The notes beneath the pieces were generated by a model. The model was not told the origin of the DNA and searched no databases. It was given only the letters and a program-made list of their open reading frames with translations. A DNA stretch of 45,473 bases, from positions 22,052 through 67,524 of the forward strand of contig JAWLDT010000005.1 of assembly GCA_041686485.1 (NCBI GenBank), written 5' to 3'. Each line of letters starts with the position of its first letter. The first letter of the stretch is position 1. This stretch comes from Bacteroidales bacterium. GTDB lineage: Bacteria; Bacteroidota; Bacteroidia; Bacteroidales; UBA7960. Below, piece after piece: positions 1 to 45,473 of this stretch. Position numbers and translations under genes: made by a program.

Positions 1-16
1 TCCCGCCTATGCGGGA
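1..16. repeat. REP-like hairpin at window edge
   Basis: TCCCGC-CTAT-GCGGGA perfect 6-bp stem; may continue upstream of the window. Confidence 0.35.
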
Positions 17-169
17 CAGGTGTGGAGTCAAACAAACAACTATCCCGACCTGCTGGTAAGACGCAGAATACGTGTATAACAAAGCAGGTCTGATGATTGT
101 TTGGCTGTTTATTTCTTGCAAATACAGTACAATACGTGGCGTTTGTGTTATACGTTTTGTAAAATGGGG

Positions 170-177
170 TAAATTTG
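170..177 (+). promoter_or_regulatory. Bacteroidota sigma70 -7 element
   Basis: TAAATTTG matches TAnnTTTG, about 45 nt upstream of the permease start. Confidence 0.5.
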
Positions 178-220
178 TGTGTGAAAGTTGAGCGATGACA
201 GATATTCGCACCGTAAAGGC

Positions 221-1015
221 ATGCCGATGTTTACAAACTGGAAAACCAGCCTGATTTTTTTGTTTCTCAGTGGCCTGATCCTCTTATTTATCGTGGCGCC
301 ACTGGCCGGGATGTTTATTCAGACATCGGGTTCCCGGTATGTGGAAACGATTGTCGATCCTGAAGTAGGTCGGAGTATCCGGCTTACTTTGTTCAGTTCT
401 TTGTTGGGTGTGGTGGTTTTCGGTATTGCTGCGATTCCGCTGGCGTATGTGCTGGCAAGGAAACATTTTCCCGGGAAAGGGATCATTAATGGCCTGGTGG
501 ACCTGCCGGTGGTAATACCACATTCGGCTGCCGGTATTGCCATACTGGGCGTTGTTAGCAGGGGCACATGGATTGGTCAGGCCGGGGATGCGGCAGGCAT
601 TCACTTTGTCGGTGGTATGGCTGGCATTGTTGTGGCTATGGCTTTTGTGAGCATTCCTTTTTTGATCAATGCAGCCAGGGATGGTTTCCAAGCGGTTCCG
701 GTAAAGCTTGAAAAGGCTGCGTTAAACCTGGGCGCTTCCCCCTGGCGGGTGTTTTTCACCATATCGCTTCCGCTTGCCAAACGCCAGGTACTAACAGGGC
801 TTACCATGATGTGGGCCAGGGGGCTGAGCGAGTTCGGTGCGGTGGTCATCATCGCGTATCATCCCATGATTACCCCGGTGCTTATCTGGGAAAGGTTTAC
901 TTCTTTCGGGCTGGATTATGCACGGCCGGTGGCCGCTGTGTTTGTGCTGGTCTGCCTGGCTGTATTCACGGGGTTGCGTATTTTGGCCGGTAAAGGCCCG
1001 GTTGCAAGGCATTGA
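221..1015 (+). CDS. Tungstate/molybdate ABC transporter permease (WtpB/ModB type)
   Basis: Hydrophobic protein with LVDLPVVIPHSAAG, EAA loop (LEKAALNLGAS) and WARGLSEFGAV; ATG at 221 or 227 preferred over the TTG at 188. Confidence 0.85.
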   Translation: MPMFTNWKTSLIFLFLSGLILLFIVAPLAGMFIQTSGSRYVETIVDPEVGRSIRLTLFSSLLGVVVFGIAAIPLAYVLARKHFPGKGIINGLVDLPVVIPHSAAGIAILGVVSRGTWIGQAGDAAGIHFVGGMAGIVVAMAFVSIPFLINAARDGFQAVPVKLEKAALNLGASPWRVFFTISLPLAKRQVLTGLTMMWARGLSEFGAVVIIAYHPMITPVLIWERFTSFGLDYARPVAAVFVLVCLAVFTGLRILAGKGPVARH

Positions 1016-1142
1016 CCGGCTTGCTTGCAAGGGCAATAAGGGGTGCTTGTAGCTGGGCGTGCCATTGAAAAAACAATGGTGCTGAAAAAGGAAAACCATG
1101 GCAGCGGATAGAAATGTATAATGTTTACCTAATGGGTTCACT

Positions 1143-2204
1143 ATGTTACGCATTGAAGATATAACCGTCCGGTTTCAGTCGTTTGCCCTGGAGGACATCC
1201 ATCTGGAGGTTGCCCGGCATGATTACCTGGCCTTGCTGGGTGTTTCGGGGGCAGGCAAGACTGTTTTGCTGGAGGTGCTGGCCGGACTTGTGAAACCTGA
1301 AAAAGGAAGGATCCTGGTTCGTGGCCATGACATTACCGGGGACAAGGTGCAACAACGCAAAATCGGCCTGGTTTATCAGGATCAGTCGCTTTTTCCCCAT
1401 CTGAATGTGTTTGACAATATGGCCTATCCACTCAGAAACCATGGTTTAACCAAACAGGTAATTAAGGAAAAAGTGGATGATCTGGCCGGGACAATAGGAG
1501 TGGAGCACTTGCTGAGCAGATACCCGGGTACTCTGTCAGGGGGTGAGGCACAACGGGTAGCGCTGGCCAGGACCCTGGCTGCAGACCCTGATATTCTGTT
1601 ACTGGATGAACCCCTGGCCAACCTTGATGTGAAACTAAAGAGCGACTTGCGTGCTCTTCTGCGAAAGATTCATCGGTCGGGAAAGACGATTATTCATGTC
1701 ACCCATGATTTTATGGAAGCCGCCACACTGGCCAACAAAGTAGCGGTTGTGGAACAGGGCAGGCTTATCCAGCATGGTACGCCTGAAGAGGTCTTTCGCC
1801 ATCCCCGGAACGAATTTGTGGCGCGTTTTAGTGGTATCAGAAACCTGTTTCCTTGCATTGTAGAGCAGGAAGATGCAGATACGGGTTTGTACAAGGCCAT
1901 TGTAAATGACAACATAGCGATTCAGTTTATCGGTGGCAATGGTGAAAAGGAAGGCTATGTGATGGTGCCGCAGGAAGATATTATCATTTCAGAAGAGCCA
2001 TTGGATTCCTCGGCGATCAACCGTTTGCAGGGGGAGATCAGAGAAGCCTATTTGTCCGGCTCGGGTATGGAGCTCGTTGTCGATGCCGGCGTTGAATTTG
2101 TTGTTGCTGTCAGCAGAAAATCGCAGGAAACGATGCAGCTGGTCCCGGGGAAGAAAGTCTGGCTCGGGTTTAAAGCCGCCGCCGTAAAATTCATTAAAGC
2201 ATGA
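1143..2204 (+). CDS. Tungstate/molybdate ABC transporter ATP-binding subunit with C-terminal TOBE domain (WtpC/ModC type)
   Basis: Walker A GVSGAGKT, signature LSGGE, Walker B LLLDEP, H-loop VTHD; TOBE-like tail (SAINRLQGEI...VWLGFKAAAV). Confidence 0.85.
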   Translation: MLRIEDITVRFQSFALEDIHLEVARHDYLALLGVSGAGKTVLLEVLAGLVKPEKGRILVRGHDITGDKVQQRKIGLVYQDQSLFPHLNVFDNMAYPLRNHGLTKQVIKEKVDDLAGTIGVEHLLSRYPGTLSGGEAQRVALARTLAADPDILLLDEPLANLDVKLKSDLRALLRKIHRSGKTIIHVTHDFMEAATLANKVAVVEQGRLIQHGTPEEVFRHPRNEFVARFSGIRNLFPCIVEQEDADTGLYKAIVNDNIAIQFIGGNGEKEGYVMVPQEDIIISEEPLDSSAINRLQGEIREAYLSGSGMELVVDAGVEFVVAVSRKSQETMQLVPGKKVWLGFKAAAVKFIKA

Positions 2205-2424
2205 TTCATTGTATACCATCTGATTCATCATATGCTATCTTCGACAGCTTTTTGGCAGGGAGCGGTGTTAAATCATGAAAATTCAGCAACTTAGGTGACA
2301 GGATCAATTTTTTAAGCAAAACTTTACAAACATATAAAACCAGGTGGTTGTTTACCTGGTATATTTGTATAATGGTATTATATGCATATCGCAAATTTTT
2401 TATTCATCTATTTTGGAAAGCAAT

Positions 2425-3879
2425 ATGAGACACACAAAGCGTTTATTAGTCCTGACTACAATCGTCATGCTCACAGGCATGCAGGCCTGTCAGAGCCCTG
2501 CAGCGGATACGGCCGGGTACGACCTGTCTGAACCAAAGAATATCATCCTGCTGATCAGTGATGGCATGGGTTACAACCACATGCTGGCTACCAATTACTA
2601 TGAACACGGAGAGGCTGAGGCCCAGGTTTATGAGCAGCCCGGCTGGTTAAGGCTAGGCATTTCAACATACAGTGCCGCCCGAATTGATGGTGTTGATACG
2701 GTCTACCACAACGGATATGCTCCCCGAACAGCCTGGGAAGATGCCGCATACCTGCCCGCAGACTATACGGACAGCGGTGCAGCGGGAACCGCATTATCCA
2801 CGGGTGAAAAAGTTTTTAGCGGTTCAATCGGAATAAGCCTGGAAGGTGATACGCTTACTCACATCAGTCAGGCTGCCAAAGCCCTGAACAAGTCGGTGGG
2901 CATCCTTTCCTCTGTTCCCCTTAGTCACGCAACGCCAGCCAGCTTTCTTGCACATAACCATGAAAGAAGCAATTATGAAGAGATCGGGAAACATATGCTG
3001 TTTCACTCACGGGCGGATGTGATCATGGGGGCTGGTCATCCCGGATACAACAATGATGGTGAGCAGGAGGAGATGTCTGCCCGCTACATCGGCAGTGATG
3101 AGCTATGGGAGCAGATCAGGGCCAACGATGGGCGCACGGAGTTTGAGGATAACGGCGATATCCTCTATGTGCAGGATGCCGATGGTGACGGCCATCGCGA
3201 TTCGTGGACATTTATTGATAAGCGGGAAGATTTCACCGCACTTGCAGACGGGCAGGCCCCAAAACGTTTGCTCGGTATCCCACGGGTTCACAACACCCTG
3301 AATCAGGGTCGCACCATGGGCGAAGACGAACGGATGCCGTTTGAGCAATCGTTGAATGAGAATGTTCCTACGCTCGAAGAGATGACCAGGGCCTCCCTGA
3401 ATGTGTTGGAGCAAAATGAGAAAGGCTTTTTTGTGATGATTGAAGGAGGTGCGGTTGACTGGGCCAGCCACGACAATCATTTGGGCCGGATGATCGAAGA
3501 GCAGATGGATTTTAATAGTTCAGTTGATGCTGCCGTTGAGTGGGTGGAGGAAAACAGCAGCTGGGATGAAACCCTGATTATTGTAACCAGTGATCATGAA
3601 TGTGGCTACCTGACCGGGCCAAATCATCCGGAACCGGTGAATGACAAGGTGGTAAACAGGGGGCAGGGCAACTTACCGGAAGCCGTCTGGCATTTTGATA
3701 GTCACACCAACCAGCTTGTTCCTTTTTATGCCAAAGGACCCGGGGTAGAACTGTTTTCTATGTTTGCTGAAGAAAAGGACCCCGTTCGGGGCCCTTTCCT
3801 GCAAAACACTGAAATTGCTCAGGCAATTTTCATGATGTGGGGAAAACCCGACATCGCGGTACATCGCCTGACTGAATAA
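2425..3879 (+). CDS. Alkaline phosphatase (PhoA family), lipoprotein
   Basis: ISDGMG, TDSG (catalytic Ser), SHATPA, IEGGAVDWASH, TSDHE, SHTN metal-ligand motifs; signal peptide with lipobox MQAC from ATG 2425. Confidence 0.9.
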   Translation: MRHTKRLLVLTTIVMLTGMQACQSPAADTAGYDLSEPKNIILLISDGMGYNHMLATNYYEHGEAEAQVYEQPGWLRLGISTYSAARIDGVDTVYHNGYAPRTAWEDAAYLPADYTDSGAAGTALSTGEKVFSGSIGISLEGDTLTHISQAAKALNKSVGILSSVPLSHATPASFLAHNHERSNYEEIGKHMLFHSRADVIMGAGHPGYNNDGEQEEMSARYIGSDELWEQIRANDGRTEFEDNGDILYVQDADGDGHRDSWTFIDKREDFTALADGQAPKRLLGIPRVHNTLNQGRTMGEDERMPFEQSLNENVPTLEEMTRASLNVLEQNEKGFFVMIEGGAVDWASHDNHLGRMIEEQMDFNSSVDAAVEWVEENSSWDETLIIVTSDHECGYLTGPNHPEPVNDKVVNRGQGNLPEAVWHFDSHTNQLVPFYAKGPGVELFSMFAEEKDPVRGPFLQNTEIAQAIFMMWGKPDIAVHRLTE

Positions 3880-3881
3880 GT

Positions 3882-5654
3882 TTAGTTTAGGTTGACATCA
3901 TAAGGCATCCTGGTGAGAATACCGGTCATGTCGCGCGCCTCTTCGATCTGGCGGTAATAGCGATACTGATCTCCAAGGTTTCTTTCCAGGATGTTTTGTT
4001 TGACCCCGCCAAAATCTTCCATGATTTGTGTAAAGAAATCCTTTCTCTTCGGGTATTCGGTGATGCGATAGTCTTCTAAGTCGGCAAGCTCGGCTGCTTT
4101 TTCCATGGCTGCCTCAAGGCCGCCAAATTCGTCAATAAGACCGTTTCGTTTGGCTTCGGTGCCGCTCCAGACCCTGCCGCGTCCAAGCTCATCAACCGTC
4201 GATACCGGAATGTCGCGTCCTTCAGCTACATGTTCGATAAACGTTTCATAGATCCTGCCGATAGACTCCTGGATAATCTCTTGTTCCTCATCTGACAAGG
4301 GTTTGGTGACAGATCCCATATCTGCAAAGCGGTTGGTTTTCACATTGTCAAAGGTAATCCCAAGCTTGTCATCAAAAAACTCCTGCATGTTAGGGATCAT
4401 CCCAAAAACACCGATAGAGCCGGTAATGGTGGAGGGGTTGGCCATGATCCAGTCAGCGCGGCTGGCGATATAATACCCTCCTGAAGCAGCTACATCCCCC
4501 ATGGTTGCCACAACTGGTTTTTCCTGTGAAGCAAGCACCACTTCACGTAAAATGACATCGGATGCAAGTGCATCGCCACCCGGTGAGTTGATTCTGAACA
4601 CAATGGCTTTTACGGTGGTATCTCTTCTGGCTTCCCTGATGGCACCGGCGATACGTTCGGAGCCAATGACACGATCGCTGCCCTGGCCGCTTATGATATT
4701 CCCGGTTGCGTATACTACCGCAAGTTTATTGTTACTCCGTGGCGTGATCAGGCTTTCTGGGATCGGAGCGCGTTTGTAGTCGCTATAAGAAACAAATTCA
4801 ATATCATCATCCGCGTCAAGCTCCAAACGTTCCTTAAGCATGTCCATGATCTCGTCGCGATAGGCAATGCCGTCGATCATATCCCATTCCAGGGCCAATG
4901 TTGCATTCCGGGTATATAATCCGTCGGCTACTTCATTGAGGTGATTAACCGTAAGGCCCCGGGAAGTTGCAATGTCCCCTAAAACATTATTCCAGATGGC
5001 TCCCACGTAGGATCGTACCTGTTCGCGGTTTTCCTCACTCATATCCTCCCGGAAAAATGGCTCTCCCGCACTCTTATACTCTCCGTGACGAATGACCTGG
5101 GGGTCGATACCAAGGCGATCTAACATGTTTTTCAGGAAAAACAGCTCCGAGTTGATCCCGCGGAAATCAATTACGCCCTCCGGGTGCAGGTAGATCTCAT
5201 CAGCCACACTACTTAGGTAGTATGCATTCTGCATATATGTTTCTCCATAGGCTACGATGAACTTGCCTGACTCTTTGAAGGTTTTCAAGGCTTTTCGTAA
5301 TTCATCGATGGTACTCCACCCGGCGGGTATCATACTCATATCCAGATAAATACCTTCTATGTTATCATCTGCTTCGGCTTTTTCCAGGTTATCCAGAAGG
5401 TTGTTCAACCCGATCGGGCGACTTGGTGAGAACGATGCAAAATCAAATGATTCAAAAGGGTTGCCGCCGCCACGGTCCACAATCTCTGTGGTTAAGGTCA
5501 GATGTAACACCGATTTCTCTGCTACATCAACAGTATCTTGTGATGTCCTGCTGGCGATGGATGCAATAATGCCAGTCATGATAAGCAAGATGACCACAAA
5601 AGTGATCAGAAAGCCCAGCATGGACGCAAACATAAATTTAAAAAATTGTCTCAT
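3882..5654 (-). CDS. sppA: Signal peptide peptidase SppA, 67K type
   Basis: N-terminal TM, two S49 domains, GEYKSAGE (Lys), RINSPGG, AASGGY (Ser), TGSIGV. Confidence 0.95.
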   Translation of the reverse strand: MRQFFKFMFASMLGFLITFVVILLIMTGIIASIASRTSQDTVDVAEKSVLHLTLTTEIVDRGGGNPFESFDFASFSPSRPIGLNNLLDNLEKAEADDNIEGIYLDMSMIPAGWSTIDELRKALKTFKESGKFIVAYGETYMQNAYYLSSVADEIYLHPEGVIDFRGINSELFFLKNMLDRLGIDPQVIRHGEYKSAGEPFFREDMSEENREQVRSYVGAIWNNVLGDIATSRGLTVNHLNEVADGLYTRNATLALEWDMIDGIAYRDEIMDMLKERLELDADDDIEFVSYSDYKRAPIPESLITPRSNNKLAVVYATGNIISGQGSDRVIGSERIAGAIREARRDTTVKAIVFRINSPGGDALASDVILREVVLASQEKPVVATMGDVAASGGYYIASRADWIMANPSTITGSIGVFGMIPNMQEFFDDKLGITFDNVKTNRFADMGSVTKPLSDEEQEIIQESIGRIYETFIEHVAEGRDIPVSTVDELGRGRVWSGTEAKRNGLIDEFGGLEAAMEKAAELADLEDYRITEYPKRKDFFTQIMEDFGGVKQNILERNLGDQYRYYRQIEEARDMTGILTRMPYDVNLN

Positions 5655-5813
5655 AATAGCTTTGGTTAAGGTGAATTATTCAAATTACTGGTTAAAGATA
5701 AAAAATATCTTCTATAATTTCTTATTAAGAAATGATATCTTTTGAAGAAATGATATATTTTGTTGAACCGTTTTTTTTACTCAATTTTGTCAGAAGGTTG
5801 ACAGGGAAAAATT

Positions 5814-6305
5814 ATGCAAACAGCTGCTTTATTACTCGGAGGCAATCAGGGCAGGGTTCCGGAACTTTTTAACCATGTTATTGATTTCCTGGAATCGGAG
5901 GGGGTGCAAGTTACGGATAAAAGCGCGCTTTACCTGACCGAACCCTGGGGTATGGAAGCGGAAAACCTGTTTTATAATCAGGCTTTGCTGGTTCGAACAG
6001 ATGCAGATCCAGTTGCTTTGCTCGATCTGCTGTTAAGTATTGAGGCCAGGCTTGGCAGAAAGCGAGGAAATATGCAATATGAGTCACGGCCGATCGACAT
6101 TGATATTTTGTTGTTTAACAAGCTGCTGGTATCCAGATCTGATCTGATTATACCACATCCCCGCATGCACCTTAGGCGGTTCGCGTTGACGCCTTTATCC
6201 GAAATTGCCCCGGACTGGATGCATCCTTTATTTGGAAAAACCATACGCCAGTTGCTTGATGAGTGTCAGGATACACTGAAAGTGCAGAAATCAGAAAACC
6301 AATAA
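5814..6305 (+). CDS. folK: 2-amino-4-hydroxy-6-hydroxymethyldihydropteridine diphosphokinase
   Basis: LLGGNQG, TEPWG, FYNQA, RPIDIDIL, IPHPRMHLRRF motifs. Confidence 0.95.
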   Translation: MQTAALLLGGNQGRVPELFNHVIDFLESEGVQVTDKSALYLTEPWGMEAENLFYNQALLVRTDADPVALLDLLLSIEARLGRKRGNMQYESRPIDIDILLFNKLLVSRSDLIIPHPRMHLRRFALTPLSEIAPDWMHPLFGKTIRQLLDECQDTLKVQKSENQ

Positions 6306-6340
6306 CATGGCTGGAAAGCGCATGGATTAACCTTTATCAG

Positions 6341-6979
6341 ATGAGATATAACTATATTGCCATAGAAGGAAATATCGGTGCGGGGAAAACCTCCCTGGCC
6401 ACCAGGATTGCTCAAAGGTATAACGGGAAGCTGATCCTGGAGCAGTTTGAAGAAAACCCTTTCCTGGTCAAATTTTATCAGGATCCGGAAAAATATGCCT
6501 TTCCGTTGGAATTATCTTTTCTGGCCGACCGTTATCAACAATTAATGCGTGAACTGCCCAACCAGGAATTGTTTTCAGATTTTACCATCTCAGATTATTT
6601 TTTGAATAAATCGCTGATCTTTGCCCGAAAGACGCTCAATGATGATGAATACCAGTTGTTTATTACATTGTTCAACATTATGAATGCCAATTTGCCACGT
6701 CCTGACCTGTTGGTGCATCTGTATGTAACCACGAACCGCCTCCAGCAGAATATCCGGAGTCGCGGCAGGGACTATGAGCAGCAGATCCCGGACGAATATC
6801 TCGAAAAAATTCAGGAAAGCTATTTGAACTACCTGAAACAACAGCCTCAGTTACGTGTTTTGTTGCTTGACATGAATAATGTGGATTTTGTTGCGTATCC
6901 ATCACATCTGGAGCAGGTGCTGGCTATTATAGACCGGGATTATCCTAAAGGACTCACTAGCATAAAACCAGACCTGTGA
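6341..6979 (+). CDS. Deoxynucleoside kinase
   Basis: IAIEGNIGAGKT P-loop, ENPFL, SRGRDYE lid; typical partner of folK; start set to ATG 6341. Confidence 0.92.
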   Translation: MRYNYIAIEGNIGAGKTSLATRIAQRYNGKLILEQFEENPFLVKFYQDPEKYAFPLELSFLADRYQQLMRELPNQELFSDFTISDYFLNKSLIFARKTLNDDEYQLFITLFNIMNANLPRPDLLVHLYVTTNRLQQNIRSRGRDYEQQIPDEYLEKIQESYLNYLKQQPQLRVLLLDMNNVDFVAYPSHLEQVLAIIDRDYPKGLTSIKPDL

Positions 6980-7032
6980 TTGCTTTATAGATAATGCTGC
7001 ACATTCTTTTTTTGATGCATGTTCCTGTATAT

Positions 7033-7071
7033 AAAAAAACCGTCCTGAATCATCTTTCAGGACGGTTTTTT
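7033..7071. terminator. Bidirectional rho-independent terminator
   Basis: A7-CCGTCCTGAA-tcatct-TTCAGGACGG-T6 between convergent genes. Confidence 0.9.
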
Positions 7072-7114
7072 AAAATAATATAAGCTTTTCTCTTTAATTA
7101 AAGCATACTATCTC

Positions 7115-8836
7115 TTATCTGATAATTTCCTGGAATTCGCTTTGCCCGAAGAACTCAATGAATTCTCTGTCACGGCGGGCACATTCAGCCATATCGGAAT
7201 TGATTTCAATGGCGCGGCGCAGGTTGTCATAAAGGTTGGTTACTTCATTATTCCTGGCTGCGATGATTGCTTTCAGGTAGGCAACATCTGCACATTCAGG
7301 GGAACAGTTCAAGGTGTTCACGGCTGCGGATTCATTGCCGGCCATTAGTTGAGCCAGTGCAAGATTATATGTGCAGGTATATTCGGATAATGAAGAAAGT
7401 GCATCCTCATAGTCGCCTTTTTGGATATGTATTACACCGAGGTTATAGTCAACATTGATACCCTGGGCCCTGGCAGAACGGAACAGGGATTCAGCATTTT
7501 CGATATCTTTTTCCCAGGCAGCTGCAACGCCCAGGTTATTTTGAATGTGGCCGTTGCCGGGAGCAAGTTGATTGGCTTTCTCGAGGTCTTGGGCAGCCTG
7601 TTCAACTTCACCAATCTCCAGTAATATAGCTGCGGCGTTGTTAAAGCCTTTATAACTGTTCGGGAAAAGCTCTTTCGCATTCTCGTAAATTTCGAGCCTG
7701 GTCTGCTTGTCTTCGGTTAAGGTTGCCGCAAAGAGCAGTTCTTCTTCTGTGAGTTCGGCAGGGTCCTCAATAGCAAGTTCAGAAAGTTCTTCATAGCTAA
7801 ATTTGGGCTCGTAAGCGTGAACGCTGATTTCGGCACGGCGAAGAGGCTCAAGGAGCTTCTCTACTTCTTCGTAGATAAGTGTCATATCCTTGATTTTTCT
7901 TTCCCTTTCGGCGGGGTCTTCCTGGGTGTTAATTACGTTAGCAATAGCTTGCTTGTCAGGCAGATCAGAGGCATCAAGTTTAGTCATAAAGCCGTCAAAA
8001 TCTTCCCCTTTGGCTTCTACACGGAACTCAGGCATGTCCACTTCCAGGTCTTCGAATACTTCAGTGATATAATCTTCAGCGGTGGCGGCACGGTCTTCTG
8101 ATAGTTCCATGTTAAAGGCTACTTCACCTTCAGGGGAAGCCCAGGCATGTATGTCAACTGCTTTCAGTTCCCAGCCTCTGTCAAGAAATTCTTTCAGGTT
8201 TTCAATGCGCTCCTGTGCTTCATCCTGGCTGTTCAGGTCAAGACGCCAGTTGAGGTTGTGGCGCATATAGGCAAAATAGATGTCAGCCGTTTCGGTTATG
8301 ATTACTTCTTCCTCATATTCATGGGGTGCTATGGAAACAAAATGATCATCCTTAACCCTTTGTGAGGTAACAATGATGCCATCCGCCACTTTTCTTTCAT
8401 TGAGTTCACTGGCATTGTCTTCCCTGCCTTCACGGAACACCCTGCCCTTGATATAGAGTTCTGATGCCATCAATTCGGGTTCAAACCCGATGAGATTGTT
8501 CAGGTCAAATGTGGTTTGACTGTCGCCATCCACCATGTTGCCCTGGGTGGTAGTGTTGGTACCACGCAGCCTGACAGTCTCAAGTTCTTTTTCCCCATCT
8601 TCATACTTTAAAACAGGGGTAAGCTCCATCACTGCATTTCTGTGGAAATAGCCCTCGCTGATAACTCCCTCAACATTGGCCTCAACTTCGCCGCCATGGT
8701 TTTCAAGAGGGTTGGTCTCAGGGGTGTAGCGCACACCTTCATCATAGTTTCGCACCATCCTGTTAACACCACAGCTGGCTAATACACCTGCTGCAAGAAT
8801 AATTACAGCAAAAAGCTTAAAGTTAATTTTTTTCAT
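7115..8836 (-). CDS. TPR-repeat lipoprotein with central OmpA-like motif
   Basis: Lipobox LASC; HAWASPEG...NMELSEDRA OmpA_C-like motif; C-terminal TPR helices (NNLGV, YNLGV, YNLAL). Confidence 0.75.
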   Translation of the reverse strand: MKKINFKLFAVIILAAGVLASCGVNRMVRNYDEGVRYTPETNPLENHGGEVEANVEGVISEGYFHRNAVMELTPVLKYEDGEKELETVRLRGTNTTTQGNMVDGDSQTTFDLNNLIGFEPELMASELYIKGRVFREGREDNASELNERKVADGIIVTSQRVKDDHFVSIAPHEYEEEVIITETADIYFAYMRHNLNWRLDLNSQDEAQERIENLKEFLDRGWELKAVDIHAWASPEGEVAFNMELSEDRAATAEDYITEVFEDLEVDMPEFRVEAKGEDFDGFMTKLDASDLPDKQAIANVINTQEDPAERERKIKDMTLIYEEVEKLLEPLRRAEISVHAYEPKFSYEELSELAIEDPAELTEEELLFAATLTEDKQTRLEIYENAKELFPNSYKGFNNAAAILLEIGEVEQAAQDLEKANQLAPGNGHIQNNLGVAAAWEKDIENAESLFRSARAQGINVDYNLGVIHIQKGDYEDALSSLSEYTCTYNLALAQLMAGNESAAVNTLNCSPECADVAYLKAIIAARNNEVTNLYDNLRRAIEINSDMAECARRDREFIEFFGQSEFQEIIR

Positions 8837-8892
8837 AATGTTCGTTTTGTATTGGTTAATTTTTATGTGGGTTGGTTTTGCTTAGTATGAAT

Positions 8893-8908
8893 CAAAGTTA
8901 CAAATATA
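8893..8908 (-). promoter_or_regulatory. Tandem -7 elements upstream of TPR lipoprotein gene
   Basis: Minus strand reads TATATTTG-TAACTTTG, both TAnnTTTG. Confidence 0.5.
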
Positions 8909-9188
8909 TAAAAAAGTTTCAAACATTTTTCCGGTGTTAATTTTATGGAAGCTTTTCGAAATAAAGACATCCAACCTCCATTATTCATAAAAAATGTGTT
9001 TGTCAATATGTTCAAACATGTGCGGTCAAAAGCGCTGAGAGCAGTGGTATGCAGGAAGAATTGCCGGAACGCTATTTACCCGGTAACCTGGAACCAGGGA
9101 ACAGGCTTTCGTATGTTATAACAAAAAAGCAAAAAGGCCTTAGCAGGCAGGATGTGTTGACCCCACCTACCTCCGCCAACTGAAAATA

Positions 9189-12100
9189 CTATTTAATGGT
9201 GAATTTTACGATCACGGGTTTTCCATCTTCTTCGATTCTCAGAATATACACACCGGAATGCAAATGCAACACTTCCAGTTCAAGGCTGGCGCCTTTCATT
9301 TGCTGGCGTAAAACTTCATTGCCCATCACATCCATTACCCTGACCTCAGCCACCTGGCCAGTAGCTTTGTTGATCCTGAGTACATCCGAAGCTGGATTGG
9401 GATACACCGTAATATCAATCAATTCGGATTCTTCAATCGCTGTAGTGGAAACGGTGTATTCAAAGGCAGATATATCACTGAAAAATCCATCTTTATGGGC
9501 GATGGCTTTAATGGTGACATCGTTTTCAATCACGATCGGATTGGTAAAAAGCTCGCTTTGGTCATCCGGATCTTCACCGTCAAGGGTATAGAATATGTCC
9601 GCATTTTCTGTATCCGTCATCAGGGTAACTTCAGTACCTGCAGGCACTTCGCCCGGTTCGGGATCTGCATAAGGCGCTTCTACATCAATGTCTTCAACAA
9701 TGTCCCTGACTTCGATGTGATCGATCTTTATCAGGAATTCTCCATAGGTTTCTGTGTGATGAAAGGCAATATAAATGTCTTGACCGGTATAAGGGGTAAG
9801 ATCCAAAGCTCTTTCTGACCAGGCCGTGTCTCCGGGTTGCAGGGTTTCTTCCCACAGCACCTCTGTAAACTCATCCAGGCGGTTAGTGGTGGTGGATACA
9901 TATACCTTGTAATGGTCATAGGCGTATGTTGGATCTCCATTGGCAACCTGGAAAGAAAATTCCTGTTCATCGTCCACTTCAATTTTTGGGGTCACCAGCC
10001 AGTTATCGGGTTCCAGTTCGCCCATGCCTGGTACGAAGGAAAATGATAATGCAACGTGGTTGCCGCTATAAGGTGTGTGTACATGGCCATAACCAAGCAT
10101 CCAGGTCACATAGTCCTGGTTCATATCGTGGGTCATCCATCCGTGAGGAGGAAATGCCTCTGTCTGGAAGTTTTCAAAAACAAAAGGCTCTACCGGCATG
10201 GAGTTTCCTTCCAGTTCAATTTCAATATCGCCCCCGTTGGTTTCAATCAGGAAGGTTTGCGGATATTCCCCATCTTCGAAAGGTTCAAATGAAACATAGA
10301 AGACATATTCTTCTCCAAAAGCCAGTTCCACCTCATCTTCTTCAAAAGTGGATGTAAAATAATTGCCGCTAAAGCTTGCCTCATCAACGGTCAGCACCCC
10401 GGCACCCATATTCCTGAGCCTGAATTCTTCAGAAGTAGTCCAGGTATTGTTTGGGATGCTCTCTGCATTCCAGCTTTCCTCGTTGATCCAGGCAACAGGT
10501 TCCGTTATGGTACCTGCCACACTAATGTCGTCAATGCGCATCGGGAGGGCGTTATTGGCATCCCCGTCTGTGGAATGCCTGAAGCGAATGTAAATTTCCT
10601 CACCGGAGTAGTCTGCAAGGTCTGCATTGGCAGGCGAGAAATTATACATAGGCTCAGGCGCACTGAAAATGCCTTTTACATCCCAGCTTTGGCCGTAATC
10701 CTGGCTAACTTCAACATAAAGGGTATCGTGTCCGATCGCCCTTTTATCTTTATCATCCTTACCATATATCCAGCCGTTTCTCCAATAGAAAATAAGTTCA
10801 TATTCTGCTGCATCCGGGATTTGCAAAGGCGGGGTGATAAGGATGGCATCAACAGGGTGGTTAAAACTTGCCATAGCTGCAAATTCGCCGCTGTTAGCAT
10901 CTGTGGTGGTCGTCCAGTAACCGTTCTGGGTGATCCAGTCAGCCGGAGGCACAGCCCCTTCGTTATTTTCAAAACCTTCTTCAAAAGGAAATGCAGTGAC
11001 CGGGTTATGAATGATGGTTTGGAAGGACCATACCGGGCAATCTACGGCATCCCCCATGTCGTTATATGGCACCACCTGCCAGTAATACTCTGTATCGTAG
11101 TCCAGTTGAGGCGTTTTTAAATAACGGTTTGTACCCACGTCTTGCCCATCGATGATATTGGTTGGGGGGTTATCTGTGCCCAGGTAAACCTTATAGCCTT
11201 GCGCCAGGGCCGAAGCATTCCATTGCAAGAGCTGGGTAATAAAAGCATCTTCCAGCCCATCTGCCGGGCGGGGATGGGAGGCAGGGTTTGGTGCTACTTC
11301 ATGATAAATATCAGGTGCGATAATGTAATCCAGGTAAACTCTCGGTTCTCCATAAAAGGCAATGTACCCAAGGCCTTCGTACCCGTCAGTATCGATGATA
11401 TAACGCTGATATGAGCCGGTAAGATCAATGGTCTCCAGGTCGGTCCAGTTTTCATTATCGTAGGAATGCCTCACGGTGAGTTCTCCTGTGGTTTGTTTGG
11501 AAGCATAAAAAACAACCTCATCCCCTTCCTGAATGTTGACTTTTGGGGTGATGAGCATGCCGGGGCTGGCTGTGGCTCCTAACATGGCATTGCCTCCGCC
11601 CATAAAACCACCAAACCCTCTGCGGTTCCAGGAACCCGGGTCAACGGTCCATTGTTCTGGCGGAAACTCCGTATTATCAAAGGTCTCAATAATGGCATAT
11701 TCACTAACAGCAAAACCCTCCACGTAAATATATACGGGATCATTCACGCTGTTGGTTTCCAGGGAAACATACCCATTATACATGCCCGGCTGCGTGGGTT
11801 CAAACCGGATGTCAACCAGTTCGGTTTCCCCGGCTTCAATGGTTCCGGAATAGTTGGTATGGAAAGGTAGCCCGTTATTATCCAGCCCGTTGATCACCAG
11901 GTCGTCGGTTCCTGTATTTTTAAGGGTTACATTGATGGTTTTTACATTGTTTTCGTGAATGTAAAAATAATACAGTTGTGGGGGTTGAATGCTCAGGGCC
12001 GGGCCATCCGGTATGTCCTCAAACCACATCCGGATATTGGGGCGGTAATTTTTTATCTGGTATTCCTGGGGTGGATTGGCAGGATCATAGGCCGGGCTCA

Positions 12101-12614
12101 TATCTTTGACCGCCAATAAACTCATGTTAGAATCGACAGCAGTGGAATGGAATTCCGCATTGAGCCGAAAGCCGGGTTGATCCTCTGTCATGGCAATCAA
12201 CAGGTTGTCTTCATTATTGTATTCAAACGGAACCTGCAAGGATATCTCAGCCCATCCTTCCTGGTTGACGACATTGCAGGTGCCCTCATAAACCAGGGTA
12301 AGGTCTTCGGTAATATAGCCGGTCAGGGTTTCCTGGTCGGTGTGAGCCATGTAAATGCGTACCTGGTCATCCCAGTGCCGTCCTCCATTGTAGTAAAAAC
12401 CAAGCTTATATATGCGCTCTCCATCTACATCAATTTCCTCTTGCAGGAAAATGGTCTGGGAATAGCTGTATGAATGATAAGGATCAATGGGGAGACCCTC
12501 TTCATGGATACCATCTCCTATTTCCAGTGCAGGCCCCTGGCCGGAAACGTGTTGAAACGGTATAAACAGCATCATAAGGATACCAATGATGCCTGTCAGG
12601 TAAAAGTTTTTCAT
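9189..12614 (-). CDS. T9SS type A sorting-domain surface protein (Ig-like, cleaved-adhesin-like and FN3-associated modules)
   Basis: Sec signal; C-terminus VYPNPA...SGVYILRI...KFTIK; DNWLVTP cleaved-adhesin motif; IFYTLDGEDP FN3-associated module; two Ig-like modules (LKNTG, LRNMG). Confidence 0.85.
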   Translation of the reverse strand: MKNFYLTGIIGILMMLFIPFQHVSGQGPALEIGDGIHEEGLPIDPYHSYSYSQTIFLQEEIDVDGERIYKLGFYYNGGRHWDDQVRIYMAHTDQETLTGYITEDLTLVYEGTCNVVNQEGWAEISLQVPFEYNNEDNLLIAMTEDQPGFRLNAEFHSTAVDSNMSLLAVKDMSPAYDPANPPQEYQIKNYRPNIRMWFEDIPDGPALSIQPPQLYYFYIHENNVKTINVTLKNTGTDDLVINGLDNNGLPFHTNYSGTIEAGETELVDIRFEPTQPGMYNGYVSLETNSVNDPVYIYVEGFAVSEYAIIETFDNTEFPPEQWTVDPGSWNRRGFGGFMGGGNAMLGATASPGMLITPKVNIQEGDEVVFYASKQTTGELTVRHSYDNENWTDLETIDLTGSYQRYIIDTDGYEGLGYIAFYGEPRVYLDYIIAPDIYHEVAPNPASHPRPADGLEDAFITQLLQWNASALAQGYKVYLGTDNPPTNIIDGQDVGTNRYLKTPQLDYDTEYYWQVVPYNDMGDAVDCPVWSFQTIIHNPVTAFPFEEGFENNEGAVPPADWITQNGYWTTTTDANSGEFAAMASFNHPVDAILITPPLQIPDAAEYELIFYWRNGWIYGKDDKDKRAIGHDTLYVEVSQDYGQSWDVKGIFSAPEPMYNFSPANADLADYSGEEIYIRFRHSTDGDANNALPMRIDDISVAGTITEPVAWINEESWNAESIPNNTWTTSEEFRLRNMGAGVLTVDEASFSGNYFTSTFEEDEVELAFGEEYVFYVSFEPFEDGEYPQTFLIETNGGDIEIELEGNSMPVEPFVFENFQTEAFPPHGWMTHDMNQDYVTWMLGYGHVHTPYSGNHVALSFSFVPGMGELEPDNWLVTPKIEVDDEQEFSFQVANGDPTYAYDHYKVYVSTTTNRLDEFTEVLWEETLQPGDTAWSERALDLTPYTGQDIYIAFHHTETYGEFLIKIDHIEVRDIVEDIDVEAPYADPEPGEVPAGTEVTLMTDTENADIFYTLDGEDPDDQSELFTNPIVIENDVTIKAIAHKDGFFSDISAFEYTVSTTAIEESELIDITVYPNPASDVLRINKATGQVAEVRVMDVMGNEVLRQQMKGASLELEVLHLHSGVYILRIEEDGKPVIVKFTIK

Positions 12615-13035
12615 GCAAATTCAATTTGGTTGTTAGTAATGAAGCTCCCGCTTTTTAATTATTTGATCAAATCTACTAAAAAGAAATCAAAAACAGTATA
12701 ATTGTGAGATGGAAGTGAAAAGCAGGGATATGGCGTTAACTTGCCATAGTATGCTATTTGATTGTCAGCCTGATTTACGTTCAACGGGCGCATAATTATT
12801 GCTTAACCGGGAGTAAAACTGCCCGTTTATTGCAGTAATGCGCTAACAAGGCACTTTCATTTTGGTGCGATATACGCAGGCACGATGCTATTAAAGTTTT
12901 TATTTTATTGGATTAAAGGGGCAATATAGCCCTGAACAGGCAATAAATTATTTATTTAGGGTTTAGGGATGCGTGATCACCTGCATGATTAAAAACAGCG
13001 ATAATCCGGAGGGTTGCTAAAAAAATCCATTCAGT

Positions 13036-13067
13036 TTTGCGGGGTTTCAAAATTTGTTATACATTTG
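13036..13067 (+). promoter_or_regulatory. Consensus Bacteroidota promoter for tRNA-Glu/rpsT
   Basis: TTTG (13036-13039), 20-nt spacer, TACATTTG (13060-13067). Confidence 0.75.
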
Positions 13068-13106
13068 CAAACCTTTTCCGGTTTACCTATGACCGGAAAA
13101 TGTCAT

Positions 13107-13178
13107 GGCCCGTTCGTCTAGTGGTTAGGACGCCAGGTTTTCATCCTGGTAACAGGGGTTCGATTCCCCTACGGGCTA
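13107..13178 (+). tRNA. tRNA-Glu (TTC), copy 1
   Basis: Cloverleaf: acceptor GGCCCGT/ACGGGCT, anticodon arm CCAGG-TT-TTC-AT-CCTGG, T-loop GGTTCGATTCC; CCA not encoded. Confidence 0.97.
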
Positions 13179-13216
13179 CAAAACACGTATGGTTTATATC
13201 TAATTATTATTATCAC

Positions 13217-13471
13217 ATGGCACATCATAAGTCTGCAAAAAAGAGAGTACGCTCCGATAATGCCAAAAGGCTAAGGAATCGCTATTATGCCAAATCTACC
13301 CGAACAGCTGTGAAAAAGCTCCGGCAAATGGATGACAAGACGCAAGCCCAGGAGAACTTGCCCGCCGTTTTTTCCCGCCTGGATCGTTTGGCCAAAAAGT
13401 CAGTTATTCATAAAAACAAAGCGTCCAACCTGAAGTCGAAACTGGCTAAGTATGTAAACAGCCTGCAATAA
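13217..13471 (+). CDS. rpsT: 30S ribosomal protein S20
   Basis: MAHHKSAKKRVR...IHKNKASNLKSKL; true start is ATG 13217 because the longer ORF call runs through the tRNA. Confidence 0.97.
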   Translation: MAHHKSAKKRVRSDNAKRLRNRYYAKSTRTAVKKLRQMDDKTQAQENLPAVFSRLDRLAKKSVIHKNKASNLKSKLAKYVNSLQ

Positions 13472-13527
13472 CAGAGAATTTTCACAGGTCCCATTTTAAA
13501 AAAATGGTGGCCATTACAAAGAAATAT

Positions 13528-13535
13528 TATTTTTG
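13528..13535 (+). promoter_or_regulatory. -7 element for second tRNA-Glu
   Basis: TATTTTTG 12 nt upstream of the tRNA 5' end. Confidence 0.6.
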
Positions 13536-13547
13536 CAGCTTTCATCA

Positions 13548-13619
13548 GGCCCGTTCGTCTAGTGGTTAGGACGCCAGGTTTTCATCCTGGTAACAGGGGT
13601 TCGATTCCCCTACGGGCTA
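13548..13619 (+). tRNA. tRNA-Glu (TTC), copy 2
   Basis: Identical over 72 nt to 13107-13178. Confidence 0.97.
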
Positions 13620-13624
13620 CTAAT

Positions 13625-13653
13625 AAGACCTTTCGCCAGAAAGGTCTTTTTTT
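13625..13653 (+). terminator. Rho-independent terminator after tRNA-Glu
   Basis: AAGACCTTTC-gcca-GAAAGGTCTT followed by T-run. Confidence 0.88.
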
Positions 13654-13781
13654 GTACCCAAATAGTTCATAATTTAGCATAAAACACAAATTAACTGTGC
13701 AACTTGTGTCTTGAACAGGGAGGTGAAAATGTTATGTTCCTGTTTTTTTAGCCTTGTTATCTCAATGAATTGGTTGTATAT

Positions 13782-14501
13782 ATGGATCCCGGTCAGACAA
13801 AAGCCTATCCGATACCATTGCCAGGAAGCATAAAGTGCTGGGCTGAGGATGACCGTCCACGCGAAAAGTTGCTGGCCAAAGGTAGTAAGGCTTTGTCCAA
13901 TGCCGAATTGCTTGCCATTATTATTGGCTCCGGAACCAATGAGTATTCTGCGGTGGAGTTGTCGCGCAACATCTTAAACAGGGTATCCAACAATCTTGAT
14001 GAACTGGCCCGGTTAACCCTGGCCGATCTGATGCGGTTTAAAGGTATCGGTGAGGCAAAAGCATGCAACATGACAGCCGTCATGGAACTTGGTCGGCGAC
14101 GACGTCTGGCTGAAGGTCTTCGCAGAAACACCATAAGAACAAGCAGGGATGCCTTTGAAATCATGGAACCTGTCGTGGGCGATTTGACCTATGAAGCGTT
14201 CTGGATTATTCTACTGAACCGCACTCAAGGTGTCCAGCGAACCGTCAGTATCAGCGAAGGAAGTGTTGCCGGTACAGTCGCTGATCCCAAGAAAATATTC
14301 AAAATGGCGCTCGAAAACAATGCTTCATCCATTATCCTTTGTCATAATCATCCAAGTGGCCAGGTTAACCCCAGCCCGGATGATCAGCGTATTACAAGGC
14401 TCTGCAAGAACGCAGGCGCATTCCTGGAGCTCCCCGTCATCGACCATCTGATTATAGGAGGAGGTCAATTCTTTAGCTTCGCCGATGAAGGCCTGCTATG
14501 A
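13782..14501 (+). CDS. radC: RadC family protein (JAB/MPN domain)
   Basis: DRPREKL, LSNAELLAI, HhH KGIGEAKA, HNHPSG...SPDD, DHLII. Confidence 0.93.
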   Translation: MDPGQTKAYPIPLPGSIKCWAEDDRPREKLLAKGSKALSNAELLAIIIGSGTNEYSAVELSRNILNRVSNNLDELARLTLADLMRFKGIGEAKACNMTAVMELGRRRRLAEGLRRNTIRTSRDAFEIMEPVVGDLTYEAFWIILLNRTQGVQRTVSISEGSVAGTVADPKKIFKMALENNASSIILCHNHPSGQVNPSPDDQRITRLCKNAGAFLELPVIDHLIIGGGQFFSFADEGLL

Positions 14502-14834
14502 TCCTCTCTTCGCTACCCCGCATCCTCGCTTAGGTTCCTTAAGTCGCTTTAATCTTTCATGTGTTTTTTGCGTGGATGAAGCCGGCAAAAAACAAAGGTA
14601 AGTTGGCTGGGCTATACAGGAGCATGCTATTTTACCGAGACACCCAAAAACCAGAATTTTTTTAAAAAAATGGCCTGCGACTGTGGTGACAGGGTTAAGC
14701 CCTCTGACAGGTCAAGCCCTGTCATTACGGTAGCTCTTCAGGGGGGAGTGATTGAGGCCGGCCAAGCCCGGCCTGGACAGGTATCAGCTCCCAGCTCCCG
14801 TTCACCGTTCACTTCTTCCTTCCAGCTTCAACCT

Positions 14835-14886
14835 CTGAGACTTCTCCACATTTAGACCTTTCCACATTTCGACTTTCCGACCTTTC
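14835..14886 (+). repeat. 15-bp core plus degenerate 8-mer tandem array; inverted copy at 18018-18062
   Basis: CTGAGACTTCTCCAC then CATTTAGA/CCTTTCCA/CATTTCGA/CTTTCCGA units. Confidence 0.7.
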
Positions 14887-14889
14887 TTC

Positions 14890-14945
14890 CTTCGAGCTTC
14901 CAGCTTCGAGCTTCCAGCTTCGAGTTTCCAGCTTCGAGCTTCCAG
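14890..14945 (+). repeat. Heptamer tandem array (CTTCGAG/CTTCCAG alternating, 8 units)
   Basis: Read directly; one unit is TTTCCAG. Confidence 0.92.
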
Positions 14946-15026
14946 CTATTGTATCCAACATCTTTTTTCAGGTACAATAAAAAACCCATTAACTTTACAC
15001 CTTGATTCTAATAAGCTTTTAGTTAG

Positions 15027-16373
15027 ATGATTCTTGTGTATAGTCCAAAATTTTCCAAGAGGATAACCTATACCATGGACTTGCTCCTGGGTAGGCTCCT
15101 TGGGGCTGAATGGCAACTGACCAGCAACCTGAAGCAGTTTGGCAATTACGAAGGACCCAGGATTAACTATAGCACCAGGCGCCGGGGTGATGATATGGTG
15201 CATATTCCTGCGCATGGGTTCCTGATGGAACGTGGCATTCAGGAGTTTGTTCCCGAACTGCGCTGGCAGGACTCCCTTCCTTTGCTTTTCCCCGCCAACG
15301 ATAAGGAAGCCGACCTTCCGTTCGATGTGTTTGCTGCCGCTTTTTACCTGGTTAGTCGTTACGAAGAATACCTGCCTCACCGAAAAGATGTTTTCGGTCG
15401 TTTTGAAGCATCTGAATCTTACGCGTTTCAAAACGGCTTTTTGCATAAACCAGTGGTCAATTATTACGTTGCTATGATCAGGGAAAAGTTGCAGGAGAAA
15501 TTCCCCGAATACAGCTTAAAAACCCCTGTTTTCACTTTTATCCCGACTTATGACATCGATGTTGCCTATGCCTATAAGGGCAGGGCAGGGGTACGCTCTT
15601 TCCTCGGCGCTGTTCGTTCGCTGGCTCAATTCGACTTCACGGCTCTGAAGCAACGTATCCGGGTCCTTTCAGGCATTGAACAAGATCCTTTTGACTCCTA
15701 TGACAAGCAAATACGTTTATATAAAGAGAGTGGCATCAAAGCATTCTGTTTTTTTCTGGTGGGGGATTACGGACCTTATGACCGGAACCTGAGCGTTTAT
15801 TCGTCAGCGCTCTTTTCGCTGATAAAAAAGCTTGGCGACTATGCCCACATCGGGATACATCCGAGTTATGCATCCAATAAAGATGATGCATTGCTTGAAA
15901 AAGAGATAAGGCGGTTATCAGAAATTACCCATCAGGAAATCCTGTTCAGCCGGCAGCATTACCTGAGGCTGAATATCCCGCAAACTTTTCATAACCTTCT
16001 GAAGCATAATATCACTTATGACTTTACAATGGGTTATGCCAGCCAACCAGGCTTCAGAGCAAGCATTTGCTCGCCTTACCCCTTTTATGACCTTGTCCAT
16101 GAACATGGCACCCCTCTGACCATCATTCCTTTTACCATAATGGATGGTACCTTGCGCGACTACCTGCAGTTAACGCCGGAAGAATCGGAGTTAGTCATTA
16201 AGCAGCTTATCGAAGAAGTGGCCGCTGTTGGCGGAACATTTGTCAGTCTGTGGCATAATGACGCACTCTGTGACTTCGGTCCATGGGAAGGCTGGCAGCA
16301 TGTATATGATGCTATGTACAAACTCGCTTCAGAAAAACACGAAAAAAATTATGATCCAATACATCAAACATGA
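15027..16373 (+). CDS. Polysaccharide deacetylase-like protein (CE4/NodB-type fold)
   Basis: TYDID, GIHPSY, RQHYLR, IMDGTL, SLWHN motifs. Confidence 0.8.
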   Translation: MILVYSPKFSKRITYTMDLLLGRLLGAEWQLTSNLKQFGNYEGPRINYSTRRRGDDMVHIPAHGFLMERGIQEFVPELRWQDSLPLLFPANDKEADLPFDVFAAAFYLVSRYEEYLPHRKDVFGRFEASESYAFQNGFLHKPVVNYYVAMIREKLQEKFPEYSLKTPVFTFIPTYDIDVAYAYKGRAGVRSFLGAVRSLAQFDFTALKQRIRVLSGIEQDPFDSYDKQIRLYKESGIKAFCFFLVGDYGPYDRNLSVYSSALFSLIKKLGDYAHIGIHPSYASNKDDALLEKEIRRLSEITHQEILFSRQHYLRLNIPQTFHNLLKHNITYDFTMGYASQPGFRASICSPYPFYDLVHEHGTPLTIIPFTIMDGTLRDYLQLTPEESELVIKQLIEEVAAVGGTFVSLWHNDALCDFGPWEGWQHVYDAMYKLASEKHEKNYDPIHQT

Positions 16374-17298
16374 TTCGATAGACATTGAAAAATGGGATGC
16401 CTGTATCGATAAGGCTATGAACGGGCTTTTTTATGCCTATGGCTGGTATCTGGATATGACTGCTGAGACCTGGGATGCCCTTGTGGAAGATGATTATAAA
16501 GCGGTGATGCCGCTGCCCTATCGACGGAAAGCTGGTATCAGCTACCTCTTTCAACCTTTTTTTATTCAGCAGCTCGGGGTGTTTAGCACAACTAGTCTGA
16601 CACCTGAAGTTACCAGCCGATTTCTGAATGCCATACCGGATCATTTTCGCTTTGGTGAGATGAACCTGAACACCTATAACCAATTGTCTGCAGAAAATCC
16701 GGTTGTTTCCGGGAAAGGGGTAACGCATGAGCTGGATCTGATTGCCCCTTATGAACAATTGCGGCGTTCTTATTCAGAAAACACCCGAAGAAATATCAAA
16801 AAAGCAACCAGGAAGGGCGTATTCATTACTTCATATGGCCGTCCGGAGGAGATGATCAGTGCCTTCCGCCGCAACAGGGGGCGCCGGGGTGTGCCATTCT
16901 CGGAGAAAGACTATCATGTGTTAAAACATTTGATTTATGCCGGTATTCATAGAGGTTTGGTTTCTATAAAGTTTGCTTATTCTGAAACAAATAATTTTTG
17001 TGCAGGCATCGTTTTTTATAAAAGCCATCAAAAGGCGGTATGGTTGTTTTCAGGCGCTACTCCTGAAGCACGTGAAAATGGCGCTATGAGTATGCTGGTG
17101 GATGAATTTATCAGGGATAATGCCGGTCAGCCAATCGTCCTTGATTTTGAAGGATCAAAAGACCCAAATCTGGCACGTTTTTATCGCGGGTTTGGTTCTG
17201 AAGAATGTGTATTTTTACAGATAAAAATAAACCGCTTACCTTTGTTATTAAAACCACTGGTCAATGGTTATCTGGCCATACGAAAACATGTACAATAA
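16351..17298 (+). CDS. GNAT family N-acetyltransferase (FemAB-like double GNAT)
   Basis: YSENTRRNIKKA, LDFEGS...LARFYRGFG; overlaps the deacetylase stop. Confidence 0.75.
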   Translation: MIQYIKHDSIDIEKWDACIDKAMNGLFYAYGWYLDMTAETWDALVEDDYKAVMPLPYRRKAGISYLFQPFFIQQLGVFSTTSLTPEVTSRFLNAIPDHFRFGEMNLNTYNQLSAENPVVSGKGVTHELDLIAPYEQLRRSYSENTRRNIKKATRKGVFITSYGRPEEMISAFRRNRGRRGVPFSEKDYHVLKHLIYAGIHRGLVSIKFAYSETNNFCAGIVFYKSHQKAVWLFSGATPEARENGAMSMLVDEFIRDNAGQPIVLDFEGSKDPNLARFYRGFGSEECVFLQIKINRLPLLLKPLVNGYLAIRKHVQ

Positions 17299-17311
17299 AA
17301 AACCAGCATCA

Positions 17312-17962
17312 ATGATTCATATCCTGGAAAACGCTTCTTCTTTGCTAAATCAGTATATTGCGGAATTGCGCGATTCGGAAATTCAACGCGACCCATTGCG
17401 GTTTCGCCATAATATGGAGCGGATAGGTGCCATTTTTGCCTATGAGATCAGTAAGCAGCTAACCTGGAAGAAGAAGGAAGTAATTACCACGCTGGGTGTG
17501 GCGTCCTGTGAAGTACTGGAAGAACAGCCTGTGATTGCAACCATATTGCGTGCAGGTCTCCCCATGCATCAGGGTTTACTTCATGCGTTCGACAGGGCTG
17601 AAAATGCATTTATCTCTGCTTACAGAAAACACAGAAAAGATGGACGTTTTGACATACAAGTAGAGTATGTGTCAGGCCCGCCTTTGACAGACAGGGTGCT
17701 TATCATTGGTGACCCGATGCTGGCTACCGGAGCCTCCATGGTGCTGGGCCTTAAAGAGCTTATCCGTAAAGGTCGTCCGGCGCATACCCACATCGTATCT
17801 ATTCTCGCAAGCAACCAGGGCCTTGAATATCTTAAGCGAAACATGCCCGTTGAAGATTATACCCTCTGGCTCGGAGCAGTCGACGATGAGCTAACAGCTA
17901 AAGCTTATATTGTTCCGGGCCTGGGTGACGCCGGTGATCTGGCCTTTGGCAGCAAACTCTGA
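17312..17962 (+). CDS. upp: Uracil phosphoribosyltransferase
   Basis: ILRAG, DPMLATGAS, YIVPGLGDAGD. Confidence 0.96.
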   Translation: MIHILENASSLLNQYIAELRDSEIQRDPLRFRHNMERIGAIFAYEISKQLTWKKKEVITTLGVASCEVLEEQPVIATILRAGLPMHQGLLHAFDRAENAFISAYRKHRKDGRFDIQVEYVSGPPLTDRVLIIGDPMLATGASMVLGLKELIRKGRPAHTHIVSILASNQGLEYLKRNMPVEDYTLWLGAVDDELTAKAYIVPGLGDAGDLAFGSKL

Positions 17963-18017
17963 TAGCAAATAGGTTGATGGTAGTACCGTGACTATGATAT
18001 CTGGGGGGGCAGGAATT

Positions 18018-18099
18018 AGAAATGTCAAAATGTCGAAATGTCGAAAGGTGGAGAAGTCTCAGGGGGTGTAGGTTCACTGTTCACTGTTCACTGCTCACC
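18018..18099. repeat. 8-mer array plus 15-bp core (inverted relative to 14835-14886), then GTTCACT heptamer array
   Basis: AGAAATGT/CAAAATGT/CGAAATGT/CGAAAGGT leading into GTGGAGAAGTCTCAG (18048-18062); GTTCACT x3 plus GCTCACC at 18072-18099. Confidence 0.75.
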
Positions 18100-18290
18100 G
18101 AACAAATGACAGCGAAGTAACAACAGTGTCTTAAAAATTTGTTAGATGAAGGGGGTTGGAAGGAAGAAGCGAACAAAGAAATGTGTAAACAAAAATCCGG
18201 GCGGGTCAGTGTGATCAGCTACACTTGTGGTTGCGGTGACACTACTTGAGTTATGCAGCAGCAATAAGAAGACAAAGCAAAATCATAGCA

Positions 18291-19535
18291 ATGAAGTATA
18301 TTACGACCGTGCTTCTGGAAAATGTGAGGGTAGCACTTGACTCTGTGCGGACACATTCGTTGCGGGCTGTGCTTACCGTGTTGATTATAGCCGTCGGGAT
18401 TATGGCCCTGGTAGGGATACTGACGGCCATCGACTCCATTCAGGTGTCGATTACGGATAACTTTGCCCGGTTGGGTGCCAACAGCTTTTCGGTGCGAAAC
18501 CGGCAAATGGTTGTGCAGTCAGGAGGGGGATCGTCTCAGGTATTTGAAAGGATTTCTTTTGATGATGCCATGGCTTTCAAGGAAAACTTTGACTTCCCGG
18601 CCGATGTTTCCATTTACGTTCAAGGCACAAGTGCTGCCACTGTAAGATATCAAAACAGGGAAACCAATCCCAATATTCGTGTTCTTGGCAGCGACCAAAA
18701 CTACCTGGTCACGGCAGGGTCCAGCCTGGCATACGGGAGGAACTTCTCCCGTTCAGAACTACAGTATGGCGCCGATGTCATCCTGCTAGGTCATGACGTG
18801 GCCACCACACTTTTCCCCGGCGATGAAACCCCGACCGATAAAACAGTGACCGTTGCCAATAAGCGTTACAGGGTGATTGGTGTAATCGCACAACAGGGTG
18901 CCGGCATGGGATTCTCAGACGATATGGCCTGTGTCGTTCCTTATATGAGAGTTCGGCGGGATTTTTCAAGGCCGAATATGAATTATACCATCAATGTAAG
19001 CACCCATGATATTGAATTAATTGATGAGTCAATTGCTGAAGCTACTGGTTTGTTCAGGATTATCCGGGGTCAGCGGCTCGGTGAACCCGACAGCTTTAAT
19101 GTCGCTAAAAGCGATAATATTGCCCGGGCACTCATCGACAACATCCGTTTTGTGACACTGGCTGCTACGGTAATTGGCCTGATTACCCTGCTTGGTGCCG
19201 CTATCGGCCTGATGAACATCATGCTCGTGTCCGTAACAGAACGCACACAGGAGATCGGTATACGAAAAGCATTGGGAGCCACCAAAGCCGTAATCAAACA
19301 ACAATTTCTGTCAGAGGCCATCGTTATCTGTCAAATCGGCGGTATTGCAGGCATCCTGCTGGGCATCCTTGCCGGAAACGGTATCTCGCTGCTGGTTGGA
19401 AGCCGTTTTATCATCCCATGGTTATGGATTCTCACCGGTATTGTTCTATGCCTTGGCGTCGGTGTCATTGCAGGATACTATCCCGCTGCAAAAGCCTCCC
19501 GGCTCGACCCGATCGAATCACTCAGGTACGAATGA
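18291..19535 (+). CDS. ABC transporter permease, MacB/FtsX family
   Basis: One TM, periplasmic domain, three TMs; [26 protein letters not shown]; [10 protein letters not shown]. Confidence 0.92.
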
Positions 19536-19587
19536 GTCCGGGCAGGCTCTAATACAGTGATAATGTTGAATAATGATTATATCCGAT

Positions 19588-21036
19588 ATGGAAAAATTAA
19601 CAAAAATCGTGGCGACGATTTCTGATCGCCATTGTGAGCCAGACTTTATCCGGTCGCTCCATGAAGCCGGAATGGACGTGGTGCGTATTAATACCGCCCA
19701 TCAAAACCCGGAACAAAGCATGCAGATCATCCAACATGTAAGAAGTGTATCCGGTAAGATCCCTTTTATGATCGACACCAAAGGTCCGGAAGTCCGCACA
19801 AACCCTTCTGAGAAGGACATCCCTGTTAAGCAGGGCCAGCATATTAAGATGGCAGGTGACCCCGGAAAAACGTCCTCCGAATCTTTTGTCTATGTTAATT
19901 ATGAAGGGTTCGAACAGCAACTTGAACCCGGTAAGATGGTCATGATCGATGACGGCGACATTGCCTTGACAGTTGTTGAAAAGCATAAAGATCACGTAGT
20001 TTGCCGGGTGGAAAACGGCGGATTGATTAAAGGCCGTAAAAGCATAAACCTGCCCGGAACATCCGTTGACCTGCCCTCCCTTAGTGATAAAGACAGAGAT
20101 TATATTGACTTTGCCATCAAAAACGATATGGACTTCATTGCCCACTCGTTTGTGCGGAGCAAAGAGGATGTAATCGCCATACAAGAGATCCTGGATCAGC
20201 ATGACAGTCAGATAAAAATCATCGCCAAGATTGAGAATCAACAGGGCGTGGATAATATTGATGAGATCCTTGATCACGTTTATGGCATCATGATCGCACG
20301 GGGTGATCTCGCCATAGAAGTGCCGGCCGAAAAGATTCCCGGCCTGCAAAGCAGTATGGTGAAAGAGTGTATGCGCCGCAAAAAAGCTGTGATCATTGCG
20401 ACACAGATGTTGCATACCATGATTGAGAATCCGCGACCGACCAGGGCTGAGGTAAGTGATATTGCCACTGCCGTTTTTTCAGGTACCGACGCCGTGATGC
20501 TCAGTGGTGAAACAGCTTTTGGTAAGTATCCGCTGGAATCTGTTCAGATTATGACAAAAACCGTCAGGGAGGCTGAAAACAACAAAGCCTTTTTTATTGA
20601 AAGCAATGTAATGCCTCATGACAATCCCATATCTGTTTTTCTGTCAAAAACGGCCGTGAGATCCATCCAGGCGCTTGACACCAAAGCCATTATTACGGAT
20701 ACCGACACCGGAAAGACCGCCCGTTATCTGGCCGCCTTTCGTGGGCGTACACCCATATACGCCCAGTGTTACGACGAACGTGTTATGCGGGAGCTGGGCC
20801 TGAATTATGGTATTGTGGCAGATTATATGGATGTCGAGATTTCCAAAAAAGATTTTATCAAATCCACCCTGTCAAGGTTAATAAACCGTAAAGAGATTAA
20901 GCCGGAAGACAGGATCGTGGTGCTTGCCGGTAATTTCGGCAAGAAAGCAGGACCTTCTTTTGTGGAGATTAGCACAGCTGAGAGCATGCTTTCGGATCAG
21001 AAGCAGGGAGAAATAGTTAATCCCACGCTAAAGTAG
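19588..21036 (+). CDS. pyk: Pyruvate kinase
   Basis: TKIVATI, DTKGPEVR, IIAKIEN, IMIARGDL, ATQML, PTRAE, MLSGETA. Confidence 0.97.
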   Translation: MEKLTKIVATISDRHCEPDFIRSLHEAGMDVVRINTAHQNPEQSMQIIQHVRSVSGKIPFMIDTKGPEVRTNPSEKDIPVKQGQHIKMAGDPGKTSSESFVYVNYEGFEQQLEPGKMVMIDDGDIALTVVEKHKDHVVCRVENGGLIKGRKSINLPGTSVDLPSLSDKDRDYIDFAIKNDMDFIAHSFVRSKEDVIAIQEILDQHDSQIKIIAKIENQQGVDNIDEILDHVYGIMIARGDLAIEVPAEKIPGLQSSMVKECMRRKKAVIIATQMLHTMIENPRPTRAEVSDIATAVFSGTDAVMLSGETAFGKYPLESVQIMTKTVREAENNKAFFIESNVMPHDNPISVFLSKTAVRSIQALDTKAIITDTDTGKTARYLAAFRGRTPIYAQCYDERVMRELGLNYGIVADYMDVEISKKDFIKSTLSRLINRKEIKPEDRIVVLAGNFGKKAGPSFVEISTAESMLSDQKQGEIVNPTLK

Positions 21037-21595
21037 AGAGCAAATGACGTATATCTTCCTCTATGAAACTGATAACCGGTGCCAGGGAATCATTGTCAGG
21101 AGGGACCCGAAAATATAAGGCACCCCGTAAAAAGTGATCCGTGCTGTCAGTGGCATAAAATTGTAATGCTGAAGCCGCTTCACGCCCTTTGATGTGGAAC
21201 AACATGCCATAGACGTTGTCTTTCTCATAGATAACGGTTTCTTCATCAATTCCTGAAGCCTTCGGGATGTGACCCTGAACAAATGTGCGTGCATCTTCGA
21301 AATAGCCTGCCAAATCTTCCCTGTCATCAATGGGCTTATAGCTCATATGAATACGCCCCCTGAATTCGGGGAAAACGATATCGCCCCAGTAAGGTTCTGC
21401 GACATCCCTTGTGTCAGGCTCAAATTGTGCATATACCGGGTATTCAAACTGATAAGGATAGATGGTATCAAATGTCTGATACGCTTTTTCCGGGAGCGCA
21501 ATACGGAAAAATCCTCTTGGCCTGGGCGCATCCCCCTCCTCACGGCAACCCGTTAACGCTAGTAGTATGATAATAAAAAATACAATCCTGTTCAT
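21017..21595 (-). CDS. gldD: Gliding motility lipoprotein GldD
   Basis: Lipobox LTGC; PRPRGFFRI, QFYATDSTDHFLRGALYF, DSLAP; downstream of gldE. Confidence 0.9.
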   Translation of the reverse strand: MNRIVFFIIILLALTGCREEGDAPRPRGFFRIALPEKAYQTFDTIYPYQFEYPVYAQFEPDTRDVAEPYWGDIVFPEFRGRIHMSYKPIDDREDLAGYFEDARTFVQGHIPKASGIDEETVIYEKDNVYGMLFHIKGREAASALQFYATDSTDHFLRGALYFRVPPDNDSLAPVISFIEEDIRHLLSTLAWD

Positions 21596-21598
21596 GAA

Positions 21599-22927
21599 TT
21601 ATTCCTTGATCTTGACCTTAATACGTTTGATACGCCGTTTGTCAACGCCTTCAACCTCAAATTCAAAATGTTTATAGCGGAGCTTTGCCCCTTTCAGGGG
21701 TATCTCCTGTTTGATTTCCAAAATCAGGCCTGCCAGCGTATCAGCCTCCCCTTTAACCTCATTGAAGATCGTATCATCGGTGCCCGTGATCTTGCAAAAG
21801 TCTTTCAGGAGTGTTTTCCCTTCAAAAACAAACGTGTTGTTATCTAACTTGGAATAAATGGCTTCCTCCATGTCAAACTCGTCATTGATCTCCCCCACGA
21901 TCTCCTCCAGAATATCCTCCAGGGTGATAAGACCTGATGTACCTCCATACTCATCAACAACAATCGCGAGGTGTATCTTTTTTTCCTGAAACTCTTTAAG
22001 CAACTCATTGATCCGTTTACTCTCAGGTACAAAGAAAGCCTTACGTACCAATGTTTGCCAGTTAAAATCATCTCCCCGCTCCAGGTAAGGAAGCAGGTCC
22101 TTGATATAGAGGATGCCCTGTATGTTGTCAAAATTTTCGCGATAAACAGGTATACGGCTGTAGCCGCCTTCCTGAATAACAGAGATCAGTTCACTGAAGG
22201 GTGTGTCGTATTCAACAGAGACTACATCAACGCGTGACTTCATAATCTCCCGGACGTATATGTTGCCAAAACGGACAATCCCTCTCAGCAATTCTTTATC
22301 TTCCTCGGTGGTGGCATCCCCCGACGTTATCTCCAATGCATGGGACAGATCGTACATACTGATATTGGGACGCTTTTTCTCTATGCGTTTGTCAATGAAA
22401 CGGGTTGATTTTACCAGTAGTGTACTTAAAGGGTAAAATAATTTTCTTAAAACAAGCAGCGGTACTGCCATCAATAAAGAAAAGCGAAGTGGGTGTCTGG
22501 AGGCATACAAATGGGGCGTTACTTCAGCAAATATCAGTATCAGAAAGGTGACCAGGATAACCTGCAGGATAAAGGCCACGACCGGATGCAGATCCGTGGT
22601 AAATATGCTATTAAACACAAAGGTAGAGAGGATAATGATGGCAATATTGATCACGTTGTTGCTGATCAGAATGGTTGCCAGGAGGTGATTAGGGCGCTCG
22701 AGCAGAGACAGGATTTTCCGGCTACCGGTGCTGTCATCTTTCCTGATGTGCTCAATATGACTGTGCTCCAGCGAGAAAAAAGCAACTTCGGAGCCCGAGA
22801 TCATGGCTGAAATGAACAATAGTACTATCATGATCCCCAGACCAAGCAAAGCCCCAAAAGAAAAAGCCTGAATAAACGTATACAGGGATGCGAGCAGATG
22901 GAAATACGTTTCGGGTGAATCTTCCAA
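21599..22927 (-). CDS. gldE: Gliding motility-associated CNNM/CBS/CorC protein GldE
   Basis: [10 protein letters not shown], tandem CBS ([18 protein letters not shown]), CorC C-terminus; TTG start. Confidence 0.9.
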
Positions 22928-22952
22928 CGTTGTTTAGGTTCTTTTAATCATA

Positions 22953-22960
22953 CAAATTTA
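22953..22960 (-). promoter_or_regulatory. -7 element for gldE-gldD
   Basis: Minus strand TAAATTTG. Confidence 0.5.
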
Positions 22961-23010
22961 AAACAATTTTATGCACAAAATCAAAATAACTGACTATGCC
23001 TGTTATTTGT

Positions 23011-23018
23011 TAACTTTG
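23011..23018 (+). promoter_or_regulatory. -7 element for DUF5686-like gene
   Basis: TAACTTTG ends 4 nt before the ATG at 23023. Confidence 0.5.
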
Positions 23019-23022
23019 GCCA

Positions 23023-25458
23023 ATGCTAAGAATAATCACCCTGACGATCAGCATGTTGATAGTGAGCCTGTCGGCCAGCCAGGCTTCTGACGCCATTGCC
23101 GGACGTGTATTTGATGCCGGTACCCGGGAACCGCTGGCCTTCGTTCATATACTTATCAATGATACGCAACAGGGCGGGCTTACTGATATTGACGGGTACT
23201 TCAGGCTGTCGTATCCGGATACCATTCATAAGCTTCGCCTGAGTTATGTCGGCTACCAGTCGAAAGTCCTGGAGGTTGGGAATGACGACCAGCGCCTCAA
23301 CATATATATCGAAAAGCAGCCGGTGACACTCGCCGAAGTGGAAGTGTTCCCCGGTGAAAACCCGGCACATCGTATCATCGAACAGGTAATCCGGCACCGC
23401 GATGATAACAACCCGGAACAACTGCCCTCGTTTAGTTATACTTCTTATAACAAATTTATTTTTACCGGTCATATTGATGAAGGTCCTGCGGATGATGACC
23501 CCGGGCAGGTGGATTCAGTTATCGTCAATATAGCGGATTTCCTGGAGCAACGTCATTTTTTCCTCATGGAAACCGTTACAGAGCGAAAATTTCTTTATCC
23601 CTCACGTAACGATGAAGAAGTGCTGGCATCCAGGGTTTCCGGTGTTGAACATCCCATGTTTCCCGCATTTATGTCGCAAATGCAGTCTTTTTCTTTTTAT
23701 GATGATTATATAGAAATTTTTGACGCACGTTATTTGAGTCCGTTGGCGCCTGGCAGTACAGAGCGGTATTTCTTTATGATGGAAGATACCACCCGGGTAG
23801 CACAGGATACCGTTTTTGTGATTTCTTACCGGCCATCACGTGGTCGAAACTTCGAGGGTCTGAAAGGGGTGATGTATGTTAATACCAATGGTTGGGCCCT
23901 TCAGTCAGTGATTGCAGAACCTGCCACAGCCGAGGAGGCGTCACGGGTGCGAATACAACAAAAATATGAACACATTGAAGGACGCCGCTGGTTCCCCGTT
24001 GAACTGAACACCGACTTTGAGCTGCTGAACGTAGATGGCTTGCAGGGTTTTACCATCGTGGGAGAGGGGCGCACCTATCTGCATGATATCGAACTGGAGC
24101 CGCCCCTGTCAGGACGGGATTTTTCCGCTTTTGACATGTCTTTCTCTGAGGAAAGCACCGCCCGGCACAACCAATTTTGGGAGGATTACCGGAAGGACAC
24201 GCTCTCCGTAAGGGAGCAAAATACCTATCATTATCTTGATAGTGTAGGCACGGAACATGATTTGGATGGTCAGGCAGATCGTTTGGAGGCTTTGTTTGCC
24301 GGCAAATGGCGGAGAGGGGTGATCGATGTTGACCTTCTTCAAATGGTAGGTTATAACAAGCGGGAAGGTTTTAGGCCGGGCCTGGCAGTGCAGACCAACG
24401 AAAGTCTGTCGCCGCGATTCCGTCTGCGCGGGCTGCTGGCATACGGATTCCGGGACAAGACATGGAAATATGGTGGGGGTACCGCAGTCCGGCTTCACAG
24501 GCTATCTGATTTCTGGCTCGGATATGATTATTTGAATGATGTGACAGAAAGAGGTTCTTCCACCTTTCTAACGTCACCTTCGTTTGTAGCACCCGATAAT
24601 ATCAGGAGCTTCTTTCTGAGAACTGTTGACATGAGAGCATCACATTCCGTTTGGTTGCAATTCAGAACCTTACGCAACTATCTCACGCTAAGGCCGTATG
24701 CCAGTTATCGAACGGTTTCCTATTCAGATGACTATCGCTACATGCCTGGTGGTTTTTCCAAAAGACATGAAGTGGAAAGTGGGCAAACTGGTTTCCGGTA
24801 TTTTGAAACCGGCCTGCAAATGCGTTTTGCATACGGGGAGCGGTTTATCCTTGCACCTAAGCGGATTATGCGAATTGGCGGGAATTACCCGATACTGTAT
24901 ATCAATATTGCCAGAGGCATGCAAGGGGTGATGGAGGGTGAATATGCTTATTGGCGCCTGGAAGCCCAGTTTCGCAAAAAATATACCATTCCGATGCTGG
25001 GTACACAGCAGTGGACATTGCGGGGTGGGTATTTTTCCGGGGAAGCTCCATGGCACCGGCGATTCACCGCTTCAGGAGCCTACCGGCGCTTTGCCATATC
25101 CATACCCGAAACATTTGCAACCATGCGTGTAAATGAGTTTGTGTCTGACCGCTATGTATCCCTGTTCTGGTACCACAATTTCGGACGCCTGCTTTACCGT
25201 CGCGACTCGTTTGAGCCACAATTTCTTATTACAACAAATATCGGAATTGGTACCATGGATCATCCGGAACATCATTATGCCGGTTTTAACACGATGGAAA
25301 AGGGTTATATAGAGTCGGGTATCGTGATCCTGGATCTTGTCGGGTCAGGCTTCTCCAGTGTGGGGCTGGCGTTTACGTTCCGGTACGGGCCTTATGCAAA
25401 ACCATCATTCAAAAACAACTACACGATCGCCCTTAGCTACTCGTTTATATTTCAATAA
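23023..25458 (+). CDS. Outer membrane protein with carboxypeptidase-regulatory-like N-domain and DUF5686-like barrel
   Basis: Signal peptide; GRVFDA..EPL, TDIDGYF, SYVGY; ENPAHRII; aromatic beta-strand C-terminus. Confidence 0.75.
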   Translation: MLRIITLTISMLIVSLSASQASDAIAGRVFDAGTREPLAFVHILINDTQQGGLTDIDGYFRLSYPDTIHKLRLSYVGYQSKVLEVGNDDQRLNIYIEKQPVTLAEVEVFPGENPAHRIIEQVIRHRDDNNPEQLPSFSYTSYNKFIFTGHIDEGPADDDPGQVDSVIVNIADFLEQRHFFLMETVTERKFLYPSRNDEEVLASRVSGVEHPMFPAFMSQMQSFSFYDDYIEIFDARYLSPLAPGSTERYFFMMEDTTRVAQDTVFVISYRPSRGRNFEGLKGVMYVNTNGWALQSVIAEPATAEEASRVRIQQKYEHIEGRRWFPVELNTDFELLNVDGLQGFTIVGEGRTYLHDIELEPPLSGRDFSAFDMSFSEESTARHNQFWEDYRKDTLSVREQNTYHYLDSVGTEHDLDGQADRLEALFAGKWRRGVIDVDLLQMVGYNKREGFRPGLAVQTNESLSPRFRLRGLLAYGFRDKTWKYGGGTAVRLHRLSDFWLGYDYLNDVTERGSSTFLTSPSFVAPDNIRSFFLRTVDMRASHSVWLQFRTLRNYLTLRPYASYRTVSYSDDYRYMPGGFSKRHEVESGQTGFRYFETGLQMRFAYGERFILAPKRIMRIGGNYPILYINIARGMQGVMEGEYAYWRLEAQFRKKYTIPMLGTQQWTLRGGYFSGEAPWHRRFTASGAYRRFAISIPETFATMRVNEFVSDRYVSLFWYHNFGRLLYRRDSFEPQFLITTNIGIGTMDHPEHHYAGFNTMEKGYIESGIVILDLVGSGFSSVGLAFTFRYGPYAKPSFKNNYTIALSYSFIFQ

Positions 25459-25464
25459 CAAGGG

Positions 25465-25926
25465 TCATTCCGGATTGTCTTCTGCATGCCATTCGGCATA
25501 GGCCGTGGCGGTTTCATGCAGGCGGAGGGAATGCAGCATAACATCAGCAGGCAACGCCAGCTTTATTTTGGCCGCAAAGTCATGAACCAGGTTTTCACAG
25601 GTCGGTTGGAAAGGGACCGGAACAACTTTGCCGAACATATTACTGTCTTTGGCCATATCCTGATGAGGGGTATAGGCATTGACCATCAGGGCATGGTCGT
25701 AAGGTTCTATGATATGCTCATTTACAATGTCTTTTAGCATGGAGAAGTCAATAAGCATTCCGTGCTTCGGGTGATCGGGTTTATTGATGGGGCGGCCCTT
25801 AACGGTGACATATAGCTGGTAACTGTGACCATGTATGTTTTTACAGGGGCCGTCGTAGTTCCATAATGCATGTGCGGCCTCAAAATGAAAATGTTTGGTG
25901 ATCCTGATCACTGGTGATTGTTCCAT
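25465..25926 (-). CDS. queD: 6-carboxytetrahydropterin synthase (QueD/PTPS family)
   Basis: FEAAHAL, CKNIHGHSY, IDFS, DHA, PTCEN, LHET. Confidence 0.88.
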   Translation of the reverse strand: MEQSPVIRITKHFHFEAAHALWNYDGPCKNIHGHSYQLYVTVKGRPINKPDHPKHGMLIDFSMLKDIVNEHIIEPYDHALMVNAYTPHQDMAKDSNMFGKVVPVPFQPTCENLVHDFAAKIKLALPADVMLHSLRLHETATAYAEWHAEDNPE

Positions 25927-25950
25927 AATAGCAAGTTTGCATGTAATGAA

Positions 25951-26391
25951 CTACTGCAGGCGAATCGTATAGGTATATACTTTCTTTTCTTTATCGGCTT
26001 CGTCCTTCTTTGGTTGCTGCGGTTTTTTATCAGCAGGTTTGTATGACATGGAAAGTCCCTGTTTCTTTTGATGATGTTTGATCCTGAACGGTATCTTGAT
26101 CTTGTTATCCGTGATTACTTTGATACCCCTGTTTTTTGCAGATTGGTAATTGAGCATCTCCACGAGCCTGATGGCCTCTTCATCACAGCCATAACCGAGT
26201 CCTTTTACAATTTCCGGTTCAATAACCTCCCCCTTGCCGGTAACCCTGTACTTCACGATCACGTCACCTTCTATACCTTTTTCAAGAGCCTCTTTTGGAT
26301 ACCGCAGGTTCTCCCGGATGAACTTTTTTAACTGATCTTTCCCGCCATCCAGGTGCGGTTTTTTTATGAATTTTTTTTCCGGATTATCCAT
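25951..26391 (-). CDS. TonB C-terminal domain protein (no membrane anchor)
   Basis: LRYPKEA...IEGDVIV, GLGYGCDEEAIRLV. Confidence 0.8.
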   Translation of the reverse strand: MDNPEKKFIKKPHLDGGKDQLKKFIRENLRYPKEALEKGIEGDVIVKYRVTGKGEVIEPEIVKGLGYGCDEEAIRLVEMLNYQSAKNRGIKVITDNKIKIPFRIKHHQKKQGLSMSYKPADKKPQQPKKDEADKEKKVYTYTIRLQ

Positions 26392-26409
26392 AAGTAACTT
26401 CTTTTTGAC

Positions 26410-27288
26410 TTAGCTATGAGTTTTGATAAATTGAACGGCATGTTTGTTAAACTCAGCCGGCTGATCAACATTGCAAACATGCCCTGAGTTATTGATGGTA
26501 ATCAGGGTGGCCATATCATTATCTTTGACCAGGTTTCTTACCGGGTTCAGAAACAGGTGATCCTCATCGCCCATCAGGTAAAGGGTCGGGATGGGTGGAT
26601 TTTGTTCTATCTGGTATTGAAGCAGGGGGTTCACATCTTTCAGCAGTTTAAACCAGCGGTTGATCTCCCGGCGGTAAATTTTCTGAGCTTCTTTGATAAA
26701 CAGGTAGCGGCTTTCACGGTGTCTTTTACTGGGCATAAGAATGCGGGCCAGCAATCTGTAAAGCCACATAAAGGGGATCACAGGTTTAAACACCTTGGCT
26801 ACCCACACGAGGAATCTCGAACGAATGTTCAACCTTGTGATCGCTCCTGCCAGGCTCATCGATTCGACCCGGTCAGGGTCAAGTTCGGCAATCACCCGGA
26901 TCAATATTGTTCCGAGCGAAACCCCCATGAAATGGCTTTTTTGAATGCCAAGATGATCCAGAACATCAAGCACGTCCCTGCTAATATCCTCAAACGTGTA
27001 ATCTCTCCCCATATAGGCGGCAAAAAGGTCACGCGACCGGCCATGCCCCCGCAGGTCAACCACCAGCACATTGAAATGCTTGCGGAAGTCCCGGATCTGC
27101 TTATGCCAGATGATCGAGCTGCCCCCTACACCATGAATGAGTGTTACCCATGGAGCATCGGGGCTTTTGTGGTAACTTTTATAAAACAGCTTTGGGGAAT
27201 CTGTTGCCGGAGAATTGGTTGATTTTCCCCGCTCAGGCTTCTCCTGTTGCACTTCTGGTGTAAGTAATGAATCGTTTTTGTTCTTCAT
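26410..27288 (-). CDS. Alpha/beta hydrolase
   Basis: LIHG, DLRGHG, nucleophile elbow GVSLG, GDED, SGHVCN. Confidence 0.9.
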   Translation of the reverse strand: MKNKNDSLLTPEVQQEKPERGKSTNSPATDSPKLFYKSYHKSPDAPWVTLIHGVGGSSIIWHKQIRDFRKHFNVLVVDLRGHGRSRDLFAAYMGRDYTFEDISRDVLDVLDHLGIQKSHFMGVSLGTILIRVIAELDPDRVESMSLAGAITRLNIRSRFLVWVAKVFKPVIPFMWLYRLLARILMPSKRHRESRYLFIKEAQKIYRREINRWFKLLKDVNPLLQYQIEQNPPIPTLYLMGDEDHLFLNPVRNLVKDNDMATLITINNSGHVCNVDQPAEFNKHAVQFIKTHS

Positions 27289-27390
27289 GAGATGTTTACA
27301 AATATAACCATTTTCCGCCGGATAACAGATTATACGTACGGAGTAAAGTCAAAATAACAAGTTTTACATAGGTAAACCAGTACTGACCAA

Positions 27391-27999
27391 CTATAGCGGC
27401 TCAGTCAGGTCAAAATCAACGCGGAGTCGCTTACCGCCATTGCGTTCAAGACGGTACGTGAAAGTAGTAAAGTCTTTATCCAGTTTTACACTCCAGATGT
27501 TACCCCCGCCATCTTCGATGATCCCGGCCGTATAAGCATCTGCCGGAAAGTGTTGTACAAATGCCGTGCCACTGTCGTCGGCATAACCGCCATACAGGTT
27601 GTTTTCTTCCGGTGTACCATCCGGATGCCGGTGGTCGTGGCGAAAACGTAAAGCACCATCTTCAATCAAAAACTGCCAGGTACGTGATTGATCCTCTCCC
27701 ACATGGAAGGGTATCAGGATACGGTCATCTTCACAAACCTCCACATGCATCACCATATCGATACCGGCCCAGCCCTCAGCATGGTGACTCCGGAAAACCT
27801 GTTCACCGGCAAAAGACTGACCGCAAAGCCTGGACAGGTTGTCAAAAAAGGCCTGATGTGTGTCGGATAAAAGCGCTTCCGCCCTGTCCGGTCTGGTAGT
27901 TGTTTCAGTACGATCCTGGCGTGGTCCGCAGGCAGAGAAAAGAAATAACATAGCGATGATGAAAAAAGTTGTCTGATTGAATATTTGTTGCATGGGCAT
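27391..27999 (-). CDS. Uncharacterised lipoprotein with HDHRH motif (paralog of 32738-33322)
   Basis: Lipobox FSAC; LCGQSF, RFRHDHRHPDGTPE, LYGGY, FDLTEP. Confidence 0.8.
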   Translation of the reverse strand: MPMQQIFNQTTFFIIAMLFLFSACGPRQDRTETTTRPDRAEALLSDTHQAFFDNLSRLCGQSFAGEQVFRSHHAEGWAGIDMVMHVEVCEDDRILIPFHVGEDQSRTWQFLIEDGALRFRHDHRHPDGTPEENNLYGGYADDSGTAFVQHFPADAYTAGIIEDGGGNIWSVKLDKDFTTFTYRLERNGGKRLRVDFDLTEPL

Positions 28000-28138
28000 A
28001 CGTAATTATTAAAACTGGTATATTGATAAAATGTCTGTTGATGAGACACTCATGGTAAATTACCGAAGAATGGGCTATTTCCCGGCAAAGGTATCAAAAA
28101 AAGCCATCTTCGGGCGTGTTTAACCTGGATGACTGTTG

Positions 28139-28146
28139 TATCTTTG
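28139..28146 (+). promoter_or_regulatory. -7 element for ABC ATPase gene
   Basis: TATCTTTG 25 nt upstream of ATG 28172. Confidence 0.5.
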
Positions 28147-28171
28147 ATGTTGAGAACCGTTCACCTGGTTA

Positions 28172-29917
28172 ATGGATTCAAACATGTCGCGAAACAAGTT
28201 ATTAACGATCAAGGATCTGTCTGTGGGTTTTCAGACGGAAGAGGGGTTTATATCTGCGATTCAGGGTGTCAACCTGTCATTGGCTCCGGGCGAGATCATG
28301 GGGCTGGTGGGAGAGTCGGGCTCAGGTAAGTCGGTCACGGCGCTCACAGTGATGCGGTTGTTAAGCAAGACAGCCGGTCGTGTAACTTCGGGAGAGGTTT
28401 TATTCAATCATCCCGATAAGGGCGCTATCGATTTATTGACAATCAATGAGAAGCAGATGCAGCATGTGCGGGGGCGCGATATCTCCATGATTTTTCAGGA
28501 GCCGATGACATCGTTGAATCCGGTGAAGCGCTGTGGCCCGCAGGTAGTGGAAGGGCTCTTGTGGCACGGCCGTGCCACAAGTCGGGAGGCGCGCCAGAAA
28601 GCCCTCGCCCTGTTTGAGGAGGCCAGACTACCGGAGCCGGAAAAGGTTTACCATGCCTGGCCCCATGAACTTTCCGGCGGGCAAAAACAACGCGTAATGA
28701 TCGCCATGGCCATGGCCTGCGACCCGGTACTGCTGATTGCCGATGAACCCACCACCGCTTTGGATGTGTCGGTACAAAAACATATCCTGTCACTGATAAA
28801 ATCCCTGCGCGACAGCCATGGCATGGCCGTGTTATTCATATCCCACGATCTGGGAGTGATCAGGGAGATCGCTGATACGGCATCGGTTATGCACCAGGGC
28901 AAAATCGTGGAGCAGGGCGGGGTTGAAGCCATCTTTTCTGAACCTGAAGAACCTTATACCAAAGCGTTAATAGCTTGCCGGCCGCCAACAAGCCACCGGC
29001 CGGAGCGCCTGGCCGTGGTAGACAACTTTTTGTCGATGGACGCTTCGGGACGTGAAATGGCGATCACGGATACCTCCAACAGAACGCTGGCTGATGGTCA
29101 GCAACCGGCCTGGCGTCATTCGGGAGATCATTCCAACCCTTTGCTGGTTGTCGATAACCTCTCTGCCCATTATATCACCAAAAGAAACCTCTTTGGTCGG
29201 GTGCGGGCATATCACAAAGCGGTTGATAACATCAGCTTTACCCTCTATCAGGGAGAAACACTCGGTTTGGTGGGCGAGTCTGGTTGCGGCAAAACCACCC
29301 TCGGTCGAACCATTATGCAGCTTTTGCGTCAGAACAGTGGAAAAATTGTCTACAAAGGGCAGGATTTGTCACAGCTGTCCCGGAACGCCCTGCGGAAACG
29401 CCGGCCAGACTTCCAGATTATTTTTCAGGACCCTTATGCCTCTCTGACACCTGGTATACATATTGGCCATGCTATCATGGAGCCTATGCAGGTGCATGGT
29501 ATCCTTCAAAACAAGAAACAGCGAAAAGAAAGGATCATGGAACTGCTGTCGGGGGTTGGTTTGGAAGAGAGCCATTATTACCGGTATCCGCACGAGTTTT
29601 CAGGCGGACAACGCCAGCGTATCGCTATTGCCCGTGCCCTGGCGCTTGATCCGGAGTTTATTATCTGTGATGAGGCTGTGTCGGCGCTGGATGTATCAGT
29701 ACAAGCACGGATTCTCAACTTGCTAAACGAACTGAAACAGTCGTTTGGCTTGACTTACCTTTTCATTTCGCACGATTTGTCGGTAGTAAAATATATGTCG
29801 GATCGCATCATTGTGATGCAGGAAGGACAGATGGTTGAACTTAACGACGCCGACAGGCTGTATCATTTTCCCGGGAGCGACTACACCAGGCAGTTGATCG
29901 ATGCTGTTCCGGAATAG
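28172..29917 (+). CDS. Peptide/nickel-type ABC transporter ATP-binding protein with two fused ATPase domains
   Basis: GESGSGKS/LSGGQ/IADEPT and GESGCGKT/FSGGQ/ICDEAVS; no permease genes adjacent. Confidence 0.92.
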   Translation: MDSNMSRNKLLTIKDLSVGFQTEEGFISAIQGVNLSLAPGEIMGLVGESGSGKSVTALTVMRLLSKTAGRVTSGEVLFNHPDKGAIDLLTINEKQMQHVRGRDISMIFQEPMTSLNPVKRCGPQVVEGLLWHGRATSREARQKALALFEEARLPEPEKVYHAWPHELSGGQKQRVMIAMAMACDPVLLIADEPTTALDVSVQKHILSLIKSLRDSHGMAVLFISHDLGVIREIADTASVMHQGKIVEQGGVEAIFSEPEEPYTKALIACRPPTSHRPERLAVVDNFLSMDASGREMAITDTSNRTLADGQQPAWRHSGDHSNPLLVVDNLSAHYITKRNLFGRVRAYHKAVDNISFTLYQGETLGLVGESGCGKTTLGRTIMQLLRQNSGKIVYKGQDLSQLSRNALRKRRPDFQIIFQDPYASLTPGIHIGHAIMEPMQVHGILQNKKQRKERIMELLSGVGLEESHYYRYPHEFSGGQRQRIAIARALALDPEFIICDEAVSALDVSVQARILNLLNELKQSFGLTYLFISHDLSVVKYMSDRIIVMQEGQMVELNDADRLYHFPGSDYTRQLIDAVPE

Positions 29918-29926
29918 TAATATCTG

Positions 29927-30682
29927 TTACATTTCGGCCATCAGTTCTTCGGTGAGCTCCAGGTTGTGAAACACATTCTGGACATCGTCATCATCTTCAA
30001 ATGTGTCGATAAGCTTTAACACCTTCTTTGCGGACTCTTTATCAAGCTTAACTGTGTTTTTGGGGATGCGCTGGAGCTCCGCATTTTCAATCTCCATGCC
30101 CATACTTTCAAGCTTTTTCATCATATTGCCAAAATCCTCCATAGCCGTATGGATATTCATAAAGCCATCTTCACTCTCTGCTTCTTCGGCACCGGCGTCG
30201 ATGACCTCCATCAGAAAGGTGTCTTCATCCATTCCTTTCTCTTCTAAAGCTTTTTCAGGCACAGAAAATACGCCTTTGCGATCAAACAGGAAACTTAAGG
30301 CGCCGTTGGTCTCCAGTTTTCCGTCATATTTATTAAAGTAAGAGCGAATACTGGCCACGGTGCGCTGTAAGTTGTCAGTGAGGCACTCCACGTAAACCGC
30401 CACCCCATAATTGGCGTATCCTTCATAGGTTACTTGCTGGAAGTTTGCCGCATTTTTTTCTCCTGCTTTGGAAATCGCCCGCTGTATATTGTCCTTGGGC
30501 ATGTTGGCACCCTTGGCATTGGCCAGGGCCAGCCTCAGGCGGGGGTTGGCTTCAGGGTCATTGCCACCTTCTTTAACGGCAACGGTTATTTCTTTGTTAA
30601 GACGTGAGAAGATCTTGGATCGCTTTGCGTCCAATGCTCCCTTTTTACGTTTGATGGTAGACCATTTGCTGTGACCGGACAT
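29927..30682 (-). CDS. yebC: YebC/PmpR (TACO1) family protein
   Basis: MSGHSKWSTIKRKK, NPRLR, YEGY, TDN, DDVQNVFHN. Confidence 0.95.
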   Translation of the reverse strand: MSGHSKWSTIKRKKGALDAKRSKIFSRLNKEITVAVKEGGNDPEANPRLRLALANAKGANMPKDNIQRAISKAGEKNAANFQQVTYEGYANYGVAVYVECLTDNLQRTVASIRSYFNKYDGKLETNGALSFLFDRKGVFSVPEKALEEKGMDEDTFLMEVIDAGAEEAESEDGFMNIHTAMEDFGNMMKKLESMGMEIENAELQRIPKNTVKLDKESAKKVLKLIDTFEDDDDVQNVFHNLELTEELMAEM

Positions 30683-30698
30683 ATCTTTCAGTTTTGTG

Positions 30699-30706
30699 CA
30701 AAAATA
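30699..30706 (-). promoter_or_regulatory. -7 element for yebC
   Basis: Minus strand TATTTTTG 16 nt upstream of the start. Confidence 0.55.
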
Positions 30707-30723
30707 ATCATTTCTGTATTGAT

Positions 30724-30753
30724 AAAAAAAAAGCCGGGCAGCAAACCCGGCTT
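30724..30753 (-). terminator. Rho-independent terminator of GIN/beta-barrel gene
   Basis: AAGCCGGG-N7-CCCGGCTT stem with A9 on the plus strand (U-tract on minus). Confidence 0.85.
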
Positions 30754-30784
30754 CTTTCCAACCAATAACAAATCAACATGCGCA

Positions 30785-32251
30785 TCAGAAATTGATAATG
30801 CGTATACCTACATTGAAGGGATATAGTTCAGGCCCTTTGTCATCCCTGAACATGCTGTTCAGCGAATAGGAAGCAAACAGGTTTATCCTGCCCCATCCGA
30901 TTCGGGCGATGGCCGCGTACCTGAATGGCACCAGGTGAAAGTCCCGGTATTCTTTATCCTTTGTACGTTCTCCTTCCAGTTGATAAACCTGTTTAGTATG
31001 ACTCCGAAGGCGCAGGCCGGCGTTAATACCCGCTGCAGCATGGAAATTGCTGCCGCCGAAAGGGTTGTGTTGAAATTCCAGCATAAGCGGCACATTCATG
31101 TGGGAAACCGTCAGTTTGTTTTTCTCTAACTCGTGTATCGTATCGGTATAATGGCGTAATTCATCTTCGCCATGAACCAGTTTGATATTATTGGAAAACC
31201 GGTAATTGTTCCAACTGAACCCAATGCCGCTGACCAGCCCCAGCAGTCCGTTGTTGCCACGTGCCAACACCAGTTCCTGTTCCCATATGTTCAGGTCCAC
31301 TTGTATGGAACGGTTATATTCCAGGTCCATATAGTCCACTTCTTCATCCAGGCTAATGCTGTTATCGGGCATCATATAACCGTTTATCCCGAGATAAAAC
31401 CCACTCCAGTTATTACGCCAGGTGGCCGGTGATTTTTCAAGGTCACGTATTTCCAGGTTCCGACCAGCCATTGAATCGAATACCAGCTCTTTGTCACCAA
31501 TCCGTATTACTGTGGTTTCGTCATCTGTTTCGTTGTTATCTGTTCTGTCAATGTCCACACCACGTATGGAGCCAGTTCCCGATGTCTGATAGTCAGTTGT
31601 CTCAGGGGTGCCCCTGAAAGTGACTTTGGATGTGCCACTCGCTTCGGCAGAGAGTGTGTCTGTCACCCTTATTCTTGCAGAAGCAGTGCCTGAGCTTTTG
31701 ACATAAGAGGTATGGGTCGTCAGGTCATAGGCGTTTACCCTGGAAACGCCACTTACTGTCAGGTCGTGCATGGCAGCTTTACCACGCAGGTTAATTCTGC
31801 TGGCCCCGTTGACTTTGGTGGTCAATTCTTCAACATCTACAGCCACATCTATACTTGATGCGCCCGTAACCCGAAGTTCAAGAGAAGCATTTCTTAAAGT
31901 GTCATCAGTTTGGATGGAGGAGGCTCCACTGGCTTGTAAATAATAAAATTCAGGTGCTGTGACATATACTTTCAGGTCTTCCAGGTTTCGAACCCGGCGT
32001 TGCGTATAATCAATGGATAACATGTTGTTCTCCACGATGGTTTCGATGTGTTCCATATGTTCTTCCGGAGCCTCTACCATTACAGAAAAGGTCTCACCCT
32101 GTGTCACATACACTTCAAATACGCTGCTAACCTTCAGCCCTGTAAAGCCTTCTGCTGCCCGCTCTTCTGTTATCATTTGTGCCGGCAACATCGCAGGATT
32201 TATCAAAATCACCGCAAACAAAACAAATCTGATCATTTTTTCTTTTTTCAT
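30785..32251 (-). CDS. GIN (DUF2807-like) domain fused to outer membrane beta-barrel
   Basis: Repeats ASGASSI/VTGASSI/VNGASRI/VSGVSRV/SSGTASA/ASGTSKV; C-half NVPLMLEF, RIGWGRINLF, terminal Phe. Confidence 0.72.
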   Translation of the reverse strand: MKKEKMIRFVLFAVILINPAMLPAQMITEERAAEGFTGLKVSSVFEVYVTQGETFSVMVEAPEEHMEHIETIVENNMLSIDYTQRRVRNLEDLKVYVTAPEFYYLQASGASSIQTDDTLRNASLELRVTGASSIDVAVDVEELTTKVNGASRINLRGKAAMHDLTVSGVSRVNAYDLTTHTSYVKSSGTASARIRVTDTLSAEASGTSKVTFRGTPETTDYQTSGTGSIRGVDIDRTDNNETDDETTVIRIGDKELVFDSMAGRNLEIRDLEKSPATWRNNWSGFYLGINGYMMPDNSISLDEEVDYMDLEYNRSIQVDLNIWEQELVLARGNNGLLGLVSGIGFSWNNYRFSNNIKLVHGEDELRHYTDTIHELEKNKLTVSHMNVPLMLEFQHNPFGGSNFHAAAGINAGLRLRSHTKQVYQLEGERTKDKEYRDFHLVPFRYAAIARIGWGRINLFASYSLNSMFRDDKGPELYPFNVGIRIINF

Positions 32252-32289
32252 CGCTAATTGTTCTTTTTATTTATTAAATAATGATTTAT

Positions 32290-32369
32290 ATGTTAGTCAC
32301 CCAATGGGCTCAGGCCCTTAATATATAGTAAGACAACTAATCTTTATCTGATTCAAAATAGCTCGAAGC
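32290..32369. repeat. 80-bp dispersed intergenic element, copy A
   Basis: 68/80 ungapped identity to 44781-44860, counted by hand. Confidence 0.85.
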
Positions 32370-32425
32370 CACCTTCTGTTTCGCATCCTCTCGCCCTCTC
32401 GCCCTCGCTTCCTCGCGTGTTTTCT

Positions 32426-32501
32426 TATGTCACCCCTTCGGGGTTTGTGTTTCGTTTGTGTTTCCCTTTTTTTCTATAATCGTTTCATCCCTTCGGGATT
32501 T
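32426..32501. repeat. REP-like doublet
   Basis: TATGTCACCCCTTCGGGGT...CTATAATCGTTTCATCCCTTCGGGAT, two related short GC-stem hairpins with TTC loops. Confidence 0.65.
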
Positions 32502-32548
32502 CTCGAAGCTTCGTCTTCTTACCCTCACACCCTCTCTCTCTCCCTCTC

Positions 32549-32593
32549 TTAAGTCCCTTAAGTCCCTCAAGTCCCTTAAGTCCCTCAAGTCCC
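32549..32593. repeat. 9-mer tandem array T(T/C)AAGTCCC x5
   Basis: Read directly. Confidence 0.92.
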
Positions 32594-32737
32594 TCGACGC
32601 TCATCCTTCACTGCCAGTATGACGGGCTCCTATTCCAAAAAGTTACAGCGCAAATAAATTTTTTCTTGCCGGCGGGTGGCAGGGAAAAATATTGTATGTT
32701 CGCAGGGATGATTATGTATGAAACCAAAAACACCAAC

Positions 32738-33322
32738 ATGTACAGACAACTATTTCTTTTATTGGCCGCTGTTTTTTTGATGTCGGCCTGTGGCCAGGCT
32801 CCCGGCAACGGGCATGCAGGAGAAAATGAAGAAAAAACCGAATTATCTCCGGAAGAAAGGGCTTTTTTGGATAACCTGGCTTCATTGTGCGGACAATCTT
32901 TCCGGGGCGAGGAAACTTACATGGCTGAAGGCCGTGAAAGCTGGTCACATTTGGATTTTGTGATGCATGTAACACATTGCGGGGAGGATGAGGTACACAT
33001 CCCGTTTCATTTATCGGATGACACATCCCGTACCTGGATGTTCCTGGAAGAAGATGGCCGTTTGCGTTTCCGTCATGACCACCGTCATCCCGATGGGACA
33101 CCTGAGGAACAAACCCTCTATGGCGGTTACTCCGATGGGGAAGGGACCGCTTATGAGCAATATTTTCCGAAGGATGAATATTCCAGAAAACTTCTGGAAG
33201 GAGATTATGGCCGTGAGTGGCATGTTGTCATGGATGAGGAGATGACCACCTTTTCTTACCGGTTGCTATATGATGGTGAGATAGTATTTCAGGCCGATTT
33301 CGATCTGACAGAGCCGATCTGA
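32738..33322 (+). CDS. Uncharacterised lipoprotein with HDHRH motif (paralog of 27391-27999)
   Basis: Lipobox MSAC from ATG 32738; LCGQSF, RFRHDHRHPDGTPE, LYGGY, FDLTEP. Confidence 0.8.
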   Translation: MYRQLFLLLAAVFLMSACGQAPGNGHAGENEEKTELSPEERAFLDNLASLCGQSFRGEETYMAEGRESWSHLDFVMHVTHCGEDEVHIPFHLSDDTSRTWMFLEEDGRLRFRHDHRHPDGTPEEQTLYGGYSDGEGTAYEQYFPKDEYSRKLLEGDYGREWHVVMDEEMTTFSYRLLYDGEIVFQADFDLTEPI

Positions 33323-33328
33323 GACAGC

Positions 33329-36300
33329 TTACTTTATGCCTTTCAGAAACCTTGCCAGTCTCTGCAGTCTGTAACCTGATTTTACTGAAAGGTCGGTAAC
33401 ATCGAGCAGGAACAGGATTGCCCGGCGCAGATGGCTCCGTAGCCGGCTTTTGTTAATGCGCCCGGGCAATGTTCTAAACCAGTTAATATAGGTTATGGAA
33501 AACAGCCATCTTGTTAGCAGCTCAAACTGTTCTTTGCTGTAATACCAGGTGCCTTCGTATTCATTGATACCGAGAAAGCTGCTTGCAACAGGCATTTGAA
33601 GGAGGTTTTCCAGTTTTTTGTATTTTTGGTCCATGAGTGGGTCTTTGCTGCGCTGCTTTTTCGGACGCCCGCGTGAGGGTGTTTCCTCCCGGAAATCGAA
33701 GACCGCTTCCCCGGTTTTTAACAAGATTTTTACAAGCGAAATGTCACCGGCAATATCATGGTTGCTGCGTCCTGTGTGCTGAAGGGCGCGCCCCAGGGGT
33801 CGATCGAGCCATAAATCGTCAAACTCCTTCATGTTCAGGGCTTTTCTCTTTTGTACTTCCCGGACAGACTTGATCGCAAAATAGGCGATTAACAAGGTTG
33901 TGTTTTCCCTGTAAGTGTTGTTTCCCCCGAGTACCATCAACTCTTCCGGGGCCTGTATGGAGGTGCTGCTCAGTATCGGCCTGATCCATTCTGATGCTAT
34001 CTTCAGGTACGTCATTGCCTCCGGCACAGCAGCAAGATGATCATAGAAGATCTGCCCTGCCTGTTCTTCCTGACCACGGAGGCCAATGTCTCCGAAAGCT
34101 TCCTCCGCAAAGGCAATAAAGTGTTTATACAGCCTTTCCGTGATGGCTGTATCCTGTTCCGGCAGGCTTTCCTTTACATTCGATTCAATAAAGGATTGAA
34201 TGTCAGTTGGGTTTAACAGATATTCAAAAGCTCTGTGTACATCTTTCAGCTTCAGCCCTTTAAGGGCTTCTTCGACACTAGATACGCCACGTTTGCCCAG
34301 TTCATGATACAACTGTGTCAAATCGCCCGTGTGGTCTTCTTTTTGATGAAAACCTAAGAATACCCGGCTTTCAAACCCCATCAGGTTCTGATAAAACCCT
34401 TTGTAATACAGGTCGCTGCCTTTTAACAGATATTCCAGCCCGGAAACATGTTCCGTGACAATATAGTACTTATGTTCGGCGGGGTCGATGCCCATGGCTT
34501 CTCCAAAATGCATGGAATGGAGCTTTTTGTCACGGTTGCCGGCCGGCAGTCGTGGTGCGGCTACACGAATATAGCCGTCGGCCATTTCGTATTTGTTGTT
34601 AAACATCACCAGGGCTTTTTCGTCGCCATGGCAGTTTGTGAAGGCAAACACATGATCGTTAACATGTCCGTGATTCTCAATATAGTCATAGAGCTGAAAG
34701 TGCGCTACATCGCTGAACAGATAACGCTTGCCCACAAGCGGAAAGATTTCTCTTTCGTGACGTTCGACCAGCCCCTGATCCGGTGATTCGTTGTAGTAAG
34801 CGCGCTGGTACTCCATGCCATATTTCTCCGTGAAACCCTCTATCTGGCCATGTGCATACATGGGAAGGCCCGGCAGGGTGTTCATCAACACACAGACGCC
34901 GAAATATTTGTCCCCGGTTCCAAATTGCTGAATGGCGGTTTCTTCATCGGGATTGCTCATGAAGTTCACATACCGTTTAAGGATTTCGGGTTCAAACGCC
35001 AGTGTGTTGGTAATTAATTCTTTATATTTTTTGTTTTCCTCATTTTTCAGCATATGCATAAAGGCGGAATTGTACACCCGATGCATACCCAATGTCCGTA
35101 CAAAGTAGCCTTCCATAAACCAGAATGCTTCGGCCAGCAAGAGCGTTTCCGGCATTTCTGTATTGATACGGTCGACCACTTCGCGCCAGAACTCAACCGG
35201 AAAGAGTTCGTCGAATTGTTCTTTGGTCATGGCATGTTCTGCCCGTGAGGGGATATCCCCGCCACTGCCCGGTCGTGGGTACCACAGCCTGGCAAAATGT
35301 TTTTTGGCCAGGGTCATGGCTGCATCAAAACGGATGATGGAAAACTTACGTGCTACTGACAGGATCTTCTGAATCACAGCTTCCCTTACCTCTGCCTTCA
35401 GCATGTCGAGCTGGGCCGTATCGTTCCAGGGCATCATGGTGCCGTCGTTGCCGTGATAGATATAGCGGACATCGTTATGTTGTTTGTCAACCCGCTGAAA
35501 AACGACCGCTGCATCTGTTTTGTTGTAATAGCCGTCTTCAATACGAATTTCGATGTGGGGATGTTCGGAAAGATTTTCCCCTGTAAAGCTGTACCCGGGA
35601 AAGGGAGGCGCCGGTGTCTGGATAAAATAATCCGGGTGTTCAATGACCCATTTGGAATAAATGCCGGTATGATTGGGCACCATATCGCTGGCCAGTCGAA
35701 TGCCTCTTTGTGCGGCTCTATGGTTCAGGTCGTTATAGGCGTGTTCACCACCCAGTTCCCGGGCGATCTCATAATCGTAGAGTGCATACGCCGATGAGAT
35801 GGCGTCCGGGTTTCCCATGAGGTGTTTAATCTTCTTCGAGGCAACGCTTCTTTCCCATATGCCGATGAGCCATAAGCCATTTAGATTCCATCGTGCCAGC
35901 CTGTCAAGCTCTTCATCCGGGATCTGGTCCAATCGTCGTATGTCACGGTTGTATTTTTTTGAAAGCTGATCAAGCCACACATAGGCATTTTTAGCCACCA
36001 TCACCACCCGGGGCATCCAATGAATATCCGATGTAAATCGCTCTGGTTCATCATAGTCTGCCGAGGCAGCTGCGACGGCATCAAAGCCCGATTTTCCCAG
36101 ATGCATGGCACCTTCTTGTTGTTTTCCATAATCAGGGACCACCGTCGGCGGAGCACCGCCCCCATCACCTTCCAGGCGTAAATCTTCCTTTAGCAAGTCC
36201 TTGCTCTGTAGCAACTGCAAGACCATTTGTGCCGGCAACAGGTCTTTCCAGTTTTGCAGGATGTAGTCAAGCTGACTTTGTAAATCATCAGGGTATACCT

Positions 36301-36949
36301 TATAAGGTGTGCGAAGAAGCGAAAAGATGTCCTTTTGCTCATGACCAAAGGGTGGCTGTTCATAAAAAAAACTTTCCAGCTCATTGATAAAACGTTGAAA
36401 CAAATCATTGTTTGACAGATAGCTCTGGTCAAAGAGTGTTTTCAGCTTTTTATTGGCGGGATTATCATTGGCCAGGTAGAGAATCATGGCCTCTTCTGCG
36501 GTAAACTGAAGATGAGTGCGACCGTTGGTTTCTCCCGAAAGGTATTGCTTTGGGGTTTCTTTTCCGGAATACACACTGGCTGGTGGGAAAGTCCCGGTAA
36601 AATCTTCCATCAGCCTGTTAAAAGGCTCTTCACCAAGTTGTTTTTTCAGAAATGCTGTTGCGTCGGCGAAAACGGCAGGGCGTACCTGTTCCTGATACGA
36701 CTCCAGCAAACCGTGTGCTGTTTCATGCAGCATACCACTGGCAAAAAGCTCTCCCGGGTAAATATGTGCGTCAGGCGCTCTATCCTTGTTTATCGAATAG
36801 GCAAATCTTCGAACAACACCTGCATTGGTGTACAATAAGCTCCCATTCGATGCGAATAGCGCATCCTCCAACTGGTGTTTTTTGCGAAGGTCGCGAAAAA
36901 TGCGCATCTCAAAAAAGAAAGATAAGTTGTTCAGCTTGGCAAAAGGCAT
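33329..36949 (-). CDS. Large GH13 (alpha-amylase family) protein
   Basis: DMVPNH (region I), RFDAA (nucleophile Asp), LAEAFW (acid/base Glu), FMSNPDE (region IV), LPGLPM; no signal peptide. Confidence 0.85.
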   Translation of the reverse strand: MPFAKLNNLSFFFEMRIFRDLRKKHQLEDALFASNGSLLYTNAGVVRRFAYSINKDRAPDAHIYPGELFASGMLHETAHGLLESYQEQVRPAVFADATAFLKKQLGEEPFNRLMEDFTGTFPPASVYSGKETPKQYLSGETNGRTHLQFTAEEAMILYLANDNPANKKLKTLFDQSYLSNNDLFQRFINELESFFYEQPPFGHEQKDIFSLLRTPYKVYPDDLQSQLDYILQNWKDLLPAQMVLQLLQSKDLLKEDLRLEGDGGGAPPTVVPDYGKQQEGAMHLGKSGFDAVAAASADYDEPERFTSDIHWMPRVVMVAKNAYVWLDQLSKKYNRDIRRLDQIPDEELDRLARWNLNGLWLIGIWERSVASKKIKHLMGNPDAISSAYALYDYEIARELGGEHAYNDLNHRAAQRGIRLASDMVPNHTGIYSKWVIEHPDYFIQTPAPPFPGYSFTGENLSEHPHIEIRIEDGYYNKTDAAVVFQRVDKQHNDVRYIYHGNDGTMMPWNDTAQLDMLKAEVREAVIQKILSVARKFSIIRFDAAMTLAKKHFARLWYPRPGSGGDIPSRAEHAMTKEQFDELFPVEFWREVVDRINTEMPETLLLAEAFWFMEGYFVRTLGMHRVYNSAFMHMLKNEENKKYKELITNTLAFEPEILKRYVNFMSNPDEETAIQQFGTGDKYFGVCVLMNTLPGLPMYAHGQIEGFTEKYGMEYQRAYYNESPDQGLVERHEREIFPLVGKRYLFSDVAHFQLYDYIENHGHVNDHVFAFTNCHGDEKALVMFNNKYEMADGYIRVAAPRLPAGNRDKKLHSMHFGEAMGIDPAEHKYYIVTEHVSGLEYLLKGSDLYYKGFYQNLMGFESRVFLGFHQKEDHTGDLTQLYHELGKRGVSSVEEALKGLKLKDVHRAFEYLLNPTDIQSFIESNVKESLPEQDTAITERLYKHFIAFAEEAFGDIGLRGQEEQAGQIFYDHLAAVPEAMTYLKIASEWIRPILSSTSIQAPEELMVLGGNNTYRENTTLLIAYFAIKSVREVQKRKALNMKEFDDLWLDRPLGRALQHTGRSNHDIAGDISLVKILLKTGEAVFDFREETPSRGRPKKQRSKDPLMDQKYKKLENLLQMPVASSFLGINEYEGTWYYSKEQFELLTRWLFSITYINWFRTLPGRINKSRLRSHLRRAILFLLDVTDLSVKSGYRLQRLARFLKGIK

Positions 36950-36979
36950 ATATGTGATTGTTGAAAAAGGTGTGTTACA

Positions 36980-37474
36980 TTAGATTGAATACAAGGCTGA
37001 TGATGGCGACAGGTGTCTGCCTCCCAGCCCTAAAAAGAGTGATAAGATGAGCATGATGGTCAGCGGAACGGTGAAGTTATCAAGCCCGCGGGGGCTGAAA
37101 ACTTCTGCCAAAGCAGCACCAAACGCCACGAGAATGTCGGCTGTCAGGGTTTCCATGTTAAAATTACCAACAAACCAATGCATAACAAAAAATGAGATGA
37201 TGAATGCCGTGAAAAAGAAAACAGAGGTGCCCGGATTGGTTTTATCAAACTTCATTTTATAAATGATAATGTTTCGTACCCGCTTTCCAGATAATATGCC
37301 TGTAAGACCTGCCAGCGAGTCACTAACTCCCAGAATAAGAATGGGAATGATGAACAGTTTTGCATCATTAAGCACGACCGATAAGCTGCACGCTTTATAT
37401 TACTTATGTTGTTTGACTGATTGTTATATCCAACAGAAACAGCAAAAGTAATGAAAAGCAAACAAAAGCTTCAT
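36980..37474 (-). pseudogene. Truncated/frameshifted polyprenol (dolichol/phytol) kinase-like membrane protein
   Basis: Only the C-terminal half is intact (ILILGVSDSLAGLTG, KT, AEVFSPRGLDNFTVP); the upstream hydrophobic stretch lies in another frame. Confidence 0.6.
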
Positions 37475-37514
37475 ATAGATATTAATAGTGAACTATTTTT
37501 ATGGTTTTGATGGT

Positions 37515-40463
37515 TTATCTATTGCCTGACGCAGGTTGCCAGGGTATGGTAAAAAAGAAAATGCTTCCTTTCCCCGGTTTCGATTCAAACCAGATCTCAC
37601 CACCCAGCAATTCCACGAATGCTTTGGAAATGGATAACCCAAGGCCAACACCCGAAGCATCCCTGGCGGGTTGATCCCTGCCTTGTTTAAAACGCTCAAA
37701 GATCAAATCCTGTTCATGGGTTGGAATGCCCCATCCTGTATCTGCCACGTTAAACAGCAGCATGTTATCTTTTAACCGACACCCGAACTCTACATGGCCT
37801 TCGTCTGTGAACTTAATGGCATTTTCAGCCAGGTTGGTGATGATCTGCGTAAGCTTGGTCGGATCGGTTACGATAGCAGCCTCATCTTTCTTTAGCATCA
37901 GGATGTAACGAAACTTTAGCCCTTTTGCTTCAGCCTGTTGCTCCAACTGATAGTAGACGGAGCTCATCAGCTGTTCCAGGTTAACCTGCTTCTCCTGCTT
38001 TTCTACTGCGCCCGTTTCGATGCTTGACATGTTGATGATGTCTTCAATGATTGACAGGAGCTGATTGCCACTCTGAAAAATGATGCCGGTGATGTGCTTC
38101 ATTTTCTCCCGGTCAACCAGTCCTTCGTGTAACAGCTCTGAAAAGCCCAGGATGGAGTTTAACGGGGTTCTGATTTCGTGAGACAGATTGTTGAGAAAAG
38201 CCGTTTTTAACCGGTCACTCTTTTGTGCCTCTAATTTGGCTTCATTCAGGGCTTCAACATAACGCTGCAGTCCGATGGCACTGCTCACCTGGCTGGCGAC
38301 AAACTCCAGCAATTTAAGGCCTTTCCGGGTATACGCATTCGGGTCGTTATAACTCTGAACCACAATGGCGCCAATGGTTTTTCCTTCAGTAACCAGGGGT
38401 ACGCCCATCCAGATCTCACACAGACTGCCAATCTGCTCAATACTGCCTTCATCAATAAGCTTGTTGATTTCGGACTTTGTTAAAAGTAATGATGTTTGTT
38501 TGTTTATCACATGTCCTGTCATACTGCCTGCCACAGGCCATTCCTCTATATTGTCTTTTTCGTCCTTTTCATAGGGTATGGACAACATACCGGTTTCTTC
38601 TTCATACAAAGCAATATAAAAGTTGCTGGTGTCAATGAGCCTGGATAACTCCTCTTTAATTTTTCTGATAAAGGTTTCCAGGTCCCGGGTAATCAGACTG
38701 GCACTGGCAATGCTATAAATCACCTGCTGGGCCAATTCGTGCTGTTTTTTTTCGGTCAGGTCTCTGACTATAGACAGAAACACCTTTTCACCTTCTATTT
38801 CCATGGGGCTCAGACTTACCTCTGTATAGACAGGTGTGTCATCTTTCGTATTGTGGAGCCATTCAAAAGTACCATATCCTTTGGCTGCTTCGTCTATGTG
38901 ATGATCGGCGGCCGACTTTGAGTCTGTGCCATCGGGTTGTATATCCGGTGAGAGCTCATGCGGCTCCCTGCCGATTATTTCGTTACAGGAACGCTGAAAC
39001 AACCGTTCTGCTTCGCTGTTGCAATCTATAAAACGGCCATTGGCCAAAATCAGGATGGCGTCTGAGGCGTTTTCAAACAAAGCCCTGTATTTTTGCTCAC
39101 TTTGACGTAACACCTCCCGTTGCCGGTATTGTTCGGTCACATCACGAAACACAACCACGGCGCCCACAATTTCATCCCTGGTATTTCTTATGGGTGCCGC
39201 GGAATCAGCGACCTGGTGTTTTTGTCCGTCTTTGTCAACCAGGATCGTGTTATTGCCCATGAAAACAGTTTGCTCTGTTTCAAGAGCCTTTTTGGCCGGA
39301 TCTTCGGCTTCTTCGTCAGAATCCCCGCAGTATATTTTCAGGACTTCCGGCAGGGGTTTTCCCAATACCTCCGATAACTTATAGCCGGTTAGCTTTTCAG
39401 CAACGGGATTCATTCGTTCTATTTTCTCATCCTTGTCCACGGCGATCATGCCATCACCCACAGACTGTAAGGTGATGTATAGATTCTCCCGGCTCTGCTG
39501 AAGTGCTTCTGTAGTTTTTTCCCGTTGTATCCATAACCCAACCAGGTGGGCCACATTCGCAAGCATGTTTTGTTCCTGCTCATCAAAATCAACATCTGTC
39601 GTAGTATAAAATATACTTATATTCCCCGTTGATTTTCCATCAATAATGATATCCGAATAAATAACCGGTTTTCCTGCCGGTACAGACCTGTTCCCGGGGT
39701 ATGACTGGTCATTAAGGATGATCCTGGCTTTAGCAAGCTCCGGAAACCGCATGTTCTGCTCTATCTGTTCGATTACATAAGAAAAGAAATCCCCTGAAGA
39801 CATGTTTGTTTGCATAACCTGACTGATGTTGGTCAGACATTTCATCTCCTTCAGTCGTTCTTTCAGCATCAGTGCTGTTTCGCGTTGCTTTTTGTCTGCT
39901 TCAATGTTGTAAAGGCCAAAAGCCAGATCATTGGCCAGCTCTTTGAAAAGCTCATTTTCTTCTTCAAGCCTGGCATACTCCTGGGGGGCAGAAACGACAA
40001 TTACGCCATACAGGGTTCCCTGATAGGCGATTGCACTGCACAAGCCGGATCTGTTCTGGTAGTTGCCTAAAAGTGGGCAGTCCGGGCAGTCAATAGGTGG
40101 AGTGTCTTTTACCACGAAACGAGTGTCTGCTATGGCTTCCTGCATACATGGCGGGTAATCTCCTGACTGTACTTGCTGCACAAGGGCTTCAGAGCGTTCC
40201 TCCAATCCTGAAGAGGCGAAGGCCGCCAGGTTGTGCTGGTTGTCGAGCAAGGCAATCCACACGTTGTAATACCCGAGTGCATTTTGCAGCGTTTTACAGG
40301 TTTTTTCTATAAGTGCTTTCTGATCCCGCTCATGGGCGATCAACTGATTCACATTGCGGATACCAATCAAAACATTTTTCAGGTGCTGCTCCTTGTTTAA
40401 GGTTTCTCTCACATCCTGATCGCTGGTATTTCCCTGCTTCTGCGTAAAATTGTTATCAGTCAT
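37515..40463 (-). CDS. Soluble multi-sensor histidine kinase (GAF, GAF-like, PAS, PAS, GAF, HisKA, HATPase)
   Basis: H-box LSHEIRTPL, N-box NLAENAIKFT, DTGWGI, GVGLGL; PAS signatures (SVGDGMIAVD...VFRDVTE; ENASDAI...VRDLTE); no TM, no receiver; start set to ATG 40463. Confidence 0.9.
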   Translation of the reverse strand: MTDNNFTQKQGNTSDQDVRETLNKEQHLKNVLIGIRNVNQLIAHERDQKALIEKTCKTLQNALGYYNVWIALLDNQHNLAAFASSGLEERSEALVQQVQSGDYPPCMQEAIADTRFVVKDTPPIDCPDCPLLGNYQNRSGLCSAIAYQGTLYGVIVVSAPQEYARLEEENELFKELANDLAFGLYNIEADKKQRETALMLKERLKEMKCLTNISQVMQTNMSSGDFFSYVIEQIEQNMRFPELAKARIILNDQSYPGNRSVPAGKPVIYSDIIIDGKSTGNISIFYTTTDVDFDEQEQNMLANVAHLVGLWIQREKTTEALQQSRENLYITLQSVGDGMIAVDKDEKIERMNPVAEKLTGYKLSEVLGKPLPEVLKIYCGDSDEEAEDPAKKALETEQTVFMGNNTILVDKDGQKHQVADSAAPIRNTRDEIVGAVVVFRDVTEQYRQREVLRQSEQKYRALFENASDAILILANGRFIDCNSEAERLFQRSCNEIIGREPHELSPDIQPDGTDSKSAADHHIDEAAKGYGTFEWLHNTKDDTPVYTEVSLSPMEIEGEKVFLSIVRDLTEKKQHELAQQVIYSIASASLITRDLETFIRKIKEELSRLIDTSNFYIALYEEETGMLSIPYEKDEKDNIEEWPVAGSMTGHVINKQTSLLLTKSEINKLIDEGSIEQIGSLCEIWMGVPLVTEGKTIGAIVVQSYNDPNAYTRKGLKLLEFVASQVSSAIGLQRYVEALNEAKLEAQKSDRLKTAFLNNLSHEIRTPLNSILGFSELLHEGLVDREKMKHITGIIFQSGNQLLSIIEDIINMSSIETGAVEKQEKQVNLEQLMSSVYYQLEQQAEAKGLKFRYILMLKKDEAAIVTDPTKLTQIITNLAENAIKFTDEGHVEFGCRLKDNMLLFNVADTGWGIPTHEQDLIFERFKQGRDQPARDASGVGLGLSISKAFVELLGGEIWFESKPGKGSIFFFTIPWQPASGNR

Positions 40464-40476
40464 CTGGTAACGTGTA

Positions 40477-41673
40477 TTATGTATCTGTTTTTGTATGATT
40501 GTCTGCAGGCAGAAAGATTGTAAAACGGGACCCTTCATTGATGCTGCTGCTGACCTCTATCCAGCCCCCATGTTCTTCTACGATCTTTTTGCTGATGGCC
40601 AGGCCAAGCCCTGTACTTGACTCCCCGGCTGTCGGCGTCGTGCTGGATTTATGAAAGGGCTGAAATATATTCGGTAACTCTTCTTCTTTGATGCCCGCTC
40701 CCTGATCAATAACGGATGTCACAGCCTTGCCGTTTTCATCCTTTGTGACCCGGATGGTGATGTAACTATTCTTAAAAGAATACTTAATCGCATTGCTGAG
40801 TAAATTATTCAGGACCTGTTCGATCTTGTTCTTATCAAATGCAAAATGCCATGAAGGGATGTCGGTTTCTATCCGGATGTTGATGTTTTTGTACCGGGCC
40901 ACCATCTGATTAAACTCCACTGTTTTTTGAACCAGTGTAATATAGTCATTATTGGTCAGGTTAAGCTCAACATCACCGGCTTCTATTTTGGAGATGTCAA
41001 GCAGTTCTGACATAAGTTTTAGGGCGAAACGCAGTCTTTCTTCAATGGTTTTCAGAAATGTTTTCCTTTGGCTGCCGGAAAAACTGTCTGGGTCGTTATT
41101 CAGGATGTCGGCGTATGAAATGGCAGTTGCAATCGGATTTCGCAGGTCATGCGCCGCCATATTCATAAACTTGTTCTTCTCTTCATTGAGTATACCAAGT
41201 TGTTCATTGGCTTTCTTCAGGTCGTAAAGCGTATGTTCAAGCAGGATCTTGTCTTTTGTGAGTTGCCTTTGCAGGTTGCTCGTTTCCCTGTTCAGGTCTG
41301 ACAACCGTTGATTTTGTTTGATGATGCGTTCCAGGTCAACTTCACCGGTAACCAGCATCTGATCCCCATCTTTGAAAACTTTTGCGTTGATGGTTGTATT
41401 GATACCTGTAACGCTGCCGATGGTCATAAACCCTTCGAATAAGGGCTCTGTCCGGCTATTCCCTCCCTCAGATAACTGTACTAATTTCTCAAATGCCGGA
41501 TTTATAAGGCTATCAGCCGGAGTTGTCTGTGCCAGTTGATGAAAAGCTTTATTCCCAAATAACAGGGAGCGTTCAGGGATCGAAAAAACAGCAATACAAA
41601 GGGCATTACTTGCCAGCGCAGCCGATTCAATAATGTCCAGCCAGGAGGAAACTGTATTTTTTTTGTTATTCAT
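40477..41673 (-). CDS. Soluble histidine kinase with uncharacterised PAS-like N-terminal domain and coiled coil
   Basis: H-box AAHDLRNP, NLLSNAIKYS, DQGAGI, TGLGL; ATG at 41673 overlaps the upstream stop (ATGAATAA). Confidence 0.9.
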   Translation of the reverse strand: MNNKKNTVSSWLDIIESAALASNALCIAVFSIPERSLLFGNKAFHQLAQTTPADSLINPAFEKLVQLSEGGNSRTEPLFEGFMTIGSVTGINTTINAKVFKDGDQMLVTGEVDLERIIKQNQRLSDLNRETSNLQRQLTKDKILLEHTLYDLKKANEQLGILNEEKNKFMNMAAHDLRNPIATAISYADILNNDPDSFSGSQRKTFLKTIEERLRFALKLMSELLDISKIEAGDVELNLTNNDYITLVQKTVEFNQMVARYKNINIRIETDIPSWHFAFDKNKIEQVLNNLLSNAIKYSFKNSYITIRVTKDENGKAVTSVIDQGAGIKEEELPNIFQPFHKSSTTPTAGESSTGLGLAISKKIVEEHGGWIEVSSSINEGSRFTIFLPADNHTKTDT

Positions 41674-42322
41674 CGGTAACTTGGTCAATATGGGAGGCTA
41701 GTTCCTGAAGGTTTGCGATGTAGGTGGTCCGGGGAAATTGTTTTGTGATTTCCTGACCTCCATGCAGGAAAGCCTGTCCCCCGACCAGTACCGGAAGGGT
41801 AAAATGTTGGTGAATTGCTTTCAGCATCTTTTCCATGATGGGCATGTGCGCATGGATGCTTGCTGAGAGGGCAATCATGTCGGGTTGTTTTTCTTTTGTG
41901 AATCGAATGAGGTCATCCACCGGTATGTTGGCTCCCGGGAACCAGGTGTCCCAGCCTTTCATCTCAAACACATCGGCCACCATCTTAATACCAACCTGAT
42001 GCTGTTCTGTTTCCACACAACCCAAAACGACGTTGTAAGGTTTGCGGGTTCGGGATACGATTTTGTAGTAGAGCTCATTCATGATGGCTTCGGTAATGGA
42101 TGTGGCCACATGCTCCTCTGCTACGGTAATCTCATTATTTTCCCAAAGCTCACCAATACGGTACAAGGTTGTTTTTAAGGATTGCTCATAGATATCCATG
42201 ACAGGGATGTTCTTGTTGGTCATGTCGTGGATAACACCTGATGCTGCCTGTCTGTTCCCTTCCAAAAGGTAATGCAGAAGCTCCTGATTGGCGGTGGATG
42301 TAGTTGTTGGTTTTGCTGGCAT
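41666..42322 (-). CDS. Stand-alone cobalamin-binding protein (four-helix cap plus Rossmann domain) with CarH-type signature
   Basis: WENNEITVAEEH = Wx9EH; EQHQVG-x41-SAS-x25-GG; no HTH. Confidence 0.9.
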   Translation of the reverse strand: MPAKPTTTSTANQELLHYLLEGNRQAASGVIHDMTNKNIPVMDIYEQSLKTTLYRIGELWENNEITVAEEHVATSITEAIMNELYYKIVSRTRKPYNVVLGCVETEQHQVGIKMVADVFEMKGWDTWFPGANIPVDDLIRFTKEKQPDMIALSASIHAHMPIMEKMLKAIHQHFTLPVLVGGQAFLHGGQEITKQFPRTTYIANLQELASHIDQVTDE

Positions 42323-42399
42323 AGACTATCCCTCCCAATAATTAGTTAGTGGTATTTTTTATTCCTCACAAGGATACAATCAAGAATAAAGGTACGTAA

Positions 42400-43878
42400 T
42401 TATTTTGTTATTTCCCAACTGGCACCGTCTTTTCCATCTTTAACGGTGATGTTCAGCTTTTGCAGGGAGTCACGTAATTTGTCAGCTGTGTCCCAGTCCT
42501 TGTTTTTGCGCGCCTGTTGCCTGATATCGAGCAGGATGCTCATCAGGCCGTTGATCAGCTCTTGATCATTATCTGATGGTCCGTTCTCCGGCTCACCCAG
42601 GCCAAAAATATCGATTACAAACGTTTTGAAAACCTGTTTCAGGTTGTCGATGCTTTCCTGTGTAAGGGACTCATGGCCATCTTTTACGGCATTGATCGTG
42701 CGTATTGTATCGAACAGGTACGAAAGGGTTACGGGGCTGTTGAAATCGTCATTCAGGGCCGCATAACATTTGTCGGCCAGTGATGCCACATCTGTATCGG
42801 AGGCGTTACCAGCCGGCAGATTATTCAGGGTGTCCATGGCTTGCCACAGCCGTTTCAGGCCTTTTTCTGCTGCTTCCAGTGCTTCATTGCTGAAGTCGAG
42901 GGTGCTGCGGTAGTGTGCCTGAAGGATGAAAAAGCGAATGGTTAGGGGATGAAAGGCTCTTTCCAGCTTCTGGTGATTGCCGTTAAAAAATTCGCGCAGC
43001 GTAATAAAATTGCCCAGCGACTTGCCCATCTTTTGCCCTTCGATGGTGATCATGTTGTTATGCATCCAATACTGTGCGGAATCTTTTCCGAAGGTTGCAT
43101 TTGACTGGGCTATCTCGCATTCGTGGTGGGGAAACAGCAGATCCATCCCGCCACCATGGATGTCGAAAGTTTCACCGAGGTAGCGGGCACTCATGGCGGA
43201 GCATTCCAGGTGCCAGCCCGGGAATCCCTCTCCCCACGGTGAAGGCCAGCGCATGATGTGGGCAGGCGTGGCTTTCTTCCATAAGGCAAAATCAGCCGGA
43301 TGCCGTTTCTCCTCCTGTCCGTCCAGGTCACGCGTAGATGACAACATCTCCTCCACAGACCTGCCGCTTAGCTTCCCGTAGTGAAATTGCTGGTTGTATT
43401 TCTGAACATCAAAATAGACAGAGCCATTTATTTCGTAGGCAAACCCCGCTTCCAGGATGGCCTTCACCATCTCGATCTGTTCAATGATATGACCCGAAGC
43501 CCGTGGTTCAATAGATGGTTTTAGCACATGCATCTTCTCCATGTCCGCATGATAGCGGTCTGAATAATACTGAACTACCTCCATGGGTTCCAGCTGCTCA
43601 ATCCGGGCTTTTTTTGCTATCTTATCCTCTCCTTCATCCGCATCGCTTTCGAGATGCCCTACATCGGTAATGTTGCGCACATAACGAACTTTATACCCCA
43701 GATGCCGGAGGTACCGAAACACCAGATCGAAGGTTACGGCTGGCCGCGCGTGGCCCAGGTGGGCATCCCCATAAACGGTCGGTCCGCAAACGTAGAGTCC
43801 GGTAAAAGGCGGATTAAGAGGCCTGAACGTTTCCTTTTTGCGCGTCAGGGAGTTATATATGTGTAGTTCAGTTGCCAT
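42400..43878 (-). CDS. cysS: Cysteine--tRNA ligase
   Basis: [34 protein letters not shown]. Confidence 0.98.
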
Positions 43879-43899
43879 CGCGGTATCATGTTAATATTG

Positions 43900-43907
43900 C
43901 AAAAGTA
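43900..43907 (-). promoter_or_regulatory. -7 element for cysS
   Basis: Minus strand TACTTTTG 21 nt upstream of the start. Confidence 0.55.
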
Positions 43908-43991
43908 AAAAAAATACAAACCTGTTCCATCCGTGGGTGGGTTTCAGCTTTAAGCGACAGCGATGGTTAATGGGAAAGGTGCCGCTTGCAT

Positions 43992-44759
43992 TTATGGTGT
44001 TGCTTCCCATTTTTCCAGCGCTTCTTTGGCCGTTTTGTATCCAATATCAAACACTGCTCTGGCACGTGACAGGTCCATGATCCCATAGTGCTGTACCTCT
44101 TCGGGTTCGATATACAGGTCGCACTTGTCTTTACGGCTGCGCGCATGGTTTCTCATGGTAAGATGAAAGGAACGGATAGCGATCTTTCTCAGGCTGTCGA
44201 TATTGTCTTCCCTGCCCAAAGGATTCACATTGATACCAATGATTTTTTCACAGTTACCAACCAGCGGCTCAACCGGGAAGTTGTTAACAATTCCTCCGTC
44301 AAGATACTGGTAGCCATTGATGTTTACCGGAGGGAAAAATACAGGTATGGATGAGGAGGCTTTAACGGCTTCGATCAGATCGCCCTCTTTAAACCGGGTA
44401 TATTCAGCCGTGTTGATGTTTACGGCATGAACGATAAGTGGAATCTGCAAATCTTCAAAGCGTTTGGCATGCAGGCTTTTGTTGAGTGTTCGTTCAAACC
44501 CTGACATTCTTACCAGGCCCATCCTTGGAATAATGAGCCTGACAAATTTTAACAGATTCTTGCTGACGATAGCATTCAGTGCTGTTTCGGCATCGTTGCC
44601 GTCGGCATACAAAGCTCCGACAATGGCACCCGCACTTACGCCAGAAATAATATCCGGCTTGATATCATGTTCCTCCATCGCTTTAAGCGCCCCTAAGTGA
44701 GCAAAGCCCCTTGTGCCGCCCCCACTTAGGACCAGTCCGTATTTGTATTTTTTTCCCAT
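43992..44759 (-). CDS. Patatin-like phospholipase
   Basis: LSGGGTRG, GVSAG, LDGG. Confidence 0.93.
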   Translation of the reverse strand: MGKKYKYGLVLSGGGTRGFAHLGALKAMEEHDIKPDIISGVSAGAIVGALYADGNDAETALNAIVSKNLLKFVRLIIPRMGLVRMSGFERTLNKSLHAKRFEDLQIPLIVHAVNINTAEYTRFKEGDLIEAVKASSSIPVFFPPVNINGYQYLDGGIVNNFPVEPLVGNCEKIIGINVNPLGREDNIDSLRKIAIRSFHLTMRNHARSRKDKCDLYIEPEEVQHYGIMDLSRARAVFDIGYKTAKEALEKWEATP

Positions 44760-44780
44760 AAATTAGAGATTAGATGTTAG

Positions 44781-44860
44781 ATGTTAGTCACCATATGGGC
44801 TCAGGCCCATAATATAAGGCAAGATAATTAATTTTTATGTGATTCAAAAAAGCTGGAAGC
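44781..44860. repeat. 80-bp dispersed intergenic element, copy B
   Basis: 68/80 identity to 32290-32369. Confidence 0.85.
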
Positions 44861-44910
44861 TCGAAGCTGGAAGCTGGAAGGAAGAAAGAAAGAAGCTCGA
44901 AGCTCAAAGC
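44850..44910 (-). repeat. Heptamer array CT(G/C)GAAG, reverse complement of the 14.9 kb array
   Basis: 44850-44888 matches the reverse complement of 14882-14920 at 38/39 positions. Confidence 0.85.
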
Positions 44911-45256
44911 AGGAACTCCGTAGGAAGAGATCGATCACCCATGGGGTCATGCTCATATTATTCTTATAGACAACAGGTTGTTGCGTTGTTGCATAGTTCA
45001 TTTATAGGACCTTTGGGGTTCATGTTTTCTTTTTTGTGATGGACTTTTTGACCATGCGACCATGCGACCTTTCTTTTTGCAAAAAGCTTGCGGCCAAAGC
45101 TCCCCGCTCTATTTACGCGTTAAAAACAGGCAACACAAATGATTCATACAAATATATCATTATTCAAAATGTATATTACAAATAGGTTTTGGACTTTGCA
45201 CACATTGCTTAATTGCGTTATTTTTATTAATTTTGTTTGTCTTAAAGATACGAAAA

Positions 45257-45473
45257 ATGAAAGCCAAGTGGACATACACATTTTTTCTGGCAGCAGCCAT
45301 GTTGCTGATCCTGCCTGCCAGTTCGTTCGCACAGGGTGAAGAGAATGATTCAAAATTTGCAGAAAGCAACGGACAGGCACTTTTATCTCCGCGTTTTATG
45401 CTGGGCACGGGAACAAGCTTCTCAACAGGCGGTAGTGCCTTTACTATGTTTTCCAATTGGGTGACACCGCGTC
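45257..45473 (+). CDS. Partial exported protein, runs off the window end (not in the ORF track)
   Basis: Open frame MKAKWTYTFFLAAAMLLILPASSFAQ... with Sec signal peptide and cleavage before Gln. Confidence 0.7.
   Translation, partial: MKAKWTYTFFLAAAMLLILPASSFAQGEENDSKFAESNGQALLSPRFMLGTGTSFSTGGSAFTMFSNWVTPR

What the first reader, a model, noticed from the sequence alone, without database searches (positions are those of the whole stretch)
37515..42322. Candidate B12-dependent (photo)sensory phosphorelay: stand-alone CarH-type cobalamin domain coupled to two soluble histidine kinases
Seen: the 218-aa protein has W-x9-EH (WENNEITVAEEH) and E-x-H-x-x-G-x41-S-x-S-x25-GG, with no HTH or other output domain. 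Its stop overlaps the ATG of a cytoplasmic kinase (ATGAATAA), a second cytoplasmic kinase starts 13 nt after that one ends, and no response regulator or methyltransferase is in the cluster. Established: Wx9EH is the upper-ligand motif of the adenosylcobalamin photoreceptor CarH, where light cleaves the Co-C bond and changes oligomeric state. Methyltransferase corrinoid proteins typically have DxHxxG without it. Characterised CarH/LitR and AerR act on transcription factors, not kinases. Inference: this is a split sensor in which AdoCbl photolysis, or B12 availability or redox state, controls kinase activity in trans. I know of no characterised example in Bacteroidota.
Basis: partly seen in the sequence, partly recalled or inferred. 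Interest (0 to 1): 0.82.

Follow-up and report, generated by a model that had tools for sequence, protein, structure and literature searches.

The report
B12-binding sensor protein paired with kinase
A small vitamin-B12-binding protein of the light-sensor type sits directly in front of its own dedicated signalling kinase, a pairing kept in hundreds of sediment bacteria but never tested at the bench, and this genome carries a stripped-down version that has lost the usual third, globin-like partner.

Summary
On the minus strand lie a 218-aa stand-alone cobalamin-binding protein (CBD, 41666-42322) with Wx9EH and ExHxxG-x41-SxS-x25-GG, a soluble 398-aa kinase HK1 whose ATG overlaps the CBD stop, and a 982-aa GAF/PAS kinase HK2 13 nt further on. 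There is no receiver domain on the whole contig.

The CBD-HK1 pairing is not chance. In 76 of 76 related loci with enough sequence, the CBD is followed by an HK1-type kinase. That kinase has a family-specific PAS-fold N-terminal domain. In 58 of those loci a ~150-aa protein (X150) lies between them. I show X150 is a divergent photoglobin-like globin, so the ancestral unit is a split photocobilin plus kinase, a class predicted in 2021 and untested.

The window's lineage lost X150, as did at least 5 and perhaps 13 lineages, and it also lost the receiver domain of HK2. All three genes remain under purifying selection.

HK2 is a lineage-specific neighbour, so "phosphorelay" is not supported.

Light as the signal is inferred, not shown. 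The CarH-type residues are invariant. The genome also has a CarH-like regulator, an adenosyltransferase, a photolyase and a phytoene/squalene synthase.

Verdict: a real, conserved, untested module and a new variant of a known kind.

The parts
41666..42322 (-). Stand-alone cobalamin-binding protein (CBD), 218 aa
   Evidence: ORF. Pfam B12-binding_2 plus B12-binding. Best solved relatives are the photocobilins 8j2x/8j2w at E 1.3e-21, with CarH 5c8a at 1.9e-7.
42071..42286 (-). Four-helix-bundle cap subdomain (B12-binding_2, residues 13-84)
   Evidence: Pfam PF02607, 1.6e-14.
42110..42145 (-). Wx9EH motif (W60...E70 H71), the CarH-type cap over the upper ligand
   Evidence: Sequence. W 120/120, E 120/120, H 119/120 in homologues. 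Motif definition from PMC8156234.
41768..42034 (-). Rossmann-type B12-binding subdomain (residues 97-185)
   Evidence: Pfam PF02310, 7.1e-18.
41990..42007 (-). E106-x-H108-x-x-G111; H108 is the predicted lower axial cobalt ligand
   Evidence: Sequence. E106, H108 and G111 are each 120/120.
41666..41673 (-). 8-nt overlap ATGAATAA of the CBD stop and the HK1 start
   Evidence: Contigs from RNA libraries run across it.
40477..41673 (-). HK1, a 398-aa soluble histidine kinase dedicated to the CBD
   Evidence: HisKA plus HATPase_c. An HK1-type kinase follows the CBD in 76 of 76 loci with room.
41344..41652 (-). HK1 N-terminal family-specific PAS-fold domain (about residues 8-110), followed by a coiled-coil linker
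   Evidence: Alignment A4. Sub-threshold PAS Pfam hits in 9 of 52 members. The Atlas model of this protein aligns with PAS domains at TM 0.53-0.60.
40501..41178 (-). HK1 transmitter core (HisKA 166-233, HATPase_c 280-391)
   Evidence: Pfam.
40464..40476 (-). 13-nt spacer between HK1 and HK2
   Evidence: Contigs from RNA libraries run across it.
37515..40463 (-). HK2, 982 aa, GAF-PAS-PAS-GAF-HisKA-HATPase_c. A lineage-specific neighbour that lacks the C-terminal receiver domain of its L009 orthologue.
   Evidence: Pfam. 46% identity over residues 1-978 to the 1123-aa L009 protein, which has Response_reg at 1001-1110.

Best explanation
The 218-aa protein is a stand-alone cobalamin-binding sensor of the CarH/photocobilin type. 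It works in trans on HK1, the soluble kinase encoded immediately downstream. Contact most likely goes through HK1's family-specific N-terminal PAS-fold domain.

The two genes form the conserved core of a module that usually has three parts: CBD, a ~150-aa photoglobin-like protein (X150) and the kinase. In other words, it is a photocobilin split into two genes and coupled to a kinase. The window's lineage has lost X150 and keeps a two-part version.

The most likely signal is light. In the dark, AdoCbl sits with H108 below the cobalt and the W60/E70/H71 cap over the adenosyl group. Near-UV to green light breaks the Co-C bond, and the CBD changes conformation or oligomeric state. That changes HK1 autophosphorylation, and so phosphotransfer to a response regulator encoded elsewhere.

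Shown: the anatomy, the motif conservation, the gene pairing, the fusion evidence for CBD with the globin, and purifying selection.

Inferred: cobalamin binding, light as the signal, physical CBD-HK1 contact, the direction of the effect and the output.

HK2 is probably a co-transcribed, separately sensing kinase of this lineage rather than a second target of the CBD.
For: Pairing.
- 460 of 576 pattern matches in species-representative genomes encode a relative.
- Of the best 80 loci, 58 read CBD-X150-kinase and 18 read CBD-kinase directly. In the other 4 the contig ends after X150.
- In an independent sample of 301 genomes of the order, 23 have the stand-alone CBD and all 23 have the kinase beside it. 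Seven of these use the order CBD-kinase-X150.
- 16 of 17 genomes with the HK1 N-domain also have the CBD.
- The same-genus genome G289 and the same-family genomes G032 and G173 lack both genes, so the two come and go together.

CBD type.
- The best solved relatives are the photocobilins, which their paper reports bind AdoCbl and respond to green light (passages of PMC10979010).
- Wx9EH plus ExHx2Gx41SxV/Tx22-27GG are stated to define CarH homologues (passage of PMC8156234).
- These residues are invariant or nearly so in 120 homologues.
- Three of the four SignatureFinder elements are met.

Globin link.
- The X150 profile finds ~370-aa proteins with X150 fused to B12-binding_2 plus B12-binding, in 7 of 7 such proteins scanned.
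- X150 against the globin domains of four globin-CBD fusions gives hhalign probability 92.4%, E 5e-7.
- Those domains hit allophycocyanins at 1.8e-7 and the globin domains of 8j2y (3.8e-6) and 8j2w/x (3e-4).

The core is CBD plus kinase.
- X150 was lost at least 5 times (starred branches), and 13 times on the best tree.
- In the window-versus-L005 pair, dN/dS is 0.15 for the CBD, 0.15 for HK1 and 0.17 for HK2, against 0.08 for cysS.

Genome context for light and AdoCbl.
- A MerR-CBD with Wx9EH lies next to an ECF sigma factor.
- There is a PduO-type adenosyltransferase, a photolyase-family gene and a phytoene/squalene synthase.

Expression hint. Contigs at 99% identity or better, from 4 metatranscriptome runs of 2 studies, cross both gene junctions.
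Against:
- The Gly of the GxxH signature element is T105 here. It is G in only 8 of 120 homologues and N in 81.
- The residue after the Trp is E61 in 118 of 120 homologues. In CarH that residue is the His that becomes the upper ligand in the light state. A CarH-like bis-His light state is therefore not expected.
- Many carriers are named after anaerobic or sediment groups: Desulfobacterales, Syntrophobacteraceae, Victivallales and digester or sediment Bacteroidales (record titles). Light may be scarce for them.
- One HK1-type kinase, in G167 (72% complete), has neither a CBD nor X150 in the 1.5 kb upstream.
- No response regulator is linked, so the output is unknown.
- The RNA-library contigs cannot exclude carried-over DNA, and no silent control stretch was laid.
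Confidence: 0.6

Rival explanations
1. The CBD-kinase pairing is as above, but the signal is not light. The CBD reports cobalamin availability or form, or redox/oxygen state through the cobalt ligand state, and tunes HK1 accordingly in dark, often anoxic habitats.
For: - Carriers are mostly named after sediment, digester and anaerobic groups (record titles).
- Runs holding this DNA are labelled sediment, salt lake and lake water.
- Only 1 of 25 module-bearing genomes has a canonical heme oxygenase, so a bilin partner chromophore is doubtful in most.
- X150 lacks the Cys of the photoglobin CXQD motif.
- A stand-alone PpaA/AerR-like B12 protein is reported to respond to intracellular redox state (title and abstract of PMC10734443 in the listing).
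- E61 replaces the CarH light-state His.
Against: - The adenosyl-capping W, E and H are invariant. A plain B12 or redox sensor would not obviously need them.
- The closest solved relatives are the light-responsive photocobilins.
- The partner X150 belongs to the phycobiliprotein/photoglobin globin lineage.
- This genome already has a cobalamin riboswitch for B12-dependent control, and it has light-related genes.
Confidence: 0.25
2. The CBD is a corrinoid carrier for methyl transfer or another B12 enzyme, and merely shares an operon with kinases.
For: Weak, sub-threshold NCBIfam similarity to methyltransferase corrinoid proteins. For example, pyl_corrinoid scores 45.8 bits against a cut-off of 215. 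Some source databases name homologues 'methanogenic corrinoid protein MtbC1'.
Against: - No methyltransferase lies in the cluster or on the contig neighbourhood.
- The genome's true methyltransferase-linked corrinoid protein has DxHxxG without Wx9EH, and sits beside MTTB and MTHFR.
- The neighbour kept in 76 of 76 loci is a kinase, never a methyltransferase.
Confidence: 0.03
3. The CBD controls both kinases, or HK1 and HK2 form a mixed signalling unit: the reader's two-kinase relay.
For: - The three genes are packed tightly, with an 8-nt overlap and a 13-nt gap.
- Contigs from RNA libraries cross both junctions.
- Elsewhere, 26 of 51 close same-strand neighbours of the module are two-component proteins, and 15 of these carry receiver domains.
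- The L009 orthologue of HK2 has a receiver domain that HK1 could phosphorylate.
Against: - A clear HK2 orthologue is adjacent only in L005, L007 and L009.
- In the window HK2 has no receiver domain, and there is no Hpt.
- HK2 has four sensor domains of its own.
Confidence: 0.12

Closest known systems
Photocobilins (SasPcob, AbDPcob; PDB 8J2W/8J2X/8J2Y; PMC10979010) and the photoglobin/B12 operons predicted in PMC8717448
   Same: - They are the closest solved CBD relatives, at E 1.3e-21.
- The CBD works together with a phycobiliprotein-like globin.
- Stand-alone forms are proposed to act on partner enzymes through protein-protein contact (passage).
- Stand-alone photoglobins are reported to lie next to B12-binding genes and two-component genes (passages).
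   Different: - In relatives the CBD and globin are separate genes. In the window the globin is absent from the locus and was not found in the 92.8%-complete genome.
- X150 lacks the photoglobin Cys motif.
- The output is a dedicated PAS-fold histidine kinase, not a diguanylate cyclase.
- None of it has been tested.
- 'Bacteroid' does not occur in the main text of any of the three papers searched. Their supplements could not be read.
CarH / LitR AdoCbl photoreceptor repressors (PDB 5C8A, 5C8D)
   Same: Both have the four-helix cap plus Rossmann CBD, with Wx9EH and ExHxxG...S...GG. The same genome also holds a canonical MerR-CBD of this type.
   Different: - There is no MerR DNA-binding domain.
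- The His next to the Trp, which is the light-state upper ligand in CarH, is Glu here.
- The partner is a kinase, not DNA.
AerR / PpaA stand-alone B12-binding co-regulators of CrtJ/PpsR
   Same: Both are stand-alone cobalamin-binding proteins that act in trans on a separate signalling protein (abstracts in the listing).
   Different: The target is a transcription factor in phototrophic Proteobacteria. Sequence similarity is distant: AerR 7te2 appears only at E 0.0074, and against a related fusion protein.
H-NOX / HnoK-type pairs (a stand-alone cofactor-bearing sensor encoded with a histidine kinase)
   Same: The logic is the same. A small soluble cofactor-binding sensor, encoded beside a soluble kinase, regulates its autophosphorylation in trans (abstract of PMC4436077 in the listing).
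   Different: The fold, the cofactor (heme) and the signal (NO) are unrelated. This is an analogy of mechanism only.

Membership tests
CarH-type (photoreceptor-type) cobalamin-binding domain | [quoted passage not shown] | tested here: met
   W60-x9-E70-H71. Present in 119-120 of 120 homologues. Definition from PMC8156234.
CarH-type (photoreceptor-type) cobalamin-binding domain | ExHx2G-x41-SxV/T-x22-27-GG | tested here: met
   E106xH108xxG111, then x41, S153-A-S155, x25, G181G182. The third position of the S-x-V/T element is S (107 of 120) or T (8 of 120).
CarH-type (photoreceptor-type) cobalamin-binding domain | Binds AdoCbl and responds to light | not testable with these tools
   Needs reconstitution and spectroscopy.
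CarH / LitR transcription factor | N-terminal MerR-type DNA-binding domain | tested here: not met
   No HTH in the 218-aa protein. The genome's true MerR-CBD is a different gene on contig C38.
SignatureFinder light-responsive CBD signature (PMC11796333) | GxxW, EH, GxxH and GxxxP all present | tested here: inconclusive
   G57xxW60, E70H71 and G130xxxP134 are met. GxxH is not met: T105 here, G in 8 of 120 and N in 81 of 120.
Photocobilin | CBD joined to, or partnered with, a bilin-binding globin-like domain | tested here: not met
   There is no globin in the window locus. The X150 profile finds nothing in the six-frame translation of the genome at E up to 10. The genome is 92.8% complete. 62 of the best 80 related loci do have X150.
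Methyltransferase corrinoid protein (MtbC/MtgC type) | DxHxxG without Wx9EH, encoded with a cognate methyltransferase | tested here: not met
   The protein has ExHxxG with Wx9EH and no methyltransferase neighbour. NCBIfam scores are far below the cut-offs.
HisKA-type sensor histidine kinase (HK1, HK2) | HisKA phospho-acceptor domain plus HATPase_c | tested here: met
   Both domains are above the Pfam cut-offs in both proteins. The H-box His and the N/G boxes are visible in the translations.
Phosphorelay (His-Asp-His-Asp) | Receiver and Hpt domains in the cluster | tested here: not met
   There is no Response_reg in the window or on contig C5. No Hpt hit was found.

The most novel reading that the evidence does not exclude
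The CBD alone, with no bilin-globin partner, is a self-sufficient trans-acting AdoCbl photoswitch for a dedicated PAS-fold kinase. That would make this the minimal natural cobalamin-gated two-component system, and the first histidine kinase shown to be controlled by vitamin B12 photochemistry. Repeated globin loss would mean the globin only tunes colour or sensitivity. Replacement of Tyr157 in seven globin-less lineages would mark the CBD-globin contact surface.
Probability: 0.4. Interest if true: 0.75.

Novelty: new variant of a known kind. Interest (0 to 1): 0.6.

Why it matters
B12-based photoreception is established for transcription factors (CarH, AerR) and, in vitro, for a diguanylate cyclase.

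In four full-text searches of the held library I found no report of a histidine kinase controlled by a cobalamin-binding protein. The 2021 survey states that none of the photoglobin/B12 loci had been studied.

This work defines a compact, very consistently organised module, with three named strains among its carriers:
- Lutibacter oricola DSM 24956 (L057)
- Oligosphaera ethanolica DSM 24202 (L020)
- Balneolaceae bacterium ANBcel3 (L011)

It also supplies a natural two-protein minimal form. That makes the question 'can B12 photochemistry gate a two-component kinase in trans?' directly testable.

If confirmed, it would offer a green-light, small-protein switch for kinases. It would also explain how non-phototrophic sediment Bacteroidota sense light, or B12/redox state.

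Tried and rejected
- **Structure prediction.** No model or fold search was made.
- **Earlier findings.** These were closed.
- **Promoter and terminator scan.** No signal over shuffles: 17 promoter-like sites against 12.7 +/- 3.6, and 9 terminator-like sites against 9.4 +/- 3.4. It is a sigma-70 model, which may not suit this phylum (recalled).
- **Rfam.** Only two tRNAs in the window, and no riboswitch near the locus.
- **Direct naming of X150.** This failed in Pfam, NCBIfam and the PDB by single sequence. Profiles gave only non-significant hits: 8j2w globin E 0.59 and smURFP E 0.54. It was resolved only through the fusion proteins.
- **HK1 N-domain profile against the PDB.** Only coiled-coil and de novo TIM-barrel noise.
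- **Fused CBD forms.** The search for longer forms found 5 distant GGDEF/EAL proteins and no kinase fusion. This is weak evidence, as the tool itself warns.
- **Tyr157 versus globin loss.** The independent-pairs test has too few pairs: 5 on starred branches, median p = 1.
- **Heme-oxygenase protein of G249.** Its C-terminal half against the photoglobin profile gave probability 3.4%, so it is not supported as a globin.
- **RNA-library cover.** Gaps in contig cover are not interpretable. DNA carry-over is not excluded and no silent control was laid.


Full report
**1. The observation**

Three co-directional minus-strand genes sit downstream of cysS (42400-43878).
- The first encodes a 218-aa protein (41666-42322) with Pfam B12-binding_2 (13-84) and B12-binding (97-185) and nothing else.
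- Its TAA (41668-41666) overlaps the ATG (41673-41671) of a 398-aa kinase, HK1, within ATGAATAA.
- HK1's TAA (40479-40477) is followed after 13 nt by the ATG of a 982-aa kinase, HK2.
- No receiver or methyltransferase domain occurs in the 33 window ORFs scanned.
- None of the genome's 22 Response_reg matches is on the window's contig.
- Hydropathy gives no convincing membrane segment.

The window also encodes GldD and a Por_Secre_tail protein, and its nearest relative is titled Bacteroidales. A Bacteroidota origin is therefore reasonable.

**2. The motifs are not chance**

- Wx9EH occurs 15 times in 1.28 million residues of this genome's six-frame segments, or 0.0026 per 218 aa.
- In 120 homologues, W60, E70, E106, H108 and G111 are 120/120 and H71 is 119/120.
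- The genome offers its own control among its four CBD proteins:
  - MetH has DxHxxG and no Wx9EH.
  - A 211-aa corrinoid protein flanked by an MTTB methyltransferase and MTHFR also has DxHxxG and no Wx9EH.
  - A 292-aa MerR-CBD next to an ECF sigma factor has Wx9EH and ExHxxG, like the protein in question.
- A review states that both motifs together define CarH homologues (passage of PMC8156234).
- By sequence, the closest solved structures are the photocobilins 8j2x/8j2w (1.3e-21) and 8j2y. CarH is at 1.9e-7 and MetH and methyltransferase corrinoid proteins are weaker.

**3. The pairing with HK1**

The CBD family is large.
- 372 clusters reach E 1e-5 or better in the near-length search, and all 120 listed are 195-256 aa.
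- 460 of 576 pattern matches in species-representative genomes were confirmed.
- Record titles span Bacteroidales, Prolixibacteraceae, Marinilabiliales, Paludibacter, Flavobacteriaceae, Balneolales, Ignavibacteriae, Desulfobacterota groups, Lentisphaerota and a spirochaete.

I classified the best 80 loci with profiles for the CBD, HK1's N-domain, the kinase core and the intervening protein.

| Arrangement | Loci |
|---|---|
| CBD-X150-kinase | 58 |
| CBD-kinase directly | 18 |
| CBD-X150, then contig end | 4 |

- Every locus with room (76 of 76) has the kinase.
- In two of the 58 (L059, L070) the X150 match is only a short stretch.
- The kinase matches HK1 over its full length, including the N-terminal ~110 residues.

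An independent, evenly drawn sample of 301 genomes of the same order gave consistent results.
- The HK1 N-domain occurs in 17 genomes.
- The stand-alone CBD occurs in 23.
- 16 of the 17 genomes with the HK1 N-domain also have the CBD.
- The seven CBD genomes without a strong N-domain hit have the order CBD-kinase-X150, with a more divergent N-domain.
- The one exception is G167 (72% complete). Its kinase has neither a CBD nor X150 in the 1.5 kb upstream.
- Nine further genomes have 354-383-aa CBD proteins. The four examined are each followed by a ~400-aa kinase.
- The same-genus and same-family genomes lack both genes, so this is a patchy accessory module.

**4. HK1's sensor domain**

- Residues ~8-110 have no Pfam match above threshold.
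- They are conserved across the family: W11, P59, and the consensus blocks GFLTIG, NTSI and LLIxGG of alignment A4.
- They give sub-threshold PAS hits in 9 of 52 members.
- In the Atlas's own model of this very protein they align with named PAS domains at TM 0.53-0.60.
- A long coiled coil links this domain to HisKA.
- I take this PAS-fold domain as the likely docking site for the CBD. That is an inference.

**5. The third gene, X150**

- X150 (~150 aa, helical) has invariant M62, M63, N66, H67, N69, H70, W92, Y97 and W107, and no Cys.
- It has no Pfam, NCBIfam or direct PDB match.
- A profile search of 1.84 billion representatives found 558 relatives.
- All seven ~366-398-aa hits scanned have X150 fused to the N-terminus of B12-binding_2 plus B12-binding. 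This is a fusion that ties X150 to the CBD.
- The N-terminal domains of four globin-CBD fusions from the same order hit allophycocyanins (1.8e-7), smURFP, and the globin domains of photocobilins 8j2y (3.8e-6) and 8j2w/x (3e-4).
- X150 aligns to those domains with hhalign probability 92.4%, E 5e-7, over 97 columns.
- X150 is therefore a divergent photoglobin-like globin. The usual module is a photocobilin split into two genes, plus a kinase.

This matches the computational prediction that stand-alone photoglobins lie next to B12-binding genes within two-component operons, none of them studied (PMC8717448, section 3.4). It also matches the in-vitro finding that a stand-alone photocobilin can act on a separate enzyme domain (PMC10979010, passages).

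Unlike photoglobins, which have a CXQD motif (PMC10151467, passage), X150 has no Cys. A canonical heme oxygenase was found in only 1 of 25 module-bearing genomes. Bilin binding by X150 is therefore open.

**6. What is special in the window**

- X150 is missing from the locus. Neither a single X150 sequence nor the X150 profile on the six-frame genome at E up to 10 finds it elsewhere. The genome is 92.8% complete.
- No heme oxygenase was found either.
- On a CBD tree, the window and L005 (91% identical) form a 100%-supported pair. That pair is sister to L006-L009, which all have X150.
- Across the tree the globin-less state needs 13 changes, at least 5 of them forced by well-supported branches.
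- HK2's orthologue in L009 is 46% identical over residues 1-978 and carries an extra C-terminal receiver domain. The window and L005 lack it.
- Between the window and L005, dN/dS is 0.15 (CBD), 0.15 (HK1) and 0.17 (HK2), against 0.08 for cysS. The reduced system is maintained, not decaying.
- CBD residue 157 is Tyr in 60 of 61 globin-bearing loci, with Phe in the other. It is Tyr in only 7 of 19 globin-less ones. It is replaced in seven separate lineages and is His in the window.
- This suggests a CBD-globin contact, but the phylogenetically controlled test has no power.

**7. HK2 and the 'phosphorelay'**

- A clear HK2 orthologue follows HK1 only in L005, L007 and L009. A long second kinase sits in the same place in L008 and L013.
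- Elsewhere the neighbours differ. Still, 26 of the 51 same-strand genes within 200 nt of the module are two-component proteins, and 15 of those have receiver domains.
- The module thus tends to sit in multi-kinase neighbourhoods.
- In the window no receiver or Hpt domain is present, so a phosphorelay in the strict sense is not supported. HK1's response regulator must be encoded elsewhere.

**8. Signal**

For light:
- The adenosyl-capping residues are invariant.
- The closest relatives are shown to be photoactive.
- The partner is a phycobiliprotein-like globin.
- This genome has a CarH-like MerR-CBD beside an ECF sigma factor, a PduO-type adenosyltransferase, a photolyase-family gene and a phytoene/squalene synthase.

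Against light, or for a dark B12/redox role:
- The Gly of GxxH is not conserved.
- The CarH light-state His is Glu here.
- The hosts are largely sediment and anaerobic groups.
- A PpaA/AerR-like protein is reported to respond to redox state (listing).

I put light at about 0.6 and B12/redox at about 0.25.

**9. Expression hint**

- Twenty runs from 7 studies hold the stretch, or a part of it, and 8 of them are RNA libraries.
- Contigs at 99% identity or better, from four metatranscriptome runs of two studies, cross the CBD/HK1 junction: 41393-42405, 41407-42492 and 41636-42311.
- They also cross the HK1/HK2 junction: 40125-40995, 40099-40858 and 40261-40619.
- This is compatible with co-transcription.
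- Contigs cannot prove a single transcript, DNA carry-over is not excluded, and no silent control was laid.

**10. Limits**

- Structure prediction, fold search on my own models and complex prediction could not be run.
- Supplements of the three key papers were closed. They may already list this family.
- Nothing here shows cobalamin binding, light response or CBD-HK1 contact.

**Verdict**

This is a real and strongly conserved sensor-kinase pair, and a reduced variant of a computationally predicted but untested class.

It is not supported for HK2 or for a relay.

Noticed in passing
L004:1102-1977 (-) = G000 contig C38; ECF sigma at L004:203-733 (-): The same genome has a canonical CarH/LitR-like protein: a MerR HTH plus a CBD with Wx9EH (WQIGTINPAHEH) and ExHxxG. 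It lies next to an ECF sigma factor gene, an arrangement I recall for LitR-LitS.
   Followed up: partly
L002 and L001 = G000 contig C8, about 36.8-43.3 kb: A 211-aa corrinoid protein (DxHxxG, no Wx9EH) lies between an MTTB-family methyltransferase and MTHFR, close to a 1236-aa MetH. This looks like a methyl-transfer cluster and served as an internal control.
   Followed up: partly
Related loci, e.g. L009:6617-7066 (+), L057:6617-7075 (+): X150 is a ~150-aa Cys-less photoglobin-like protein family with no Pfam or NCBIfam model and 558 relatives in the representative library. It occurs stand-alone between the CBD and the kinase, after the kinase, or fused N-terminally to a CBD.
   Followed up: yes
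window 41852-41854 (codon of CBD residue H157): Residue 157 is Tyr in 60 of 61 globin-bearing loci but is replaced in seven separate globin-less lineages (H, S, A or N). It may be a CBD-globin contact residue. The phylogenetic test lacks power.
   Followed up: partly
L114:2022-3323 (+) = G249 contig C35: In one globin-less relative, a 434-aa protein directly precedes CBD-kinase. It has an N-terminal heme oxygenase domain and an unassigned 230-aa C-terminal half. A three-PAS kinase lies upstream of that. This was the only canonical heme oxygenase found among the 25 module-bearing genomes searched.
   Followed up: partly
window 37515-37620 versus L009:8298-11666: HK2 ends just after its ATPase domain, whereas the L009 orthologue continues into a receiver domain. 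The window/L005 lineage has lost both X150 and this receiver.
   Followed up: yes
L070:6608-6808 and L059, just after the CBD: Only short X150-like stretches remain between the CBD and the kinase, although L043, a near relative of L070, has a full 171-aa X150. These may be globin losses in progress.
   Followed up: no
window 13107-13178 and 13548-13619 (+): Two tRNA matches with identical scores (65.5 bits) lie 441 nt apart, apparently a duplicated tRNA gene. The first overlaps my over-long ORF call for ribosomal protein S20.
   Followed up: no
window 33329-36949 (-); L012:1775-5437, L013:2323-5913: A 1206-aa protein with a weak alpha-amylase match lies downstream of HK2. ORFs of similar length (1221 and 1197 aa, no Pfam hit at 1e-8) lie directly upstream of the CBD in L012 and L013. 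I did not compare them.
   Followed up: no
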